IMG/VR virus record: IMGVR_UViG_2706796059_000001
Source of the DNA: a virus
Taxonomy: Duplodnaviria; Heunggongvirae; Uroviricota; Caudoviricetes; Straboviridae
Length of the DNA stretch: 64,000 bases
Reading direction: 5' to 3' (one strand)
Part shown: one piece after another, positions 1-64,000 of the stretch
Layout of the letters: every line of letters begins with the position of its first letter
Position numbering within the stretch: position 1 is the stretch's first letter
The notes under the pieces: model-generated
The model's input: the letters and a program-made list of their open reading frames with translations, nothing else
Database searches by the model: none
What the model was told of the DNA's origin: nothing
Translations under genes and position numbers: made by a program

Positions 1-1
1 A

Positions 2-268
2 CTTACTACCAACCGAATCCATGATATACGCATGAAGAACTGTATCGATGCCGTTGCTCAATGCGCGATTCACCATAAATGGTAGATATTGCTCATCAAC
101 AACCGCATCTGGTAAACGTTTCTTCATGTAGATACTGTCAACGAAATCAAACGGTGAATATTTCTCTGCTTTCTTCGCTTTCTTCAGCTCTTCTTCGTAT
201 TCTTTTTCTTCTTCAGCGATTCTCGCTTCAGTTTCTTCGCCTTTCGCTAGGAATTCAAAGATGTCCAT
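2..268 (-). CDS. 62: Clamp loader small subunit gp62, N-terminal part (runs off window start)
   Basis: Manually translated; ATG at 268 right after gene 44; MDIFEFLAKGEE...YSPFDFVDSIYMKKR...YLPFMVNRALSNGIDTVLHAY; gp62-like PFxxNRALS motif and 45-44-62 synteny. Confidence 0.85.
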   Translation of the reverse strand, partial: MDIFEFLAKGEETEARIAEEEKEYEEELKKAKKAEKYSPFDFVDSIYMKKRLPDAVVDEQYLPFMVNRALSNGIDTVLHAYIMDSVGSK

Positions 269-277
269 CAAACCCCC

Positions 278-1228
278 TTATACGAAAGTACACTCAAGCA
301 TGATTTGAACAAGCGTGTACGCTAGTAGAATTTCAGTATCGACACAAGTTGTAGCGTTGTTGTTTGCTTCGCCTACAATTTGAATGAATGTCGGGATGCT
401 ATTACCGTCTAAGTCAGTATATGCCGCTTTGTAAAGATTATGTAGAAACGACGCAAGATCTCCAGAGTATTTCGGAATCAGACCGCGAATCGTTTTGAAG
501 TCTTTCGATTTCAAAGCCGCAATCATTTCAGAAATATCATCGTTTGCTGTGATCTCTGAAAGAATACCTTCGTCGATAACACCTTTACGAGAATAATTCT
601 GCAACGCAACAACAGTTTTACGATTGTCTGGGTAATTGCGTTTTACAAGCTCTTTCAACACCGCTGCATTGGTCACAGAAATGCCTTCTTGCTTACAAAT
701 ACTCATCGAACGCAGAATCATTTGCTTGATACACGATAGTCGCTCGTCTTTGTCGTATACAAACTCGAATGTCTGTAGACGTGAACGAATCGGTGTTAAG
801 ATTTTCTGAGAATAGTTACATGTCAGAATAAAGCGAACGTTTTTGCTGTATTGCTCAATCAAACCACGTAGTGCTTTCTGAGCATCTGGTGTTAAGTTGT
901 CTGCCTCATCAAGAATGATTGCTTTTGGCTTACCAGAGAATGATACAGTCGAACAGAATGCAGGTAAATCGTTCTGTACAAGCTTGATGCCGCGACTAGA
1001 TGATGCGTTAATGAAAAGCACTTCATAACCCATATCTGCAAGCACAGCACGCGCAACAGTCGTTTTACCAGTACCAGGTGAAGAACTTGCTAACAGCATG
1101 TTTGGGATTTCACCCGAATCAATCATCGCTTGAAAGTGTTCACGCACGCGCTCGGGTAATACACAGTCGTTGATTGTTTGTGGACGGTAGCGTTGTTCCC
1201 ATAGAAGTTCTTTCGGATCAAAATTCAT
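278..1228 (-). CDS. 44: Clamp loader large subunit gp44 (AAA+ ATPase)
   Basis: LWEQRYRPQTI, Walker A SPGTGKT, Walker B IILDEAD, SRL sensor; RFC-like. Confidence 0.97.
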   Translation of the reverse strand: MNFDPKELLWEQRYRPQTINDCVLPERVREHFQAMIDSGEIPNMLLASSSPGTGKTTVARAVLADMGYEVLFINASSSRGIKLVQNDLPAFCSTVSFSGKPKAIILDEADNLTPDAQKALRGLIEQYSKNVRFILTCNYSQKILTPIRSRLQTFEFVYDKDERLSCIKQMILRSMSICKQEGISVTNAAVLKELVKRNYPDNRKTVVALQNYSRKGVIDEGILSEITANDDISEMIAALKSKDFKTIRGLIPKYSGDLASFLHNLYKAAYTDLDGNSIPTFIQIVGEANNNATTCVDTEILLAYTLVQIMLECTFV

Positions 1229-1255
1229 TTAGTCGTTTCCCATAATAAAATTTTC

Positions 1256-1278
1256 AAAAAAGGGGCTTTGCAGCCCCG
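1256..1278 (-). terminator. Rho-independent terminator between genes 45 and 44
   Basis: Minus strand cggggc-tgcaaa-gcccc followed by T-run. Confidence 0.6.
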
Positions 1279-1294
1279 ATAACTTACAAATAAC

Positions 1295-1960
1295 TTAAAG
1301 TGCTTCGGTTGCAATGAAGTACTCAAGTGATAGACCCAAGAAGCGAGAAATACCCGCTGGGTGAATCGAAACTTTGTAGTCTTGGTCAACGATGTTCAAA
1401 CGCTCTGCTTTGAAGAAGAACTTGAATTCAACGTCTGATTCAACTTCACCAACGTTGATTTCAAACGTGTGTTTGCTTGAACCTTGTGCATCAGTAGCTG
1501 ATAGCGTGATTGCAGTGCTACCCGCTTCAGTTCGAACACAAATGTCAGAAAGACCTAGTGTCGCAGACGCTTTTTTAACGCGCTGTAGATCTTCACCTTT
1601 GAGATCAAACTCAGCACCGCCGTCTAGTTCAGTAGGGAAGTTTACCTTTTCGGGTGCTTCAGTTACAAACTCAGCGTTTGCATATTGGAACGTAAGCTTC
1701 GTACCACCATCACCAGTAACGACAACGTATTTTTCTTGGAAATCAAGTTCAGCATTGTCAAGCAAGTTCAACGCGCTTAGAAACTCACCCAGATCGTACA
1801 CTGCAAACTCTACAGGGAACGAATCTTCGATGTCAGCGTAAGCGATTTGCTTGTTCAAGTTGTCTTGAGTACGTAGTCGAGAACCTTGATGGATAACCAT
1901 GCCGTTGTTGATGCCTGCAAAGTTTTTCAGTACTTCGATTGTAGATTTAGATAGTTTCAT
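1295..1960 (-). CDS. 45: Sliding clamp gp45
   Basis: MKLSKSTIEVLKNFAGINNG..., EFAVYDLGEFLSAL, YFIATEA C-terminus; synteny. Confidence 0.96.
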   Translation of the reverse strand: MKLSKSTIEVLKNFAGINNGMVIHQGSRLRTQDNLNKQIAYADIEDSFPVEFAVYDLGEFLSALNLLDNAELDFQEKYVVVTGDGGTKLTFQYANAEFVTEAPEKVNFPTELDGGAEFDLKGEDLQRVKKASATLGLSDICVRTEAGSTAITLSATDAQGSSKHTFEINVGEVESDVEFKFFFKAERLNIVDQDYKVSIHPAGISRFLGLSLEYFIATEAL

Positions 1961-1994
1961 TCTTTTACCTTCAAGATTATGATATTTTATTCAA

Positions 1995-2204
1995 TTAAAG
2001 TTTAAAGCCACGTTCAGTATATTCAAAGTTATACTCGTAAGCAGTAAAGTAGTCGTCTAGACCAGATGTGATTTTCAACCAACGCTCTTTACCGAACGCT
2101 TCTAGTAGTTGAGCCTCAGGGATGATTTTTTCTTCGCCAGTGAATGCATCAATGATAACCCAATGTTTTATCTCTGGCATAGATTGATAATTGTCTAAGT
2201 TCAT
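1995..2204 (-). CDS. 45.2: Small conserved protein, gp45.2-like (start revised to MNLDN, GAGGA SD)
   Basis: LEAFGKERWLKITSG pattern resembles T4-like 45.2 proteins; position between 46 and 45. Confidence 0.5.
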   Translation of the reverse strand: MNLDNYQSMPEIKHWVIIDAFTGEEKIIPEAQLLEAFGKERWLKITSGLDDYFTAYEYNFEYTERGFKL

Positions 2205-2260
2205 TTGCATTTCCTCAATAGCTGCGCTTATATTAGCACGGCTATTTACCGGTCTAAACA

Positions 2261-2725
2261 CTATTGAATGAAGAAAAACGCAGTTTTCTTGTTAAACTCA
2301 CGATGCAAAATATGCATCAATTCATCTACTTTCGTAGATACACCGCGAATGCGTTGTTCAGCAAACGAATATGTGTCAAACAAGATGATGTCTGGCATAT
2401 TTGCATTGCCACGACCTACGAATGCGTTGTGATAAACCCCATCACGAACGATCTTGTCATAAGTCGTTGCCATGTCATGATTACAACCACGGCGATTCAT
2501 CGAACGATTTAATTCGTTGTAATAGACTTCAAGCACATTGAAACCTTCGCGTCGTAGACGCTCTGCGGCTTTTACCATCGAAGTTGTATGACCAGTCGCA
2601 CGACCGAGCATAAAGCGCCCGATCTTCGTTTCTGGACATTCTGTGTGTGTGTCGTTAAGTAAAAGATACTTACACATCGTGTAAATATCTTCACTGTAAT
2701 CGACCGTCATCGGTACGAGTTTCAT
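2261..2725 (-). CDS. Hypothetical protein with degenerate P-loop-like motif
   Basis: GRATGHTT followed by ILFD; translationally coupled to gene 46. Confidence 0.55.
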   Translation of the reverse strand: MKLVPMTVDYSEDIYTMCKYLLLNDTHTECPETKIGRFMLGRATGHTTSMVKAAERLRREGFNVLEVYYNELNRSMNRRGCNHDMATTYDKIVRDGVYHNAFVGRGNANMPDIILFDTYSFAEQRIRGVSTKVDELMHILHREFNKKTAFFFIQ

Positions 2726-4959
2726 TTGACCTCTCTTGTGAAATTACCTTTCTTGGCAAATTTAATATGCTTATCAAACATGCTTTGTTCATGCTTCTCA
2801 CTGTGTGAGATGATAAACACGTTATCTTGAATACTGCTCAAGATTTGATTGATAGAATCAACACCATCAGTATCAGCAGCCGAATCAAATACTTCATCGA
2901 GTACTAATAGGTTGGTCATCGAACCTGTACGAGCACTTACTAAGTCACGGAACGCGAATAGCAATGCCAAGTCAATACGACAACGTTCACCTTGAGAGAA
3001 TGACGTGTAACTAAAGTCGTCACGACCACGAGATTTAATCGTCTCGTTGAATTCTTCATCAAGAACAAAGTTGTAGTTTGCATTCATAGTCTTCAAGTAG
3101 TCATTGATATACTTGTTGATCATCGGAATGTACTGGCGAACGATCATCGACTTCACGCCGTCATCTTTCAATAATGTACCAACGATGGTACGACAGTGCT
3201 TAGTCTGCAAATCATTTTGCAAGCCTGCTTTCACTTCACGAACTTCAGCAGTCAGTTTCTTGATCAGCGCCGAGCGGTCTTCCGTTGCAGCTTTCGCTTT
3301 TACGTCTTCAATGTCTGCATTGATAGTCGCAATCTTGGACGTCAAGTTCTGCTCGTTAGTTATTGCTTTCGCTAATTCAGCTTTGTCTTTAGCGATGTTA
3401 TTCGCTAATTCTTCGCGTTCACTCGCACCCTTATCGGTCAATGACGCTTTGATGTCAGCAAACTGCGCAACTGATTCTGCACGAGCTTTAGATTGTTCTT
3501 CACGTAACAACGTCAGTGTATCGTTGAAAATACTGGTTTTCTTCGACATTTCTTCACGCTGCGCTTCGATTACTTCAGCACGCTTCTCTGATTGCTTCTT
3601 AACGAGCACAGAACGCTCTGTACGCTGTTTCTCATCTAAAGCTGAACGTTCACTCGCACGAGTGCTAATATACTCACTACGAGCTTTAGACTGCGCTTGA
3701 GCAGCACGAATCTTTTCAGCAAGTGCTTTGCTTTCTTCAGTAAGAGTTGCGATCTGCGAATCAGCCATATCAATGACACTTTGCGCGAAATCAGACGAAA
3801 TTGTTTGCTTACACGTCGAACATTCACAGTCACCGTTCTTCTCAAAGAATTCTTTATTCTCTTTGAGCTTCGCGATTTCTTTCTTGTTGCTCAACACCGT
3901 CGAAGTATCAGCAGCAATAGCATCAGCATCGGGTGCTTCTGGTGTGTTTTTCTCGGTCTCTTTATCGAAATCAATCAATTCTTGTGAGTGTTCTTTGTCG
4001 AGGTCGAGAACTTCTTGTTCATTCAGCTCGTCGATTACGTTCTGTTCGCTTGTTTGCTTAGCCTTGAGTTCATCAAGTTCTTCTTTCTGTTTAGATTCGA
4101 TCTCGTTGATATTGGCACGATGCTCAGAATCTAACGCAGCAAGTTCAGTTTCGTGCTCTTCTTCTGCCGCTGACAGCTCAAAATCAAGCTTCTGTTTCAG
4201 ATCACGTAGAATCTTACTATCGCCGCTGATTTGATTTTCAAGCTCTGCGATTTCACTACCAAGTGGTACCAATTCAGCTTCTGCTTCAGCTTTACGCTTT
4301 TCAAGTTGTGCAAGGTCACCATCACGATTTTCTTGCTGCTCTTTTTGAAACTCAACGTGCAGTTTAAGCTCGCCCATGCGACGCTCAATTTCAGCTTCAG
4401 TTTCTTTGATCTTGTCGTTTAGATTTTTCAACTCGACTTTGTTCAATGATGCCATATCACTGAAAATACCAATGTCTAGTAAATCTTCTACGATTTCACG
4501 ACGCTTACCCGCAGGTAGCAACATAAACGGCGTATAACCCGCGGTACCAAGAACTGCAATCTGCTTAAACGTGCTCAAACTCATCTTCAAAATGTTCTTT
4601 TCGAGCATGTCTTGATAATCAGCGACCGCAGCTTCTTGAGGGATCAACTCATCATCTTTGTAGATTTCAAACTTGTTTGGTTTGATACCGCGAATAACTT
4701 TGTAAATGTGCTTGTTGTCTTGAAATACAATTTCAACCAACAGCTTTTTCTTATTCACTGCGTTGACAATCTGAGTTTTCTTGATATTACGGAATGGTTT
4801 ACCGTACAATGCAAAACAGACTGCTTCAATGAACGTCGATTTACCTGCACCGTTTGTGCCTGTAATCAAAGTCTTGTTAAATTCGTCTAGTTCAATCGTA
4901 ATCGGCGTATTACCAACCGACATGATATTACTATACGTTACTGTATCAAATTTAATCAT
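2722..4959 (-). CDS. 46: Recombination endonuclease subunit gp46 (Rad50/SbcC-like ATPase), 745 aa
   Basis: Walker A GTNGAGKST, Zn-hook CSTC, signature FSQGE, Walker B LVLDEVFD, H-loop IISH. Confidence 0.97.
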   Translation of the reverse strand: MIKFDTVTYSNIMSVGNTPITIELDEFNKTLITGTNGAGKSTFIEAVCFALYGKPFRNIKKTQIVNAVNKKKLLVEIVFQDNKHIYKVIRGIKPNKFEIYKDDELIPQEAAVADYQDMLEKNILKMSLSTFKQIAVLGTAGYTPFMLLPAGKRREIVEDLLDIGIFSDMASLNKVELKNLNDKIKETEAEIERRMGELKLHVEFQKEQQENRDGDLAQLEKRKAEAEAELVPLGSEIAELENQISGDSKILRDLKQKLDFELSAAEEEHETELAALDSEHRANINEIESKQKEELDELKAKQTSEQNVIDELNEQEVLDLDKEHSQELIDFDKETEKNTPEAPDADAIAADTSTVLSNKKEIAKLKENKEFFEKNGDCECSTCKQTISSDFAQSVIDMADSQIATLTEESKALAEKIRAAQAQSKARSEYISTRASERSALDEKQRTERSVLVKKQSEKRAEVIEAQREEMSKKTSIFNDTLTLLREEQSKARAESVAQFADIKASLTDKGASEREELANNIAKDKAELAKAITNEQNLTSKIATINADIEDVKAKAATEDRSALIKKLTAEVREVKAGLQNDLQTKHCRTIVGTLLKDDGVKSMIVRQYIPMINKYINDYLKTMNANYNFVLDEEFNETIKSRGRDDFSYTSFSQGERCRIDLALLFAFRDLVSARTGSMTNLLVLDEVFDSAADTDGVDSINQILSSIQDNVFIISHSEKHEQSMFDKHIKFAKKGNFTREVK

Positions 4960-5248
4960 TTCTTTTATTCCTATGTCGCATAAACGATTTAACGAACACG
5001 TAAATGAATATTAAAAAGCTCAAAAACAGTGATACCAGCGACGAACAAAAAAAACCGATTAAAAACAGCAGCAATGTAACTACAAACATTGATGTTATTT
5101 GTTTGTGCTGTGCAGTTAGACCACGCATAGAGTCCATTCTATCGGGTTCAATTGAAACCACTGTTCCTATCTCGCTTCGTTGAATTGTCTTAATTTTGCG
5201 TTTGCTTATCGGTAAAGCAGTCCTAAACCACTGATTGAATTTAATCAT
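4952..5248 (-). CDS. Hypothetical membrane protein
   Basis: Two hydrophobic segments then basic tail; coupled overlaps at both ends. Confidence 0.6.
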   Translation of the reverse strand: MIKFNQWFRTALPISKRKIKTIQRSEIGTVVSIEPDRMDSMRGLTAQHKQITSMFVVTLLLFLIGFFCSSLVSLFLSFLIFIYVFVKSFMRHRNKRND

Positions 5249-5471
5249 TTGCTATTTCATCCCATCGGTCGATTGCTTCTTCTTTCGTTGCACCATAGAC
5301 AACTAGGTTATGCTCAACGAACGGCGGCGTGCGCTGATCATCGTCATCATTATCACACTCAACAATCCACGCTGTGAACGAACAACCATTCGCCATTACG
5401 GGTGACTTATGAATAAACGGAAGCTTACCGCAAATTTTACAAGGACTCACTAATTCACGTTCTGACATCAC
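5241..5471 (-). CDS. Small Zn-ribbon protein, Lar (restriction alleviation)-like
   Basis: PCKICG...WIVEC...TKEEAIDRWD pattern typical of the Lar family. Confidence 0.55.
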   Translation of the reverse strand: MMSERELVSPCKICGKLPFIHKSPVMANGCSFTAWIVECDNDDDDQRTPPFVEHNLVVYGATKEEAIDRWDEIAND

Positions 5472-6511
5472 GAATTCTCCAAAGCTTCAGCCCGAAGCGC
5501 CGAGAATATTGCTTTGACTTTCGTCTTGACTTCAGTCGATTCGTCTAACGTATCTGCATACTCTGCAACATAATCGTCGATGTCTTTAATCGATTTGATG
5601 TCATCAGCAACGTCTTTCTTGATGTCAAGTTCATCGAGCGTCTGGCACGCATGTGCAATTTGCGCAATACGGTCTTCAACAACGTCAAATGAAATCTCTC
5701 TCTTATCGCTTGAACGTCGCTCAACGATGATTTTAACGTTTTTATCTTCGTAAGACGGGATTGATTTTGCATCAAACGTTTCTGCATCAAAGTACAGTTT
5801 AGTGTGCCAACAATCAGGATTTTCGATGAACTCAAGTTCATGTGTTTCAGTGTCAAACAAGAAGAACCCGCGCTTATCGTCAGCATCTGCAAGTGTCAAA
5901 GTATAAGGCGTACCTAGATACTTGATATTACCTGCTTCAGATTGCGTATGGAAGTGACCTGACCAAACTTGCTTGTATTTCTTCAAGAACCCAGAATCAA
6001 GACATCCCGTTGCTTTTTGACCGCGGTGAAACTCGAAGCCGTTTAGCTCAAAGTGACCTACACAGTACTCAGATGTACTATTTTTAATGAATTCATCAAT
6101 TTCAACAGCGTTTTCTTTACAAATCCACGGGATAATGTCAATTTTAACACCATCAAACTCAACAGTCGTCGGTTTCTCGTAGATTGTAACATCAGGTACG
6201 ATGCTTAGTACTTCATACGGAGTATTCGGTACAATGCATTCGCGCAAGTGCATGTCATGGTTTCCCACAAGAACGTGAGTGTCATATCCCTTTAACATGC
6301 CGTTTAGATATGTTCGCTGAAACATCAATGTTTCTTGAGTTGCGCCACGACGAACATCAAACCAGTCACCTAGTTGAATAATCTGTTTGACGCCGCGCTT
6401 TTCAAGTTCAGCAAACATGAAGTCGAAGAATTTTCGTTGGTAGTTTTGCACCCACAAATCGTCATCTTTAATGCCGATGTGCAAGTCACCCAACAATGCT
6501 ATTTTGCTCAT
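5468..6511 (-). CDS. 47: Recombination endonuclease subunit gp47 (Mre11/SbcD-like)
   Basis: GDLHIG, LGDWFD, VGNHD, GHFH phosphoesterase motifs; upstream of 46. Confidence 0.97.
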   Translation of the reverse strand: MSKIALLGDLHIGIKDDDLWVQNYQRKFFDFMFAELEKRGVKQIIQLGDWFDVRRGATQETLMFQRTYLNGMLKGYDTHVLVGNHDMHLRECIVPNTPYEVLSIVPDVTIYEKPTTVEFDGVKIDIIPWICKENAVEIDEFIKNSTSEYCVGHFELNGFEFHRGQKATGCLDSGFLKKYKQVWSGHFHTQSEAGNIKYLGTPYTLTLADADDKRGFFLFDTETHELEFIENPDCWHTKLYFDAETFDAKSIPSYEDKNVKIIVERRSSDKREISFDVVEDRIAQIAHACQTLDELDIKKDVADDIKSIKDIDDYVAEYADTLDESTEVKTKVKAIFSALRAEALENS

Positions 6512-7020
6512 TTTTTCTCACTCGTAAGGTAAGTCACAACCGAAACCCAATCAGGGAATTCGTCTGTGCCAAAGTGAATGTGTTCGCCCATAAACTCACC
6601 TGCACCATTTTTAGTGCGATCATCGATGAGATAATGACCGAAGTTCAATTGCTTATTATGCGACAAGATCAGTCGTTTGTAAGCGGCTTTACCTAAGTAA
6701 CGCTCAACCCACAATCGTTTATCTTGCCACGCACCGGGATTATCCCACGGCGCAGTAGACAGTATATAGCAATCGAAGTGCTTGTTCAACATTTCAAATG
6801 CTGCAACCGCACCTGATAACGGCTTCATATGAGAGAATATACCCGGGCATTCGTCATAACGCCCCTCGTATTGATTCTTTTCCCACAACGAAAGCGAATT
6901 AATACCGCTTTGAAAATCGACAAGAACATTGTCCATGTCAATGTATACAATCGGCTTGTCCACTTTCTTCGCACGACGAATCGCACGAATCATCAATTTA
7001 ACTACGTTCATTAGATTCAT
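6508..7020 (-). CDS. 5'(3')-deoxyribonucleotidase, HAD family
   Basis: YIDMDNVLVDF, ILSTAPW, YLIDDR motifs. Confidence 0.88.
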   Translation of the reverse strand: MNLMNVVKLMIRAIRRAKKVDKPIVYIDMDNVLVDFQSGINSLSLWEKNQYEGRYDECPGIFSHMKPLSGAVAAFEMLNKHFDCYILSTAPWDNPGAWQDKRLWVERYLGKAAYKRLILSHNKQLNFGHYLIDDRTKNGAGEFMGEHIHFGTDEFPDWVSVVTYLTSEKK

Positions 7021-7462
7021 TCTGCAAATGGTCCCGTATCTCTGTCAATCGGCTACAGAATTCTTGTACAGTTAAAACCGTCTCTGCCTGCTTCTTACGC
7101 CCGATTGAATGAGTAAGGGTAGCTTTACCAGTAGCAAGCAGTGCCTTTTGAAATTTGACGTTCTGAGCCAACGCAGCGTACGCATCATCGAGTAACGATT
7201 GATAACCAACCGAACCTCTCTGAATCGGCTCACCTTGCCAATAAAGTGTCTGAGTGCGCTGCCAGTTCTTCTTTGCACCGCGTGCTTTAGCAACTTTACC
7301 TACAAGCTTGCAGACTTCACGTTGCATATCAGGGTTTTTAAACTTCAGTGACTGAAGAAACCCTTCCATTGAAGCACATTCAACGCCACGCACAGTGAAT
7401 GCGTGTGGCGCAAAGTTCGACAGCGCACTGGCTGGGTAACCAGCGCCTGATTTGATGTCCAT
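6998..7462 (-). CDS. 30.3: NADAR-family protein, T4 gp30.3 homologue
   Basis: ALSNFA, EGFLQSLK, TLYWQG, ALLAT, TVLTVQEF motifs match my recollection of T4 gp30.3. Confidence 0.8.
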   Translation of the reverse strand: MDIKSGAGYPASALSNFAPHAFTVRGVECASMEGFLQSLKFKNPDMQREVCKLVGKVAKARGAKKNWQRTQTLYWQGEPIQRGSVGYQSLLDDAYAALAQNVKFQKALLATGKATLTHSIGRKKQAETVLTVQEFCSRLTEIRDHLQNESNERS

Positions 7463-7812
7463 TACTGACCCGCTTTCGCTTCTGCGAAAGAGCGTACGAT
7501 AGTCAATACTTGTTCACGACTTGTTTCCCAAAGCGTCTCAAGCACATCGTCACCGACAGTTTGACCAGTAATAGAACGCAGCTTACGAATTGCGTAGATA
7601 TAACCCGCTTTGTTCTCTTCAATTAAACACTTTTCAGCGTGCTTACGCAGACGTTTAATCTCACGCGAGTTCTTTTTGATGCGTCGTTTAGCTTCTTTCT
7701 CAATCAAAGCACGGCGTTGAGCGTTAATCTGTTCGAGATATTCTTGTACCTCTTGATCATCGACTACATCAACAATTTCGTCGTCTTTAAGTAAATCTGG
7801 CTTTTCTTGCAT
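7462..7812 (-). CDS. a-gt.4: Conserved protein a-gt.4-like
   Basis: KKNSREIKRLRKHAE...YIYAIRKLR motif of T4 a-gt.4. Confidence 0.75.
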   Translation of the reverse strand: MQEKPDLLKDDEIVDVVDDQEVQEYLEQINAQRRALIEKEAKRRIKKNSREIKRLRKHAEKCLIEENKAGYIYAIRKLRSITGQTVGDDVLETLWETSREQVLTIVRSFAEAKAGQ

Positions 7813-8273
7813 TACTGCTCCTTAGTATCGACCTGAATCTTTAAATGGTCGATGATGAATTGAAATTGTGTATGTGTTGAAAATGGAAGAATCTTACCAT
7901 CTTTCTGAGCGTGAAGCTTCAGTTCATGACGATCTTCAGCAATCAATAGTGTATCGCGAGTATGCTCGACTTCTTGAAAGTCAGTGTACATTACATCAAC
8001 GTTTAATTGCTTACCGAGCGTATCAAACCAAGCGCGTTGTTGTTCAGCAATAACCGAAACTTTGCTCAAAACGGCAATGAATGAAATCTTTTGATTTAAG
8101 AGAAAATCAAGGACAGCAGTTGACGGTAGACGCTCATAAAGCTTGACTTCAATTGCTTTATTGAGTACGTTGTCACGCTCTTTTTTCTCAAGCTGGTCGA
8201 TTTGAGGCGCACCTGCAATTGCAAACCCAAGAGTGTCATCAGATAGAATGTTGCTCGTTTCAATATAAATCAT
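7812..8273 (-). CDS. Hypothetical protein
   Basis: ORF track; first gene after GTTTAA promoter. Confidence 0.65.
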   Translation of the reverse strand: MIYIETSNILSDDTLGFAIAGAPQIDQLEKKERDNVLNKAIEVKLYERLPSTAVLDFLLNQKISFIAVLSKVSVIAEQQRAWFDTLGKQLNVDVMYTDFQEVEHTRDTLLIAEDRHELKLHAQKDGKILPFSTHTQFQFIIDHLKIQVDTKEQ

Positions 8274-8296
8274 AATGTTTCCTTCAATGTTTGAGT

Positions 8297-8326
8297 ATTA
8301 TATCTAACAAATACGAGCAGTTAAAC
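8297..8326 (-). promoter_or_regulatory. GTTTA-class promoter for the operon leading to genes 47/46
   Basis: GTTTAA-N18-TATAAT on minus strand. Confidence 0.65.
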
Positions 8327-8587
8327 TATTCGTTTTGCTCGTTTTGCTCGTTCTGTAAGTGCATCTGAGAATTCCGCTTCTAATGTTTCTAATGTATCGT
8401 CTAATGTTACAGTAACAACACACATAGAGTCAAGAAGAATAAATGTCACTTTTTCTTCGTCTGTCTTGATTGTTAAATCTTCGTCAGGCATAATCATGAA
8501 TTCTCGCGACCAGAATGCGAAAGACGTAGCAGGGCAGTCTAGCATATCACGTACAGTAGTAAGACGAATTGATTCAGTAATCATCAT
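8321..8587 (-). CDS. Hypothetical early protein
   Basis: GAGAG leader and sigma70 promoter upstream. Confidence 0.65.
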   Translation of the reverse strand: MMITESIRLTTVRDMLDCPATSFAFWSREFMIMPDEDLTIKTDEEKVTFILLDSMCVVTVTLDDTLETLEAEFSDALTERAKRAKRIV

Positions 8588-8628
8588 AATGTACTCTCTT
8601 TGTTTTCGTATCTCGTTTCGATAGAGCT

Positions 8629-8664
8629 ATAATACGCAAAAAGGGTTGCCGAAGCAACCCTTTT
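8629..8664 (-). promoter_or_regulatory. Terminator hairpin overlapping a sigma70-type promoter
   Basis: aaaagggttgc-cgaa-gcaaccctttt; TTGCTT-N17-TATTAT on minus strand. Confidence 0.65.
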
Positions 8665-8681
8665 ATTCAAATAATTTCAAA

Positions 8682-9329
8682 TTATTTTGTCCAAACTACC
8701 GAAGCACCTGAACCAGATTTCTTGTAACCGTACTTTGAAAGGTCTGGAATACGTTGAAAGCTGTCTTTCGCTGTAACTACACCGCGAGTAGCAATTTCTT
8801 TAGCCACGTCTCTTGTTGCATTACCTGCTTCAATCTGCATAGACAGATCTGGATATTCTTGAGCAATGAATTGCATCATGATATCGTTTTTGCTTTTACC
8901 ACTGATCACGTTCAACACAGTTTGAGTAATGTCAGTACCGCGAGTGATATGGAAAACTTTACCACGAGCACGAGACTCAACATCACGAATAATCTCTGCT
9001 TCGACTTCTTCAGGTACAACGTTCAGTACGTAAGAAGTAAACGCCGTATCGAATGATTCCCCATTTGGGATAGTCAGACTGACATCAGTCCAACCATCAG
9101 AAGATGTACCATTGAATTTGTCATATGCATACGTTTTGATGCCTTCAGAGCGTAAAAATTCAGCGTTACGACCGTATTTACCAGCACCATAGTCAAGAGC
9201 AGTACCACCCGGTGTAAACATACCTTTTTTGTATAGTTTAACTAGTGCTGCTACTTCTTTACCACGTATCGACGTTGCTGCGGAACTGTACTTTTGTACT
9301 TCAGTTAAAAATTCACCAAATTGCTTCAT
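8682..9329 (-). CDS. Class I SAM-dependent methyltransferase with capsid-targeting-like N-terminus (start revised to MKQFGEFLTE)
   Basis: LDYGAG motif I, YAYD, FDTAFTSYVLNVV; AGGTG SD before 9329. Confidence 0.8.
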   Translation of the reverse strand: MKQFGEFLTEVQKYSSAATSIRGKEVAALVKLYKKGMFTPGGTALDYGAGKYGRNAEFLRSEGIKTYAYDKFNGTSSDGWTDVSLTIPNGESFDTAFTSYVLNVVPEEVEAEIIRDVESRARGKVFHITRGTDITQTVLNVISGKSKNDIMMQFIAQEYPDLSMQIEAGNATRDVAKEIATRGVVTAKDSFQRIPDLSKYGYKKSGSGASVVWTK

Positions 9330-9336
9330 TGCACAC

Positions 9337-10782
9337 CTACTTAATATCAATATCAATCAGATAGTTCGTTGCGTTAACGCTGAACTCAATCAAAGTACCG
9401 TCAACCGAAACGTCAACGCCGTTTTCAACGATGTTTTCCATCATCGAGTAAAGTGTTTCTTGATCAAGCATCGCTTCAGAGAAAGATTGACCAACCTTGA
9501 ATGAACTGAACTGATCATTTGCAAGAGCACGAATCAGTGAATCAACATCATCAACCATTTCAGTCACTGGACGTAGACTAGACATGATATTCGGGTGGAA
9601 TACACGATTCGACTCAGCCATTGTTGAAAATGCAGTCACTGTTTGACGCTCAGGGGTAACACAACCATCGAACGATAGCATAGCTTCAGCAAATGCTTTA
9701 CAGTCAAAACGTTTCACGCCTTTACGTTCCATCATCGCAATCATATCAAGAAGCGGGTAACCTGCTTCAGATAATTCAACGCGATATTCTTCACACACAC
9801 GACCTGCACGCATAGCATGTTCCGCGTTTGTTAGAACAATACTTGTGTTGTTGTGTTTCAGCTTCCAACCGTTGTCAAAATACGCTTCTTTCACATCAAC
9901 AAGATTTTGCCATGCAGTCGATGTCAGTGGCGCAGTCGCGATTTCTTTCGTGAAAACGTTCTGAGCATGTTCAATCATGGTGATGTTCTGTTTCAGATCG
10001 TATGCTTTGAAGCCTTCTAGCATCGGCAAGCCAGTATCGTCTTTACGTTCACGAGCGTATGATACGTCTTTCGCTTCTTTTACAATGAACAAGTCCATGA
10101 TTTTACGGTTCAGTGCAGCCAATGTCAGTGCATTTTTACCAGACTTGATTTTCATCTCAGTGATGTCAGACAGTTCAGCTTTTGAGTCAACCGATTCAAC
10201 AGTCACATAAACGTCACCAAGCTCGATGTTTTCAGCCATTGACAGTACTTCGGAGGCTGAATTGTCGTCGATTGATAGCGATTCAATTACAAGCTTATCA
10301 GAATCAGCAAGATTAATTTTCATTTCACGCATAGGGAAAACAACGTGAATGTCATTTTTCTTATAACCAAGCTTAGTCGCTTCAGCAACAACTTGATCTA
10401 AGTAACCGCCTTTAATCACGATGCTAGGAAGACGCGCTTCAGTACACATGATCATAGACTTAACTTGCTGTAGCTCATGTGCTGGCAATGATAAGAATTC
10501 GTTTTCCATAAGCAAGTTGATTGTGCTTACGTTCTCGCTCAGATTGATATCGAAGTTTTTCTCATCGACGTTTTTATCTTCAGCAAGTTTAGTACTCATG
10601 ATAGATTTAAGCTCATTTGCCTTTTCCATCATGCCGATAGTTGTTTCAACGCCTTTGCCTTTGCTGAACTCAGTAGATGCAGTGCCTAGCTCAACAATAA
10701 CTTGACCAAACTTAGGGTAGATTTTACCACCCTGAGTTTGACGGCGATTTTCACTCAGAAATGAGTCAAAGTTACCTAACAT
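9337..10782 (-). CDS. Hypothetical 481 aa protein, probable internal head protein
   Basis: N-terminus MLGNFDSFLSE; acidic; downstream of late promoter. Confidence 0.65.
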   Translation of the reverse strand: MLGNFDSFLSENRRQTQGGKIYPKFGQVIVELGTASTEFSKGKGVETTIGMMEKANELKSIMSTKLAEDKNVDEKNFDINLSENVSTINLLMENEFLSLPAHELQQVKSMIMCTEARLPSIVIKGGYLDQVVAEATKLGYKKNDIHVVFPMREMKINLADSDKLVIESLSIDDNSASEVLSMAENIELGDVYVTVESVDSKAELSDITEMKIKSGKNALTLAALNRKIMDLFIVKEAKDVSYARERKDDTGLPMLEGFKAYDLKQNITMIEHAQNVFTKEIATAPLTSTAWQNLVDVKEAYFDNGWKLKHNNTSIVLTNAEHAMRAGRVCEEYRVELSEAGYPLLDMIAMMERKGVKRFDCKAFAEAMLSFDGCVTPERQTVTAFSTMAESNRVFHPNIMSSLRPVTEMVDDVDSLIRALANDQFSSFKVGQSFSEAMLDQETLYSMMENIVENGVDVSVDGTLIEFSVNATNYLIDIDIK

Positions 10783-10791
10783 GTTAATTCC

Positions 10792-11304
10792 TTAATCGTA
10801 AAATTTCTGTAAGTTAAGTGGTTCTTTCTGTTCATCTGGTTGAGCTTTAGCAGTCTTGCCAGATTCGTAAGAATTGACACGTTCTAACATCTGTTGAAGA
10901 AAATCGAAATCAGTTTCTTCACCATCAATCGAGTAGTTAGACGAATCACATAAGAATACTTTATATTTAATCGCTGTATCTTTTCTTTCTTTCTTAATAC
11001 GTTGTACAAACGCATTGAAGCAAATACGAGTGATATAAGCGTGTGGGTTGTTATACTTGTCAGTGTCGAAGTTCTTGATATAGCGCAAGCAATGTTCGAT
11101 TGCGTCACCAATCATCTCTTCTTTCCAGGTTGCAGTATACCCACTAAAATTGTAACGGCGAGATAAATTCTCGCTGATCTTCATGATACTGATTGCTACC
11201 ACGTCAGGGACGGGAATTGCAGCATCAGGGTGTTTCTTCATTTCGCTTTTCCATTCGCATAAAGATGCGTACAGGGCTTTATTATCTACATAATGATTTT
11301 TCAT
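10792..11304 (-). CDS. 55: Late transcription sigma factor gp55
   Basis: NHYVDNKALY, WKEEMIGDAIE, NPHAYITRICFNAFVQRIKKE. Confidence 0.96.
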   Translation of the reverse strand: MKNHYVDNKALYASLCEWKSEMKKHPDAAIPVPDVVAISIMKISENLSRRYNFSGYTATWKEEMIGDAIEHCLRYIKNFDTDKYNNPHAYITRICFNAFVQRIKKERKDTAIKYKVFLCDSSNYSIDGEETDFDFLQQMLERVNSYESGKTAKAQPDEQKEPLNLQKFYD

Positions 11305-11312
11305 GTCACACC

Positions 11313-12212
11313 TTATACCGTTACTGCGTGAGTGTATGACAGCTTAGAACTGTTCGCAAGAACACCAAGATTATCCCAATCGATTTCAACTGCACCCGTT
11401 TGATTATCTTCTAATGGTGCAACGGTCAATGCGTATCGAGCAATCACACCGTAAATTGGGTGGAATGATTTTGAGTCTTGTGTTTTATATTGATATGCAA
11501 TACCAGCGTCTGTTGCTTTGTCAAAGTTGTATGGGCTGAATACTAAACTTGAGATTTCATAATCACCAAGTTCTTTCTTAACACCAATTGTTACGTAGTC
11601 AGTCGTTGCATACTTGTCATGAACTAGATATAACCCAGAGTCACATTTATACATGCTAGTATCACCAATCTGTGTAGCCATACCAGTGCCCGTCAATAGA
11701 CCAAATGCTTCACCACCTGCTACGATATATGTACCTGTACAACCCGTTGACTTTTCAATCTCAGCAGCAGATGCATGGACGAACGAGTATAATTCTCGAC
11801 CTTTATCAAAACGGTTAGTAATAGCAGATAGCGTAATTGCACTACCAACAGTTGAAATACTGTTTAGTGCATCGATGATATTAGTGTTGATGTCATCTGC
11901 GATTTGATCAGCAATAGAATCTGTGATAATCGATTCATTGACACCAAGTGCTTGCATGTCTTGAATTGTTTCAAGTGAGATTTCAGTTTTTAGCTTTGAT
12001 GATTGAACTTGTGCATACCAGCGATCAAGTCTAAAACCATGTGGCAGCCACCCACTCGCGTCATCAGCTTCAGCTACAGATTTGAAACCGAACGCAGTCG
12101 CAACCGGTTGAGTTGTTGGCTGTTCTGAAACGATTTGCGTAAATATTAACGGGTATAGTCGTTTTTGAACAGAAACAATGTCTGGTAAACCGTTACTATT
12201 AGATACAGTCAT
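11313..12212 (-). CDS. 24: Capsid vertex protein gp24-like (gp23 paralogue, 299 aa)
   Basis: IVSEQPTTQPVA, SSKLKTEISLETIQDM, IADDINTNII, YGVIARYAL match the gp23/24 fold; late promoter upstream. Confidence 0.75.
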   Translation of the reverse strand: MTVSNSNGLPDIVSVQKRLYPLIFTQIVSEQPTTQPVATAFGFKSVAEADDASGWLPHGFRLDRWYAQVQSSKLKTEISLETIQDMQALGVNESIITDSIADQIADDINTNIIDALNSISTVGSAITLSAITNRFDKGRELYSFVHASAAEIEKSTGCTGTYIVAGGEAFGLLTGTGMATQIGDTSMYKCDSGLYLVHDKYATTDYVTIGVKKELGDYEISSLVFSPYNFDKATDAGIAYQYKTQDSKSFHPIYGVIARYALTVAPLEDNQTGAVEIDWDNLGVLANSSKLSYTHAVTV

Positions 12213-12267
12213 TGTATGATTCCTTTAATTTATTGCCGCATTTCAGCGGAGAGAATGTTATTTTCTT

Positions 12268-12507
12268 TTATTTATATGTCTGGTTATCAACCCATTGCTT
12301 GAGTTCTGGAAGATGACCTATGTATGTATCACCATGCATAGCAAGAGGCACGCGAATGTTGCGCACCCCACCAAGTTTCTCATGCAATTTATCGATATCA
12401 GATTGAGACTGTAACTCTATTACAGTGTACGGGACGTTTTTGAACTTACAGAGGGAAATTGCGTGACGACAGCCGTCACAGTTGGGAATTGTGTATATCG
12501 TTATCAT
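12268..12507 (-). CDS. Glutaredoxin/thioredoxin-like protein
   Basis: IYTIPNCDGC, VP, YIG motifs. Confidence 0.85.
   Translation of the reverse strand: MITIYTIPNCDGCRHAISLCKFKNVPYTVIELQSQSDIDKLHEKLGGVRNIRVPLAMHGDTYIGHLPELKQWVDNQTYK
12269..12276 (-). promoter_or_regulatory. T4 late promoter TATAAATA (overlaps glutaredoxin stop)
   Basis: Exact consensus upstream of 24-like, 55, 481 aa gene and methyltransferase. Confidence 0.75.
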
Positions 12508-12525
12508 TTCTTCACCTCGACCTAT

Positions 12526-12555
12526 ATTATACGTCTGCCAAGGTGGTTATTAAAC
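12526..12555 (-). promoter_or_regulatory. GTTTA-class promoter
   Basis: GTTTAA-N18-TATAAT. Confidence 0.65.
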
Positions 12556-12563
12556 AAATCTTA

Positions 12564-12624
12564 CTAATACTTCTAATATTACTAAAAGCACTAATACTAC
12601 TAAGATGAGACGGAATTTTTCCGC
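12564..12624 (-). repeat. Copy A of dyad plus 9-bp direct-repeat element
   Basis: CTAA at 12564, 12573, 12582, 12591, 12600 (9-bp period) next to CGGAA-N3-TTCCG dyad; near-identical inverted copy at 55332-55392. Confidence 0.9.
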
Positions 12625-12631
12625 TCAAACC

Positions 12632-12656
12632 AAAAAAAAAAGCCCCTTTCGGGGCT
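12632..12656 (-). terminator. Rho-independent terminator after SprT-like gene
   Basis: agcccc-gaaa-ggggct followed by long T-run (minus). Confidence 0.85.
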
Positions 12657-12674
12657 ATAAAGAGAACAACAATG

Positions 12675-13502
12675 TTATAAACCGTGAGATTTTTTGAAAG
12701 TGTCTAGACGCTTTTCGATTGTGTGAGCTTCTAGTTCAATAATGATGTACCAATCTTTGTATTTACCACGCTGTTCAAATGACACTGACTTACAACCTTT
12801 GTGAGTAGTATTCATTACGATTTCTGCGATTGCGTCACGAGCAGCTTGACCACGTGCGTTTACTTTCTTAGCAGGCTTAGGCGCTTCAGCTTTCTTTTCA
12901 GCTTTCGGTGCAGGTGCTGCTACAGGTTCAACTGCTTTAGTATTTTCAGCTTTCTTAGCTTCGTGATCTGCTTTGATAGCGTTGAATGTTGATGTTGCAA
13001 CGCAACGAAGTTGACCTTCAGTTTCAGCTTTACGACCTTTCACGTATAGAGACTTGATGTGTACTGGTTGAAAACGCTTAGTCAAACGATCTGTTTTCTG
13101 AACTACTTCAATTTCACCTTGAGCGTTTTCGAAGAAAACAACGTACTTGCTATCTACAGCATCAGGGTTAGATACAGTTGAGCAACGCTTTGCATCGCCA
13201 CCTAGTTGACGGTGTACACGCTTCCAGATAGCACCGTGACCACGTTCGTTGTAATCAGTGTAAGCAATCGCGTGAGCCATTTCGTGAGTGATTGTGATGA
13301 TTTGCTCTTCTTTAGTACGAGCGTTCAAGAATTTTTCAGAAAGACGTAGTGTTTTAGTACGGTAGTTACAATCACCTAGTGCAGCTTTACGTTTTGAAAA
13401 TTCGAATGACCAACCTTCTGCAATCAGATCGCGCTTCATCAAGTTGTTACCAGACATAAGGTCGATTGCGATAGCTTTCATTTCTGCTTTAGTGATTGTC
13501 AT
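12675..13502 (-). CDS. SprT-like zinc metalloprotease domain protein
   Basis: LGDC, ITHEMAHA (HExxH), HGAIWK; Ala/Lys/Pro linker. Confidence 0.85.
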   Translation of the reverse strand: MTITKAEMKAIAIDLMSGNNLMKRDLIAEGWSFEFSKRKAALGDCNYRTKTLRLSEKFLNARTKEEQIITITHEMAHAIAYTDYNERGHGAIWKRVHRQLGGDAKRCSTVSNPDAVDSKYVVFFENAQGEIEVVQKTDRLTKRFQPVHIKSLYVKGRKAETEGQLRCVATSTFNAIKADHEAKKAENTKAVEPVAAPAPKAEKKAEAPKPAKKVNARGQAARDAIAEIVMNTTHKGCKSVSFEQRGKYKDWYIIIELEAHTIEKRLDTFKKSHGL

Positions 13503-13546
13503 AATGTTCTCTCTTTAAGTAGTTCGTATCTCGTCTTGATGTGTTT

Positions 13547-13579
13547 ATTATCGGGGATTGACGTGTTATTGTCAATCCC
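13547..13579 (-). promoter_or_regulatory. Sigma70-type promoter inside a 9-bp inverted repeat
   Basis: TTGACA-N17-GATAAT; GGGATTGAC-N8-GTCAATCCC at 13554-13579. Confidence 0.65.
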
Positions 13580-13610
13580 TAAAACTACTTTTTTCGTGAA
13601 TTATTTCAAA

Positions 13611-14114
13611 TTATTCACTAATTGACTTCACTTTTTCGATAATTTCAACGATTTCTTTCGCTGAACGATTCGAAAATATGATTGTCGATTTTTTGCGTCG
13701 CTGTACTTCTTTATGCTTTGCTGGGTTTAGATGTCCAAGTTCGCGATCAAGTTCCTTATTTGATAATACACTAGAACGAATCATTACGCGATGACTATCA
13801 GGCAGTCCAGTAGTCACGTATACATTTAGACCGTGCTCTTCAGAGTCCATACCAGGCTGAGATTCTCGAATCTCCCAAAAATCTGAAGACTCGCTTTGTA
13901 GTTCTGCAAGTAGTTCTTCAGCAGTTGCTTTAGGCTGTGCTTCAGCGCGTACTTTACGTGCTTTCTTCGTCTTAGCAGCTTTCATTGCTTTCTGACGAAG
14001 GTCTGTTAAATAATGACGACGACCTTTCTCATCAACAGCTTGAAAACCGTTTGAGTCTACTGTCATGTTGAAGTAAGCAGCAAGTTGTTCGTTAGTCAGT
14101 GATTGTACATTCAT
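13611..14114 (-). CDS. Hypothetical early protein
   Basis: Own sigma70 promoter and GAGAG leader. Confidence 0.7.
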   Translation of the reverse strand: MNVQSLTNEQLAAYFNMTVDSNGFQAVDEKGRRHYLTDLRQKAMKAAKTKKARKVRAEAQPKATAEELLAELQSESSDFWEIRESQPGMDSEEHGLNVYVTTGLPDSHRVMIRSSVLSNKELDRELGHLNPAKHKEVQRRKKSTIIFSNRSAKEIVEIIEKVKSISE

Positions 14115-14153
14115 AATTATTCTCTCTGTTCGTTAATTCGTTTCGATGAAGCT

Positions 14154-14182
14154 ATATTAGGTCTATATTGTTTTTCGTGCAA
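14154..14182 (-). promoter_or_regulatory. Sigma70-type early promoter
   Basis: TTGCAC-N17-TAATAT. Confidence 0.6.
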
Positions 14183-14233
14183 CCTTTTTCTTACAAAAAG
14201 TTTAAAATAATTTCAACGGGTGTTATGAGCAAT

Positions 14234-14241
14234 CATAAATA
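14234..14241 (+). promoter_or_regulatory. Late promoter variant CATAAATA
   Basis: One mismatch to TATAAATA, about 30 nt before the alt-like start. Confidence 0.55.
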
Positions 14242-14272
14242 CACATATATTTCTAAAGGGTGAGTCTATAAA

Positions 14273-15901
14273 ATGATTGGATTTCAACAATTAAATGAAA
14301 ACATGAGCGCAACGTACGACTATTATCCGGCTCGCTCGACCAAAGAAAACAAATTCTTTGTGATCGACATGAAAGGCGAAGCCAGAGACATCGTTGTTTC
14401 GTTCACAACTAAAACAAAATCAGATATCGGAAATCGCGGTAAACGTGCGTGGTTCTGTACTGTATCAGCAATGCGCGGCAAAAAAGGCGGTGTTACTATT
14501 CGTGAAATGGGAGATGAACAAAAGCTTCAACAAACTATTGTTAAAGTGGTTCAAGATTTCATGATCAAACGTCGTGCGAATGTCGTTTCAATGCGTGTGC
14601 AGAAACTAGGTACGGGTAAGATGTTCGACTTGCGCGTTAAAACGTTGTTTAAAAAGCTACGTTACGGCTGTGATACAACTAAGATCATTGGCGTGGGTGG
14701 TGAAGAAATTTCGCAAGATTACAGCTTCTTTATTGTAACCAAACCAGGGTATAATGCCGATAAGCTATTCGAAGCATCTGAAGAAACAATTAACGATATT
14801 GCGTTAAAAATGTCACTCGAAACTGATATTTCAAGCAAGAAAACGATTATCGTAACTGCCGATGCTGCGTATGACGACTATGAAGATGACGTACTAGGTA
14901 AATGGGTAGAAGAAAACCCCGCTGCACGTGTTCCAAATGATGTTCTTCAAATGCCTCAATATGAAGCGCGTGTAAGTTCGTCTGTTCGTTCTCAATTGAA
15001 TGAAAGCAATGAACATGTTCTTGCTAATGCTGCGAAAGGTTTAATTGATATGAGTTTGAATCTTGAAACTGTGGCAGTTTCATTGAATTCATATATCGCC
15101 GAATCGAAGAAGCCTCAAAGCGTTCTGAATAGTATCATGGAATCTCGCTCACGTGCTCATGCAAGTCAGTATGAACGTCTTTCTTTGCAACTTATGCAGG
15201 AAGATTCATTTGCGGGTCTATCGTCACTTACACAAGCTGCTATTGCTAGATACTCCGCGACTCGTTTTTCATGGAAGGTGAATGAAGAGTTATTACACGG
15301 AACGGGTGTTGATAAAGAATCACAGATTGTCTCACGCATCGACCAAGCGTTTTCTGAAGCTGGTATGATTGCTGGTGGAATGACGTTATATCGTGGCTGT
15401 GAAATGTCAAGTAAACATGTGCGCTCTATTCTTGAATCTGGCTCGTTTGTTTCGACTGCGTTTATCTCAACGTCAATCGACCCTCTTGTTGCTTGTAAGT
15501 TCGTTGAATCAAGCTCTAAGAACATCATTGATTCAACTGCTAAGAATAGTAAATCAGATATGCGTTCTCTGCTTGAGTCAGATAAGAAAATGAATGTTGT
15601 ATTCATCATAGAAGCGAGCGGCTTGCCTGTTTTAGCTTCAGGTAAACACGGTATGAAAGACTCAAAAGAGATTATCATCAACCGTAATACGATGTTTGAA
15701 GCTGACGTTGTTCAAATGTCTGAATACGACGCTGTAATTCGATTGAAAATCAAAGAAGATACGAAGCAAGGTGTATTGTCTGCTTTCAAAAAGCAAGAGC
15801 GTTTACACGAGCTTTCAGAAGTAGCCAATTTCATGCGTTCTGTTGATGTAGATATCGATGCAGATAGACTAACAAAAGAGCGTAGTCCTCTAACACCATG
15901 A
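14273..15901 (+). CDS. alt: Alt-like ADP-ribosyltransferase (C-terminal VIP2-type domain)
   Basis: AIARYS...KVNEEL, TLYRG, FISTSID, terminal E in SKEIII; N-terminus MIGFQQLNE. Confidence 0.72.
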   Translation: MIGFQQLNENMSATYDYYPARSTKENKFFVIDMKGEARDIVVSFTTKTKSDIGNRGKRAWFCTVSAMRGKKGGVTIREMGDEQKLQQTIVKVVQDFMIKRRANVVSMRVQKLGTGKMFDLRVKTLFKKLRYGCDTTKIIGVGGEEISQDYSFFIVTKPGYNADKLFEASEETINDIALKMSLETDISSKKTIIVTADAAYDDYEDDVLGKWVEENPAARVPNDVLQMPQYEARVSSSVRSQLNESNEHVLANAAKGLIDMSLNLETVAVSLNSYIAESKKPQSVLNSIMESRSRAHASQYERLSLQLMQEDSFAGLSSLTQAAIARYSATRFSWKVNEELLHGTGVDKESQIVSRIDQAFSEAGMIAGGMTLYRGCEMSSKHVRSILESGSFVSTAFISTSIDPLVACKFVESSSKNIIDSTAKNSKSDMRSLLESDKKMNVVFIIEASGLPVLASGKHGMKDSKEIIINRNTMFEADVVQMSEYDAVIRLKIKEDTKQGVLSAFKKQERLHELSEVANFMRSVDVDIDADRLTKERSPLTP

Positions 15902-15905
15902 TCGA

Positions 15906-15931
15906 AAAAGGGAGCAATTTGCTCCCTTTTT
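15906..15931. terminator. Bidirectional terminator
   Basis: aaaagggagcaa-t-ttgctccctttt between convergent genes. Confidence 0.85.
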
Positions 15932-16818
15932 TATTCAACTCTAATAAGACTATGACCCCAAACTTCTTCAAAGTCGCTTACCTTTTCAACCATGTAAAGT
16001 GTGTTGTAGTCAAGAATCAGCATTTTACCATCTTCTAGAATCGCGCCCTTCTCTAGTAATTCAGCTTCTCCATCACCACCCCATGCAGGTTTAGCAATAA
16101 TAGTACCTAGCAGACTTTCCCATATTTCAACCGTGTCTAAATTATCAAATTTATTACCATTGATTGATGCTTTAATTTGAACTGTTTTATCATTAACTCG
16201 TTTGATTGTAGCGAACCCATTTGTCATACGAATCAATTCAAAATCACCAGGTCGTTCACACTCAAATAGCGTCGCCCATGTGAATGCGTTCACTCTAGGG
16301 AAATCAACATATGTGATCTCATCTTCGACTTTAATACCATCATTTGGTAGTCGTCTAATTTCATTAGATGGGTTGTTGTTTTTTAATACAAACATACGCC
16401 CGTGCGTTTGTAAAGTATAGTCCATCTGCTTTGCGTATCGTTCAGCCATGCGCTTGTAAAGATTATAGCGTTTCTTTGCATCTCTGTCGTCATGGTCTGC
16501 AAATGCGCTGAATGTAATGTAATCTGGGTTTTCTCGTTTAGCCTTGTCAAACGTAGCTGCAAGCACCGTACTCATTACCATCAATGAATCTTTCGCGTTG
16601 CTCGATTTCTTTAATTCATATGAATACTGACCATCTGGTCTTTTCCACATAAATGAAACGTCAATTATGCGTCCGCGTGCTTCATCTTTGCTAGTTATGA
16701 TTGCTTTATACATAGTCCCGCCGATTTCAAAAAACGCTTCGTCGTCGGTCAGCCAGTCATAATTCGCTGCTCTATCAAACGCTTCAAATAGCGCGTCATA
16801 TCCCTCGAATATAATCAT
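15931..16818 (-). CDS. Hypothetical late protein with EAFDR domain
   Basis: TATAAATA upstream; N-terminal domain paralogous to C-terminal half of 61231..62151. Confidence 0.75.
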   Translation of the reverse strand: MIIFEGYDALFEAFDRAANYDWLTDDEAFFEIGGTMYKAIITSKDEARGRIIDVSFMWKRPDGQYSYELKKSSNAKDSLMVMSTVLAATFDKAKRENPDYITFSAFADHDDRDAKKRYNLYKRMAERYAKQMDYTLQTHGRMFVLKNNNPSNEIRRLPNDGIKVEDEITYVDFPRVNAFTWATLFECERPGDFELIRMTNGFATIKRVNDKTVQIKASINGNKFDNLDTVEIWESLLGTIIAKPAWGGDGEAELLEKGAILEDGKMLILDYNTLYMVEKVSDFEEVWGHSLIRVE

Positions 16819-16841
16819 TTTATTGTCTCTCTAAATGAAAG

Positions 16842-16849
16842 TATTTATA
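16842..16849 (-). promoter_or_regulatory. T4 late promoter TATAAATA
   Basis: Exact consensus 24 nt upstream of 16818. Confidence 0.8.
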
Positions 16850-16859
16850 CGCACAAACG

Positions 16860-16884
16860 CAAAAAGGGGCATAAGCCCCCTTTA
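16860..16884 (-). terminator. Terminator after DNA ligase
   Basis: ggggc-ttat-gcccc plus T-run (minus). Confidence 0.75.
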
Positions 16885-18222
16885 TTAACCTTTGAACCCG
16901 CTCATTTCTTCAAGCGCATTCGCAACATCTTTGTCATCACGGAATTGCACGAAAATAGGCAAGAAACAAGACCATGTTTCTTTATTACGTGCGCGTGTGA
17001 TTGCGTTGTAGTTGATTTCAACAATCATACCGATTACTTCATCACGACGTTCCCAAATTTCAGCACGCTGTTTATCACTGAAGCCACTACCGACTTTAGT
17101 AATCAACATACCGCAAGCTGAACGAAGAAGAAGAGCACCCATTTTGCCTTTGTTCTTCTTGTCGCCTTCGATTACTTCAATGATCTCTAAATCACCATCG
17201 TGAACTTCTTTGTATTTCACAAGTGATTTGCTTCGCTTGTTTTCCCAGAGTGCATCTGGGTCTTTCAAGATGATACCTTCTAGACCTTGAGCAACGTACT
17301 GATTGTAGATTTCAGATGCTTGTTCTTTTGTAGAAACAGTCTGCCACGGAATCGGTTCGATGATACCACGTGCTTTAATAGCAACATCTGCAAGAATCTG
17401 TTTACGTTTACTGTACGGCATGTTCAATTCATTCGAGTTACCGAAATAAACGTCTTCAGGGATGATATCCCATACTTGAAATACAATGTCAGCCTGTTCT
17501 TTCGGTGTGATTGTACCTTTACTTGCTTTGTTGACAATGCCATTACCAGTCGAACGGTCTTCAACCTCATGTAAACCGTTTGGCGCGTACACAAGCTCAC
17601 CGTCGATAACAAAGCCGTTTACACCCATTTCAGTCAAGCCTTTCTCAACTTTGACTAGACCTTGATAGCGTTTACCGTTACGCGATGTAAGAGTAATGTT
17701 ACCATCTAAGTCAACATGAGCGAAACAACGAGCACCATCAGCTTTTAATTCAGCGTATGCGATTTTAGTTAGAATCGCGTCGATTAGTTTGTCGTTCTTC
17801 GGGCTTGCAAGCATTTGAGGTTGTTCTGGAATCAGTTTCTTCCAAACTTTGTTTGCAGTACCACCCGTACAACCAGTTCGAAGATCTTTCAAGATAACAC
17901 GACGAATCACTTCCGCGTCGTCTTCAGAAACTGAAGCGAGTATACGAGCAACAAAATCTTGTGCAGAATGACCGCGCACTTGATTCACAACCAACGCACT
18001 AAACACTTGCTCTAGTGCATCTTCTAGTTCGGTATATTCATGCACATATGCTTCACCTGCATTCACTTCAGGCAGTTTCTTCATATTAAACTGATACGTA
18101 GGTGTGTATGCAAGCTCAAATACACGCTTTAGCAATTCATTGTCTTTTTCAGACTTCAGGATTGCTTCTTTTTCAGTGCGTTTAGTCGTTGCTGCTAGTT
18201 TATTCAGGATTGGTAGAATCAT
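16885..18222 (-). CDS. 30: ATP-dependent DNA ligase gp30
   Basis: AELKADGAR, IDGELV, EGIILKD, KYKEV, FLPIF motifs. Confidence 0.97.
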   Translation of the reverse strand: MILPILNKLAATTKRTEKEAILKSEKDNELLKRVFELAYTPTYQFNMKKLPEVNAGEAYVHEYTELEDALEQVFSALVVNQVRGHSAQDFVARILASVSEDDAEVIRRVILKDLRTGCTGGTANKVWKKLIPEQPQMLASPKNDKLIDAILTKIAYAELKADGARCFAHVDLDGNITLTSRNGKRYQGLVKVEKGLTEMGVNGFVIDGELVYAPNGLHEVEDRSTGNGIVNKASKGTITPKEQADIVFQVWDIIPEDVYFGNSNELNMPYSKRKQILADVAIKARGIIEPIPWQTVSTKEQASEIYNQYVAQGLEGIILKDPDALWENKRSKSLVKYKEVHDGDLEIIEVIEGDKKNKGKMGALLLRSACGMLITKVGSGFSDKQRAEIWERRDEVIGMIVEINYNAITRARNKETWSCFLPIFVQFRDDKDVANALEEMSGFKG

Positions 18223-18403
18223 CTGGACCCTCTATATAAATTTCAGGACGAACACGTGCAACAAAGCACTGTTCGTGTAAATCATTTTTGTACAACACTT
18301 TAAGTGCATCTTGCTCTTTCAGGTACAATGCAGGCATTGTAACATCACCGAGATCAATAATCGCCACTTCTTGGTTGCTTTTCATTAGTATAGCAAACAT
18401 CAT
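18200..18403 (-). CDS. Hypothetical protein (start revised to MMFAILM)
   Basis: GAGGA SD before ATG at 18403. Confidence 0.55.
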   Translation of the reverse strand: MMFAILMKSNQEVAIIDLGDVTMPALYLKEQDALKVLYKNDLHEQCFVARVRPEIYIEGPDDSTNPE

Positions 18404-18653
18404 TTTCCTCAAAATATACGTTGCCGTTGTTGATTGTTACTAAGAATGGCTTACCTGCGATATGATCACCGTAAATGTGAACAATATAATCACAAGCTTC
18501 TTTGTTCCATTCTTGCCAATCGGTTTGCAATTCAGCTTCCCATTCTTCTCGATTCGAAAAGAACGGCTTGCCTTTTGACTCTCGCTTATCTAACGCAACA
18601 GCACGTTTTGCAAGTGCGCTATCAGCATGAATAATATAAGCTCGTTTAATCAT
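18354..18653 (-). CDS. Hypothetical protein
   Basis: ORF track; follows GTTTAA promoter. Confidence 0.55.
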   Translation of the reverse strand: MIKRAYIIHADSALAKRAVALDKRESKGKPFFSNREEWEAELQTDWQEWNKEACDYIVHIYGDHIAGKPFLVTINNGNVYFEENDVCYTNEKQPRSGDY

Positions 18654-18685
18654 AATTAACCCAAAAAAGCCCCGACAGGAGCTTT

Positions 18686-18715
18686 ATTATATGATGAATG
18701 TAAGACGTGTTAAAC
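18686..18715 (-). promoter_or_regulatory. GTTTA-class promoter for ligase cluster
   Basis: GTTTAA-N18-TATAAT. Confidence 0.65.
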
Positions 18716-18716
18716 T

Positions 18717-19310
18717 TTATTCGTGAATAAAATCTAATAGCTTTGACATATGATGAACGTCTGCTCGTTCGTCATATCGATTGAGGTGTACCACTTTAAG
18801 GTCGTGAAAACACTTCTTGATTTGCTCAGTATTTTCTAACTGATCATCAATGAAACCGATCACGTCGTGATCTGATACTAGCTGAGAGACATAACCGACT
18901 TTGCTCTCATCACCGCGAATAGTAATCAATTCGCTGAAACAACCCGGGAAGAATGTTTCTAAGTTGAACTTGCGCACAAGCCAGTGATCAGTTGAATCAC
19001 CGAATTTAGTCAGCGCAACAAGATTGTATTCTTTCGCGATTTTGTGAACGTTCTCTACCGCATCAGGGAACGCAGTCATGTACTTACCGTGCTCAAGATT
19101 ATACTTCTCAAGTAAGTCAAATGCTATTGAACGCTGCTCGACACCGAATAAATCACGTACGTCAACATGCTCTTTAGCAGTGAAGTGTTTTAATGCAAGA
19201 ACGGGGTCGATACCACATCGCTTGCAGAATAGCGGTAGCTGGCTTGCCCAATCAATAAGCACACCATCAACGTCGAAAATTAGAGTAGGTTTTTGTTTCT
19301 TGTCTGTCAT
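18717..19310 (-). CDS. 30.2: HAD-superfamily hydrolase, gp30.2-like (start revised to MTDKK)
   Basis: IFDVDGVLIDW, ALTKF, FIDD motifs. Confidence 0.72.
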   Translation of the reverse strand: MTDKKQKPTLIFDVDGVLIDWASQLPLFCKRCGIDPVLALKHFTAKEHVDVRDLFGVEQRSIAFDLLEKYNLEHGKYMTAFPDAVENVHKIAKEYNLVALTKFGDSTDHWLVRKFNLETFFPGCFSELITIRGDESKVGYVSQLVSDHDVIGFIDDQLENTEQIKKCFHDLKVVHLNRYDERADVHHMSKLLDFIHE

Positions 19311-19323
19311 AATATATTTCTCG

Positions 19324-19521
19324 TTACATATATTCAGCGCCCGTGAAGGCAATGAACATAAAAGTAAAACAAAACACAGCAACAGCTACTAACAATGCAG
19401 TTACACTAGCTATCATTGAATCGAATTCGTCTTCAATAATCTTATTGACTACATATACTAATGGCGTTGCTGATACGAATACTAGAATAACACCTAGTGT
19501 TGCTAATAAAATTTGAATCAT
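19324..19521 (-). CDS. Small two-helix membrane protein
   Basis: AAGGAG SD before MIQILL; two hydrophobic segments. Confidence 0.6.
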   Translation of the reverse strand: MIQILLATLGVILVFVSATPLVYVVNKIIEDEFDSMIASVTALLVAVAVFCFTFMFIAFTGAEYM

Positions 19522-19547
19522 ATTGTGCTCCTTTATTTGAAGCATCT

Positions 19548-19583
19548 ATGATAATGAAAAGGGCTGCAAATTGCAACCCTTTT
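19548..19583 (-). promoter_or_regulatory. Terminator hairpin overlapping sigma70-type promoter
   Basis: TTGCAA-N17-TATCAT within aaaagggttgcaa-t-ttgcagccctttt. Confidence 0.6.
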
Positions 19584-19585
19584 GT

Positions 19586-20095
19586 TTATTTCATCCACTG
19601 TTTGCGCTTTTTAGAGCGTTTCCACCCGCGCTGTGGAGATTTGTAAGACGATAGACCATCCCAATCTAGAAGACAGCGAACTGTATGAGCACGTTTTTTG
19701 CGAACTACTTTACCGTATTCGGCTTCAATCTCGTCTTCACAGAACTTGTTATGATGCATTTCAGACATCAAACCGTTACCGCGTCGAGCATGAATCCAGT
19801 TCTTGTAGCAACCAGTATGTGGCACTGGCGTGTAACGAAACACGTAGTTACCTTTGTAACGTGCTAGACATTCACCATTCCGAATTAGGTCAATCATACG
19901 TCTTGCGCTAGTTGACATGTAAAACCCAACACGTTCTGGGCTCCAGAAGCTCTGATAACGAACGTATGTTCTAGCCCACTCTGGTACCCATTCACCATCC
20001 CATAATTCGAAAACATGATGAGGTCCCATTTCGCGTGAGTTGTATAGTGGTAGATCTTTTTCTTTTACGCCTTTGTATTTTTTGACTTCAGTCAT
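19586..20095 (-). CDS. Hypothetical protein (basic, Trp-rich C-terminus)
   Basis: ORF track; GGAGA SD. Confidence 0.7.
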   Translation of the reverse strand: MTEVKKYKGVKEKDLPLYNSREMGPHHVFELWDGEWVPEWARTYVRYQSFWSPERVGFYMSTSARRMIDLIRNGECLARYKGNYVFRYTPVPHTGCYKNWIHARRGNGLMSEMHHNKFCEDEIEAEYGKVVRKKRAHTVRCLLDWDGLSSYKSPQRGWKRSKKRKQWMK

Positions 20096-20154
20096 CGTTG
20101 TTTCTCCAAGTTAAATTACTTAGTGAAACAACTCCTTACGATGAAATTTCTTCA

Positions 20155-20400
20155 TTATTCAATTACCTCATACGCTTCGTTAAGGAAGTCATCAACATCA
20201 TCTACGTTGATTTTGTCTTCATCTATTGCTAGTAAATCACATAGCAATTCTAAAATATCATGTTTACGAATTGTCCCATGACTGAATACAGTCTGACCAA
20301 TCCATTCGGCTACCGACCAGTAATAGTCTTCAAAATCACCATCGCATTCGTAATTTGCTAGGTTGTACTGCTCTAGAAGCATATTCAAATCGTGCGTCAT
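20155..20400 (-). CDS. Hypothetical acidic protein
   Basis: ORF track; AAGGT SD. Confidence 0.6.
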   Translation of the reverse strand: MTHDLNMLLEQYNLANYECDGDFEDYYWSVAEWIGQTVFSHGTIRKHDILELLCDLLAIDEDKINVDDVDDFLNEAYEVIE

Positions 20401-20440
20401 TGTATTACCTTTTATTGTTTTATTTGACGCACGTATTTAA

Positions 20441-20629
20441 TCATTTAATTTTGAACAATTTCATCACGATTAGAGCAATCATTAGTACTGGCGTGATGAC
20501 TGTTGATAATAAATTCACCACGCCTTTACTCGATTGACCACCGTTTTGGCGGTACGTTTCGTGTAATGTATCTTGAATCGCAACTGTCAAAAGTGCACCA
20601 ATCAATAAGTAAACAAAAATAAAAGTCAT
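20441..20629 (-). CDS. Small membrane protein
   Basis: Two hydrophobic stretches; ATGA overlap. Confidence 0.55.
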   Translation of the reverse strand: MTFIFVYLLIGALLTVAIQDTLHETYRQNGGQSSKGVVNLLSTVITPVLMIALIVMKLFKIK

Positions 20630-21354
20630 ATGTCGAAAATCCTAAGCCCATATTCTGGGTTTTCTGAGCCGTATGCACGTGGGTTACACAGTACATTACA
20701 GCCATTTACGTGATAGTCAAATTCTTGATGAACATGACCGTGAATTGCAAAACTGAACCCTTCAAGTAAATGGTCAAGGTCAGTGCAATAAAAACTATTC
20801 GTACTTGAATACGCATAGTAAGATGAAATGCTCTTCAGAGAAGGGGCGTGATGTGTGATTAACACTTTCTTACCTTCAATCTCGCGACATTTCTCAATAA
20901 ATTTGACTGATTTACAATGAAGTGCATGTACATCTTCACCGTACAAAGGTCGCCATTGCGGACCGCGAATCTTACGACGGTCATTCATGTTGTCTTTCCA
21001 ACGTTGACCCTCAAACCAGTCATTGACTTCGTGCCACAGCGTAGTTCCGCAGAATGTCACGTCGTCAATCTGAACTGTATTTTCAAGCAAGACGTGAACA
21101 TTGTCAACCGAAGTTTCAAATTTATGTCGCTCGTGAATCGCAAGACCCCACCAATCGTGATTTCCCGGCACTGCGATAACAGCGCGCCAACGGTCGGCTA
21201 CAGCTTCTAAATCGCGCACTGTGCGCCCTTTGCTGTTAATGTCACCCGCTACTACCAATACAGCGTCTTTGTCGCCTGTAATCGATTCTAGCGCGTTCTC
21301 TGCGTGATAGTCGTTGTGAATATCACTACAGTAATAAACTTTTAAATTTGCCAT
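20626..21354 (-). CDS. Calcineurin-like metallophosphoesterase
   Basis: SDIH, AGDI, PGNHD, ITHH, IHGHVH. Confidence 0.9.
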   Translation of the reverse strand: MANLKVYYCSDIHNDYHAENALESITGDKDAVLVVAGDINSKGRTVRDLEAVADRWRAVIAVPGNHDWWGLAIHERHKFETSVDNVHVLLENTVQIDDVTFCGTTLWHEVNDWFEGQRWKDNMNDRRKIRGPQWRPLYGEDVHALHCKSVKFIEKCREIEGKKVLITHHAPSLKSISSYYAYSSTNSFYCTDLDHLLEGFSFAIHGHVHQEFDYHVNGCNVLCNPRAYGSENPEYGLRIFDI

Positions 21355-21611
21355 CGAATCTCCAAAATGTTATCGACATAAAATGCGTTGTAGTTGTGTA
21401 AACGCAGATATTCAATCAATAGACGTTTCATGCTATGACTTTCAATACCTGGCAATTCGTCTTGCATTCTGATATTAATACCAAAGCGCATTTCATCAGT
21501 TGCTTGTGCAATGCGCTCATCTAGATGTTCTAGATCATCAACGGGAAACTTCTCTTCCATTACTTTGATGCTGCGTGCGCGTGCTTCTTCTGCTTTCATA
21601 ATCATGCTCAT
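21342..21611 (-). CDS. Hypothetical protein
   Basis: ORF track; coupled. Confidence 0.6.
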   Translation of the reverse strand: MSMIMKAEEARARSIKVMEEKFPVDDLEHLDERIAQATDEMRFGINIRMQDELPGIESHSMKRLLIEYLRLHNYNAFYVDNILEIRWQI

Positions 21612-22000
21612 GACTTTCGCCTCCAGTCAATTATAGTCAATATCATGCGTTCAGAACCGTGTTCCATCAACATACGATTCACATAAGCAAGTGCTAAACT
21701 GTGAGTCTCGTATTGCAAGTAGCCAATTTCTGACGGCTCGTGAGGGTTGATTCGATTTTTAATATCGAATGTATTCTTCACTGCTCTGATATTGTAACCT
21801 AATTTCTCGAACTCTGCAACCGCTGATTCATAAAATTCAGCTTTTATACCGACTTTTATCTCAAGCTCTGTATCAGCTATTTTATCAATTGATTTCAAAG
21901 TGTTATACAGAAAATCTTGAAATTCTTCGATTTTCTTTAACTGACGGTCGGACGGTTGCTTCGGCTTATAGCGTGACCGCATACTAGCAGCATCAAACAT
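21608..22000 (-). CDS. Hypothetical protein
   Basis: ORF track; GAGAG SD. Confidence 0.6.
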   Translation of the reverse strand: MFDAASMRSRYKPKQPSDRQLKKIEEFQDFLYNTLKSIDKIADTELEIKVGIKAEFYESAVAEFEKLGYNIRAVKNTFDIKNRINPHEPSEIGYLQYETHSLALAYVNRMLMEHGSERMILTIIDWRRKS

Positions 22001-22011
22001 AATATTTTCTC

Positions 22012-22278
22012 TCAGAAGTAGTCAGCGTACCTATCTAAGATTCGCTTCGGGATTTTTAAGTTTACAAATCTCTTACCTTTCAAACCACCATCATATGCGA
22101 TTTCTGCAATCAGATCTTCGTACATGTCTGGTTCAAGTTCGTCGATAATGTCCTTGTACTCTTGTGGAAGCTGTCTCTTCAGCTTCTTAACGAGCGCGTG
22201 AATCTCATTTATCGTGAGATCACGCAACTCTTGGTATGTCATTTCGTTTAGGGATATTTCAATAAAAGACTTTAGCAT
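22012..22278 (-). CDS. Hypothetical protein
   Basis: ORF track; GGAGG SD. Confidence 0.65.
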   Translation of the reverse strand: MLKSFIEISLNEMTYQELRDLTINEIHALVKKLKRQLPQEYKDIIDELEPDMYEDLIAEIAYDGGLKGKRFVNLKIPKRILDRYADYF

Positions 22279-22295
22279 AATGCCACCTCCGTCTC

Positions 22296-22517
22296 TTATT
22301 TAATCCCTAGTAGCTTACCAATTACGGTCATTGGTAGATAAAAAATGACATAAAACAAAATGTAAATCGCAATCTGTACGCCGAAACCTAGTGATAGCAT
22401 AGCGACGTAAAGCTGCACGAGGTAATAATCTACCTCGGCTGTCGCTGCTTCGTTCAGTTCGCCGCGAAACTCGCGACACATATCTTCTAGAATTCGAATG
22501 AAATTGCTCATTACCAC
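22296..22517 (-). CDS. Hypothetical membrane protein
   Basis: Hydrophobic C-terminal half. Confidence 0.55.
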   Translation of the reverse strand: MVMSNFIRILEDMCREFRGELNEAATAEVDYYLVQLYVAMLSLGFGVQIAIYILFYVIFYLPMTVIGKLLGIK

Positions 22518-22753
22518 ATCACCTCAAGTTTCTCACCTGTAATGAACGCATCATAGCCGAGACTAATCAAAATACTACGAATAGTATCGCGCTCACTTTC
22601 AGTCAATTTTTCTGTTTTGAAGTCAACTCGCGACTTCGTGGGAGAAGCGACTTGAATTGCAAAATCTAGCTCTTCAAGTGACTTCTCAACAGCAGGCGAA
22701 AGTTTCTTCCGCTTTGCTCTTGCCTCTTTTGCTGTAATCATTGGGTCATCCAA
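22511..22753 (-). CDS. Hypothetical protein
   Basis: ORF track; similar style to 21342..21611 (AxEARA...I.W end). Confidence 0.55.
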   Translation of the reverse strand: MDDPMITAKEARAKRKKLSPAVEKSLEELDFAIQVASPTKSRVDFKTEKLTESERDTIRSILISLGYDAFITGEKLEVMW

Positions 22754-24543
22754 TCCTTACGTTTATCAGTGTCATTACCGAATAATAATTCAAAACAATT
22801 TGGGTCATCGATTACAATATCATCAAAAACTGGCTCGTTAATAACTTTTTTGTATTCTTTTTCAGTCAGTGAACCCAAACCCTTAATGTAACGAATCTTC
22901 CACGTTTTACTCAGTTTCGCCTTGCGATACTCTTCAATAGAATAAAACCATTTCGTTTCTTTATTCTTCGATGCAATGACTACTGGTGTACGAACGAACT
23001 TGATTCGCTTCTGCTTGTAAAGCTCTGGCCAGTTGTAGAAAAACGCAAGCAACAACGGGAAAATCGAACCTTTACCATCAACGTCCGCATCAACTAAGAT
23101 ACCAATGTCTTTATAGTACATGTCTCGAATGTCGTCATTACCGAGCTGAATGTTCAGCACTGACATGATATCGCATAGCTCTTTGTTTTTCATGATCTCG
23201 GCAGGGCGTTTACCCCATGTGCTCAGTACTTTACCGCGCAACGGAATACCACCATGCTTTTTACTGTCACGAACTTTAATCAAGTAACCAATCGCGGACT
23301 TACCCTCAGTCAAGAACAGCGTACCACCTGGCTGAGAAGCCTTGATATGCTCTGCAACTTTCGCTTGTTGAGCTTTCTTCTGCTTGCGTGCTAGTTCTCG
23401 CGCTTCGGCTGCTTGTTGTTTAGCAAGTAACGCTTCAATAATCGGCATGATGATATCATCTTCTGCCAGAATCTTCTTAGCGATTTTGTCATATGCTAAG
23501 TCTTTCAAGTATGGTGACACTTCACCTTGGGAACTAGTTAGACGTTCTTTTGTCTGACTGTCAAACTTAGGGTCTGTGAAGTTACGAATGAACAACCCGA
23601 GTGTCAAACCATTCTTTAATTGTGGTTTTGGTACATTGATTTTATGCTTGCGCTTAATCATCGGGATTAATTCATCTGAAAGTTTATTGATGAAGTAATC
23701 TACGTGTGTACCACCATTAGATGTATTTACACCATTGATGAAGCTGTTATGTCTGAATTCATCAGACGGCGCGACAAACAGCGCAACGTTGTCAAATTCA
23801 AACGCAACTTCTGTGTTAAACATCTTTGCGTATTGCTTCAGCGTAGGGGCGTGTTTCTTCCCGTTGTACTTGAACGTAATCTCAGGGAATGCGACTGACA
23901 ACGACGCGAGACGGTCTTTGATGATCTCTTCGTCTTGAGGGGAGATACCAAATACACCAAAGCGGTTAAAATCAGGGATGAATTCAACTGAAGTCCCTTT
24001 CGTACCGCCTTTCGAAGTTCTAACGAAAATACGATCTGCATTGTTAGAACAGCTTACTGTTACTGTGTTTTTACCGTCACACGTCTTACCAATGAATTGA
24101 TGACTGAAGTAGTTGGTCAGTGCAGCGCCAACACCGTTCATACCAACAGTTGTTCGGTCATCTTCGAAGTTACTACCTGCTTTAGTACGTGTCCATGCAG
24201 CTTCAGGTCGAAGAAGCTCTTTACCATCTGGGTCTAGAACTTTGTCTTGCGGAATACCGCGACCGTTATCTGAGATAGTGATTCGATTACCTTCGATTTT
24301 CACTTCAATAACATTGGCAAATTTGAACTTAGTTCGAATCGCTTCATCAAGAGAGTTATCAATAACTTCGTTGATAATCTTCACAAGACCCGGTACGTAC
24401 TCGATTTTCTTGAAATCACCTAAGACAAAACGCTCATGTTCTTCTCGATCAACTGACCCGATGTACATACCCGGTCGTTTAAGAACGTGTTGTTTGTCTG
24501 ATAAAATTTGAAAGTTGTCTTTTTTAGACATCATGTTCCTCAC
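22738..24543 (-). CDS. 39: Type IIA topoisomerase ATPase/TOPRIM subunit, fused gp39+gp60
   Basis: KRPGMYIGS, EVIDNSLD, DNGRGIP, GMNGVG, LTEGKSA, PLRGK, DADVDG, YIKGLG in one ORF. Confidence 0.96.
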   Translation of the reverse strand: MRNMMSKKDNFQILSDKQHVLKRPGMYIGSVDREEHERFVLGDFKKIEYVPGLVKIINEVIDNSLDEAIRTKFKFANVIEVKIEGNRITISDNGRGIPQDKVLDPDGKELLRPEAAWTRTKAGSNFEDDRTTVGMNGVGAALTNYFSHQFIGKTCDGKNTVTVSCSNNADRIFVRTSKGGTKGTSVEFIPDFNRFGVFGISPQDEEIIKDRLASLSVAFPEITFKYNGKKHAPTLKQYAKMFNTEVAFEFDNVALFVAPSDEFRHNSFINGVNTSNGGTHVDYFINKLSDELIPMIKRKHKINVPKPQLKNGLTLGLFIRNFTDPKFDSQTKERLTSSQGEVSPYLKDLAYDKIAKKILAEDDIIMPIIEALLAKQQAAEARELARKQKKAQQAKVAEHIKASQPGGTLFLTEGKSAIGYLIKVRDSKKHGGIPLRGKVLSTWGKRPAEIMKNKELCDIMSVLNIQLGNDDIRDMYYKDIGILVDADVDGKGSIFPLLLAFFYNWPELYKQKRIKFVRTPVVIASKNKETKWFYSIEEYRKAKLSKTWKIRYIKGLGSLTEKEYKKVINEPVFDDIVIDDPNCFELLFGNDTDKRKDWMTQ

Positions 24544-24754
24544 TCAATTTCACATAGCAGTACGTTAACAATGCACCTAGTATAGACGCACAACCTGCTA
24601 AAATATACAACTTATCTAGAATGAGTAAAAAAGCTGCTATGAATGACATAACAGCCCCACTTCCACTAACGATTAACGCTATTCCCTCGATAGTCAAGTA
24701 GACCATTAGGAAAATTGCGTGAAATATGTTCTTCAATGTGCGTATCAATTTCAT
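24524..24754 (-). CDS. Hypothetical membrane protein overlapping the sir2 3' end (start revised to MKLIRT)
   Basis: GAGG SD before 24754; hydrophobic. Confidence 0.45.
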   Translation of the reverse strand: MKLIRTLKNIFHAIFLMVYLTIEGIALIVSGSGAVMSFIAAFLLILDKLYILAGCASILGALLTYCYVKLSEEHDV

Positions 24755-25427
24755 CGAATGCCTCAGTGGCTGGCTTATTGATGAATACGTCACACATACG
24801 AATCGCTTCGTTTAGTGCAGAATGTTTTTCAGTGTCAATGCCAGTCGGGTTAATCAGAATGAATTTACAGCCCGTCGCAGACAAATCCCAATGAATCGGG
24901 TTAATCTCAAGCGTCGAACCAACAACAATTGCAATGTCAGTCGGCAATAGAGTGTCAATATCACCCCAGAAATGGGTGTATAATGGTGCGCCTTCATTGA
25001 AGAACACAACACCCGGTTTATCACGACGACCTGTACGCAACTCGTATTCATTGTACCCGATGTCAATAACTGTACTGTCTTTTGACGTGTAATCTTGCAC
25101 GATCTTTGTCAACTCACCGTGAATATGCTTAACGTCTTTACAACCTGCACGCTCAAGTAAATCTGATACGTTCGCAGTGTAGTTGTCAACGTCGTATTTT
25201 TCACACAGTTCAGCAATTTTGTAGTGTGCTGAATTCGGGTGAACTTCAGCTAATTGTTTACGACGCTCATTGTAGAAACGATGTGTCACTTCATAATTGT
25301 TTGCAAATGTGTTGATGTTACACACTTCCATGATGTCATGATTTTCCCACAGACCATTTGCGTCTCGAAACGTACTGATACCTGATTCTGCATCAAGACC
25401 AGCACCGCTAAAAATGAAAATTCTCAA
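24666..25427 (-). CDS. Sir2/CobB NAD-dependent deacylase
   Basis: FSGAGLDAESGISTFRD, GLWE, TANVSDLLERAG, HIHGEL, PGVVFFNE, VGST. Confidence 0.93.
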   Translation of the reverse strand: MRIFIFSGAGLDAESGISTFRDANGLWENHDIMEVCNINTFANNYEVTHRFYNERRKQLAEVHPNSAHYKIAELCEKYDVDNYTANVSDLLERAGCKDVKHIHGELTKIVQDYTSKDSTVIDIGYNEYELRTGRRDKPGVVFFNEGAPLYTHFWGDIDTLLPTDIAIVVGSTLEINPIHWDLSATGCKFILINPTGIDTEKHSALNEAIRMCDVFINKPATEAFDEIDTHIEEHISRNFPNGLLDYRGNSVNR

Positions 25428-25792
25428 AATGATTCCTTAATTGTTGCCGAGGGACCTTGTTGCCACTCAGAGTATTGTTGCTTAACTAACTTGTCAGGAA
25501 TATCATAACGCACGAAAAACGTGTTATAAACTTTTTCATTTACAGTGTTCGATTCACCAAACCACGTTTCAACTTCTTGGTCTTTAAACCATTCCTTGGC
25601 TTCGTCTAGCGACATGCCAGTATAGCGCCGAATCTCATTATATACACCATACAATGCTTCTTTGATGTATATCGAATCCATTTCGCCGTCTTCTTGAACA
25701 GGGATAGCAAAAATATCACAGTGCAAATCAGGGTCATATACGTCTGATTTTCGATATTCATCAGCGAGACGTTCCATTAAATTACAACTCAT
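25424..25792 (-). CDS. Hypothetical protein (start revised to MSCNL)
   Basis: ATGA coupling with upstream gene. Confidence 0.6.
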   Translation of the reverse strand: MSCNLMERLADEYRKSDVYDPDLHCDIFAIPVQEDGEMDSIYIKEALYGVYNEIRRYTGMSLDEAKEWFKDQEVETWFGESNTVNEKVYNTFFVRYDIPDKLVKQQYSEWQQGPSATIKESF

Positions 25793-26061
25793 GGGTATAC
25801 CTCGATCAACGTTTCGACTGCTTCTTTCGTTGGGTTTGCAATAGTTGCCAAATGCCACTCTTCACCGTAAAGCTCATAACACGACCATGTCTGTTCTTCT
25901 TCGTCGAAGTACGGGCGGTCAGTCCAACCCATTACGTAACCGTTTCCATCAACAGTCACGTACTCAGTTTCGTGATCTACAACTAACGGTACACCACTCA
26001 CGGTTACGACAGTTGAACAGCCTTTTTGCATTGATAGTAAATAGCTCATTTTATGCTCCAA
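25789..26061 (-). CDS. Hypothetical protein
   Basis: ORF track. Confidence 0.6.
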   Translation of the reverse strand: MEHKMSYLLSMQKGCSTVVTVSGVPLVVDHETEYVTVDGNGYVMGWTDRPYFDEEEQTWSCYELYGEEWHLATIANPTKEAVETLIEVYP

Positions 26062-26452
26062 TCATACCTTGGCTTACTAGTGAACCTTTGAAACGTTTAA
26101 GAACGCCTTCCCATGCTTCGTCTGTGTAAGCATCAATATTGAACACTGCGCGAATCTTGTCAAAAAGTTCTCGACGCTGTTCGAGTGGCATTTCTTTGCA
26201 GAATATCATGATTGCACCTTGATATTCACGTGCTGTCTCATGCAAACCTTTGTACATAAGATGATGTAGATCTAGACCTTTATGGTCAATTTCATGTGAA
26301 ATCTCGCGTGATAGATGCTCACGCTTCATTTCAGTTTTGAAAATATACTTGCCTTCATCCCCAGCAGCAAGTTGACCCATGTCGTAGATTTTCTTGTGCA
26401 TCTCTTCAAGACGCCCGATTTTCTTTTCCCACATTTGATAAAATTCTGACAT
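26051..26452 (-). CDS. Hypothetical protein
   Basis: ORF track; GAGGG SD. Confidence 0.65.
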   Translation of the reverse strand: MSEFYQMWEKKIGRLEEMHKKIYDMGQLAAGDEGKYIFKTEMKREHLSREISHEIDHKGLDLHHLMYKGLHETAREYQGAIMIFCKEMPLEQRRELFDKIRAVFNIDAYTDEAWEGVLKRFKGSLVSQGMIGA

Positions 26453-26454
26453 GA

Positions 26455-26784
26455 TTAACCCTCAAATGATTCGATAAGACGAAAGTTTTCGTAGTCTGCT
26501 TCTGAAGCAGCACGCCAATGTTTAAGTGAAACTTTACTCGCTGCTTTGATTTTGTCAATAAGCTGTGCTGACTCATAACCTGGCCATGCACATTTCTTTT
26601 CAACTGTAGTGCTCCACAGTTTGCGACTTTCACAATATGAACCTTTCGAATCCATGAAAAGCACTTCATGCAGCATGATTGTACCATCTTCAAGGCGCAT
26701 TGCTACTTTTTGGTGTTCTGCACGCATAGAATAAACGACTTTGATTTCAGCAAATTTGATGTCGAATTTAGTTTGGTCAGTCAT
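26455..26784 (-). CDS. Hypothetical early protein
   Basis: Sigma70 promoter and GAGAG leader. Confidence 0.7.
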   Translation of the reverse strand: MTDQTKFDIKFAEIKVVYSMRAEHQKVAMRLEDGTIMLHEVLFMDSKGSYCESRKLWSTTVEKKCAWPGYESAQLIDKIKAASKVSLKHWRAASEADYENFRLIESFEG

Positions 26785-26828
26785 AATGTTCTCTCTTTGT
26801 TTTAGGTCAACATCGTGTTGATGTAGCT

Positions 26829-26866
26829 ATAATACACAAAAGGGCTGACCGCAGTCAACCCTTTTC
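26829..26866 (-). promoter_or_regulatory. Terminator hairpin overlapping sigma70-type promoter
   Basis: TTGACT-N18-TATTAT within aaaagggttgac-tgcg-gtcagccctttt. Confidence 0.6.
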
Positions 26867-27616
26867 TTCAAGAATATTCAAATTATATTTCGGCTTCATG
26901 TAATGACTCATGTTTGCACAAATGAAATCACATGCCCAATTCTTAGTAAGCCGTGTAATTGTCTTCTTCAACGCATGATTCCACGCATTCAACGGCATCA
27001 TTCCGTGAACAATGTATCGTTCAATTGCGATTACCGAAATTTCTTCGTGGAATAAATTGATCTTGTCTTCGAACGACAATTGTTCGAACTTCTCTTTACT
27101 GACTAAAACATCACAGCCGTCTTTGAGAATTTTCTCATACAACGGGCGGTTAGGTGCTGCGACCATTCGATGAAGCTCATCATGTTCATACACGTATCGA
27201 ACTTTGTCATTAAAGAAGTCGTCTGCGTCTTTGTTCAAACACAGATAATCTTTATTGCCAAGCTCTTTTCGCCAGTGATTCGTCAACGCCGCGTATAGCT
27301 CAGGCTTGATTTTGCAGAATCGCGATAAAGCAATAACATCACGCTTATGCTTGTCCCACAACGTCGAACCACCAAACTGACTATACCCGACTTTATGTTC
27401 ATCCCAACCAAGATGGCTGCACTTAATCGTATATATTTCATCAGCAGTTGCTATATCACCGTCGAACATCTGCAATATCTCGACGGGCATGACAATGAAA
27501 TCATCCCCGTCGTTAGCCGAGTCGGGAGAGTCTACGAATACATCTAGGTCTTTAATGGTATTACGCAGTCGAATACCATTATGATGCAACGCAGTTGACC
27601 CGACAACAATACGCAT
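26855..27616 (-). CDS. Putative nucleotidyltransferase-fold protein
   Basis: IVVGSTAL...KDLDVF (GS plus DxD); ORF well formed. Confidence 0.55.
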   Translation of the reverse strand: MRIVVGSTALHHNGIRLRNTIKDLDVFVDSPDSANDGDDFIVMPVEILQMFDGDIATADEIYTIKCSHLGWDEHKVGYSQFGGSTLWDKHKRDVIALSRFCKIKPELYAALTNHWRKELGNKDYLCLNKDADDFFNDKVRYVYEHDELHRMVAAPNRPLYEKILKDGCDVLVSKEKFEQLSFEDKINLFHEEISVIAIERYIVHGMMPLNAWNHALKKTITRLTKNWACDFICANMSHYMKPKYNLNILEEKG

Positions 27617-27618
27617 TA

Positions 27619-27912
27619 CTAAGGAGTGCTCGTGAATTGAGTTATCGTAACTTGCTTTGGGTATACTTCAACGAAGTGATCCCCGTAGTTATCGTAACCG
27701 TGGTAGCTGTAGTAGCTGTATTCAGTCTTGAAATAGCGATCAGCTTTCTTCAAGATAGTGTAACAGTACTCAGAGCCGCCTTCACCCCCACCATCTTGTT
27801 CAACGAACTCGACACCCGGGTATTCACCATCACCGTCTAACAGAAAGTCAAGATAATCCGTATCGTCGTAGTCTTCACCAAGAATTTCTTCAAATGTATA
27901 ACGATTTGTCAT
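27619..27912 (-). CDS. Hypothetical acidic Tyr-rich protein
   Basis: ORF track. Confidence 0.6.
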   Translation of the reverse strand: MTNRYTFEEILGEDYDDTDYLDFLLDGDGEYPGVEFVEQDGGGEGGSEYCYTILKKADRYFKTEYSYYSYHGYDNYGDHFVEVYPKQVTITQFTSTP

Positions 27913-28233
27913 TTATTTCACCATTTTTTCAGTTTTTGCTTTGTGTTCGTTTTCTTTTCGCTCCCATTTGGCGAGCTTGTTTCGAACAACGTTCATGATT
28001 TCTGCTTCAGTGATGTTCGGGTTATCAACGTAAATCAGATCAACAAGACACAAAATCCCGTCTACTGCTTCACCTAGAATGCCGTCAACGTCAGCGTTTT
28101 TGTACGACGTACCGTACTTGACGCGAACTTCAGTTGCTAGTTCGCCTACTTCTTCAACAACGCTCATGTGAACGTCTTTTACTGTTCGACCGTTGTCGAT
28201 TCGCTTACTTGAAGCTAGAATTTCATTGATCAT
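27913..28233 (-). CDS. MazG-like NTP pyrophosphohydrolase
   Basis: EEVGELA...GEAVDG...KLAKW. Confidence 0.78.
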   Translation of the reverse strand: MINEILASSKRIDNGRTVKDVHMSVVEEVGELATEVRVKYGTSYKNADVDGILGEAVDGILCLVDLIYVDNPNITEAEIMNVVRNKLAKWERKENEHKAKTEKMVK

Positions 28234-28619
28234 AGAGTATTCAACACATCAACAATTTGAATTTTTTCAACAGTGTGAAATCCATATTCACAGTAAGGCA
28301 TTTGTTCAGAAATGAACTGAATATCATCTTCACTGAACTCAGGGTATACTTCTGAGTTCGGACGCTCTTGACATTCGCCTTCTGTCCAACTCGCCAGAGA
28401 ATCACCAGAAAGATGTACGAGCGTTTCAAATCGCTCAACTTCTTCACTCGATGCCGGTTTCAAATCGCCAACGTAATCACCATCATTGGTGTCAACTTCT
28501 ACGTAAATATGTAACGCCATTACAAATTCCTCATTATTGTGCCTATTAAAGCGAAAACAATCGCCGAGATGATCAATACAACCCACCCAGCGACTGTATG
28601 ACCCGAAATGATGAGCCAT
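28230..28619 (-). CDS. Hypothetical protein (likely start MALHIY)
   Basis: ORF track; GAGG SD before internal Met. Confidence 0.55.
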   Translation of the reverse strand: MAHHFGSYSRWVGCIDHLGDCFRFNRHNNEEFVMALHIYVEVDTNDGDYVGDLKPASSEEVERFETLVHLSGDSLASWTEGECQERPNSEVYPEFSEDDIQFISEQMPYCEYGFHTVEKIQIVDVLNTL

Positions 28620-28726
28620 GCACCGAAGATAAGCCCGCCAACTGACAATCCGAGAATAACCAACATTGCGACGATACCGAACGCAATCAATGTCAACAAC
28701 CCCGTTACGAACTCACCTAAGTTCAT
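28520..28726 (-). CDS. Small membrane protein (start revised to MNLGE)
   Basis: Almost entirely hydrophobic. Confidence 0.55.
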   Translation of the reverse strand: MNLGEFVTGLLTLIAFGIVAMLVILGLSVGGLIFGAWLIISGHTVAGWVVLIISAIVFALIGTIMRNL

Positions 28727-28727
28727 G

Positions 28728-28922
28728 TTACTCACCAATTTCAAAGTCAAAAAGATAGTGAATCTTGCCGTCAGTTAGCGAATCGCCGATGAGCGGGTCG
28801 TTAGCTGCAACAACTTTGCTGTACGGAAGTTTGATAAGCTCACCGTCGATTGTGTCAATTCGCTCAATTACAATGATTGGCGTACCTGTTTTCAGTTCAA
28901 AATAATCTGTTTTACTAATCAC
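28728..28922 (-). CDS. Hypothetical protein
   Basis: ORF track; coupled to td. Confidence 0.5.
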   Translation of the reverse strand: MISKTDYFELKTGTPIIVIERIDTIDGELIKLPYSKVVAANDPLIGDSLTDGKIHYLFDFEIGE

Positions 28923-29821
28923 GACATTTTACCTTTTAGGGTTGGGTATGGGTCATAGTCATATACGCGAAAATCACTTGCGCGTTTAGTTAACAACTGT
29001 GACAACGTTTCAAATTCAGGAAGTTCAATCTGAGGTAGCGCACGCGGCGTACGTCTCATTTGCTTCATTACTTGTATTAGATGATCTTCATAAATGTGAA
29101 CATCACCACCAGAGAAAATCAATTCACCGACACCTAAGCCAGTCAATCTAGCTAGTATATGCACTAGCAAAGCATACGATGCGATATTGAACGGTAGACC
29201 TAAGAATGTGTCAACTGAACGCTGATTCCATTTCAAGCTGATCTTACCATTACGCACGAACACTTGAAAGCCGTAATGACATGGCGGTAGAGCTACGTCA
29301 ACTGAGTTACTTTCAGTATGGAAGTACGGGTCCCATGCTTCAACAAGCATACGACGTTGCGCACTTTGCGTCGGGTCTTCATTAACCGCTGCAATATCGC
29401 ACAGCAATTGATGAATCTGGTCAAACTCAACAATTTCTCGCTCTGCATTTACAGATAGACGTTTACGCCACACTTTGCCATAGACATAACCAAGGTCGTC
29501 TTCATTGCGAACAATACCTGCTTCTTTCGCACGCTCGTTCAGCTCGTCGAGATTTTGTTGCCAGATACAGAAATCTTCGTCTGATAATTCAGTGTATTTT
29601 CTCAGTTCAGAAATCGAACCTGAACCGCTCAAGAACCATAGCAACTCACCGAAAATAGCTCTTGTCGCCATTTTCTTAGTCGTTAGCAACGGGAAACCTT
29701 TTTCTAAGTCCCATCGAAGCTCACGCGAAACAACACTAACAGTATTCGTGCCTGTTCTATTCTCAAGAAAATCACCATTTTCTAGAATATCTTTACAAAG
29801 TTCCAAGTAGTTTTTCATCAA
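28919..29821 (-). CDS. td: Thymidylate synthase (intron-less)
   Basis: NRTG, FPLLTTKK, ELLWFL, LPPCH, QRSVD, GLPFNIASY, GDVHIY. Confidence 0.98.
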   Translation of the reverse strand: MMKNYLELCKDILENGDFLENRTGTNTVSVVSRELRWDLEKGFPLLTTKKMATRAIFGELLWFLSGSGSISELRKYTELSDEDFCIWQQNLDELNERAKEAGIVRNEDDLGYVYGKVWRKRLSVNAEREIVEFDQIHQLLCDIAAVNEDPTQSAQRRMLVEAWDPYFHTESNSVDVALPPCHYGFQVFVRNGKISLKWNQRSVDTFLGLPFNIASYALLVHILARLTGLGVGELIFSGGDVHIYEDHLIQVMKQMRRTPRALPQIELPEFETLSQLLTKRASDFRVYDYDPYPTLKGKMS

Positions 29822-29827
29822 TTACCT

Positions 29828-30031
29828 TTAAAAATCATCGTCCCATACTGCTTGCACGGGAGTACATTGCATCAACTGACCGTCAATTTCATAAGTCTCT
29901 GATTGCGGTTGAGTACTGTAAGATGTAGGTTGTTCAGCCTCAAACAACGTACCAGCAGCTACCGACGCTAGAATCCCTAGAATCGCAATCAAAACAATCA
30001 ATTCGATCAGAGTAAAACCTTTAGATTTCAT
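29828..30031 (-). CDS. Prepilin-type N-terminal cleavage/methylation mini-protein
   Basis: MKSKG-FTLIELIVLIAILGILASVA class III signal peptide, 67 aa total. Confidence 0.8.
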   Translation of the reverse strand: MKSKGFTLIELIVLIAILGILASVAAGTLFEAEQPTSYSTQPQSETYEIDGQLMQCTPVQAVWDDDF

Positions 30032-30067
30032 AATATTACACTCACAAAGTTAGTTAATAAACAGTTT

Positions 30068-30298
30068 TTACGGCAGTTTGCTCGTTTTGCGTGCTTGCTT
30101 TGCCGTTTCAGGTAGTTTCACTTCAAAGTGCTCTGCTTGTGAAACGTACAATACGCGCTCTGCAAGTAATTCACCGTTCTCGTAAACAGTCGTAATGAAT
30201 TCAGGACCAGAAGAGCTATTTTTAACATCAACACCTGGTTTTGTCATTAGCTCTTCAAAGCGAGTCGCAGTAGTCAATTTAAGATTTAAGTTATCCAT
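30068..30298 (-). CDS. Hypothetical protein
   Basis: ORF track. Confidence 0.55.
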   Translation of the reverse strand: MDNLNLKLTTATRFEELMTKPGVDVKNSSSGPEFITTVYENGELLAERVLYVSQAEHFEVKLPETAKQARKTSKLP

Positions 30299-30749
30299 GA
30301 TGAGAATGAAACCCCTCTAAGTATTTTGCAAGTTCATATGTTCGACCGTATTTGTAGAACATATCTGAATCAAAGTCGCGACGCTTTAGACCTTCGCCGA
30401 TCTTACGCAGTTCACGCCATTCTTTCATTTCTGCTTGAACTTGCATTAGCGTGTCGTCGCCAATGAATGCTACACCTGTTAGTGAGTGATGTAAACCTTC
30501 TTCTTGAAAAAATGTAATGTCTTCAACAACACCCATTTCACGAATTGTCTCTTCGATTTCTTCAAGATGGTCATGACTAGCCGCTGACAGAATAACGATT
30601 GTTTCGTCTTCGTTCAACCACTTGTCAAAGATCGGCTTTTCTGCTTTACGCGCAAGACGTAGCAGCGCATGTGCGCCTTGAATACCAGCTTGAATGCCTT
30701 TACAATAGCGATTCACGAAAATATATGCTTTACTCATTAAAAATTCCAA
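30291..30749 (-). CDS. Peptidyl-tRNA hydrolase type 2 (PTH2)-like protein
   Basis: AYIFVN...GIQAGIQGAHA...KW...IVIL...LEEI...FQEEG...LTGVAF follows the Pth2 fold pattern. Confidence 0.6.
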   Translation of the reverse strand: MEFLMSKAYIFVNRYCKGIQAGIQGAHALLRLARKAEKPIFDKWLNEDETIVILSAASHDHLEEIEETIREMGVVEDITFFQEEGLHHSLTGVAFIGDDTLMQVQAEMKEWRELRKIGEGLKRRDFDSDMFYKYGRTYELAKYLEGFHSHHG

Positions 30750-30788
30750 AATTATTCAAAAATTACACTAAAACATGACCTTTCATAT

Positions 30789-30796
30789 TATAAATA
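30789..30796 (+). promoter_or_regulatory. T4 late promoter for homing endonuclease
   Basis: TATAAATA then AAGGAG SD and ATG at 30814. Confidence 0.75.
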
Positions 30797-30813
30797 AAAT
30801 AAAAGGAGATTGC

Positions 30814-31464
30814 ATGTTTCACATCATATACAAAATTACAAACGAAATCAACAAAAAAATTTACGTCGGTAAGCATAGCACACACAACATTGACGACTCT
30901 TACATGGGCTCTGGAGTTGCGCTGCAACGAGCATTCGACAAGTATGGTATAGAGAACTTCACAAAGGAAATTATTCACGTGTGCGATACTTGCGAAGATG
31001 CATTGATACTCGAATCAGAGATCGTCGATCTCGATTTCGTCAATCGCAAAGACACATATAACCTAGTTGTTGGCGGTCTAAGCGGCTCAACCGGTACCAT
31101 AGTCAGCGAAGAAACTCGCCAAAAACAGTCGGCGGCAAAGAAAGGTCGCAAGCTAACTCAAGAACACAAAGACAAAATTGCCGATTCATTGCGTGGTAAA
31201 CCTAGTCGTGCAGCCGGTTCGGTCAAAAGCGAAGAGGCTAAACGAAAAACGTCGGAAGCATTAAAGGGTCGAACTTCACCGATGAAAGGCAAAACTCACT
31301 CAGAAGATACCAGACAGGCATTATCTGAATTGAATAAAGGTCGACCAAAGCCCGTTGTTACATGCCCACATTGTGGCAAATCGGGCGGCGCTTCAGCAAT
31401 GAAACGTTGGCATTTTGATAATTGCAAACTTAAAGATCACAAATCTTTTCCTCACAATACATAA
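30814..31464 (+). mobile_element. Free-standing GIY-YIG (Seg-like) homing endonuclease with NUMOD3-type repeats
   Basis: IIYKITN...YVGKH, YMGSG, F.KEI, YNL; repeated basic modules (SEETRQKQS, SEEAKRKTS, SEDTRQALS); terminal CPHC; opposite strand to neighbours. Confidence 0.9.
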
Positions 31465-31684
31465 AGCCATGAGCGTTTCTAGTTAATTCACTCACAACTG
31501 TGCCATTAATCATGTCGATGTTCACAGTGTTCAATTGAACTTCATTACCTGCGTCATCAACAAGTCGTAGAAAATCACCACGTGCCCATAGACACGGTGC
31601 AATATCAACCAACTGACCAAAAAAGCTCTCTTGGTCTAGTCTTTCAGTGACCTCGATATAGTCACCAAGTCTAATTTGCTTCAT
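31430..31684 (-). CDS. Hypothetical protein
   Basis: ORF track; tail overlaps endonuclease tail by 35 nt. Confidence 0.55.
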   Translation of the reverse strand: MKQIRLGDYIEVTERLDQESFFGQLVDIAPCLWARGDFLRLVDDAGNEVQLNTVNIDMINGTVVSELTRNAHGFMYCEEKICDL

Positions 31685-32069
31685 TTTGCTTTCTGCTTAT
31701 ATCAATCAAAAAGAATTTATCATGGTTTTGCTTATTTTCATTACGATATATCGTCGTAATCAAAATACAACCTTTAATTCCCTTCTCAAATATTATGTAA
31801 ATATCTTCACGCTTGATAGCAAGCTCACGCTTTTCAGCACTGTAATACCAATACAGAACTTCACCTAAGTGCTTGTTTACTGTATGATACAGCATTCTAC
31901 GCAATGTTGAATGTTCAGCAGCACAGAATCGGTCATATACTCGATGTGTGAAGTGTTTCTTCATAACAAAGTCAACAGTCCCGACTAAGCCACGCTGCTT
32001 CTCAATCGCGTAATTGTTGAATTCAAATGAAAATCTTTTCCATTTGTACATGAACGAATGCAAATTCAT
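31671..32069 (-). CDS. Hypothetical protein
   Basis: ORF track. Confidence 0.6.
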   Translation of the reverse strand: MNLHSFMYKWKRFSFEFNNYAIEKQRGLVGTVDFVMKKHFTHRVYDRFCAAEHSTLRRMLYHTVNKHLGEVLYWYYSAEKRELAIKREDIYIIFEKGIKGCILITTIYRNENKQNHDKFFLIDISRKQNEAN

Positions 32070-32203
32070 AACGTTTTTTCAAACTCATTGATTTGCGAAT
32101 TAAGCTCTTCGCGAGTACGAGCAACTAAAACAGTACCGTCTTTGTATGTCGCGATGAACTGAGCTTTCTTTTCGATTGTCCAATCTAAGCGATTCGTTGT
32201 CAT
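32066..32203 (-). CDS. Small early protein (start revised to MTTNRL)
   Basis: Promoter and GAGA leader directly upstream. Confidence 0.55.
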   Translation of the reverse strand: MTTNRLDWTIEKKAQFIATYKDGTVLVARTREELNSQINEFEKTL

Positions 32204-32219
32204 AATATTGTTCTCTTTT

Positions 32220-32264
32220 CGTTGTCGATGTGAGTATATTACACAAGTCACATCGACAACGCAA
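32220..32264 (-). promoter_or_regulatory. Sigma70 promoter whose -10 lies in the loop of a perfect 14-bp inverted repeat
   Basis: TTGCGT-N17-TAATAT; arms CGTTGTCGATGTGA (32220-32233) and TCACATCGACAACG (32248-32261). Confidence 0.75.
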
Positions 32265-32271
32265 CCACTTT

Positions 32272-32433
32272 TTACATATTTTCTGTAATTCTGAAAATAT
32301 TAATCAGTGGGTATTTGTAAACCATACCGTCTTTCATCATCAAGCAGTAAAGACCGTCTTTGGTGTAAGCGTTCTTTACATTATCATGAACAACTGGCTT
32401 GGCTTGTGATAGTAAATGTACAGCAATCATCAT
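32272..32433 (-). CDS. Unlisted 53 aa ORF MMIAVHLLSQAKPVVHDNVKNAYTKDGLYCLMMKDGMVYKYPLINIFRITENM
   Basis: Manually translated; ATGA overlap with dexA stop; fills the gap. Confidence 0.6.
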   Translation of the reverse strand: MMIAVHLLSQAKPVVHDNVKNAYTKDGLYCLMMKDGMVYKYPLINIFRITENM

Positions 32434-33122
32434 AGTAGCCCAAGTTCCTCTTTCTCTTCGTCAGTGAAATCAACCGATACTTCATGACATTCCATTTTCT
32501 CGGGTAGTTCTTCTAAATCAAGTGCGTAACGCGCTGCCATGATAAGCATCATTGCATCTTTCGCACAGTCGTGTACGCCGTTGTGGTGAATGAAACCTGG
32601 CATTGCGTCACGACGAATTGGCACTTTACACATGTCACGTTGTAACATCAATGCTTCAATACGAGTACGAACATCACGGAATTTCCAGAATCGTTCGATG
32701 ACTGCATGACGCAAGCCGCTGTACTTGAAGCAATCTGCCATTAACGGGATATCGTAGTTATTACCGCGACAGTACAAGTGTGAACGACCGTCGTAGCGAG
32801 TGTTTTCTTCGATCCACTCAATGAACAACTTGTGACCTTCTTCAACCGACACGTCTTCTGCGCTAGGTATTAGAATTTCTTTCGCTTCTTTTGATTGCTC
32901 AGACCACCATTGCACAGTAGCTTTGTTAATGCTTCGCTTACCTTTCTGAGTTTTGATCTCAAACTTGCAACGAAAAGAGTTTTTCACAAGCTCTTGGTAG
33001 TCAGGGACTTTCGTAAAATCGTGCTCGAATTCAACTGCACCTAGTTCAATAACCGCAGCGTCAGGGGTCACGTCGAACCCCTCATAGTCAATCAGTATGT
33101 CGTAAATGGGTTTATCATTCAT
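32430..33122 (-). CDS. dexA: 3'-5' exonuclease A (DexA-like, DEDDh)
   Basis: LIDYEG, YCRGNNYDIP, FWKFRDVRT, HNGVHDCAKD. Confidence 0.9.
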   Translation of the reverse strand: MNDKPIYDILIDYEGFDVTPDAAVIELGAVEFEHDFTKVPDYQELVKNSFRCKFEIKTQKGKRSINKATVQWWSEQSKEAKEILIPSAEDVSVEEGHKLFIEWIEENTRYDGRSHLYCRGNNYDIPLMADCFKYSGLRHAVIERFWKFRDVRTRIEALMLQRDMCKVPIRRDAMPGFIHHNGVHDCAKDAMMLIMAARYALDLEELPEKMECHEVSVDFTDEEKEELGLL

Positions 33123-33361
33123 GATATTTCTCTCTTCACATTTAGTAAATCATGCAGCAATTCAAGCTTGCTTTCGATTTTGTGTTGTTGATCTTGAATC
33201 TGACCAAGAGTCGCTTTACGAGCATTGATCATCTTCTCTTTTTCTTCTTGATCGCGTGCAACATCGAGACGAAGCGCACTTTCTACGCGCTCGTCTGTCA
33301 GAATTATACGCATTGAATTTAGAATACGGTCAGTATCCAACAAATCATCTTCATTTGACAT
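33119..33361 (-). CDS. Hypothetical coiled-coil protein
   Basis: ORF track; coupled. Confidence 0.6.
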   Translation of the reverse strand: MSNEDDLLDTDRILNSMRIILTDERVESALRLDVARDQEEKEKMINARKATLGQIQDQQHKIESKLELLHDLLNVKREIS

Positions 33362-33960
33362 TATTTCACCCCGCTACCGCCAAACCCACGAGCACCGCGG
33401 TCAGTTTTTTTGTCAAAAGTATCAACTTCTTCAAACTGCACGTTTTTCACGTAAGTATGGAAAATCAATTGACAGATACGATCACCGCGCTCAATATGCA
33501 GCACATCGTCGCCTTCGTTGCGAATCTTGATCATGATTTCGCCTTGATAGTTCGCGTCGATAATCCCGATTGTGTTTGCTAGACGCAAGAAGTGCTTGAA
33601 CCCAAGACCACTGCGCGGTGCAATCGCGCCGTATACACCAATCTCATCAGCATAATGAGGAAATCCAAACGAGTTTTTATGTGCGAAATAACGCATAATA
33701 CGTCGAAATGCTTCAAATGTATTGCTCAAATTCACATTATTTTGATGAATCGAGTGAGAACCAATATGAATCTTGACACCAGACGGGATAACGACTGAAT
33801 CACCCGGTTGTAGCTCGATTGACTCTTCAATTGCAGCACGCAGATCAATACCCGCGTCATCTGGGTCTTTCACACCAATTGGCTCAATTGCTTTTAGACC
33901 AAGTTCTTTGTTTTCTTTGTAGTGAGGCAGGTAAATAATCTTCATTAAATTTTCTTCCAT
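33361..33960 (-). CDS. dut: Trimeric dUTPase with ~35 aa insertion
   Basis: DAGIDL, APRSGLG, GIIDANYQGEI, GDRICQ, RGARGFGGSG. Confidence 0.93.
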   Translation of the reverse strand: MEENLMKIIYLPHYKENKELGLKAIEPIGVKDPDDAGIDLRAAIEESIELQPGDSVVIPSGVKIHIGSHSIHQNNVNLSNTFEAFRRIMRYFAHKNSFGFPHYADEIGVYGAIAPRSGLGFKHFLRLANTIGIIDANYQGEIMIKIRNEGDDVLHIERGDRICQLIFHTYVKNVQFEEVDTFDKKTDRGARGFGGSGVK

Positions 33961-35003
33961 CTGTTAAGTCGATTTGTAGCCATTAGACCGCTAACGGCAT
34001 TTTCATAAATGTATTGCTGAATGAACTCAGCAGACACACCAGCTTTGACAAAATCATTGATGTCTTTCTTATCAATAATTTGAGGTGGGAGCTTATCCCA
34101 AATAACAACACGCTCACCTGCTCTGATTAGAACTTGAAGACGCTTTACAACGTCTGGGTGCCGAGGCTCATTATCAAGCGCCCAAATGCGATTCCCCGCA
34201 TAAGGTGCATTTTGTGGACTGACTTGTCCACCTACTATAGCACAGCAATTGTAGAGGAATAAACTATCAATCGGGCCCTCAACGAAAATAACAGGGTCAT
34301 CTTCATTGATACGCTCTGTGCCGTATATCTTGTTGAAATCGTCGTCAATTTTAATGGTCATGTATCGTTGAGCATGTTTGTTTGTCAACGCACGACCTTG
34401 AACAGCAATCAAACCTTCTTTGTTATAGATAGGTATTACCAATCGAGGGTGGTCATTTCTAATCTCACCTTCGTACAAATCTGGGCGAAGCGTCTTAGCC
34501 ATTTGAGACCAGCCACGAGTAAACCCAAGCAAATGCCACTTGTCTTTAGGGATTTTTCTAGATTCGAGGTATTTGTGCATCACATGACCATCTTTAAGGG
34601 CAGTGATATTATAGAAAAGTTGCTCTTCTTGTTCTTTCTCAACGACAGTCGCTTCTTTCTTTTCAACGACTGGTTCAGGTTCGCGTTCTTTACGCTCACG
34701 AGAATTGCGCTCTTTGAATAACTCGACGCGATACTGAGAAAACAACGATGGTTCGTGATCTTTCAAAAAAGTATACAGAGATTCGTTATAGTCACAGTTC
34801 CAGCAACTACAACGTAAATGAATCTCACCAGAACGTGTCTTAACTTCATTAATCCAGAAACGTGTCTTGTACTTGTTCTTTTTCGAGTCACCACAAATCG
34901 GGCATCTTGCATTGATTTTGAATGGACGATGACTATGCACCGTAGGGAGTAGTAATCGATGCTGAAGCATCTTGGCGTATTGTATATCAATCAATATTTG
35001 CAT
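33945..35003 (-). CDS. 61: DNA primase gp61
   Basis: RCPICGDS...CWNC Zn finger, RLVIPI, QGR, VEGPIDSLF, DNE, KDIND. Confidence 0.96.
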   Translation of the reverse strand: MQILIDIQYAKMLQHRLLLPTVHSHRPFKINARCPICGDSKKNKYKTRFWINEVKTRSGEIHLRCSCWNCDYNESLYTFLKDHEPSLFSQYRVELFKERNSRERKEREPEPVVEKKEATVVEKEQEEQLFYNITALKDGHVMHKYLESRKIPKDKWHLLGFTRGWSQMAKTLRPDLYEGEIRNDHPRLVIPIYNKEGLIAVQGRALTNKHAQRYMTIKIDDDFNKIYGTERINEDDPVIFVEGPIDSLFLYNCCAIVGGQVSPQNAPYAGNRIWALDNEPRHPDVVKRLQVLIRAGERVVIWDKLPPQIIDKKDINDFVKAGVSAEFIQQYIYENAVSGLMATNRLNRWKKI

Positions 35004-35013
35004 AATTCAACCT

Positions 35014-35052
35014 CCGTGTAGTGATTATACACGGCATCACGATACGATAAAC
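35014..35052 (-). promoter_or_regulatory. GTTTA-class promoter for primase with -10 inside a 7-bp inverted repeat
   Basis: GTTTA-N18-TATAAT; CCGTGTA-N7-TACACGG at 35014-35034. Confidence 0.65.
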
Positions 35053-35054
35053 AT

Positions 35055-35083
35055 AAAAAAAGCCCCGTTTCCGAGGCGTTTTA
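35055..35083 (-). terminator. Terminator after 61.1
   Basis: gcc-tcggaaacg-gggc stem plus T-run (minus). Confidence 0.6.
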
Positions 35084-35563
35084 TTATTCGAAATGTCTGA
35101 ACTTCTTCAGCTTTTTCTTTTTCTTTTTCTTACCGATAGTTTCAGGACCTGCATTAGTTACAGCACCAGTCGTTTCACCAGAAGCAATCGACTCTGGTGA
35201 GCTACTACCGTCACCCGCATCACCTGCAACAACAGCTTCTTCGACTCGAATACACTCTTTCGCGAAATCTTCAGATAACCCGTATTCTTTTGCAAGCTCA
35301 ATCAGCAACAAATAAGACGCGCCATAATCAAGTGCTGTTTTACCACCTGGTAATGCACCAACCATGCGCTTGATATTTCTCACAGTAACATGAAACATCG
35401 TCCAGTTACTTTTCTCTTGTGCAGTTACAGGGTCACGCAACTTCTTACCATCTGCGTCGATGATACCCATTCGATATGCTTCCCAACGTTCAAAACGAAG
35501 ATGAAGCAAACGAGACAGACGAAGAGCATAAAAACCATCTGCACCACGTTTAGCTACACTCAT
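35084..35563 (-). CDS. 61.1: Conserved protein gp61.1-like
   Basis: FERWEAYRMGIIDADGKKLRDP...WTMFH...KRM; adjacent to gene 61. Confidence 0.7.
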   Translation of the reverse strand: MSVAKRGADGFYALRLSRLLHLRFERWEAYRMGIIDADGKKLRDPVTAQEKSNWTMFHVTVRNIKRMVGALPGGKTALDYGASYLLLIELAKEYGLSEDFAKECIRVEEAVVAGDAGDGSSSPESIASGETTGAVTNAGPETIGKKKKKKKLKKFRHFE

Positions 35564-36387
35564 TATGCCCCCAAGATTTGCTCAAGTTGACGATCAAAGA
35601 TCTTCTCTGCTTCATCAAGTGGTAATGGTACGCTGCGCATGAATTCGTGCAGATTATCTTCGCGAATCAGATTTTCAATAGTACTAGATGGTACTTTGTT
35701 CTTGACTTCAACGATCTCGAATCGTGTTCCACCTACACGTAGGAAGTGACGACCTAGACGGCGATACTCAGCTACTTTGTTCGCTTCTACAAATGCAAAC
35801 ACGCGAGTGATACCTTTTTGAATCATAGTCTCTACTTCAGCAAACATCACGCCTTTCGGTGCAACATCGACATCAGAGAACGATTCAAATAATTCAACGC
35901 GCTCTTGAAGTGATAAAACCTTGTTCTGAGCTTCAGGTACAAACACTTTACCAACAGCACCAACGTGTTCACACGCTTCAGATAATGTTTTAGTCAATTC
36001 TTTATGACCAACTGAAGGAATGCTTGAATCCACGTCCATGATACACGCAGCGTCAATCGCACACTCATTCACAACGGTTTCATGTTCGAAGAAATCTTTT
36101 TCCGAAACGACAAATAGACCCTCATCAAGTTTAGCTGCAATTGCTTCAGCTTCTTGTTGTTGTTTCTTCATCGTTGCTTCTTCTTTTTCAGCAGCAGATT
36201 CTTTGTCAAACATAGTGATTTTGCCGCGAATTGCGTCTCGAACACGAATGTCCATCATCGGTGTGATGTTCGCCCCGAGTTCTTTTTTCTTTTGCGTATA
36301 TAGTTTCTCGATTTCAACTACACCGTCTTTGGTAGTACATTGGTGAACCGACGCAATAAGTTCTTCCAATTTATCTTTGATAGCCAT
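35563..36387 (-). CDS. Hypothetical Glu-rich protein
   Basis: ORF track; GAGGAG SD. Confidence 0.7.
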   Translation of the reverse strand: MAIKDKLEELIASVHQCTTKDGVVEIEKLYTQKKKELGANITPMMDIRVRDAIRGKITMFDKESAAEKEEATMKKQQQEAEAIAAKLDEGLFVVSEKDFFEHETVVNECAIDAACIMDVDSSIPSVGHKELTKTLSEACEHVGAVGKVFVPEAQNKVLSLQERVELFESFSDVDVAPKGVMFAEVETMIQKGITRVFAFVEANKVAEYRRLGRHFLRVGGTRFEIVEVKNKVPSSTIENLIREDNLHEFMRSVPLPLDEAEKIFDRQLEQILGA

Positions 36388-36390
36388 TAG

Positions 36391-37236
36391 CTACTCCTCG
36401 TAAACAATCGTATTTTTAGTAATTCTTGATTCGAATACAACTTCAACACGTACACCATAAGGCAATGCCTTAGAACGGCGACATGCATCATTTCTAATCA
36501 ACATATACGGGTGATATACAGTATCTTTAATATCTTTCGCGTTCAACAAAACATCACCGTTAATATGCAAGGTACCGCGTTTGAATACAAAATCATCTAG
36601 TGTAAAGCTATTGACTACAACAAGACCGTTATTGAGAATGTCTGAACCAAATACAACATGATTTATTTCGTCGTCTCGTAGTCTGCGTGCGATTGGCTGG
36701 CTAAGTCTCTTCACTTTACCATCGTCAGAATAGTCCGATAATGTAACCATTTTCTTGACTATCATTTGTGATAAAAGCTTACGAGCTTCAGTGCCGTGAA
36801 TAACGTCAGTACTCGCCCAACGTTCGGCATTTGATTTTTTAATTGAAATCGGAAAATCGCCGCTTACGGTCTTCAATACCATATCGGCTTTTTTGTTGTT
36901 TTTTGTGTCGTGACCAGTCATTTCAATCGACTGAACACCTTTTATTACTCGTCGACCAATTTTAATCCGAGTACAGCCAGAATCAATGTGTTGCTTTACA
37001 ATATTATAGAAATTGCGTTCATTCTCGATGCCCGGATTAGATGTTGGTTTGACGTATACTCTGCATTTTTCCATCTGTATACAACCAATTGAACTGCCTG
37101 GGTCGCACTTCTTGTACGTCCCGTCAAGCTCTTTCGCAAGTTTAACAATTAGACCAAGTCGATTTTCATCTGTGTAGATAACGATCTTTCGGCTATTGAT
37201 AATTCTCGCGTCATATCTTAACAAAACATCTATCAT
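36391..37236 (-). CDS. Putative PD-(D/E)xK nuclease-fold protein
   Basis: GIENE...KADMVL...PISIKK. Confidence 0.55.
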   Translation of the reverse strand: MIDVLLRYDARIINSRKIVIYTDENRLGLIVKLAKELDGTYKKCDPGSSIGCIQMEKCRVYVKPTSNPGIENERNFYNIVKQHIDSGCTRIKIGRRVIKGVQSIEMTGHDTKNNKKADMVLKTVSGDFPISIKKSNAERWASTDVIHGTEARKLLSQMIVKKMVTLSDYSDDGKVKRLSQPIARRLRDDEINHVVFGSDILNNGLVVVNSFTLDDFVFKRGTLHINGDVLLNAKDIKDTVYHPYMLIRNDACRRSKALPYGVRVEVVFESRITKNTIVYEE

Positions 37237-37269
37237 AGTGCATGAACACCATCTTTAATACCATACCAG

Positions 37270-37277
37270 TATTTAGA
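37270..37277 (-). promoter_or_regulatory. Late promoter variant TCTAAATA
   Basis: 33 nt upstream of 37236. Confidence 0.5.
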
Positions 37278-37300
37278 TGTTCATGCAGATAGACTACCAC

Positions 37301-37825
37301 TTAGAAGTCGTAACTTACCTCTTTGGACTCACGACGTTTGTCAAGAAGTTGTCGCAGATCAGTTAAACGAATCATCGGCTGACCGATGTTACGCTGCAAG
37401 TTATCACAACAAACGTTCACGTAACGATAGTCATCAATCGTTGCGTAATGCACGTGCCCGTGAATGCTGAAATGACCACGCAGTTCATCGGGGTGTAATG
37501 GAAAATGACTCAACCAACCCAACTTTTTGTACTTTTCACAACCGCGAATCACGTCAAACGCACGCATGTAGCTTGAAACAGGAAGATCGTCATGATTCCC
37601 GCCATATTGTACTTTACGACCCGGTAGACCAGCAAGAATGCCAACAGCTTCTTCAGTAAATGCAGTATCACCAAGCATAATCACAGTGTCACGCTTGCGA
37701 ACGTTCTTCAACCAGAAGTCAACAATCCAGTCGGTGTTCGCTTGAGTGTCTTCAATGTCATCTCGAAACTTACCAATATTTTTGTGACCTAAATGCAGAT
37801 CACTTGTAATCCAAACACAACTCAT
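37301..37825 (-). CDS. Calcineurin-like phosphoesterase
   Basis: SDLHLGH, LGD, GNHD, LSHFP, IHGHVH. Confidence 0.88.
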   Translation of the reverse strand: MSCVWITSDLHLGHKNIGKFRDDIEDTQANTDWIVDFWLKNVRKRDTVIMLGDTAFTEEAVGILAGLPGRKVQYGGNHDDLPVSSYMRAFDVIRGCEKYKKLGWLSHFPLHPDELRGHFSIHGHVHYATIDDYRYVNVCCDNLQRNIGQPMIRLTDLRQLLDKRRESKEVSYDF

Positions 37826-38301
37826 TAATTTCTCTCTTTATCAATAACCATTTCATCATTTACCCGAACGTACAAGATTTGATTATCAGAGCCACGCCAC
37901 GCTTTCTGCGTCGGTTGATGTCTCTTGTACCGACCATCAATGAAAACATCAATATAATTCATTATCTCTAAATGATAAACATGAGATAATTTGTAACCGC
38001 TCCACAACCAAATATCTTTATCGGGATATCGATCTTTCACTGATTTACAAATACGCAATATTTCGTCGCGATTGCTCGGGTGCAACGGGTCTCCTCCCGA
38101 AAGACTCAACCCATCGTGCTGCTCTAAGCTCGTCAAAACGTCTCTAAGCGTTTCTTCAGTGAAATCGATACCATCGTTCGAGTCCCACGTAGATTCGTTG
38201 TAGCAGCCCTTACAGCGATGCTCACAACCAGAAACGAAGATGCTCAATCGAACACCTTCGCCGTTTGCAAAATCAAATTCGTTAATCTTCTGATACTTCA
38301 C
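37825..38301 (-). CDS. nrdG: Anaerobic RNR activase (radical SAM)
   Basis: ANGEGVR, GCEHRCKGCYN, SGGDPL, IDGRY, WRGSDNQ. Confidence 0.96.
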   Translation of the reverse strand: MKYQKINEFDFANGEGVRLSIFVSGCEHRCKGCYNESTWDSNDGIDFTEETLRDVLTSLEQHDGLSLSGGDPLHPSNRDEILRICKSVKDRYPDKDIWLWSGYKLSHVYHLEIMNYIDVFIDGRYKRHQPTQKAWRGSDNQILYVRVNDEMVIDKERN

Positions 38302-38884
38302 TTACCTGCCATCCCGCAAAAACATCAATATTGAGGCGACAAGATTTTTTGATACCATCATTCGATACATGAACAATATTTTTGTTCATAGCTTCGCGTC
38401 GAGAAAATGTAAACGGTACATCATCTGCAACAACTGTGATGAAATCATCATTACAAAACACAACTGTTGCTTCTTCTTGTCTCGGCTCGAATTGACAGTT
38501 CAAGTATACGTCAATCGTGTCACCTTCGTTGATACGAACATATTCCATCTTCGTTTCAATCGTTTCTTTATTGTATGACAGCACACCGTCGTGATTAAAC
38601 AATTCTTGAAACGTTTCTCGTTCTTCAAAACGTGAAATGATACCAAAGCTAGAATTATCGCTGACTCGACTGCCTTGAACAATAAACGTCAAAGAACTCA
38701 TATAATCATACAAAACACAGTCGCCAGTTTCGTCTTGATATATAAATCGAGCATCTATAGTATCACTCGCACTTAAACTCAAGCTGCTACTACTCATAGG
38801 TTCGACGTATACTCTAACATCTTTACCAATTTCTAAAGCTGTCGGCGTGTATGTAGGTATTCTTCGTTCTTTTTGCGTAAACAT
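38282..38884 (-). CDS. Hypothetical protein
   Basis: ORF track. Confidence 0.6.
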   Translation of the reverse strand: MFTQKERRIPTYTPTALEIGKDVRVYVEPMSSSSLSLSASDTIDARFIYQDETGDCVLYDYMSSLTFIVQGSRVSDNSSFGIISRFEERETFQELFNHDGVLSYNKETIETKMEYVRINEGDTIDVYLNCQFEPRQEEATVVFCNDDFITVVADDVPFTFSRREAMNKNIVHVSNDGIKKSCRLNIDVFAGWQVSEVSED

Positions 38885-38885
38885 T

Positions 38886-39302
38886 TTAAAACTCCCAATT
38901 TATTTTAGACGTGTGACCATGTACTAACGTCCAACAGCCGCCCCGAACCCATTGACCAGACAACTTACGGCGATAGTATTTGCCACCCGTTGATGTCGTG
39001 ATCATCTTCATTGTTTTTGAAATCTTCGTGATTACACCGTCGGGATGACTGTCACCATTGAAACAATAGCTAACTGCATCACCTACACGTGGCTTTTTGA
39101 TAATATCAAAGCGCGGCAAGCAACCTGAACCTGCGTCCACAACCATGTATAGATCTTGGTCGAGCATGTTGCAGACTTCAGTAACTCGCTCTAATGTTTT
39201 CCAATCTCGTCGAGATTCAACAGTGTGACCCTCTTGGCGGCACTTTTTAGCTACTGAGTGTTCGTCGATAACGCTGCAAGTTGTCAAGTTGATGTATAGC
39301 AT
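38886..39302 (-). CDS. Hypothetical early protein (start revised to MLYINL)
   Basis: TTGCAA-N17-TAATAT promoter (39346-39374) and GAGAG leader. Confidence 0.65.
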   Translation of the reverse strand: MLYINLTTCSVIDEHSVAKKCRQEGHTVESRRDWKTLERVTEVCNMLDQDLYMVVDAGSGCLPRFDIIKKPRVGDAVSYCFNGDSHPDGVITKISKTMKMITTSTGGKYYRRKLSGQWVRGGCWTLVHGHTSKINWEF

Positions 39303-39395
39303 AATTTTTCTCTCTCTGTTAGTCGATATCGTCTCGATGAAGTTAATATTACGCACTTATGATTCGTGTTGCAACCTTTTTCTTCGTCAAAAACA

Positions 39396-39418
39396 AAAAA
39401 AGCGCCCGAAGGCGCTTT
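39396..39418 (-). terminator. Terminator after nrdD
   Basis: agcgcc-ttcg-ggcgct plus T-run (minus). Confidence 0.85.
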
Positions 39419-39419
39419 C

Positions 39420-41255
39420 TCAACAGTGTTTAACTCGATTTTGCATTTCTACAGTCTTGCCGTGATTCCAACCACGAGCACCCGGGTTACCGAGATAGCC
39501 GCAGACACGTCTCGTTACATTGAGCTTTTCAGGGTCGCGTTCACCGCAAACAGGACAAGAATAACCCAGTGAATCACCATGAGCTTCACCAGACCAACCA
39601 CACGTACACTGATCAATCGGGGTATTCGTACCGAAGTAAGCTACTTTAGTGTAAGCATAATCCCATACGCGCTCTAGACCTTTGATGTTGTCTCGCATAT
39701 TCGGGAACTCAGCATAACAGATGAAACCACCGTTTGCATGAATTGGGTATGCAGCTTCAAAATCAATTTTCTCAAATGGGTTCACTTTCTTGAACACGTC
39801 TAAGTGAAACGAGTTTGTGTAATAGTCTTTGTCATTGATACCTGTAATAACACCGTATTTCTCTTGGTCGAGACGACAGAAACGATCACATAGCGATTCA
39901 CTTGGTGTACTGTACAGACTGAAACCGTAGCCCGTCAGTTCTTTCCATGCATCGGTGTACGCTCTAAGAGTTTCCACAATCTTTTCAGCGAGGAATTGTT
40001 TGTGTTGTGACTCAAACGTATGCATGTCTTTATCTGGCGAAAGCAACGTTACTGCTTCGTGTAACCCGATATAACCAAGCGAGATACTTGAACGACCGTG
40101 TTTGAAAACTTCACTGACTTTATCAGTTGGCTTCAAGCGTACGCCCATTGCACCTTCACAGTATAGAATTGGAGCAACTGATGCAGTTACATCATCAAAA
40201 CGCTTAATACGCAACATCAATGCTTCGTAAGCTAGTTTACAACGCTCGTGTAAGATCTCGAAGAAGCGTTCAGTATCACCCGATGCTTCAATAGCAATAC
40301 GCGGGATATTGATTGAGACGACGCCTAAGTTATTACGACCATCGAATACCGTTTCACCATCTTCGTTCTTCCAGTCACCCAAGAATGAGCGACAGCCCAT
40401 TGGAGACTTAAACCCACCAGTCGTTTCAACTAGTTTGTCATAGTTCAAAATGTCTGGGTACATACGCTTACTTGCACATTCAAGAGCTAACTTTTTGATG
40501 CCGTAGCACGGGTCGCCTTCTTTCAGATTCACGCCGTCTCTCAATGTGAAAACAAGCTTAGGGAAAATAGCAGTTTTCTTAGTCTTACCTAGACCTGCAA
40601 TACGATTCTGAAGAATACTTTTTTGAATAAGTTTTTCTTCCCACGACGTACCTAACCCGAAGTTGATTGTCGTGAATGGTGTCTGACCGTTTGAAGTCTG
40701 CATCGTATTGACTTGATATTCAAACGTCTGGAATGCATCGAACGTTTCCTTTTCAACACGCTTTCGTGCAAAGATAGCAGCTTTAGAATCAGAGTCGGGA
40801 TGTTCTTCTCGACCTACTTCGAGCCATTTATAATATGACTTACGAACATAAGGTGCTAGGACTTCGTCGATTCTATTGATCGTGTTACCGCCGTAGATAT
40901 GGCTACTTACTTGCTGAATAATCTGAGTTACAACAGTGGCAGCAGTGCTAATACTGTTTGGTTCTTCGATTTCAGCATTACCCATTTTGAAGCCGCCTTC
41001 AAACATGCCTTTGATATCAATAAGCATACAGTTGAATTGCGGGAATAATGGACTGTAGTCAAGGTCATGAAAATGAATATCGCCGTCGATATGTGCATCT
41101 GCAATATGCTTCGGTAGATAGTCTTCAAGTGCGTAATGTTTCGACACTGTGCCAGCTACTAAGTCACGCATTGTAGGGATTACTTTCGAATCTTTATTTG
41201 CATTCTCTTTGTTGTTACCCGAACCGCTAACAATGTCTAAAATGTCGTGTTTCAT
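39420..41255 (-). CDS. nrdD: Anaerobic ribonucleoside-triphosphate reductase (class III), intron-less
   Basis: IHFHDLDY, FNC, IFPKL, MGCRS, NLGVVSIN, TPSESLC, YYTNSFH, RRVCGYLG. Confidence 0.97.
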   Translation of the reverse strand: MKHDILDIVSGSGNNKENANKDSKVIPTMRDLVAGTVSKHYALEDYLPKHIADAHIDGDIHFHDLDYSPLFPQFNCMLIDIKGMFEGGFKMGNAEIEEPNSISTAATVVTQIIQQVSSHIYGGNTINRIDEVLAPYVRKSYYKWLEVGREEHPDSDSKAAIFARKRVEKETFDAFQTFEYQVNTMQTSNGQTPFTTINFGLGTSWEEKLIQKSILQNRIAGLGKTKKTAIFPKLVFTLRDGVNLKEGDPCYGIKKLALECASKRMYPDILNYDKLVETTGGFKSPMGCRSFLGDWKNEDGETVFDGRNNLGVVSINIPRIAIEASGDTERFFEILHERCKLAYEALMLRIKRFDDVTASVAPILYCEGAMGVRLKPTDKVSEVFKHGRSSISLGYIGLHEAVTLLSPDKDMHTFESQHKQFLAEKIVETLRAYTDAWKELTGYGFSLYSTPSESLCDRFCRLDQEKYGVITGINDKDYYTNSFHLDVFKKVNPFEKIDFEAAYPIHANGGFICYAEFPNMRDNIKGLERVWDYAYTKVAYFGTNTPIDQCTCGWSGEAHGDSLGYSCPVCGERDPEKLNVTRRVCGYLGNPGARGWNHGKTVEMQNRVKHC

Positions 41256-41501
41256 TCATTCCTCTTCTAACAATTTGTCGATGCGAGATAAGACGCTCAC
41301 ACCCTCGCCTAGACATTCGCCATTGTAAAACGCTATTGGGTGGGCAATATAACCATCATCTTCAGCGATTTTCTGAAGTTCTTTATAGCGTTCACTAGGA
41401 ACAAATGCGTCATAAAAAATATGTTTAATGTTTCTATCATTTAGCGAGTCGCACAACTTGCGACAAGCTAAACAATATTTTGACCCGATAATCTCTACCA
41501 A
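41256..41501 (-). CDS. Glutaredoxin-like protein (NrdH-like)
   Basis: IIGSKYCLAC, HPI; directly upstream of nrdD. Confidence 0.65.
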   Translation of the reverse strand: MVEIIGSKYCLACRKLCDSLNDRNIKHIFYDAFVPSERYKELQKIAEDDGYIAHPIAFYNGECLGEGVSVLSRIDKLLEEE

Positions 41502-42895
41502 TTTACCGCCTCTGCTTTCTGCGTCTGTTCTTTCTTCTGCGCGAAAGGAGTCGCCGATTGCGTTTGAGATTGAGCAGGCGCCGTATAACTCGCAGTACCA
41601 TCTACATCACCCCAACGTTGTTTACCTTTGTTAACAGCAATCATAAATGTCTGGTCTTGGTTACGGTCAGCATAACGAGACTTAATCTGTTTCACTCGTT
41701 GTTGCCCGAGCGCGACAGTTTCTTCAGTTTCCATAATACCGAGAATCAAGTCAGCAGTATGAGCAAGACCAGCCGATTCAGCAATATCACCCATTCCCAT
41801 GTCACTTGCATCCCATGCGTTACGTGTAGTCTGAGCAGCAGACCAAACAGCAACGTTATGTTCAACAGCAAAACCACGAATTTCTTCAGCAATAGCTTTA
41901 ACGTGAACGTATGTATTTTCTGAACTTGCAACACGTGAACTTGCACAGATACCAAGATAATCGACAATCACAATGTCTGGGATTACGTCTTTCTTGGTGC
42001 GAAGCTCATTCATCAACGTATTGAAGTGAGTTACATTCGCGCCCGCAGTCGGGAACTGTTTAATGAATAATTTACCTTGAGTTTTCTTCTCAAGATTCTG
42101 AATCTTAGTGCCGTATGTTTTTTCAGTAATAGTATCGAAATCGTCCATACTGATGTCCATTAAGTTGGCATCAATACGCTTCGACACTGCCGCTTCACTC
42201 ATTTCCATACTGATGTATAGAACGTTGTAGCCTTGTAGAAGATACTCAGTTGCTAAATGACACAACGCAAGTGATTTACCCACGTTAGAACCCGCTAGAA
42301 GTAGGTTCAGAGTACTTCTTTCAACACCACCTTGAGTGATCTTGTTTAAAATGTTCATTTTGAATGGGATTTTTGCTGCTTTCTCGATATACGATTTGTA
42401 TCGAGGTTCCCAATCTGCAAAATAATCATGACCAACTGATGTGTCAAAACAAACGTTCAATGCATCACGCATCAAATCGGGAATCGCACCAAGCGTTTTC
42501 ATTCGTTTGTTTTGTTGATCAAGTGGTTTAGCTGCATTCTCTTGAATAGCAAGTGATTCACTAAGCGCGTTAAAAACGCTCTGTTCGATACAGAACTGTT
42601 CAGTCGTGTCAATCAACCATCTCAGGTCGTGACTCGGGTGAGGTTCTAGTTCATTTATTGTTTGTTGTATCTCTGCATAGTCGTATTCACTAATCCCTGT
42701 CAATGACTCAAGACATACTTTCAAAACTTCAGGGGTCGCACGACGTTTGTACTCGTCTGCGTGGTTCTTAATCATCATAAAGATATGCTGATGAGCAGTT
42801 GACTGAAAGTATTCTTTTTTCAAGTGAGGGATTACGGTAGCAAAGTACTCTTGATTTTCGATAAGATTTGAGAAAATCGACTTCTCGATTTGCAT
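41495..42895 (-). CDS. 41: Replicative helicase gp41
   Basis: AGSNVGKS, YISMEM, IKQFPT, IVDYLGI, AEEIR, SAAQTTR, KSRY. Confidence 0.97.
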   Translation of the reverse strand: MQIEKSIFSNLIENQEYFATVIPHLKKEYFQSTAHQHIFMMIKNHADEYKRRATPEVLKVCLESLTGISEYDYAEIQQTINELEPHPSHDLRWLIDTTEQFCIEQSVFNALSESLAIQENAAKPLDQQNKRMKTLGAIPDLMRDALNVCFDTSVGHDYFADWEPRYKSYIEKAAKIPFKMNILNKITQGGVERSTLNLLLAGSNVGKSLALCHLATEYLLQGYNVLYISMEMSEAAVSKRIDANLMDISMDDFDTITEKTYGTKIQNLEKKTQGKLFIKQFPTAGANVTHFNTLMNELRTKKDVIPDIVIVDYLGICASSRVASSENTYVHVKAIAEEIRGFAVEHNVAVWSAAQTTRNAWDASDMGMGDIAESAGLAHTADLILGIMETEETVALGQQRVKQIKSRYADRNQDQTFMIAVNKGKQRWGDVDGTASYTAPAQSQTQSATPFAQKKEQTQKAEAVNW

Positions 42896-43134
42896 TGTTC
42901 TTTTACCCCATTCTTGTTCTGTTCTTCACGAATAAGTTTCATAATACACGCCTCAACATGCGGACGAATTTGTTCTTCTTTGTCTGGATGTTGAGTTACA
43001 AATTCAATTTTGAGTCTGCCGCTATTATCTACTAGAATGTCAGTAATATAAACTTCAATATCGTCAATCATTATACTAAATTTCACGCGCTCTTGAAGCT
43101 CGGTTAGCATTTCTGTTACTTGGTTCGGAGTCAT
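42832..43134 (-). CDS. 40: Head vertex assembly chaperone gp40 (start revised to MTPNQ)
   Basis: EQIRPHVEACI motif; uvsX-40-41 synteny. Confidence 0.8.
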   Translation of the reverse strand: MTPNQVTEMLTELQERVKFSIMIDDIEVYITDILVDNSGRLKIEFVTQHPDKEEQIRPHVEACIMKLIREEQNKNGVKEQCKSRSRFSQILSKIKSTLLP

Positions 43135-43188
43135 ACGATTCGTCCCGTCTAAGGTGAAAAAGACCCGCAATTAAGCGGGCCAGTATCG

Positions 43189-44289
43189 TTAATCGAATAA
43201 GCTATCGATTTCATCATTCAATTCAGACTCGTCTAACTGACCTAAGCAGTAAAGTCGTTTCACGCCTTCTTTGAAAGTCGGTGAATTGATGATGTCTTTC
43301 CAGAAAGAAAGCGTTTGTGTTTCTTTCGCTCGATATTTCTTTTCTTCGACGATCATTTCGCCAGTTTCTTCATCAACAGTTGCACGTTGATACCAACCAT
43401 TAGATGGTTTAACAACATGACCGGTTTGAAGTGCAATATCAAGTAGACCAGAGAACATATCGATACCGTTTTCGTATGTAACCGTCAACGGAACTTTCAT
43501 CTTCTCTTTCACGAAACGTGATTTCTCGATATTCATAATGAAGTGATAGCCGACAATCTCTTTGCCGTCTTTTTCTTGCTGTTTACCAAGAATGATTACC
43601 GTATCAGCAGAGTACATGATACCCGTACCGCCAGACATGACAGTTTTAGAGTACATTTCTTGAGTTTGATACGTGTGGTTGATCGCGATACAAGGAATAT
43701 CGAGCATTGTGAAATATGGTGTGATGATACGGAACAATGATTTCAATTGTTTCGCACGAGACATATCAGCAACTGACTTTTCGTTTTGCGCGTCATCGAT
43801 TTCTTTTGCAGAAGCAACGTTACCTACCGAGTCAATAAAGAAAATTACGCGGTCTGGTTCGTCACCCGCTTTCTTAGCTCGCTTACGTTCTGCAAGGTCT
43901 TTAAGCTGATTCGCCATTTCGAATTTCATACGCTCAACGCTCTCACATTGTATATGAAGAACACGGTCTGGGTCAACACCTTGTGAGCGCAAATAAGACG
44001 GTGTGATACCGAATTCTGTATCAATGAATACACAAATTGCCTCAGGGTATTTCTTCAAGTAAGCAGCTACGCCAACTAGACCCAAGTTCGATTTAAAGTG
44101 CTTTGACGGTCCCGCTAGTACTGTCAACCCAGAAGTTAAACCACCATCTACTTCACCACTAAAAGCAATGTTAATCGCAGGCACGTAAGTACGTGTATGA
44201 TCTTTTTCGAACATAAACTGACTTTCTGATAACACTTGTGCGTAACCAGATGTGCTTGATTTTTTCAACGATTTCATTAAATCTGACAT
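43189..44289 (-). CDS. uvsX: RecA-like recombinase UvsX
   Basis: AGPSKHFKS, DTEFG, IDSVGN, INHTY, SGGTG. Confidence 0.97.
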   Translation of the reverse strand: MSDLMKSLKKSSTSGYAQVLSESQFMFEKDHTRTYVPAINIAFSGEVDGGLTSGLTVLAGPSKHFKSNLGLVGVAAYLKKYPEAICVFIDTEFGITPSYLRSQGVDPDRVLHIQCESVERMKFEMANQLKDLAERKRAKKAGDEPDRVIFFIDSVGNVASAKEIDDAQNEKSVADMSRAKQLKSLFRIITPYFTMLDIPCIAINHTYQTQEMYSKTVMSGGTGIMYSADTVIILGKQQEKDGKEIVGYHFIMNIEKSRFVKEKMKVPLTVTYENGIDMFSGLLDIALQTGHVVKPSNGWYQRATVDEETGEMIVEEKKYRAKETQTLSFWKDIINSPTFKEGVKRLYCLGQLDESELNDEIDSLFD

Positions 44290-44355
44290 TATTTTACCTT
44301 CTAACTAAGAAAGGAGCAGCAAAATGCTACCCCTTAAATTACAACTGAGATTAAA

Positions 44356-45072
44356 TTAAGCTTTCTTTGCAGCACGCTTGCGTTTTGGCTTTGCGGGCTC
44401 ATCTTCAACTTCTTCATCTTCAGGGTCGACCTTTAGTTTGCGAAGCTCTTCAGCTACGCGCTCTTGAATCTGCTCTTCAAGTTGAGATTCGATATCACCT
44501 GCAAGTTGAGCTTCAGCTTCTTTCATTTCATCTTCGAACTTCTTCGACATTTCTTGAAGACGTTCTGTAACCTCTTCTGGCGTCAGCCACAAGTCTTGGT
44601 TATGGTTGATGATTTCGTCGATCTCGTCAGCATCAAAGAACGGTTCATAAAGAAGACCACATACGCGGTTTAAATGCTCTTCGTGAGATTTAGCCTGTTT
44701 CAACGTGTCTGGCATTTTACCGATTTGACCGCCGCTCGATGTATGGAACATGAACGTTGCAAATGGGGATACGTGCCAACCATTACAAGCTAAGAAAATC
44801 ATTGTACCTGCGCTGCACACTTCACCCTCTGCGCACGCGATGACTGCACCTGCTTTAGATTGCATAATTGCATCACAGATTTGACATGCAGCATAGAAGT
44901 TACCACCAGGTGTATTCAAGTGCAAGTAAATCACGTCTGTTTCGGACGCCGTATGCAGAATTTGAAGCATTTCTTCATAATCATTCGGCTCTTCAATCGC
45001 ACCGTTGATGTAGAAATCATGACGTACAGAACCAGCCCCTGCGTACCATCCAATGTTATTTTTAAAAATCAT
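44356..45072 (-). CDS. clpP: ClpP-like serine protease
   Basis: LHLNTPGG, VCSAGT (Ser), FMFH (His); acidic C-terminal extension. Confidence 0.82.
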   Translation of the reverse strand: MIFKNNIGWYAGAGSVRHDFYINGAIEEPNDYEEMLQILHTASETDVIYLHLNTPGGNFYAACQICDAIMQSKAGAVIACAEGEVCSAGTMIFLACNGWHVSPFATFMFHTSSGGQIGKMPDTLKQAKSHEEHLNRVCGLLYEPFFDADEIDEIINHNQDLWLTPEEVTERLQEMSKKFEDEMKEAEAQLAGDIESQLEEQIQERVAEELRKLKVDPEDEEVEDEPAKPKRKRAAKKA

Positions 45073-45614
45073 AAGTCACCCTTTGTTAACTTTTCGATGA
45101 AAATCGTAGAGCCGTTCTGGCATTCGACGATCTCTGATTCCCCGTTGTGTGGGAAATACCAGAAAATTTTAGTTAAATCAATCGTAACGTCGTACGCTTC
45201 GATTTCATCAACGATTGTAGTTTTATATATGTGGTCTGCAAAAGGTAATGCAGACTCGATAACACTAGGGCCACCGATAACACTTATTTTATCAAAACCT
45301 TCTATCAGATAAACATTTTCGATGTTCTTAATCAGGTCTTGAAAGGAGTCACACTTGCAGTAAACATCGGCTTTTTGACCGTTTTTTGCAGTCGCTGTAT
45401 CGCTGCTACTGAGCACAACGTGCGGGCGGTCTGCTAGTTTACCGGGAAGTGATTCGAATGTCTTAGAGCCCATTACAAGCACGCTATTCATAGTAACTGC
45501 TTTAAATCGAGCCAAGTCTTCTTTGTTATGTTTCCAAGGGAGTTTGTTTTGATTGCCGAAGGGCGCGTGTGGGGATTTACTCATACCGTGAGCGAAAACG
45601 ATTTGAACTTTCAT
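45069..45614 (-). CDS. frd: Dihydrofolate reductase
   Basis: LPWKH..EDLARFK, MGSKTFESLP, IGG. Confidence 0.93.
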   Translation of the reverse strand: MKVQIVFAHGMSKSPHAPFGNQNKLPWKHNKEDLARFKAVTMNSVLVMGSKTFESLPGKLADRPHVVLSSSDTATAKNGQKADVYCKCDSFQDLIKNIENVYLIEGFDKISVIGGPSVIESALPFADHIYKTTIVDEIEAYDVTIDLTKIFWYFPHNGESEIVECQNGSTIFIEKLTKGDL

Positions 45615-45635
45615 TTAATCTCCTATAAAGAGAAC

Positions 45636-45658
45636 AAAGGGGCAATTAAGCCCCTTTA
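45636..45658 (-). terminator. Terminator after gene 32
   Basis: aaaggggc-ttaatt-gccccttt. Confidence 0.7.
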
Positions 45659-45663
45659 AATCA

Positions 45664-46590
45664 TTACTCGTCTAGCTCTAGGTCAGCTAGTAGTGCGTCT
45701 AGCTCGTCATCGACAGAATCAGTCACTGCCTCTTGTGAAGCAGGAGTGTCGTCAGTGTCGATAGTTGCGCTTGGTTTAGCAACTGTACGAGGTGCATTTG
45801 CTTGAGCAGGAGCACCAGTGTTCAGTTGAGCTTCAAGATTTTGAGCAGCCGTAGATGCTTTAGACTGAGCAGCGCCAGTCACTTGAAGAAAACGCTTCTG
45901 AAGGTCAGCTTCAGATTTAAACGCAGACGGTGCAATGATTGCGTTTAGGTCGTGCATTTGGTCCCAGACTTCTTTCAGTTTAGCTTCGTCACCGCCGTAT
46001 AGCTCAGTGCTTGGGCCGAATTTAGAGTCGTCGTAGTTAGGGAAACCAGATACTTTCTTAGCTTTCAAGCTGAAGTTAGCACCATCGAATACACAAGTCA
46101 CGTCCATGCCCGGTACACCTAGATCTTCATCTGCTTGAGCAGCTTGAGTGATCTTGTCAAGAATTTTCTTACCGAAACGGTATTTGAAAACTTTGCCTTC
46201 ATTTTCTGGTGCAGCTTCATCTTTGATTACAACGATGTTAGCCCAGTAAGAAAGAGTACGCTTGCGTTTACGTGCAATGTTTTGGTTATCTTCGTTTTCA
46301 GTTTTCCAAAGCTCGCCGTTAGCTTGGCAGCATGGACATGGAAGATCGATAGTCGAAGGACAGTTTTCGATGTACCAGTTACCGTTTTCTTTGAAACCGT
46401 GTGTGAAGATTTTTACAAATGGTAGGTCGTCTTCGCCTTTAGCAGGCAGGAAGCGAATCACCGCAGAACCATTACCAAGCTTGTCAGTAGAAAGTTTCCA
46501 CTCGTCAGCATTGTCGAATGACTTTTTGCTTGACATTTGCTCTAGTTTTTCTTGAAGTTTTGCTGGAGATTTGCGTTTGAACATAGACAT
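45664..46590 (-). CDS. 32: Single-stranded DNA binding protein gp32
   Basis: DEWKL, AVIRFLP, HGFK, YIENC...CPCC, KYRFGKKI, NYDDSKF, acidic tail. Confidence 0.97.
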   Translation of the reverse strand: MSMFKRKSPAKLQEKLEQMSSKKSFDNADEWKLSTDKLGNGSAVIRFLPAKGEDDLPFVKIFTHGFKENGNWYIENCPSTIDLPCPCCQANGELWKTENEDNQNIARKRKRTLSYWANIVVIKDEAAPENEGKVFKYRFGKKILDKITQAAQADEDLGVPGMDVTCVFDGANFSLKAKKVSGFPNYDDSKFGPSTELYGGDEAKLKEVWDQMHDLNAIIAPSAFKSEADLQKRFLQVTGAAQSKASTAAQNLEAQLNTGAPAQANAPRTVAKPSATIDTDDTPASQEAVTDSVDDELDALLADLELDE

Positions 46591-46591
46591 A

Positions 46592-46653
46592 TTGTATTTT
46601 ACCTTGTATTTTATAGTATGATATAGTATCGTATAGTGTGTTATTGTATTTTA
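46592..46653 (-). promoter_or_regulatory. AU-rich repeated leader of gene 32 (candidate translational operator)
   Basis: TAAAATACAA three times (46592-601, 46604-613, 46644-653). Confidence 0.6.
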
Positions 46654-47294
46654 CTTTGATTTTTTATTTGAATAAACATTTCTTTAGCAAGAACTTCGTC
46701 GATTTTCAGCAACTTATCGTATGCTAAAGCTCGTGTCTTGAACTCGTGCCAGAAGATATCGTCTCCGTAATCTTTGTCGATTACAGGTACGAAGTTCAAT
46801 AATCTATTCAGAATTACGAACGTCTCAATTGAGATAGTATTTCGTAACACGAGTTGCATTATAACGGGATGCCCTTCGCCTCTAAACAAATCTTTGAATT
46901 TTTTATTCTCTCTATTTATAAGAGTAAAAATCGAAAGTAGTTCATTTTTGTAGTGTTGACTGTAAATTTCCATAAATCCCGTATGTTTCAACCAGAATTC
47001 ATGAGCGTCAGCACCTGCAATCTCATAAGAAATCGCATTGGGGTTCGCTGCTAAGTTACTAACAAGCAACTGATAGCAATCATTCAATGTTAGCCGTTTG
47101 GCTAGCCGTTCAAAAAACACCTTATCTGAACGCTTCTCGAACGCAGATCTAGGTGTTTTCATTCCGAGTTTATACTTGGAGATGTCGTACTTTCCGCCCA
47201 TATGCGCCTTTACAGCACAATAAACACGAAATACGCTATACCCATTGACCCAAGTCCGAGGCAGAACCAAATCGACTTCTAATAGTCTTTTCAT
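46641..47294 (-). CDS. 59: Helicase loader gp59
   Basis: HMGGKYDISKY, FEKRSDKVFF, SNLAAN, ISIETF. Confidence 0.92.
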   Translation of the reverse strand: MKRLLEVDLVLPRTWVNGYSVFRVYCAVKAHMGGKYDISKYKLGMKTPRSAFEKRSDKVFFERLAKRLTLNDCYQLLVSNLAANPNAISYEIAGADAHEFWLKHTGFMEIYSQHYKNELLSIFTLINRENKKFKDLFRGEGHPVIMQLVLRNTISIETFVILNRLLNFVPVIDKDYGDDIFWHEFKTRALAYDKLLKIDEVLAKEMFIQIKNQSKIQ

Positions 47295-47544
47295 TTATCG
47301 CCTCAGTCTCAATTTTGTCTTTCAACGTCTGATTAATCAGATACGGGAAGCGACTAATGTCGTAATCGTATTGCTCAATGAAGAACAGACACGCTTCAAG
47401 ATAGGTCATGGCGGGACAGCTATTATAAATCTCTTCAATTTCTAGAGAGATTTGCTGTCTAAGACTGCCTTTAATAGGCGGAACTAAATCACCAAGCTCT
47501 TCTTTTAAAACGTAGTTGTCTTTATTCATCATCTGCATCGTCAA
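47236..47544 (-). CDS. 33: Late transcription coactivator gp33
   Basis: TYLEAC, LKDKIETEA; synteny. Confidence 0.85.
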   Translation of the reverse strand: MTMQMMNKDNYVLKEELGDLVPPIKGSLRQQISLEIEEIYNSCPAMTYLEACLFFIEQYDYDISRFPYLINQTLKDKIETEAINEKTIRSRFGSASDLGQWV

Positions 47545-47803
47545 AAAGCTTCTCGTATAGATTGTCTACCTTTTCATACTTCGCCTGTTCTTCTTGGCGG
47601 TTTTGTTTGTGATACATCTTCACAACTTTGTTGAAATCGGCAGGTTTGATTTCGAACTCTTCTTTTGCGCGATTCGCAATGTCTTTCATTAGATCGCGTT
47701 CAGAATCAATGCGCAACATGGAAGCAGACGCTTCTTTAACCATGTTAACTACTTCTTGCTTATCTTGCGGAGTAGAGATTGTTTCGTATTCAAGAATGTC
47801 CAT
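47522..47803 (-). CDS. dsbA: dsDNA binding protein DsbA
   Basis: KEAS, KDIANRAKEE, FNKVVKMYHKQ. Confidence 0.88.
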   Translation of the reverse strand: MDILEYETISTPQDKQEVVNMVKEASASMLRIDSERDLMKDIANRAKEEFEIKPADFNKVVKMYHKQNRQEEQAKYEKVDNLYEKLFDDADDE

Positions 47804-47840
47804 CGTTACCTCAATATGTTTTGTTCAATGTCGTTGTTTC

Positions 47841-47878
47841 GTGCTGCTCATTATACAGCAGCACATGTTGTTCTAAAC
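47841..47878 (-). promoter_or_regulatory. GTTTA-class promoter for dsbA-33-59-32 with -10 in an 8-bp inverted repeat
   Basis: GTTTA-N18-TATAAT; GTGCTGCT-N8-AGCAGCAC at 47841-47864. Confidence 0.7.
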
Positions 47879-47885
47879 ATTTTTT

Positions 47886-48818
47886 TTAGAATTCGCTCAT
47901 GCTTTCAATAAGCTTATCTAACTTCTTAGAAGCAAAATACATCATGATTTTACTTCTAGGCGCTGGCTTCTGCGCTTCAAACTGTTCGATTATGCTATCA
48001 CTGATATTCTTAGGAATAAACGCAAAATCTAACAATTTTCTGTTTTCTTCATAACGAGCAAATTGCTCTTCAGTTAAGAGCTTTTTAAGCTCATCTGGCG
48101 TTGATGTCATTAGCGTGCGCAACTCTTCTTTGCGAACAGATGGTGCACGACGACCATCGCCATGTGTGTAGTGATCATTCGGCGCTTTCAACGGTGCAAT
48201 ACCGTCTTTCTTATCACCTTTGATGCATTTAAACATGATGTCCATTTCTGGTGAACCATGCTTCGGCTTGACCCATTTCTTCTGAATCGGAGACCATTGA
48301 CGTACAAGCTTGCTTGTGTGTAACTGAGTAAAGTCACCATCTGAAGAAGTAATCAAAACTGGAACGTTTTTACTCACGTAATAATTAGTCAAAACACCAA
48401 TATGGTCATCGGCTTCGACGCCTTCAATGTCCATTACGTAATACGGCATGTTTTCTTTGATTTCTTCTTTAATCTGCGCCATTGCATTGAAAATCGTTTC
48501 GAAATCCCAGCCAGAGTCATCACGCTGCTCACTACGTTTGTATTTGTAGTACCAAGCTTCTTTCTTGCGCCAATAACCGCCTTTACCGTTATCAATACAC
48601 AAGATAATACGCGGGTATTTGAGTTTGTTCTTTAGCACGTTACTACGTAGCGTGTTAAGAACGATATGACGAATCAAATCAACTGTTAGTAGATCAGTCG
48701 GTTTGTATGTTGCCATGATTGTACTCAAGACAATCTGACTGAAGTCAACGAGATTAACACCCGCTGGCATACCATCAAACGATTTTGTCTTTCGCTTGAA
48801 GAACCCCTCTAAACTCAT
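47886..48818 (-). CDS. rnh: RNase H / 5'-3' exonuclease
   Basis: LVDFSQI, LRSN, YK.KR, EADDHIG, SSDGDFTQL, GDKKDGI. Confidence 0.95.
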   Translation of the reverse strand: MSLEGFFKRKTKSFDGMPAGVNLVDFSQIVLSTIMATYKPTDLLTVDLIRHIVLNTLRSNVLKNKLKYPRIILCIDNGKGGYWRKKEAWYYKYKRSEQRDDSGWDFETIFNAMAQIKEEIKENMPYYVMDIEGVEADDHIGVLTNYYVSKNVPVLITSSDGDFTQLHTSKLVRQWSPIQKKWVKPKHGSPEMDIMFKCIKGDKKDGIAPLKAPNDHYTHGDGRRAPSVRKEELRTLMTSTPDELKKLLTEEQFARYEENRKLLDFAFIPKNISDSIIEQFEAQKPAPRSKIMMYFASKKLDKLIESMSEF

Positions 48819-48848
48819 GTGTCGTTTCCTATATGTTTATATCGTGTG

Positions 48849-48882
48849 TCTAAATATATCATAGCGAATTGCATATCTAAAC
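48849..48882. promoter_or_regulatory. Back-to-back promoters: late TCTAAATA (+, gene 34) and GTTTA-N19-TATATT (-, rnh)
   Basis: Motifs read directly in the 78 bp divergent gap. Confidence 0.55.
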
Positions 48883-48896
48883 AAAGGAGCAATGAA

Positions 48897-51800
48897 ATGT
48901 CAGAATTCCGCAGAGCATTTCGTGCGTCAGGTCTTGATGCAAGTGGTCAGAATGTCATTAACGTAGCAGACCCACGAGCAAATGAATTGTTCGACGGTAT
49001 TAACCAAGGCTACTTTATTGAAGAGAACACTGTTCAAGAGTATGACCCAACACGAGATCACTATAAAGTAGACTTTATCGTTGAGTTCAATCAACGTCTA
49101 TACAAAAACATTACCGAAATCAATGCACCTGAACCTTTTGACTCGCAGAAGTGGCAGAAAATGCGTACCGACCCTGAATGGGAAGATACTGATTCATCGG
49201 TAGGCGCAAACGTCGGTGACTTCTTGTTGTTAACAGCAAGCTCGGCAATCACTATTACACTGCCTGAAACACCATTAACAGGTGACACAGTTACAATCAA
49301 AGACGGTAAAGGCGTTCTTACAACTTACCCTTGTACGATTGCAGCAGCGGGCGGCTTGACGATTCAACATTACGCCATTGACGGTTCAATTGAGTCTAAA
49401 CCGAGTATTTCATTCAATACCCCTAACAGCACTATATTCTTAGTGTACAACGGTATTGCATGGACATATCAGATCAATCAAGAGTTATACAATACGTATA
49501 TTGACGACAGTCACCCAACTCAACAGGGTGGGTACTTATCAACTGGTGGTTATTTCACTAACGTTGGCGAGACAGTCACATATGACGGTTCAGTTAAGAA
49601 AATTGCAATTTCTGTACCACTGAACCCGAACGTGGGCGATACAATTCATCTTAAAGATGTTGCGTATCTTGAGAATCAAACGTCGATTCAAATCGGTGTG
49701 AACCCGACTGCTACGGGTCAGGTTATTCAAGACCCTATTTCAGGCGAACGTAGTTCTGTTATCAGTCTTGATACTATCGGCGGCGCTGATATCACATTTA
49801 TCGATGACAACGGTACTGGCGTATGGGTAATCACAATCGCGAACAACCCGCATTTATGGAACTATGTCGGGGATTCAAGCGCGGTTGAATTGAAGCCTCG
49901 TTCTCGTTACGCTATCGAAATCGCAGATGCTGTTCCTGCAATGACGATCACACTACCAGAAAAACCAGCCGATGGTGACTGGATTGAGATCTCACACAAC
50001 AAAACAGCTCATAAGAAAGTAACGATTCAAGTTCATCCGAATTTCGGTGATGATGACCCAGGTCACGGCCCCGATGAATACAAAGTATTCTTGGACTTTG
50101 AAACATATCGTTATCAAAAATACCGTCATTACGTTGATTTCGTTCCATTCTTCGTTGAATCATTCGAAATTAGTGATTATGACAGCGGTTATTCACTAGT
50201 TCTATACTACGACGCGAGTCGTAAAGTATGGTCGTTCGGTAACATCGCGACTCGTATCGATATCGCTGATGAACTATACCGTAAACGCCCGGGTATCGTG
50301 CCATTAGCTGACCCAACGGAAGCTCTAGCACACGGGATTGAATATGCGCACCCTGAAGATGCAGCAGACCCTTGGGCTGATCAAAACCCACTGAAAGATC
50401 ACGTAATCACGGTAGAGACGCTTGACGCTCGTCGTGCAGGTGAACAGCAAGTCGGTATGGCTCGTGTTGCTACTCTTGGAACTGATGAAGCTCTTGAAGA
50501 ATCGCGTTCTGGTACGTTTGTTCGTTACCCAGATACAAACTTCAGACATGATCTGTTCATAACACCACGTAGCTTGAATGCGCGTACAGCAACTGAAACA
50601 CGTCGCGGTGTAGTTGAAATCGCAACTCAAAACGAGACGCGAAGCACAACTAACGATGTTCAAGTTCTAACACCGATGAAATTCCACGCTGCACAAGCTG
50701 AAGAAGATCTAACAGGTGTTGCGAAACTAGTCGAAGCGTCGAACAACATCAATGCTGGTGGTATTGTTACATCAACAGCGAATATGCGTTCAGACCGTTC
50801 AGTAAATGGTATTGACAATACAGTATATGATAAAACTGATCATCTGCGTATCGTAACGCCTAAAATGCTTGATGAGTATCGCGCTACAGAGAATCAACCT
50901 GGTACATTATGGATTGCTAAGAGTAGTGAACTTCGCATCAACGACTCAACAGTTGATAACGCGATCATCACGCCTAAGAAATTAGCAGCGTGGAAAGCAA
51001 GCTCAACGGTTCGTGGTATTGCTCGTTCTGCTACACAATCTGAAGCAAATGCAACAACAGGAACTGGTGAATCGTGGACAACAGTCTTCATCACACCAGA
51101 AACGTTGAATAGCAGAACAGCAACTGAATCACGTCGTGGTGTTGCTGAAATCGCCACCCAAACTGAAGTTGACTCAGGTACAGACGATACTCGTATTGTT
51201 TCACCACTTAAACTGAAGACATGGCTTGACCGTGATCATTTCGTGACAGCAGGAACAGATGGTCTATCGCATACTGGTACAGTATGGGGCGACGTTACAT
51301 TCAGCATCGCGTCAGCGACTGAAACACAACGTGGTACACTACAAGTTGCGACTCAAGCAGAAGCGAATGCTCAAACTGGTGCGCTTGATGATGTAATAAT
51401 CACACCACAGAAGTTAAATGCGCGTCGTGCTACAGAAACACAAACTGGTATTGTACGTCTTGCAACTCAAGCTGAAGTAGAAGCGGCTACGGCAAGTACT
51501 GAAATTGTTGTTACCCCTAGTGATTTGCTTCACTGGACTAGATACTCTGATAGTTCACGTGCAAATGAAGCTCGATACGGTAATGTACAAATTGCAACGC
51601 CAGCAGAAACGTTCGTAGGTAACAGCACAGACGGTTCAACGCAAGCATATACTTCGTACTTGCGCGTTCCATATGCAGTATCACCTTACGGGTTACACTA
51701 TGCATTGCGTAACTACTTGCCATTAAACGCTAAAGCTGATGACTCAGAATTACTAGATGGCTTGAACAGTACACAATTTGCACGCAGTGACGTTTCAGAT

Positions 51801-52580
51801 ACTATCTCAGGTGTTTACACATTCACAGAGAATGAAATTAAAATTCAGGGCGCAAACCCTCGAATCGAATTCACTGATACGACTGATGCAAACAGCACGC
51901 TTGAGCTTTACTACCAGTCTGGCAAGGTCGGGTTTACTGATGGGGTTGACAACTGGTTGCTTAGAGTAGCTAATGACGGTAATACTAACGTTTACGGTGC
52001 ATTGACAACTGACAGCACGATAACAGCAGGTTCAAGTATCACTGAAAACGAAGCAAGCGCAAACGTTGATGCAACATACGGGACTTATTCAAGCCCTGCA
52101 ACAGGTTCACTTCGTAGCAAGTACTTGGGTATTAACAACGTGGCTAAAGCTTCTGAGAAGTGGGTTACAGCGCGTACAGTGACGTTCACTGGCGACTTGT
52201 CCGGTAACTTTACGTTAGATGGTAGCGGAAACGTTACTTCAAACATTCAAGTTAACGATTATAGTCACGCTCACTCAGGTGAGAACATCACAACTGGTAC
52301 AATTAACAATGATCGTTTGCGCAAATCAAGCCGCACGAATTCAGGTATTGTACAAGTAACAAGTGACGTGCGTACAGCAGACCCAGTGAATGCTTCAGAC
52401 CCACACCAAGCTCTATCGGCTGGTGCTGGTAAGACTCTATCTGAGCGTATCGACTTGTTCACGCCAGACGGTGGTACAGGTGAGAGCGTTAAATACAGAG
52501 ACTACATTCAAGTTGGTTCTGTAAGAATGTCAACTAATAATCAAGGCGTGTTGGAGTTTACGTACGGACACGCTATATAA
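48897..52580 (+). CDS. 34: Long tail fibre proximal subunit gp34 (start revised to MSEFRRAF)
   Basis: FRASGLDASGQNVINVA N-terminus, repeated ATETxxG..xATQxE...ITP units; divergent from rnh as in T4; AAGGAG SD. Confidence 0.93.
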   Translation: MSEFRRAFRASGLDASGQNVINVADPRANELFDGINQGYFIEENTVQEYDPTRDHYKVDFIVEFNQRLYKNITEINAPEPFDSQKWQKMRTDPEWEDTDSSVGANVGDFLLLTASSAITITLPETPLTGDTVTIKDGKGVLTTYPCTIAAAGGLTIQHYAIDGSIESKPSISFNTPNSTIFLVYNGIAWTYQINQELYNTYIDDSHPTQQGGYLSTGGYFTNVGETVTYDGSVKKIAISVPLNPNVGDTIHLKDVAYLENQTSIQIGVNPTATGQVIQDPISGERSSVISLDTIGGADITFIDDNGTGVWVITIANNPHLWNYVGDSSAVELKPRSRYAIEIADAVPAMTITLPEKPADGDWIEISHNKTAHKKVTIQVHPNFGDDDPGHGPDEYKVFLDFETYRYQKYRHYVDFVPFFVESFEISDYDSGYSLVLYYDASRKVWSFGNIATRIDIADELYRKRPGIVPLADPTEALAHGIEYAHPEDAADPWADQNPLKDHVITVETLDARRAGEQQVGMARVATLGTDEALEESRSGTFVRYPDTNFRHDLFITPRSLNARTATETRRGVVEIATQNETRSTTNDVQVLTPMKFHAAQAEEDLTGVAKLVEASNNINAGGIVTSTANMRSDRSVNGIDNTVYDKTDHLRIVTPKMLDEYRATENQPGTLWIAKSSELRINDSTVDNAIITPKKLAAWKASSTVRGIARSATQSEANATTGTGESWTTVFITPETLNSRTATESRRGVAEIATQTEVDSGTDDTRIVSPLKLKTWLDRDHFVTAGTDGLSHTGTVWGDVTFSIASATETQRGTLQVATQAEANAQTGALDDVIITPQKLNARRATETQTGIVRLATQAEVEAATASTEIVVTPSDLLHWTRYSDSSRANEARYGNVQIATPAETFVGNSTDGSTQAYTSYLRVPYAVSPYGLHYALRNYLPLNAKADDSELLDGLNSTQFARSDVSDTISGVYTFTENEIKIQGANPRIEFTDTTDANSTLELYYQSGKVGFTDGVDNWLLRVANDGNTNVYGALTTDSTITAGSSITENEASANVDATYGTYSSPATGSLRSKYLGINNVAKASEKWVTARTVTFTGDLSGNFTLDGSGNVTSNIQVNDYSHAHSGENITTGTINNDRLRKSSRTNSGIVQVTSDVRTADPVNASDPHQALSAGAGKTLSERIDLFTPDGGTGESVKYRDYIQVGSVRMSTNNQGVLEFTYGHAI

Positions 52581-52588
52581 GGTGATTT

Positions 52589-55282
52589 ATGTACGAAAGA
52601 CTTAAACGTGACGGCGATTGGCTATTAATCTTTCGCCATGATTCAACAGGAGGTGTGTTTTTCACCTCCGATGCTGAAGCACGCAGCGTCGGGACAGATC
52701 CCGACGTTGAACAAAAATTCAGTGCGTTGAACTCACTTGAGGAATTTCGCCGTGAAGACGGCAAATTCCAATTCAAGCTTCATTACCCAGAATTAGATGT
52801 AACAAACATTTGGAAGCAAAGCAGTAACTTTGCAGCTATTGATGTAGGTCAATATCTTACAAACGGTAACTTAGCGGGTGGGGAATACGTCACTGAACAA
52901 AATGCAAAAATCGGTTCTTGGGTTATTGTTGAGAAAGAAAACCCAGGGTCATCAAAATACGTCGTTGAGCAACCGACTGCGGCACTAGAAGATCAATTAC
53001 GTTTTCAAGTTCCACAATCACGTTTACTACCAAATAAAACATATACATTATCATGTTGGGTTGGGTATGAAGTAGACACTGATCACGATACGGCAGCTAT
53101 ATTTCACGCTCGTTGGTATGATGGTTCAAATAATGACTATACATTAGGCGAACATACTGCGGGTGATGTGTTTGAATCGGCAGGAAACGAGTTGATAGTT
53201 GACGGGATTCTTTGGAAGCGTCATTATGCTCGTTTCACAACGCCTAGTACTCTTTCATCGAGTAGCATGTACTGGTATTGTTGTTATACAACTGATACAG
53301 GTAAATTACCAACAGGTAAGCGTTGGCTTACAAACTTCATGATTACAGACTCGCAAATCGTCAAAAACTATACTGGCGATTACGACGCTACAACTCGCGG
53401 CGTTAGAGGCTATGAACCGATTTACATCGAAAGCACTGCAAATGATTGGGGTGGAATAGAATATAGCGTTTCAGCCAGTACGTTAGCAGACGGTTCAGTT
53501 GACATATCAAATTGGTATTGGGCTATTGGTGCAAAACGTTCTTGGCCAGACGCGACTACTACATTCCCGGGACCTGGTATAAACGTAAATCAAGCTGAAT
53601 TGTGGGTATATGCTCCTGTTGGTTCTAGAATCGGTGAATATGAAGTATCAGCTAGGCATATCAGAGATTTTTCAAATAATAATATCAGACTGTTAGCAAC
53701 AGGGGTCGCGGACGGAAGTTCAAACCTAGCATCATGTTATATAAACGATGTTAGCGTATTCACACCCGAAGCTAAACAACAATATCAAGTTCGTTTGATT
53801 ATATTCAACGACGATATGACAGTCAAAACTAATAGAAAATATCTTCTGAGTAGTTCTACAGAACGTAGCAACTTCATCAACGGTCTGAACGGGTTAACAA
53901 CAGAGCCGTTTGTTATTCTATCAAATGGGTCAATGTACGCAGATTCTGCGGTAGATGCTGCAATTCAACAGTATCACCCGATTGAGTATCGCGGTAGCTC
54001 TTACTTCAGTCAATACAGTTATAGTTACTGTGCATTCGGTACAGGTCAATTGGGTATTGTATATGATCGTTGTATGTTCGACCATGAATCTGATGGTGAC
54101 AGTGTTGTTGATACTGCATTCGAAGATAAAGCAGGGATTGGTTCAAACGGGTACGGAATTCCTCTAATCGAAACAATGACTGTTCCTACTGATACACGTC
54201 AACTTCTTTCAGATTATGGCGTGATAGACGGACAGTACTTGATTTACAAAGCTCGTGCATGTATTGATCGAAATTCAGCAATCGCAAATGAAGACAAAAT
54301 GGCGAATCTTCGATTCTACAACGTAGTTGGCGATGAAGTCGGCAGGCAGAATATTCATTTTTACAGTGCAGAGAAAAAAGAAACTCAAGAATTTTTCGTA
54401 CAAGTACCAACAGGTGCAGTTAAATTTGCAGTTTGGTCTAACTTACAACCAGAGTACTTTGATTACGTCATATTGACTAAAGGCGGAATGTCAACCCCGA
54501 GTGGTATACCTCATATGATTTCGAACATAAACGGTATCGCTGCTCAAGAGATTGTCAATTCACCGATTACAGGTAACGTAGTTGATGACGATAGCTGGTG
54601 GCGAGCATATAACGCAGATTCAAACTTGTATGCAGGTATTAATATGCCAGTACAAGAAATTGACAACGTTCAATGGGGTAATTATGTGCTTTCAGGCGGT
54701 GAAAAGTGTTTCACACGTACAGCAGGCTCATCATCTCCGATTGAAATGCAAGAAGTATCAATCGACCCATCTCGACCATACTTCTTATCGTTATGGGTTA
54801 ATGCTATAGACAAGCAAAATAGCTTCTTATATTTCAGTGTACGTGTCAAGAATTCATCTGGTGACTATAGAACTCTGAGATTATCAGACGGTAGTCGAAC
54901 ATCTACATATATCAATGTTGACAGAGTGTACGGGTTTCCTGCTTCAAACAATCAATGGGTTTTATTGCAGGGGTATATTCTACCACATGATTGGACAGAT
55001 GCACAACATCAAGCGTTTGCTGATAAGTTTAACAACTATTTCGGTGTAATAAACCCAGAAGATGATCCGACATATCAGACATCAAAGGGTGTAGGTTATT
55101 ACACCACAAACGCAGACAAGTCTTTTAGATGGAATGCTGATGATGATAAGTTGATACTTCGATACAAAGATGAAACAACCGTTGAAAATCAAGTAATGTG
55201 GGCTTTCCCAATTGTTACTGAAGTCAATGTTGCTAGTTCGTTTGAAGACAACTTCACTGCAATCGACTTTGCAATGAAATAA
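52589..55282 (+). CDS. 35: Large tail-fibre-associated protein at the gp35 position with fibrinogen-like and carbohydrate-binding-like modules
   Basis: Follows gene 34; WLLIFRH, KFSALNSLEEF, FKLHYPE, IWKQSSN, WYWAIG; YTLSCWV and YFLSLWV beta-sandwich-like segments. Confidence 0.6.
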   Translation: MYERLKRDGDWLLIFRHDSTGGVFFTSDAEARSVGTDPDVEQKFSALNSLEEFRREDGKFQFKLHYPELDVTNIWKQSSNFAAIDVGQYLTNGNLAGGEYVTEQNAKIGSWVIVEKENPGSSKYVVEQPTAALEDQLRFQVPQSRLLPNKTYTLSCWVGYEVDTDHDTAAIFHARWYDGSNNDYTLGEHTAGDVFESAGNELIVDGILWKRHYARFTTPSTLSSSSMYWYCCYTTDTGKLPTGKRWLTNFMITDSQIVKNYTGDYDATTRGVRGYEPIYIESTANDWGGIEYSVSASTLADGSVDISNWYWAIGAKRSWPDATTTFPGPGINVNQAELWVYAPVGSRIGEYEVSARHIRDFSNNNIRLLATGVADGSSNLASCYINDVSVFTPEAKQQYQVRLIIFNDDMTVKTNRKYLLSSSTERSNFINGLNGLTTEPFVILSNGSMYADSAVDAAIQQYHPIEYRGSSYFSQYSYSYCAFGTGQLGIVYDRCMFDHESDGDSVVDTAFEDKAGIGSNGYGIPLIETMTVPTDTRQLLSDYGVIDGQYLIYKARACIDRNSAIANEDKMANLRFYNVVGDEVGRQNIHFYSAEKKETQEFFVQVPTGAVKFAVWSNLQPEYFDYVILTKGGMSTPSGIPHMISNINGIAAQEIVNSPITGNVVDDDSWWRAYNADSNLYAGINMPVQEIDNVQWGNYVLSGGEKCFTRTAGSSSPIEMQEVSIDPSRPYFLSLWVNAIDKQNSFLYFSVRVKNSSGDYRTLRLSDGSRTSTYINVDRVYGFPASNNQWVLLQGYILPHDWTDAQHQAFADKFNNYFGVINPEDDPTYQTSKGVGYYTTNADKSFRWNADDDKLILRYKDETTVENQVMWAFPIVTEVNVASSFEDNFTAIDFAMK

Positions 55283-55305
55283 AAGAGCCCTTCGGGGCTT
55301 TTTTT
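55283..55305 (+). terminator. Terminator after gene 35
   Basis: agccc-ttcg-gggct plus T-run. Confidence 0.85.
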
Positions 55306-55331
55306 ATACGCGAAGCGAAAAACGGTAAGAG

Positions 55332-55401
55332 GCGGAAAAATTCCGTCTCATCTTAGTAGTATTAGTGGTTTTAGTGATATTAGAAGTATTAGAGGGATTA
55401 G
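55332..55401 (+). repeat. Copy B of dyad plus 9-bp direct-repeat element
   Basis: CGGAA-N3-TTCCG dyad; TTAG at 55353, 55362, 55371, 55380, 55389, 55398. Confidence 0.9.
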
Positions 55402-55402
55402 T

Positions 55403-55432
55403 GTTTAAGCAACCAATGATGAAATGTATACT
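55403..55432 (+). promoter_or_regulatory. GTTTA-class promoter for uvsY
   Basis: GTTTAA-N18-TATACT. Confidence 0.65.
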
Positions 55433-55450
55433 TGATGACGCGAGGTTATT

Positions 55451-55864
55451 ATGAAGCTACAAGATTTAAAAATTGAATATCACGAAGACGTGAAAATTGA
55501 CACAACTGCTTTAGAAACAGCAGCTATTCGAATTCCCGTTCTTCATGCGAAGTGGCTTGCATACCGAGCCGATGCAAGACAACTACTTATCAAAGCTGAA
55601 ATGAAAATGGAAGCTGTGAGAAAAGACCGCTGGCTCTTTTATAGCGGCAAACATGACGATGAAGTTTGTGATTTCATCGTAGAAAAGAGTGAAATGAAAT
55701 ATGCTCTTGCGGGTGATGAATATCTTCAACGTGCAATTGCTACTTTTCAACACATGAAAGATGTGTTATCATTCATCGAAGAAGCTTTGAAAGGCATTAG
55801 TCAAATGGGCTTCACAATCAAACACATTATTGACAACAGAAAAATTGAGAGTGGTATAGTATGA
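55451..55864 (+). CDS. uvsY: Recombination mediator UvsY
   Basis: IPVLHAKWL, FYSGK, KSEMK, GFTIKHII. Confidence 0.92.
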   Translation: MKLQDLKIEYHEDVKIDTTALETAAIRIPVLHAKWLAYRADARQLLIKAEMKMEAVRKDRWLFYSGKHDDEVCDFIVEKSEMKYALAGDEYLQRAIATFQHMKDVLSFIEEALKGISQMGFTIKHIIDNRKIESGIV

Positions 55865-56274
55865 TCATCGAAACAATTAAAACAACACGCCTACAAGCTC
55901 GTAAAGACCGTAATAACGCAGTTGCGTCTGTACTCGGTGTCATTATGGGTGAACTTGACCGTCGTCAAAAACACGATGACGAGTCTTGCATCAAAGTAAT
56001 CTCAAGCGCGATTGACAACAACAAACTTGCTCTTGAACACGCACAAGGCGATCATGTAGACATTCTGAACGCAGAAAACGCAGTTCTTGAGTCTCTACTA
56101 CCTGCAAAAATCTCTGAATCAGATCTAGACACGTTCGTTTCTAACTTTGTTCTAGAAACTGGTGCTGATTCTATGCGTGACATGGGTAAACTAATGGGCG
56201 CTCTAAAAGCTACAGGTAAAGTTTTCGATGGTGGTAAAGCGTCTCAGTTGTTCAAACTAGCAATCGGTCTGTAA
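55861..56274 (+). CDS. GatB/YqeY-domain protein
   Basis: LQARK.R...VL...GE, EN.VLESLLP, DMGKLMGALK. Confidence 0.8.
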   Translation: MIIETIKTTRLQARKDRNNAVASVLGVIMGELDRRQKHDDESCIKVISSAIDNNKLALEHAQGDHVDILNAENAVLESLLPAKISESDLDTFVSNFVLETGADSMRDMGKLMGALKATGKVFDGGKASQLFKLAIGL

Positions 56275-56275
56275 T

Positions 56276-56440
56276 ATGCAGACTGATTACATTAAATACA
56301 AAGTAGTGCATGGCAATAATTCAAGAACTTTTGAAGAAGAAGTGCAGAAACTACTTAACGAGGGATGGGAACTTCATGGCTCTTTACAAGTCGATGGGTT
56401 TTATCTCTATCAATCACTTATAAAAAAGGGGTTAGACTAA
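56276..56440 (+). CDS. Unlisted 54 aa ORF, DUF1737-like
   Basis: MQTDYIKYKVVHGNNSRTFEEEVQKLLNEGWELHGSLQVDGFYLYQSLIKKGLD; TAATG coupling to next gene. Confidence 0.65.
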   Translation: MQTDYIKYKVVHGNNSRTFEEEVQKLLNEGWELHGSLQVDGFYLYQSLIKKGLD

Positions 56441-56610
56441 TGGCACATTGTGTTGTATGTAAACAACCTATTAAAGAAGGCGATGTCACTATTGATACGC
56501 CACAAGGCACAGTTCACGCAGGTCAATGTCAGCAACATTTATCAGAAATGTCTATTTCTGAGTCTGGTGGCGAAACGCAACTTGTAGAAACACAACTGCT
56601 AAACGGGTAA
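56440..56610 (+). CDS. uvsY.-2: Conserved small protein uvsY.-2-like (start revised to MAHCVVCK)
   Basis: CVVCK.PI...G.VH.G.C...SES...ETQLL. Confidence 0.78.
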   Translation: MAHCVVCKQPIKEGDVTIDTPQGTVHAGQCQQHLSEMSISESGGETQLVETQLLNG

Positions 56611-56614
56611 AGAT

Positions 56615-56725
56615 ATGAGCAAGAATCGTAAACGAGATCGCGGGTTCTTCGACTGGCTATGGGCGCCATTTGAATTATTTTTTGAGTTAATCGGTGCGAT
56701 TCTCTCAGCAATCTTTTCAGACTAA
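56615..56725 (+). CDS. Unlisted 36 aa ORF MSKNRKRDRGFFDWLWAPFELFFELIGAILSAIFSD
   Basis: Manually translated; ends at terminator; basic N-terminus plus amphipathic helix. Confidence 0.55.
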   Translation: MSKNRKRDRGFFDWLWAPFELFFELIGAILSAIFSD

Positions 56726-56726
56726 T

Positions 56727-56755
56727 AAAAAAAGGGAGCAAATTGCTCCCTTTTT
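56727..56755. terminator. Bidirectional terminator
   Basis: aaaaaagggagcaa-a-ttgctcccttttt between convergent genes. Confidence 0.85.
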
Positions 56756-56760
56756 CGTAT

Positions 56761-58293
56761 CTATGCGGCAAGATCTACTTTCTTGACTGCGTATTTGAAC
56801 TCTTCTTGGTTGTAAAGCTCAATACGTTGCATACCATGCTTCATAGTATAATTTACGTGAGTGTACGGCTTCTTAGCGTTCTTACGTTTCGGCTTGATTG
56901 CCAAGTTGTCGATAATGTCAAACAGCTTCGCCGTAACTTTCGAACCGTGTTTACGTAGAATACGACCAATCGACTGCAAGTTGATGATCTTACTCTTCGT
57001 TGGGTGTGCGAAAATTACATTGTGTAGTTTCTTGATACTGATACCAGTCGAGAATACACCGTATGATGCGACAATGATCGCCCCATCAATATCTTCTGCA
57101 ATCTTCTTCACATGCGTACGGTCGTCTGTTTTAGTCTCACCAGATACGTAGAACACTTTCTCTGGGTCATATACGCTCTTCAACGCTTCGTAAAGCAATT
57201 TACCGTGTTTGATGTTCTTGAATAGCAATAACGTATTTTCGCCTTTCTTCGCGCTTAAATGATGCGCAAGCTTAATCAAGTAACGATTTCGCTGCTTGTT
57301 CTCAAGAATGAATTTCATTTCTTCTTGATATGAACTACCTTTCATTTCGTCACGTAACGGCTGTGGGTATTCAAGCATCAAGCAATTGATCTTCAGATCT
57401 GTTACTTGCCCTTCTTCCATTAGCTGTGCAGTTGAAACAGGTCGGAAAATATCACCGAATGAACCAACGTACTGTAGAATATTCGCTTTACCGTCTCGAA
57501 GTGAGCCAGTAAGACCGATTTTGTATTCACAGTTTGTCATTTTCTTGATTATACCGTCTAATGACTTACCTGTTGCCAAGTGACACTCATCGACTAAAAG
57601 CATACCGAATTGGTCAAACCATTCTTTCGGTTGTTTTACAGCAGATTGCCATGTAGATACAACGATTCGGCAGTCACCGATTGCGTCTCGATCAACCCCA
57701 CCACGAATCTGATAAATGTCGTTGTGTTCGAATAAACGATAATCTAAGAAGTCATCGCGCATTTGCTGGACAAGTGCAGTTGTAGGTACAATCACTAATA
57801 CTTTCTGAAGTTCGTGCTCTTCTTGTGCTAAGAACCATTTAGTAATCAGCGACTGAATTAATGATTTACCCGCAGATGTTGGTAGATTCAATAGACTGTG
57901 TTGGTTGTTAATTCCGTGAAACACAGAGTCCATCTGATACCAATACGGTGAAATCTTATTCGACCCTGAGTAGATGTCAATAGACTCAACCCATGCTTCG
58001 AAATCTTCACGAGAAATTTTCTCAATCGGATCTAGCATTGGATCGGTTTCAATCGTATACATCATATTTGATGCAAACGCTTTAGCTTGTCCGACTAGAC
58101 CGTATGGTAATAGACCTTGATACGTCATTAGTCGAATTTTGCCATCCCAAATGCCCATTTTAAATTTCGGGTTAAATTTGTACCCATCTGTTAGAAATGA
58201 GAAATAGTCAATCATTTCGTGAGTGATGCTTGGCTCGGCTACGACTCTCGCATAACTCTCATCGTGGTACTCAATTTTAATGTCACATGTCAT
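56761..58293 (-). CDS. uvsW: SF2 helicase UvsW (start revised to MTCDIK)
   Basis: LPTSAGKS, VDECH, GLTGS, STGISIKKLH, QSIGRILR. Confidence 0.96.
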   Translation of the reverse strand: MTCDIKIEYHDESYARVVAEPSITHEMIDYFSFLTDGYKFNPKFKMGIWDGKIRLMTYQGLLPYGLVGQAKAFASNMMYTIETDPMLDPIEKISREDFEAWVESIDIYSGSNKISPYWYQMDSVFHGINNQHSLLNLPTSAGKSLIQSLITKWFLAQEEHELQKVLVIVPTTALVQQMRDDFLDYRLFEHNDIYQIRGGVDRDAIGDCRIVVSTWQSAVKQPKEWFDQFGMLLVDECHLATGKSLDGIIKKMTNCEYKIGLTGSLRDGKANILQYVGSFGDIFRPVSTAQLMEEGQVTDLKINCLMLEYPQPLRDEMKGSSYQEEMKFILENKQRNRYLIKLAHHLSAKKGENTLLLFKNIKHGKLLYEALKSVYDPEKVFYVSGETKTDDRTHVKKIAEDIDGAIIVASYGVFSTGISIKKLHNVIFAHPTKSKIINLQSIGRILRKHGSKVTAKLFDIIDNLAIKPKRKNAKKPYTHVNYTMKHGMQRIELYNQEEFKYAVKKVDLAA

Positions 58294-58318
58294 GATTTTT
58301 CTCTCTATGCGAGTTTTG

Positions 58319-58344
58319 TCTAAATATGTATAACTGTATTTATA
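58319..58344. promoter_or_regulatory. Divergent late promoters: TCTAAATA (+, 58319-26) and TATAAATA (-, 58337-44)
   Basis: Motifs read directly. Confidence 0.65.
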
Positions 58345-58357
58345 GAGGTCTAAATTC

Positions 58358-58567
58358 ATGACAAGAGACGAAATGTTTTACAAGATGAAAGATGGTTGCT
58401 TTAAGTTTGAGCATAAAGGCAAGAAATATCACGCGACTTTATGCAAGCATTATCTACCACATCTTGATTGCAATCGAGAAGAACAACGTAAAAATGAAAA
58501 CGGTGCAGATAATGAACTTACATTTTTCGATTTAAATCGAAATGTGTGGGTAACAATTGAATGCTAA
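58358..58567 (+). CDS. Small protein, possible SH3/WYL-like fold
   Basis: F.FEH.G...ATL...LP...LTFFDL....W pattern. Confidence 0.55.
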   Translation: MTRDEMFYKMKDGCFKFEHKGKKYHATLCKHYLPHLDCNREEQRKNENGADNELTFFDLNRNVWVTIEC

Positions 58568-58576
58568 GGTAAAACT

Positions 58577-59089
58577 ATGATTAAAGAATATCTAAAGAAA
58601 CAAACCAAGCGCGTAGTTGCAGAATTTGCAAAAGAGTACTACGACATCGAACTTGATAAATCGCTGACTAAAAGCAAGATGATCGACGAGTTATTCACAC
58701 ACGAGCTACGCGAGGTTAAAGAACTACCACTAGAATGCTCTGTAATCGAGTCTGAGACGCGCTGTGAATCAGTCGATGAATCGGACGCGATTGTAGTCAA
58801 AGAGCTTTCAGACGACGTTAAGAAAGAATTAGAAGGTGTTTCTGCTAATGCCCCTTTAGGTGATGAAAACGTAACATTAGTAATCAAGGACGAATTCAAG
58901 CCTAAATGGATGCCTACTTATCGCCGTGGGGATGAGCTATATCAGCCAGTTGCGCATGATGTGATTCATGATTGGAATATAGGTCGACGCGACTCTCACG
59001 AATTGAAGACGATTGAATATTGGGTTAAGCGAAATGGTCATCTTTTAGTTCACGACCGTCTTTCGAACAGCTTCATTTATCTGAGGTAA
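58577..59089 (+). CDS. inh: Inhibitor of prohead protease Inh-like
   Basis: C-terminal LKTIEYWVKRNGHLLVHDRLSNSFIYLR resembles T4 Inh; divergent from uvsW as in T4. Confidence 0.7.
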   Translation: MIKEYLKKQTKRVVAEFAKEYYDIELDKSLTKSKMIDELFTHELREVKELPLECSVIESETRCESVDESDAIVVKELSDDVKKELEGVSANAPLGDENVTLVIKDEFKPKWMPTYRRGDELYQPVAHDVIHDWNIGRRDSHELKTIEYWVKRNGHLLVHDRLSNSFIYLR

Positions 59090-59092
59090 TTT

Positions 59093-59581
59093 ATGTTACG
59101 ATTTAATGAATATGAAAACACGCTTTACGGTATCGAACTGAGTTTATCACTTGAAGAGGGGTGGGGTAATCATAACCTAGCCAAACTAATCCCTGAGCCG
59201 AAAATCGATGAGTTACTAGAAACGAAACCGAAGCACCCGTGGAAGATTGCTGCGAATGCTGCTCAATACCAGAACTTGCTCTTCAATATTGATTCAAGTC
59301 GAATCGTATTCAAGAACACTGTATATCAAGTTGCGTATCTAGGTAACTTATACCCGCCAGAAGAAGTCGGTAAACCTGAAGGTGGGTATAAGTTCGCAGT
59401 TAAAAAGTCGATTTATCACTCACACCCTAGTAGTGAATTTTATTCAGGGAAAAACCCAAAAGACCCTAAGTTAAATGATACTATTTCATTGGTCTGGTGG
59501 TTTCAGAGAGGTACAATCGTATTCGACTTATGGAAGCATAGCGAATATGATGAAAAACTTGAGAGATGGCGAAGAAAGTAG
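59093..59581 (+). CDS. Hypothetical late protein, capsid-targeting-like start MLRFNEYE
   Basis: ORF track; GAGG SD. Confidence 0.6.
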   Translation: MLRFNEYENTLYGIELSLSLEEGWGNHNLAKLIPEPKIDELLETKPKHPWKIAANAAQYQNLLFNIDSSRIVFKNTVYQVAYLGNLYPPEEVGKPEGGYKFAVKKSIYHSHPSSEFYSGKNPKDPKLNDTISLVWWFQRGTIVFDLWKHSEYDEKLERWRRK

Positions 59582-59610
59582 TTGACAACTCAAATGTTTT
59601 TGCTTATTAT
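59582..59610 (+). promoter_or_regulatory. Sigma70-type early promoter
   Basis: TTGACA-N17-TATTAT. Confidence 0.75.
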
Positions 59611-59647
59611 AGTCATCGTTAACACAACATAACTAAGAGAGCAGAAT

Positions 59648-59914
59648 ATGAACAAACTCGAAACAGCTTTTGCTGAACATAACGCTGTACAAGTTCCTGT
59701 TGAAAAACCTAGAGAGTTTTATACACCGTGTGGCGTTAAATTCACAACTGAACCGATGTTTAATACTGCAACTGGTAAATATGACAGTATTTTATATTCA
59801 TTTGATACTGGTGAAAAAATAATTGTTGACGATGAACTTGACAGCTTTCATGAAGCATATCAAGAATTCACTGCCAAGACATTCATGGCTATTCAAGAGC
59901 CAATCGTAATTTAA
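59648..59914 (+). CDS. Hypothetical early protein
   Basis: GAGAG leader. Confidence 0.65.
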   Translation: MNKLETAFAEHNAVQVPVEKPREFYTPCGVKFTTEPMFNTATGKYDSILYSFDTGEKIIVDDELDSFHEAYQEFTAKTFMAIQEPIVI

Positions 59915-59929
59915 TGAGAGAAATATATT

Positions 59930-60556
59930 ATGAAAGATTTAGACATCGTACGTAAAGCACTTGCAACTAACGAGTCACCTAAGCGTCGTAACTTCCGCAA
60001 AGCAGTAATTCAATTGCTTGAAAAGCGTGACTTGACAGTTGCAGAGATTGTATATTCACTTAATGGGGGTGAATATGATGAGCGTCTTCGTCGTCGTGTT
60101 CAAGCTAACGTTCAGAATGCACCTGAAATCATGGTCACTCGATTCGAAACGTTCGGTCACACCGAGATTCCTGTATACACGTTGAAAGGTGACGGTAAAT
60201 TAGAAGTACTCATGCCAAAACGCGAGTCGCCACGTAAGCCTGTATTAGGGATGGAATCTCTATTGACACGTGTTCTCAATCTTGGTCTGGGGCGTGCAGT
60301 AGCTGTTGCGGGTCCACAAGCGGTTGATGCATTTAAAAAGCTTGAACCGAAACAGCAAGCTCGTTATATTTCAACGCTTGCATTGTCAGATCACGCACGT
60401 TCTATTCTTACGCTTGTACATAGCGCGAACTTGTCAAAAGAGCAGTTGAAAGAACTGAACGTTAAACAACTTGTTCGTCAGAATGCATCGTATGTTGTAG
60501 CGAAACTACACGGTTCAACTGCGTTTTTCGACAATATCAAATCAGTATACGGTTAA
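59930..60556 (+). CDS. Hypothetical basic early protein, possible winged-helix N-terminus
   Basis: VIQLLEKRDLTVAEIVYSL...V..NV pattern; GAGAG leader. Confidence 0.6.
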   Translation: MKDLDIVRKALATNESPKRRNFRKAVIQLLEKRDLTVAEIVYSLNGGEYDERLRRRVQANVQNAPEIMVTRFETFGHTEIPVYTLKGDGKLEVLMPKRESPRKPVLGMESLLTRVLNLGLGRAVAVAGPQAVDAFKKLEPKQQARYISTLALSDHARSILTLVHSANLSKEQLKELNVKQLVRQNASYVVAKLHGSTAFFDNIKSVYG

Positions 60557-60569
60557 ATTAACCAATTTA

Positions 60570-60596
60570 AAAGGGTGACTTCGGTCGCCCTTTTTT
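60570..60596 (+). terminator. Rho-independent terminator
   Basis: aaaagggtgac-ttcg-gtcgccctttttt. Confidence 0.85.
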
Positions 60597-60604
60597 CGTT
60601 TGCG

Positions 60605-60612
60605 TCTAAATA
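60605..60612 (+). promoter_or_regulatory. Late promoter variant TCTAAATA
   Basis: 22 nt upstream of 60635. Confidence 0.55.
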
Positions 60613-60634
60613 ATAGTAAACAAAGGGGTTAACA

Positions 60635-61228
60635 ATGATAGAATTTTTAACAGAAATGGACAAAGCTAAACAAACCGGTAGATGGGCTCAATTTAAAGCA
60701 GCAACATCGGGTTCGAAAGGTGAAGTTAAAAAGCGTATGCAGCGCAAAGGTGGCTTCTGGGGTGTGTTTGCAGGTTTGATCGCGAGTGCGACAGCATCGG
60801 GTGAACTTAGAAAGCACAATAAGTCACTAGAAGACCATAAGCTAAGAATGGAGCGTGCAGCAGTGAACACAATTCACAGTCTGAATGTTCTTAAAGACGT
60901 AATCGAGCTTGAACGTCCTCGTGACGAAGTAATGAAAGCTGCAAAGCGTTTAAAGCTTGATAACATGGAAATGAAGAAATACGCAACCGAAATGATTCGT
61001 GTCGTAGATGAATACAAGCGTGTTCATGACGAAGATAAGCAGGCAGGTGCGTTTCGTTTTAATGTGAAAGAATACGACCGTCATGATTTTCGTGAGATTT
61101 ACCATCACTTGAACATGATTGAAGATAGCACATTTTACGTCGATAAAGCAGCGTCATCGGCTATGACTGGCGATACTGAATACGCAATTCGTATGATTCG
61201 CAATATTACAAACGCAGCAACGAGGTAA
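60635..61228 (+). CDS. Hypothetical late helical protein, start MIEFLTE
   Basis: ORF track; GGGG SD. Confidence 0.7.
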   Translation: MIEFLTEMDKAKQTGRWAQFKAATSGSKGEVKKRMQRKGGFWGVFAGLIASATASGELRKHNKSLEDHKLRMERAAVNTIHSLNVLKDVIELERPRDEVMKAAKRLKLDNMEMKKYATEMIRVVDEYKRVHDEDKQAGAFRFNVKEYDRHDFREIYHHLNMIEDSTFYVDKAASSAMTGDTEYAIRMIRNITNAATR

Positions 61229-61230
61229 TA

Positions 61231-62151
61231 ATGAGCATAATTTTTGAACGCGCTACATTGAAAACTCGAAAAGGTAGTGCAGTAAAACGCAGCAAGTGGG
61301 GCGTGGGTAAAGACATTGGCGGTTCATTATATGTTCACATTGACTATATCCCAGATGAGTTCAAGCAAATGGTTGCTGATGCTCGTACTCAAGTATCAAT
61401 TGCAAACTCACAATTTACTCCGAATGTAGTACGAATTGACTACAAGAAAGGTGGAGTTGCTTTCTACGATTCAGTTGAATTTGATACTGTACAAGAACCA
61501 GCCGCGGGTATGATGATTACTTATAGAGACGGTGTTGTTTCCAAACCACGTCAAGTAAACCAAATATGGCATCACAAATGGTTGTGGGTTGGTGATGATT
61601 ATAGAGGGTTTGATACTTCTCAGTCATATGACCGCTCGGCTCAGTGGCTAGATCATGACGATATCCCATTTGCCAAGATCGGTAATAAGAAGACATGGCG
61701 TGAATGGTTATCTTCAGTTAACTTGACTGAGGCATTTGACCGACCATCTAAAATACACTGGGTTGAGAAGAGAATTCACAGTTGGGGTGGTACGTTCACG
61801 GTAAACGGGGACGAATACGCGATTGCAATACAGTATCAAGAACAAAACGATGCATGGGAACTTGTGTTCTTAGGTATGAACAGTTCGGGTGATTATACTT
61901 ACAGCGCAACAGGTCGAGGCAATATGTATGGTGTGTTTGCGACAGTAATGAGCGGTATGCGTGAATTTATAGACGAGCGAGAGCCAGAAACAATTTATTT
62001 CAGTGCAGAGCGAGATATAAAAAACGACAGTGATTCGAGAATAAAACTATACAATCGTTTAGTAAAACGATATGCTGATACATTACCGAATTACACATAT
62101 AAAACGGTCGAAGGGAAAGTCTCGACTAAAACATATTTCATTAGAAAATAA
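61231..62151 (+). CDS. Two-domain late protein (GVGK/HHKW domain plus EAFDR domain)
   Basis: Domains joined at NLTE-AFDR; GAGG SD. Confidence 0.75.
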   Translation: MSIIFERATLKTRKGSAVKRSKWGVGKDIGGSLYVHIDYIPDEFKQMVADARTQVSIANSQFTPNVVRIDYKKGGVAFYDSVEFDTVQEPAAGMMITYRDGVVSKPRQVNQIWHHKWLWVGDDYRGFDTSQSYDRSAQWLDHDDIPFAKIGNKKTWREWLSSVNLTEAFDRPSKIHWVEKRIHSWGGTFTVNGDEYAIAIQYQEQNDAWELVFLGMNSSGDYTYSATGRGNMYGVFATVMSGMREFIDEREPETIYFSAERDIKNDSDSRIKLYNRLVKRYADTLPNYTYKTVEGKVSTKTYFIRK

Positions 62152-62158
62152 GAGAGCA

Positions 62159-62278
62159 ATGAAAACATTTCAAGATTTTCATGAATTCAGCAGATTTCGT
62201 CCCTGCTTGATAATTAAAAAGCGCATTTTTGCGCTTTTTTTGTATCTATTGGTTGACGACAACACCAAAAAGCCGTAA
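62159..62278 (+). pseudogene. Remnant of an internal-protein gene: capsid-targeting peptide MKTFQDFHE then read-through into terminator and promoter
   Basis: GAGAG SD, ATG at 62159, 39 aa ORF whose last codons coincide with terminator and promoter. Confidence 0.45.
62216..62241 (+). terminator. Rho-independent terminator
   Basis: aaaaagcgca-tttt-tgcgcttttttt. Confidence 0.8.
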
Positions 62279-62281
62279 TAT
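62253..62281 (+). promoter_or_regulatory. Sigma70-type early promoter
   Basis: TTGACG-N17-TAATAT. Confidence 0.7.
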
Positions 62282-62323
62282 CTCTATCAACGAAACGAAT
62301 CGTCCATTACAAGAGAGAACATT

Positions 62324-63508
62324 ATGACTTCACTAAACAAATTCGAAAACACTTACACAATCAAATCAATCTACATGAGCGAGTTTGAAGCGCGTATTGC
62401 ATCTACTAACAAGATTGCAAAACGTCTCGGTGTTGCTGAAATTACATTTGAGTTCGGTGAAGTGTACTCAAAAGTCATTATTATCAATCACCAAAAGCAT
62501 CGTGAATACTACGTTGATGTTACTATTCGCGGTGAATACCCGTCAACTAAAGGTTGGTCTTTCTTGACTCAACTTGACCACGCGACAAATCTTATTCGTT
62601 CAAACAACGAAACAAATCACCGTCATCTTCTAGGCGACACAACATGCGATCACTGTAACTCTAATCGTCAACGCAATGTAACTTACGTCATTCAGAATGA
62701 AGAGACTAAAGAAGAAATGCGCGTCGGTGGTTCATGCTTGAAATACTACTTGCCGACTAAATCTATCGACTCACTAGCGACGTTCTACACTGCAATCGCT
62801 GATTTCGGTGATGAAGAGTCTTGGGGTGGTGGTTCTCGTAAAATTTCATATAACGCGCTTCAGATTCTTGCTTGGGCTGCTATGTATGTTGAACACAAAG
62901 GTTGTTATCACGGTGGCGGTGTGACTCGTCAATGGGTTCTTGACATGATTAATGCAGGTACACCTGCACTTCGTACCGAACGCGATGCAATGTTAGATGA
63001 ATATGATTACGACAATTGTGAAGAGCAAGCAAAAGAGATTTTAGAATGGGTTGCAACTCAAGAAGCGACTAACGATTTCATGCATAACGTCATCGCGTCT
63101 TGTTCTGCACCATTCATCGAGTACAAACAAACTGGTTACATTGCAGCGGCTATCTTAGCTTTCAACAAAGCAAAAGAGCGCGAGATTCTAGCTAAACGCG
63201 AAGCTGAACGTAAAGCAGATTTGCCAGAATCTGAGTACGTCGGTACTATCAAAAAACGCGAGAACTTTAATGTCACTCTTGAAGCGGTTATCGTTTCTGA
63301 AGGCTACTACGGTGACACGTTCATTCACAAGTTTCGCGATGAACAAAACAATCTAATCGTGTGGTTTGGTTCAAAGCGTCTACGTGATAACGACGGCGAA
63401 GCGATTGAGAAAGGCGTTTCAGTAACTGTAAAAGCGACTGTAAAAGCGCACGAAGAGTTTCGCGACGAAAAACAGACAATCGTACAGCGTGTAGCGTTCG
63501 TCGCTTAG
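62324..63508 (+). CDS. Conserved phage early protein with Zn-binding motif and C-terminal OB-fold-like domain
   Basis: CDHC...VGGSC; YVGTIKKR...FRDEQNNLIVWF...KATVKAH. Confidence 0.7.
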   Translation: MTSLNKFENTYTIKSIYMSEFEARIASTNKIAKRLGVAEITFEFGEVYSKVIIINHQKHREYYVDVTIRGEYPSTKGWSFLTQLDHATNLIRSNNETNHRHLLGDTTCDHCNSNRQRNVTYVIQNEETKEEMRVGGSCLKYYLPTKSIDSLATFYTAIADFGDEESWGGGSRKISYNALQILAWAAMYVEHKGCYHGGGVTRQWVLDMINAGTPALRTERDAMLDEYDYDNCEEQAKEILEWVATQEATNDFMHNVIASCSAPFIEYKQTGYIAAAILAFNKAKEREILAKREAERKADLPESEYVGTIKKRENFNVTLEAVIVSEGYYGDTFIHKFRDEQNNLIVWFGSKRLRDNDGEAIEKGVSVTVKATVKAHEEFRDEKQTIVQRVAFVA

Positions 63509-63535
63509 AAACGCATACAGCTCGATTTAGAGACA

Positions 63536-63564
63536 CAAAAAAGCCCGCACTGAGCGGGCTTTTT
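63536..63564. terminator. Bidirectional terminator
   Basis: aaaaagcccgc-actga-gcgggcttttt. Confidence 0.85.
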
Positions 63565-63565
63565 A

Positions 63566-63901
63566 TTATTCAGCAGGTGTAGTAACAGTCCAAGCGATTC
63601 GGAAGAATCGGCTATTGGTATGTTCTCTGCAAAGTGTAGTTGTTGAATCAACCGCGCCTGCAATAATGTCAACGCATTCTTGAGAAAGACCAGTAATTGA
63701 ACTCAACGGACTAGCAGTTTCAATCGCAGCTTTAAGCTCTTCATAAGTTTGCTTGTCTACGATAATGTAAGATTCGCCTGAGTGATTAAGCACAGACGTT
63801 GTTACATCATCATACCCACTTTTCGCAGCGTCTGCCGCTGCTACAGTCGCATCATCAAGTTCGACTGCAAGGTTCATATCAGTATAGATTGGTGTTGTCA
63901 T
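63566..63901 (-). CDS. Hypothetical protein
   Basis: ORF track; AGGA SD. Confidence 0.6.
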   Translation of the reverse strand: MTTPIYTDMNLAVELDDATVAAADAAKSGYDDVTTSVLNHSGESYIIVDKQTYEELKAAIETASPLSSITGLSQECVDIIAGAVDSTTTLCREHTNSRFFRIAWTVTTPAE

Positions 63902-63909
63902 TTCAGTTC

Positions 63910-63999
63910 CTATTTAATTGTGATGAATTGACTATTGCGAGTTTCACGCACTAGCACCTTGCCGTCTTTCTCGACATAATGCAAGATTGATTTAACTAC
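63910..63999 (-). CDS. C-terminus of a second Inh-like protein (runs off window end)
   Basis: Manually translated VVKSILHYVEKDGKVLVRETRNSQFITIK*; RETRNS.F is the T4 Inh C-terminal motif as I recall it. Confidence 0.7.
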   Translation of the reverse strand, partial: VVKSILHYVEKDGKVLVRETRNSQFITIK

Positions 64000-64000
64000 G

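What the first reader, a model, noticed from the sequence alone, without database searches (positions are those of the whole stretch)
12526..12656. Duplicated dyad plus 9-bp iteron module (copy A; copy B at 55283-55432): candidate replication origin or regulator array
Seen: gcggaaaaattccgtctcatcttagtagtattagtg(c/g)ttttagt(a/g)atattagaagtattag occurs at 55332-55392 (+) and reverse-complemented at 12564-12624, with two mismatches over 61 nt, 43 kb apart. Read in transcription direction, both loci have the same architecture: terminator, CGGAA-N3-TTCCG dyad, five or six TTAG cores at exact 9-bp period, GTTTAA-N18-TATA(A/C)T promoter, gene. No other intergenic region in the window has it. Established: T4 origin-dependent replication starts at promoters including ori(uvsY), and oriE has iterons. 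Inference: a protein-bound iteron array marking origins or a co-regulated promoter pair.
Basis: partly seen in the sequence, partly recalled or inferred. Interest (0 to 1): 0.82.

Follow-up and report, generated by a model that had tools for sequence, protein, structure and literature searches.

The report
Six-copy TTAG repeat module, KVP40-like phages
The two look-alike stretches are real and belong to a family of six strictly conserved, direction-locked non-coding modules (small hairpins plus a 9-base TTAG repeat) kept at the same six places in all KVP40-like Vibrio phages. They are good but unproven candidates for the phage's replication start sites or for the docking sites of an unknown regulator.

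Summary
The window is from a KVP40-like T4-type Vibrio phage. The two copies lie upstream of an nrdH-like gene and of uvsY. They are two of six orthologous copies per genome, found in 47 Vibrio phage records and some marine metagenome contigs, and in no bacterial genome.

Each module has:
- usually an intrinsic terminator
- a GCGAAGC-type mini-hairpin
- a 6-9 bp hairpin with an AAA loop
- TCATC
- 5-7 units of TTAG plus five bases, at an exact 9-bp period

TTAG is unchanged in 241 of 243 units. Spacers almost never carry C on the gene-sense strand. The hairpin shows compensatory and top-strand wobble changes. All copies point the way the local genes do.

An early-type promoter usually follows, but at varying distance. 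One copy is fused to a lipoprotein gene's ribosome site instead. Each array is the local minimum of duplex stability.

These phages have AsiA but no MotA, and the T4 ori(uvsY) features are not met. The module is neither coding nor a known RNA family.

My best reading (about 0.35) is protein-bound origin or unwinding sites. The rivals are a regulator operator array, an RNA element and a PeSL-like cassette. The scan had already noted the same array on other windows.

The parts
12641..12656 (-). Copy A: intrinsic terminator of the upstream SprT-like gene, followed by a T-run (+ strand A-run about 12631-12640)
12607..12626 (-). Copy A: hairpin (core CGGAA-AAA-TTCCG, extended stem with one bulge). 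This copy has no GCGAAGC box
12550..12603 (-). Copy A: five TTAG+5 units at an exact 9-bp period, plus a degenerate sixth unit (TTTGTTTAA) that contains the -35-type GTTTAA
12526..12555 (-). Copy A: early-type promoter GTTTAA-N18-TATAAT in front of the nrdH-like glutaredoxin gene (12268-12507)
55286..55306 (+). Copy B: intrinsic terminator after the gp35-like tail-fibre gene, with T-run
55309..55317 (+). Copy B: CGCGAAGCG box (GC stem with G..A loop, or an AGCG direct repeat)
55329..55349 (+). Copy B: 9-bp hairpin GAGGCGGAA-AAA-TTCCGTCTC with one G.T pair
55353..55406 (+). Copy B: six TTAG+5 units at an exact 9-bp period; the last unit overlaps the -35-type GTTTAA
55403..55432 (+). Copy B: early-type promoter GTTTAA-N18-TATACT in front of uvsY (55451-55864)

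Best explanation
The module is a cis-acting DNA element read by a multimeric protein that steps along the TTAG array every 9 bp. The small hairpins next to it act as a strand-specific landmark.

The six copies most likely mark the phage's fixed initiation or unwinding sites. They would be the KVP40-lineage counterparts of T4's several dispersed origins, one of which also lies at uvsY.

Proposed mechanism (inferred, not shown):
1. The TA-step-rich array is the easiest local place to melt.
2. Binding of a phage factor opens it. At most copies, negative supercoiling behind the adjacent early promoter would help.
3. The hairpins form on the gene-sense strand and give a fork-like junction for helicase and primase loading.
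4. Forks then start in the direction of local transcription.

Shown here: the family, its anatomy, conservation, polarity, strand asymmetry and low duplex stability. Not shown: protein binding, melting or replication.
For: - **Copy number and spread.** There are six copies per genome, 26-56 kb apart, at the same six gene junctions: nrdH, an early promoter ahead of an acidic 177-aa ORF and a DNA methyltransferase, a lipoprotein gene, gene 3/1, gene 12/wac and gene 35/uvsY. This holds in G001, KVP40, nt-1, D480 and VS2. 47 records carry the module, most with six places.
- **Repeat core.** TTAG is unchanged in 241 of 243 units, and the 9-bp period has no indel in 42 copies. This argues for a reader with a fixed step.
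- **Specific pairing of parts.** The hairpin motif occurs only beside arrays.
- **Hairpin support.** 86.5% of cells pair, against 38-53% when the partner columns are slid. There is a CGG/CCG to CCC/GGG double change, and U.G or G.U variants that pair only on the top strand. In F86 a new hairpin replaces a broken one.
- **Polarity.** All six copies are co-oriented with the local gene blocks.
- **Low duplex stability.** Each array is the stability minimum within +/-400 bp and lies in the least stable 0.0-0.6% of genome windows.
- **Likely untranscribed.** Most copies lie between a strong terminator and a promoter.
- **T4 parallels.** T4 has at least five dispersed origins, mostly in late-gene regions and dependent on nearby promoters. 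oriF lies at uvsY and oriE has evenly spaced repeats (PMC3016281). Four of the six modules sit at early promoters inside late-gene regions.
- **Concerted evolution.** The copies within a genome evolve together, as expected if they share one reader.
Against: - There is no direct evidence of initiation, melting or binding.
- About 100 other loci in the genome are as unstable as the arrays.
- GC skew follows transcription and shows nothing at the modules.
- T4 origins share no motif, and in T4 the unwinding element lies downstream of the promoter. Here it lies upstream.
- The lipoprotein copy has no promoter, and its array carries the SD and start codon.
- The 1.081.O wac copy lacks the early promoter.
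- No initiator candidate was identified. There was no HUH Rep match, and the only RHH match is sub-threshold.
- Some hairpins are degenerate (F86 L209, 1.081.O L211, metagenome L270).
Confidence: 0.35

Rival explanations
1. The array is an operator for a phage DNA-binding regulator. This could be a functional substitute for the missing MotA, or a repressor or insulator. It would coat the TTAG units and switch the adjacent early-type promoters and, at one locus, a ribosome site. The result would be a small co-regulated set: uvsY, gene 1, nrdH, the methyltransferase operon, wac and the lipoprotein gene.
For: - G001 has AsiA (E 1e-46). G001, KVP40 and nt-1 lack both MotA domains, while the T4 control is positive. 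PMC2988021 raises the question of a MotA analogue.
- uvsY and gene 1 are middle-mode genes in T4 (my own knowledge).
- At the uvsY and nrdH loci the last unit is fused to the -35 in a register kept across genomes. At wac the spacing is about 16 nt in most genomes.
- The fixed 9-bp step and invariant TTAG and the concerted evolution also fit.
Against: - The distance from array to -35 varies by 23-30 nt between genomes at the gene 1 locus.
- Two copies have no promoter.
- Five promoters are very few for a middle-mode class.
- 16 other GTTTAN-N18 matches lack the module.
- The hairpins and the strand-specific wobble changes are left unexplained.
- No regulator was found.
Confidence: 0.25
2. The module is an RNA element, made by read-through or as an operon leader. 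A hairpin is followed by UUAG repeats. These could be bound by an RNA-binding protein or used as an RNase E entry site, controlling translation or decay of the downstream message.
For: - The copies are co-oriented with transcription, 6 of 6.
- At the lipoprotein locus the module is certainly inside a transcription unit, and the SD and start lie in units 5-6 in a conserved register.
- Wobble variants pair only on the sense strand.
- The sense strand folds far better than the antisense strand as RNA: -24.9 and -22.7 kcal/mol (z -3.1 and -4.2) against -8.8 and -9.6.
- The unit junction RN/WUU resembles the RNase E consensus (my own knowledge).
Against: - At least four of six copies (five in some genomes) lie directly after strong intrinsic terminators and before the promoter, so they should rarely be transcribed.
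- There is no Rfam match.
- The array's self-pairing uses U.G pairs that never change to Watson-Crick pairs, so pairing is not what is selected.
- No TRAP or HutP homologue was found.
Confidence: 0.15
3. The module is a PeSL-like regulatory cassette. Its main evolutionary role would be as a homology patch for recombination and gene shuffling, or as a passive transcription insulator, kept uniform by gene conversion.
For: - PeSLs (stem-loop, AT-rich stretch, early promoter, SD) are described in nt-1 and KVP40 (PMC4122927).
- Paralogues within a genome (0.80-0.87 identity) are closer to each other than to orthologues in divergent genomes (0.74-0.81).
- G001 locus 2 carries the hairpin variant and box of locus 4, and this changes the C-terminus of the upstream ORF relative to KVP40.
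- nt-1 has a different gene behind the locus 3 module.
- 1.081.O has a tandem duplicate.
Against: - Gene conversion alone cannot hold TTAG invariant or keep six orthologous sites across genera.
- Four sites lie in conserved core or late regions, not hyperplastic regions.
- The text of the PeSL papers available to me does not mention a 9-bp TTAG period.
Confidence: 0.12

Closest known systems
T4 oriF = ori(uvsY) and oriG, the R-loop origins (Kreuzer and Brister review, PMC3016281)
   Same: One copy sits directly upstream of uvsY. It lies next to a promoter, inside a late-gene region, and is one of several dispersed sites. Its polarity matches uvsY transcription.
   Different: The T4 element is a MotA-dependent middle promoter plus a downstream A+T-rich unwinding element, with no upstream array or hairpin. 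These phages have no MotA. The low-stability segment lies upstream of an early-type promoter. T4 origins share no common motif, whereas all six sites here do.
T4 oriE 12-nt evenly spaced repeats, and classical iteron origins (lambda, R6K)
   Same: Both have evenly spaced direct repeats near an early promoter. In T4 the function of these repeats is also unproven.
   Different: The unit is 9 bp with a 4-bp invariant core, contiguous and off the helical phase. There are six dispersed copies rather than one cluster, and no initiator gene is known.
PeSL / PmSL cassettes of T4-type phages (Arbiol 2010; Comeau 2014, PMC4122927)
   Same: Both are repeated intergenic cassettes with a stem-loop, an AT-rich stretch, an early promoter and an SD. 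Both show signs of recombination between copies.
   Different: PeSLs are numerous, lie in hyperplastic regions and flank variable ORFs. This family has six fixed orthologous sites, an exact TTAG periodicity and a second, covarying hairpin.
Short contiguous-repeat operators bound by ribbon-helix-helix proteins (omega 7-bp heptads, MetJ 8-bp boxes); my own knowledge
   Same: Both are arrays of very short direct repeats without gaps, upstream of or over promoters, read cooperatively.
   Different: No RHH protein was found above the family cut-off. Those operators have no flanking hairpins, and their sites are not dispersed six-fold around a lytic phage genome.
TRAP / HutP NAG-triplet RNA operators; my own knowledge
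   Same: Both have a regularly spaced UAG-containing repeat. One copy overlaps a ribosome site, as TRAP sites do.
   Different: The period is 9 nt rather than 5-7. Five of six copies lie outside obvious transcripts. No TRAP or HutP homologue was found.

Membership tests
T4-type R-loop origin (oriF/oriG) | MotA-dependent middle promoter (MotA box near -30) | tested here: not met
   The promoters are -35-type GTTTAA-N18-TATAAT/TATACT. MotA_activ and MotCF are absent from G001, KVP40 and nt-1 but found in T4.
T4-type R-loop origin (oriF/oriG) | A+T-rich unwinding element just downstream of the promoter | tested here: not met
   The stability minimum is the array, upstream of the promoter. Only 18 nt lie between the -10 and the uvsY ATG.
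T4-type R-loop origin (oriF/oriG) | Position at the uvsY promoter | tested here: met
T4-type R-loop origin (oriF/oriG) | Drives replication or forms a persistent R-loop in infected cells | not testable with these tools
   This needs wet-lab work or read-coverage data.
Iteron-type origin | Evenly spaced direct repeats | tested here: met
   Exact 9-bp period in 5-7 units, with no indel in 42 copies.
Iteron-type origin | Repeat unit of about 12-22 bp, each binding one initiator domain | tested here: not met
   The unit is 9 bp with a 4-bp invariant core.
Iteron-type origin | Cognate initiator protein | tested here: inconclusive
   Only a few families were tried. There is no Phage_GPA match and the RHH match is sub-threshold. 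Most phage ORFs were not examined.
PeSL cassette | Stem-loop directly upstream of an early promoter with SD and start | tested here: met
   True at four or five of the six loci.
PeSL cassette | Many copies, concentrated in hyperplastic regions beside variable ORFs | tested here: not met
   Exactly six copies at orthologous sites. Four lie in late or core regions.
Known RNA families (Rfam 15) | Match to a covariance model | tested here: not met
   The best hit scored 26 bits against a gathering score of 60, E 0.22.
TRAP/HutP-type triplet-repeat RNA operator | NAG triplets with 2-4 nt spacers in a transcribed leader, plus the cognate protein | tested here: not met
   The period is 9 nt. Only one of six copies is clearly in a leader. 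No TrpBP or HutP match.
Small protein-coding gene | Conserved ORF with start and stop across copies | tested here: not met
   Open frames across the array start and end at different places in the 42 copies.

The most novel reading that the evidence does not exclude
All six modules are the replication origins of KVP40-like phages, defined by one shared sequence read by a dedicated, still unknown initiator or loader. This would be the first T4-type phage group with a common, sequence-defined origin motif. A second novel reading, not excluded, is that the array is the DNA site of the long-sought MotA substitute in AsiA-only phages.
Probability: 0.3. Interest if true: 0.8.

Novelty: new variant of a known kind. 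Interest (0 to 1): 0.6.

Why it matters
Replication origins and middle-mode control are unmapped in T4-type phages outside T4. KVP40-like phages are known to have AsiA without MotA.

A short, invariant and easily mutated motif present at exactly six conserved sites, one of them at uvsY, gives a concrete handle on both questions.

These phages are also widely used against Vibrio in aquaculture, so knowing their replication and control sites has practical value.

Tried and rejected
- **Small peptide gene (Leu/Val-rich frame):** rejected, because there is no conserved start or stop.
- **Known RNA family:** none found.
- **Array hairpin as the selected feature:** the sense strand can self-pair through U.G pairs (80% of cells). 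But TTAG never changes to stronger pairs, and RNAalifold keeps only the 6-bp hairpin.
- **GC or AT skew as an origin signal:** skew only tracks gene direction.
- **Host-derived element or satellite copy:** no match in 185,579 species' genomes.
- **Wider distribution:** in IMG/VR the anchored pattern hit only KVP40. The unanchored five-unit pattern brought up unrelated tandem repeats. The metagenome scan gave 105 loci, of which only 6 were true modules.
- **GCGAAGC as a general genome motif:** the other 43 occurrences appear to lie within ordinary coding sequence (judged by eye) and none adjoins an array.
- **HUH Rep, TRAP and HutP:** absent. The RHH match is sub-threshold.
- **Analogous array upstream of uvsY in Aeromonas phage P19:** there is no intergenic space there.
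- **Helical phasing of array to promoter:** not kept at the gene 1 locus.
- **Literature:** the KVP40 genome paper (PMC180978) is not held.

Full report
**Observation.**
The two loci are as described. The repeat finder reports one inverted pair, 12554-12624 against 55332-55402, 71 nt long and 92% complementary. The 61-nt core differs at two positions. Four TTAG cores at 9-bp spacing occur only at these two places in the window, and in none of 100 shuffles. The perfect CGGAA-N3-TTCCG dyad also occurs only there.

Copy B lies between a gp35-like tail-fibre gene and uvsY. Copy A lies between a SprT-like gene and an nrdH-like glutaredoxin gene, which is followed by gene 24 and gene 55 homologues.

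**What the genome is, and how many copies it has.**
The window is about 99-100% identical to Vibrio phages phi-Grn1, VH7D and PVA23, which are KVP40-like T4-type phages. The window's own assembly is not held. The nearest complete record, G001 (246,964 bp), has exactly six arrays, at 13.85, 69.40, 120.77, 146.68, 172.74 and 215.50 kb. This holds even with a relaxed three-unit criterion, and the hairpin motif occurs only beside arrays.

KVP40, nt-1 (a different genus), D480, VS2, V09 and CZ01 also have six arrays each. F86 has five. 1.081.O has seven because of a tandem duplication. In the phage collection, 47 Vibrio phage records carry the module, and most show six places. Six further true modules came from marine metagenome contigs. 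None was found in bacterial or archaeal genomes.

The six sites are orthologous. They lie upstream of:
- nrdH
- an early promoter that precedes an acidic 177-aa ORF and a DNA methyltransferase
- a lipoprotein gene
- gene 1 (after gene 3)
- wac (after gene 12)
- uvsY (after gene 35)

**Anatomy.**
Read in the direction of the flanking genes, a full module has these parts:
- an intrinsic terminator, at four or five of the six loci
- a GCGAAGC-type box. Its variants GCGCAGC, GCGTTAGC, GCGTCAGC and GCGATAGC keep the GC flanks and the G..A loop ends. The box is missing at the nrdH locus.
- 12-16 purine-rich bases
- a hairpin with a 6-9 bp stem and an AAA loop
- TCATC
- 5-7 units of TTAG plus five bases

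In a 42-copy alignment without gaps, TTAG is unchanged in 241 of 243 units. The five spacer positions read D-R-D-W-W. C makes up 2% of spacer bases and G 22%.

The hairpin pairs in 86.5% of cells, against 38-53% when the partner columns are slid. Two pairs show double changes (CGG/CCG to CCC/GGG). Single changes are mostly C-to-T or A-to-G on the 5' arm, which still pair as U.G or G.U on the gene-sense strand but would mismatch on the other strand. In F86 a broken hairpin is replaced by a new one that reuses one arm. The variants are few and can move between copies by conversion, so this is moderate evidence for a structural, strand-specific constraint, not strong evidence.

**Context.**
All six copies point the same way as the local gene block. 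An early-type promoter follows in most cases. At uvsY and nrdH the last unit is fused to the -35 in a register kept in all lineages. At wac the gap is about 16 nt. At gene 1 it ranges from 23 to 30 nt between genomes. The 1.081.O wac copy has no early promoter.

At the lipoprotein locus there is neither terminator nor promoter. The upstream ORF ends inside the module, the SD lies in unit 5 and the start codon in unit 6. In nt-1 a different gene follows the same junction. GTTTAN-N18 promoter matches number 20 in G001, and four of them are next to modules.

**Physical properties.**
Each array is the duplex-stability minimum within +/-400 bp and falls in the least stable 0.0-0.6% of 54-bp windows. 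The six rank 3, 6, 11, 25, 67 and 77 among about 102 comparably unstable loci.

As RNA the sense strand folds much better than the antisense strand: -24.9 and -22.7 kcal/mol (z -3.1 and -4.2) against -8.8 and -9.6. This is because TTAG and the consensus spacer pair with themselves through G.U. However, TTAG never mutates towards stronger pairs, and the consensus fold keeps only the short hairpin. As DNA, both strands keep only the two small hairpins.

**Evolution.**
Orthologous copies are closest between near relatives (0.92 against 0.85 for non-orthologues). In divergent genomes, paralogues within a genome (0.80-0.87) are closer to each other than to their orthologues (0.74-0.81). The family therefore evolves in concert, either by conversion or by tracking one shared reader.

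**What it is not.**
- It is not coding.
- It is not a known RNA family.
- It is not a T4-type oriF. T4 has a MotA box, a -10 element and a downstream element with two CCAATAACAA repeats, with nothing upstream. These phages lack MotA but have AsiA, in agreement with PMC2988021.
- It is not a classical iteron set, because the unit is only 9 bp.
- It is not a typical PeSL (PMC4122927), although it shares that general layout.

**Interpretation.**
A fixed 9-base step, an invariant 4-base core, a landmark hairpin at a fixed offset, strict polarity and concerted evolution together point to one sequence-specific multimeric reader. Placement between a terminator and a promoter favours action on DNA. 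The hairpin changes and the C-avoidance suggest that a single-stranded or extruded form matters.

T4 has several dispersed origins in late regions that depend on nearby promoters (PMC3016281). Earlier unchecked notes of this scan report other lineage-specific multi-copy elements at uvsY in other T4-like phages. On that basis I rank origin or unwinding sites first (0.35). Next come a regulator operator array, possibly for the MotA substitute (0.25), an RNA element (0.15) and a PeSL-like cassette or insulator (0.12). None of these is demonstrated.

**Limits.**
- The 47 genomes represent perhaps seven or eight independent lineages.
- The search for a reader protein covered only a handful of families.

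Noticed in passing
G001 91256-91510 (locus L345); G001, KVP40 and nt-1 whole records: AsiA is present (E 1e-46). Both MotA domains are absent from G001, KVP40 and nt-1, while T4 is positive. This confirms the AsiA-without-MotA state of this clade.
   Followed up: yes
L216 (Vibrio phage 1.081.O, gene 3 / gene 1 junction): The whole module (box, hairpin, array) is tandemly duplicated, with array starts 164 bp apart. No promoter is evident in the stretch read between the two copies.
   Followed up: partly
L001 against L053 (locus 2 in G001 and in KVP40): The G001 copy carries the CCCAA/TTGGG hairpin and the GCGAAGC box of the gene 1 locus. This changes the last residues of the upstream ORF (KKSEAK* instead of KKEQ*), an apparent gene conversion between copies.
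   Followed up: partly
L058 (nt-1, about 51.3 kb): Behind the 'lipoprotein-locus' module, nt-1 has a different gene (it starts MIRTNQ...). The ATG is still inside the array, at the edge of the PeSL-rich 51-56 kb variable region described for nt-1.
   Followed up: no
window 12675-13502 (-): A 275-aa ORF upstream of copy A has an HEMAH zinc-protease motif (SprT-like) and a lysine/alanine-rich linker. No function is assigned in KVP40 (KVP40.0061).
   Followed up: no
window 15903-15932 and 56728-56757: A near-identical 30-nt GC hairpin flanked by A- and T-runs (a bidirectional terminator type) is repeated 40.8 kb apart. A third, weaker copy lies at 19557-19583.
   Followed up: no
window 50556-51471: Three 76-nt direct repeats (64-78% identity), spaced 531 and 309 nt apart, inside a long tail-fibre-region ORF. 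They look like internal domain repeats.
   Followed up: no
L253, L270, L292 (marine metagenome contigs): Divergent modules here have an extra GTGCC-GAAG-GCAC hairpin between box and main hairpin. They are embedded among repeated promoter-like blocks (TTGAAA...TATACA). L270 has a non-complementary chimeric hairpin near its contig end.
   Followed up: partly
L001 1631-2744 (G001 locus 2, downstream of the module): The TTGACA-N17-TACTAT promoter drives an acidic 177-aa ORF (possibly anti-restriction-like, not tested), followed by a DNA methyltransferase. KVP40 leaves the 177-aa region unannotated.
   Followed up: no
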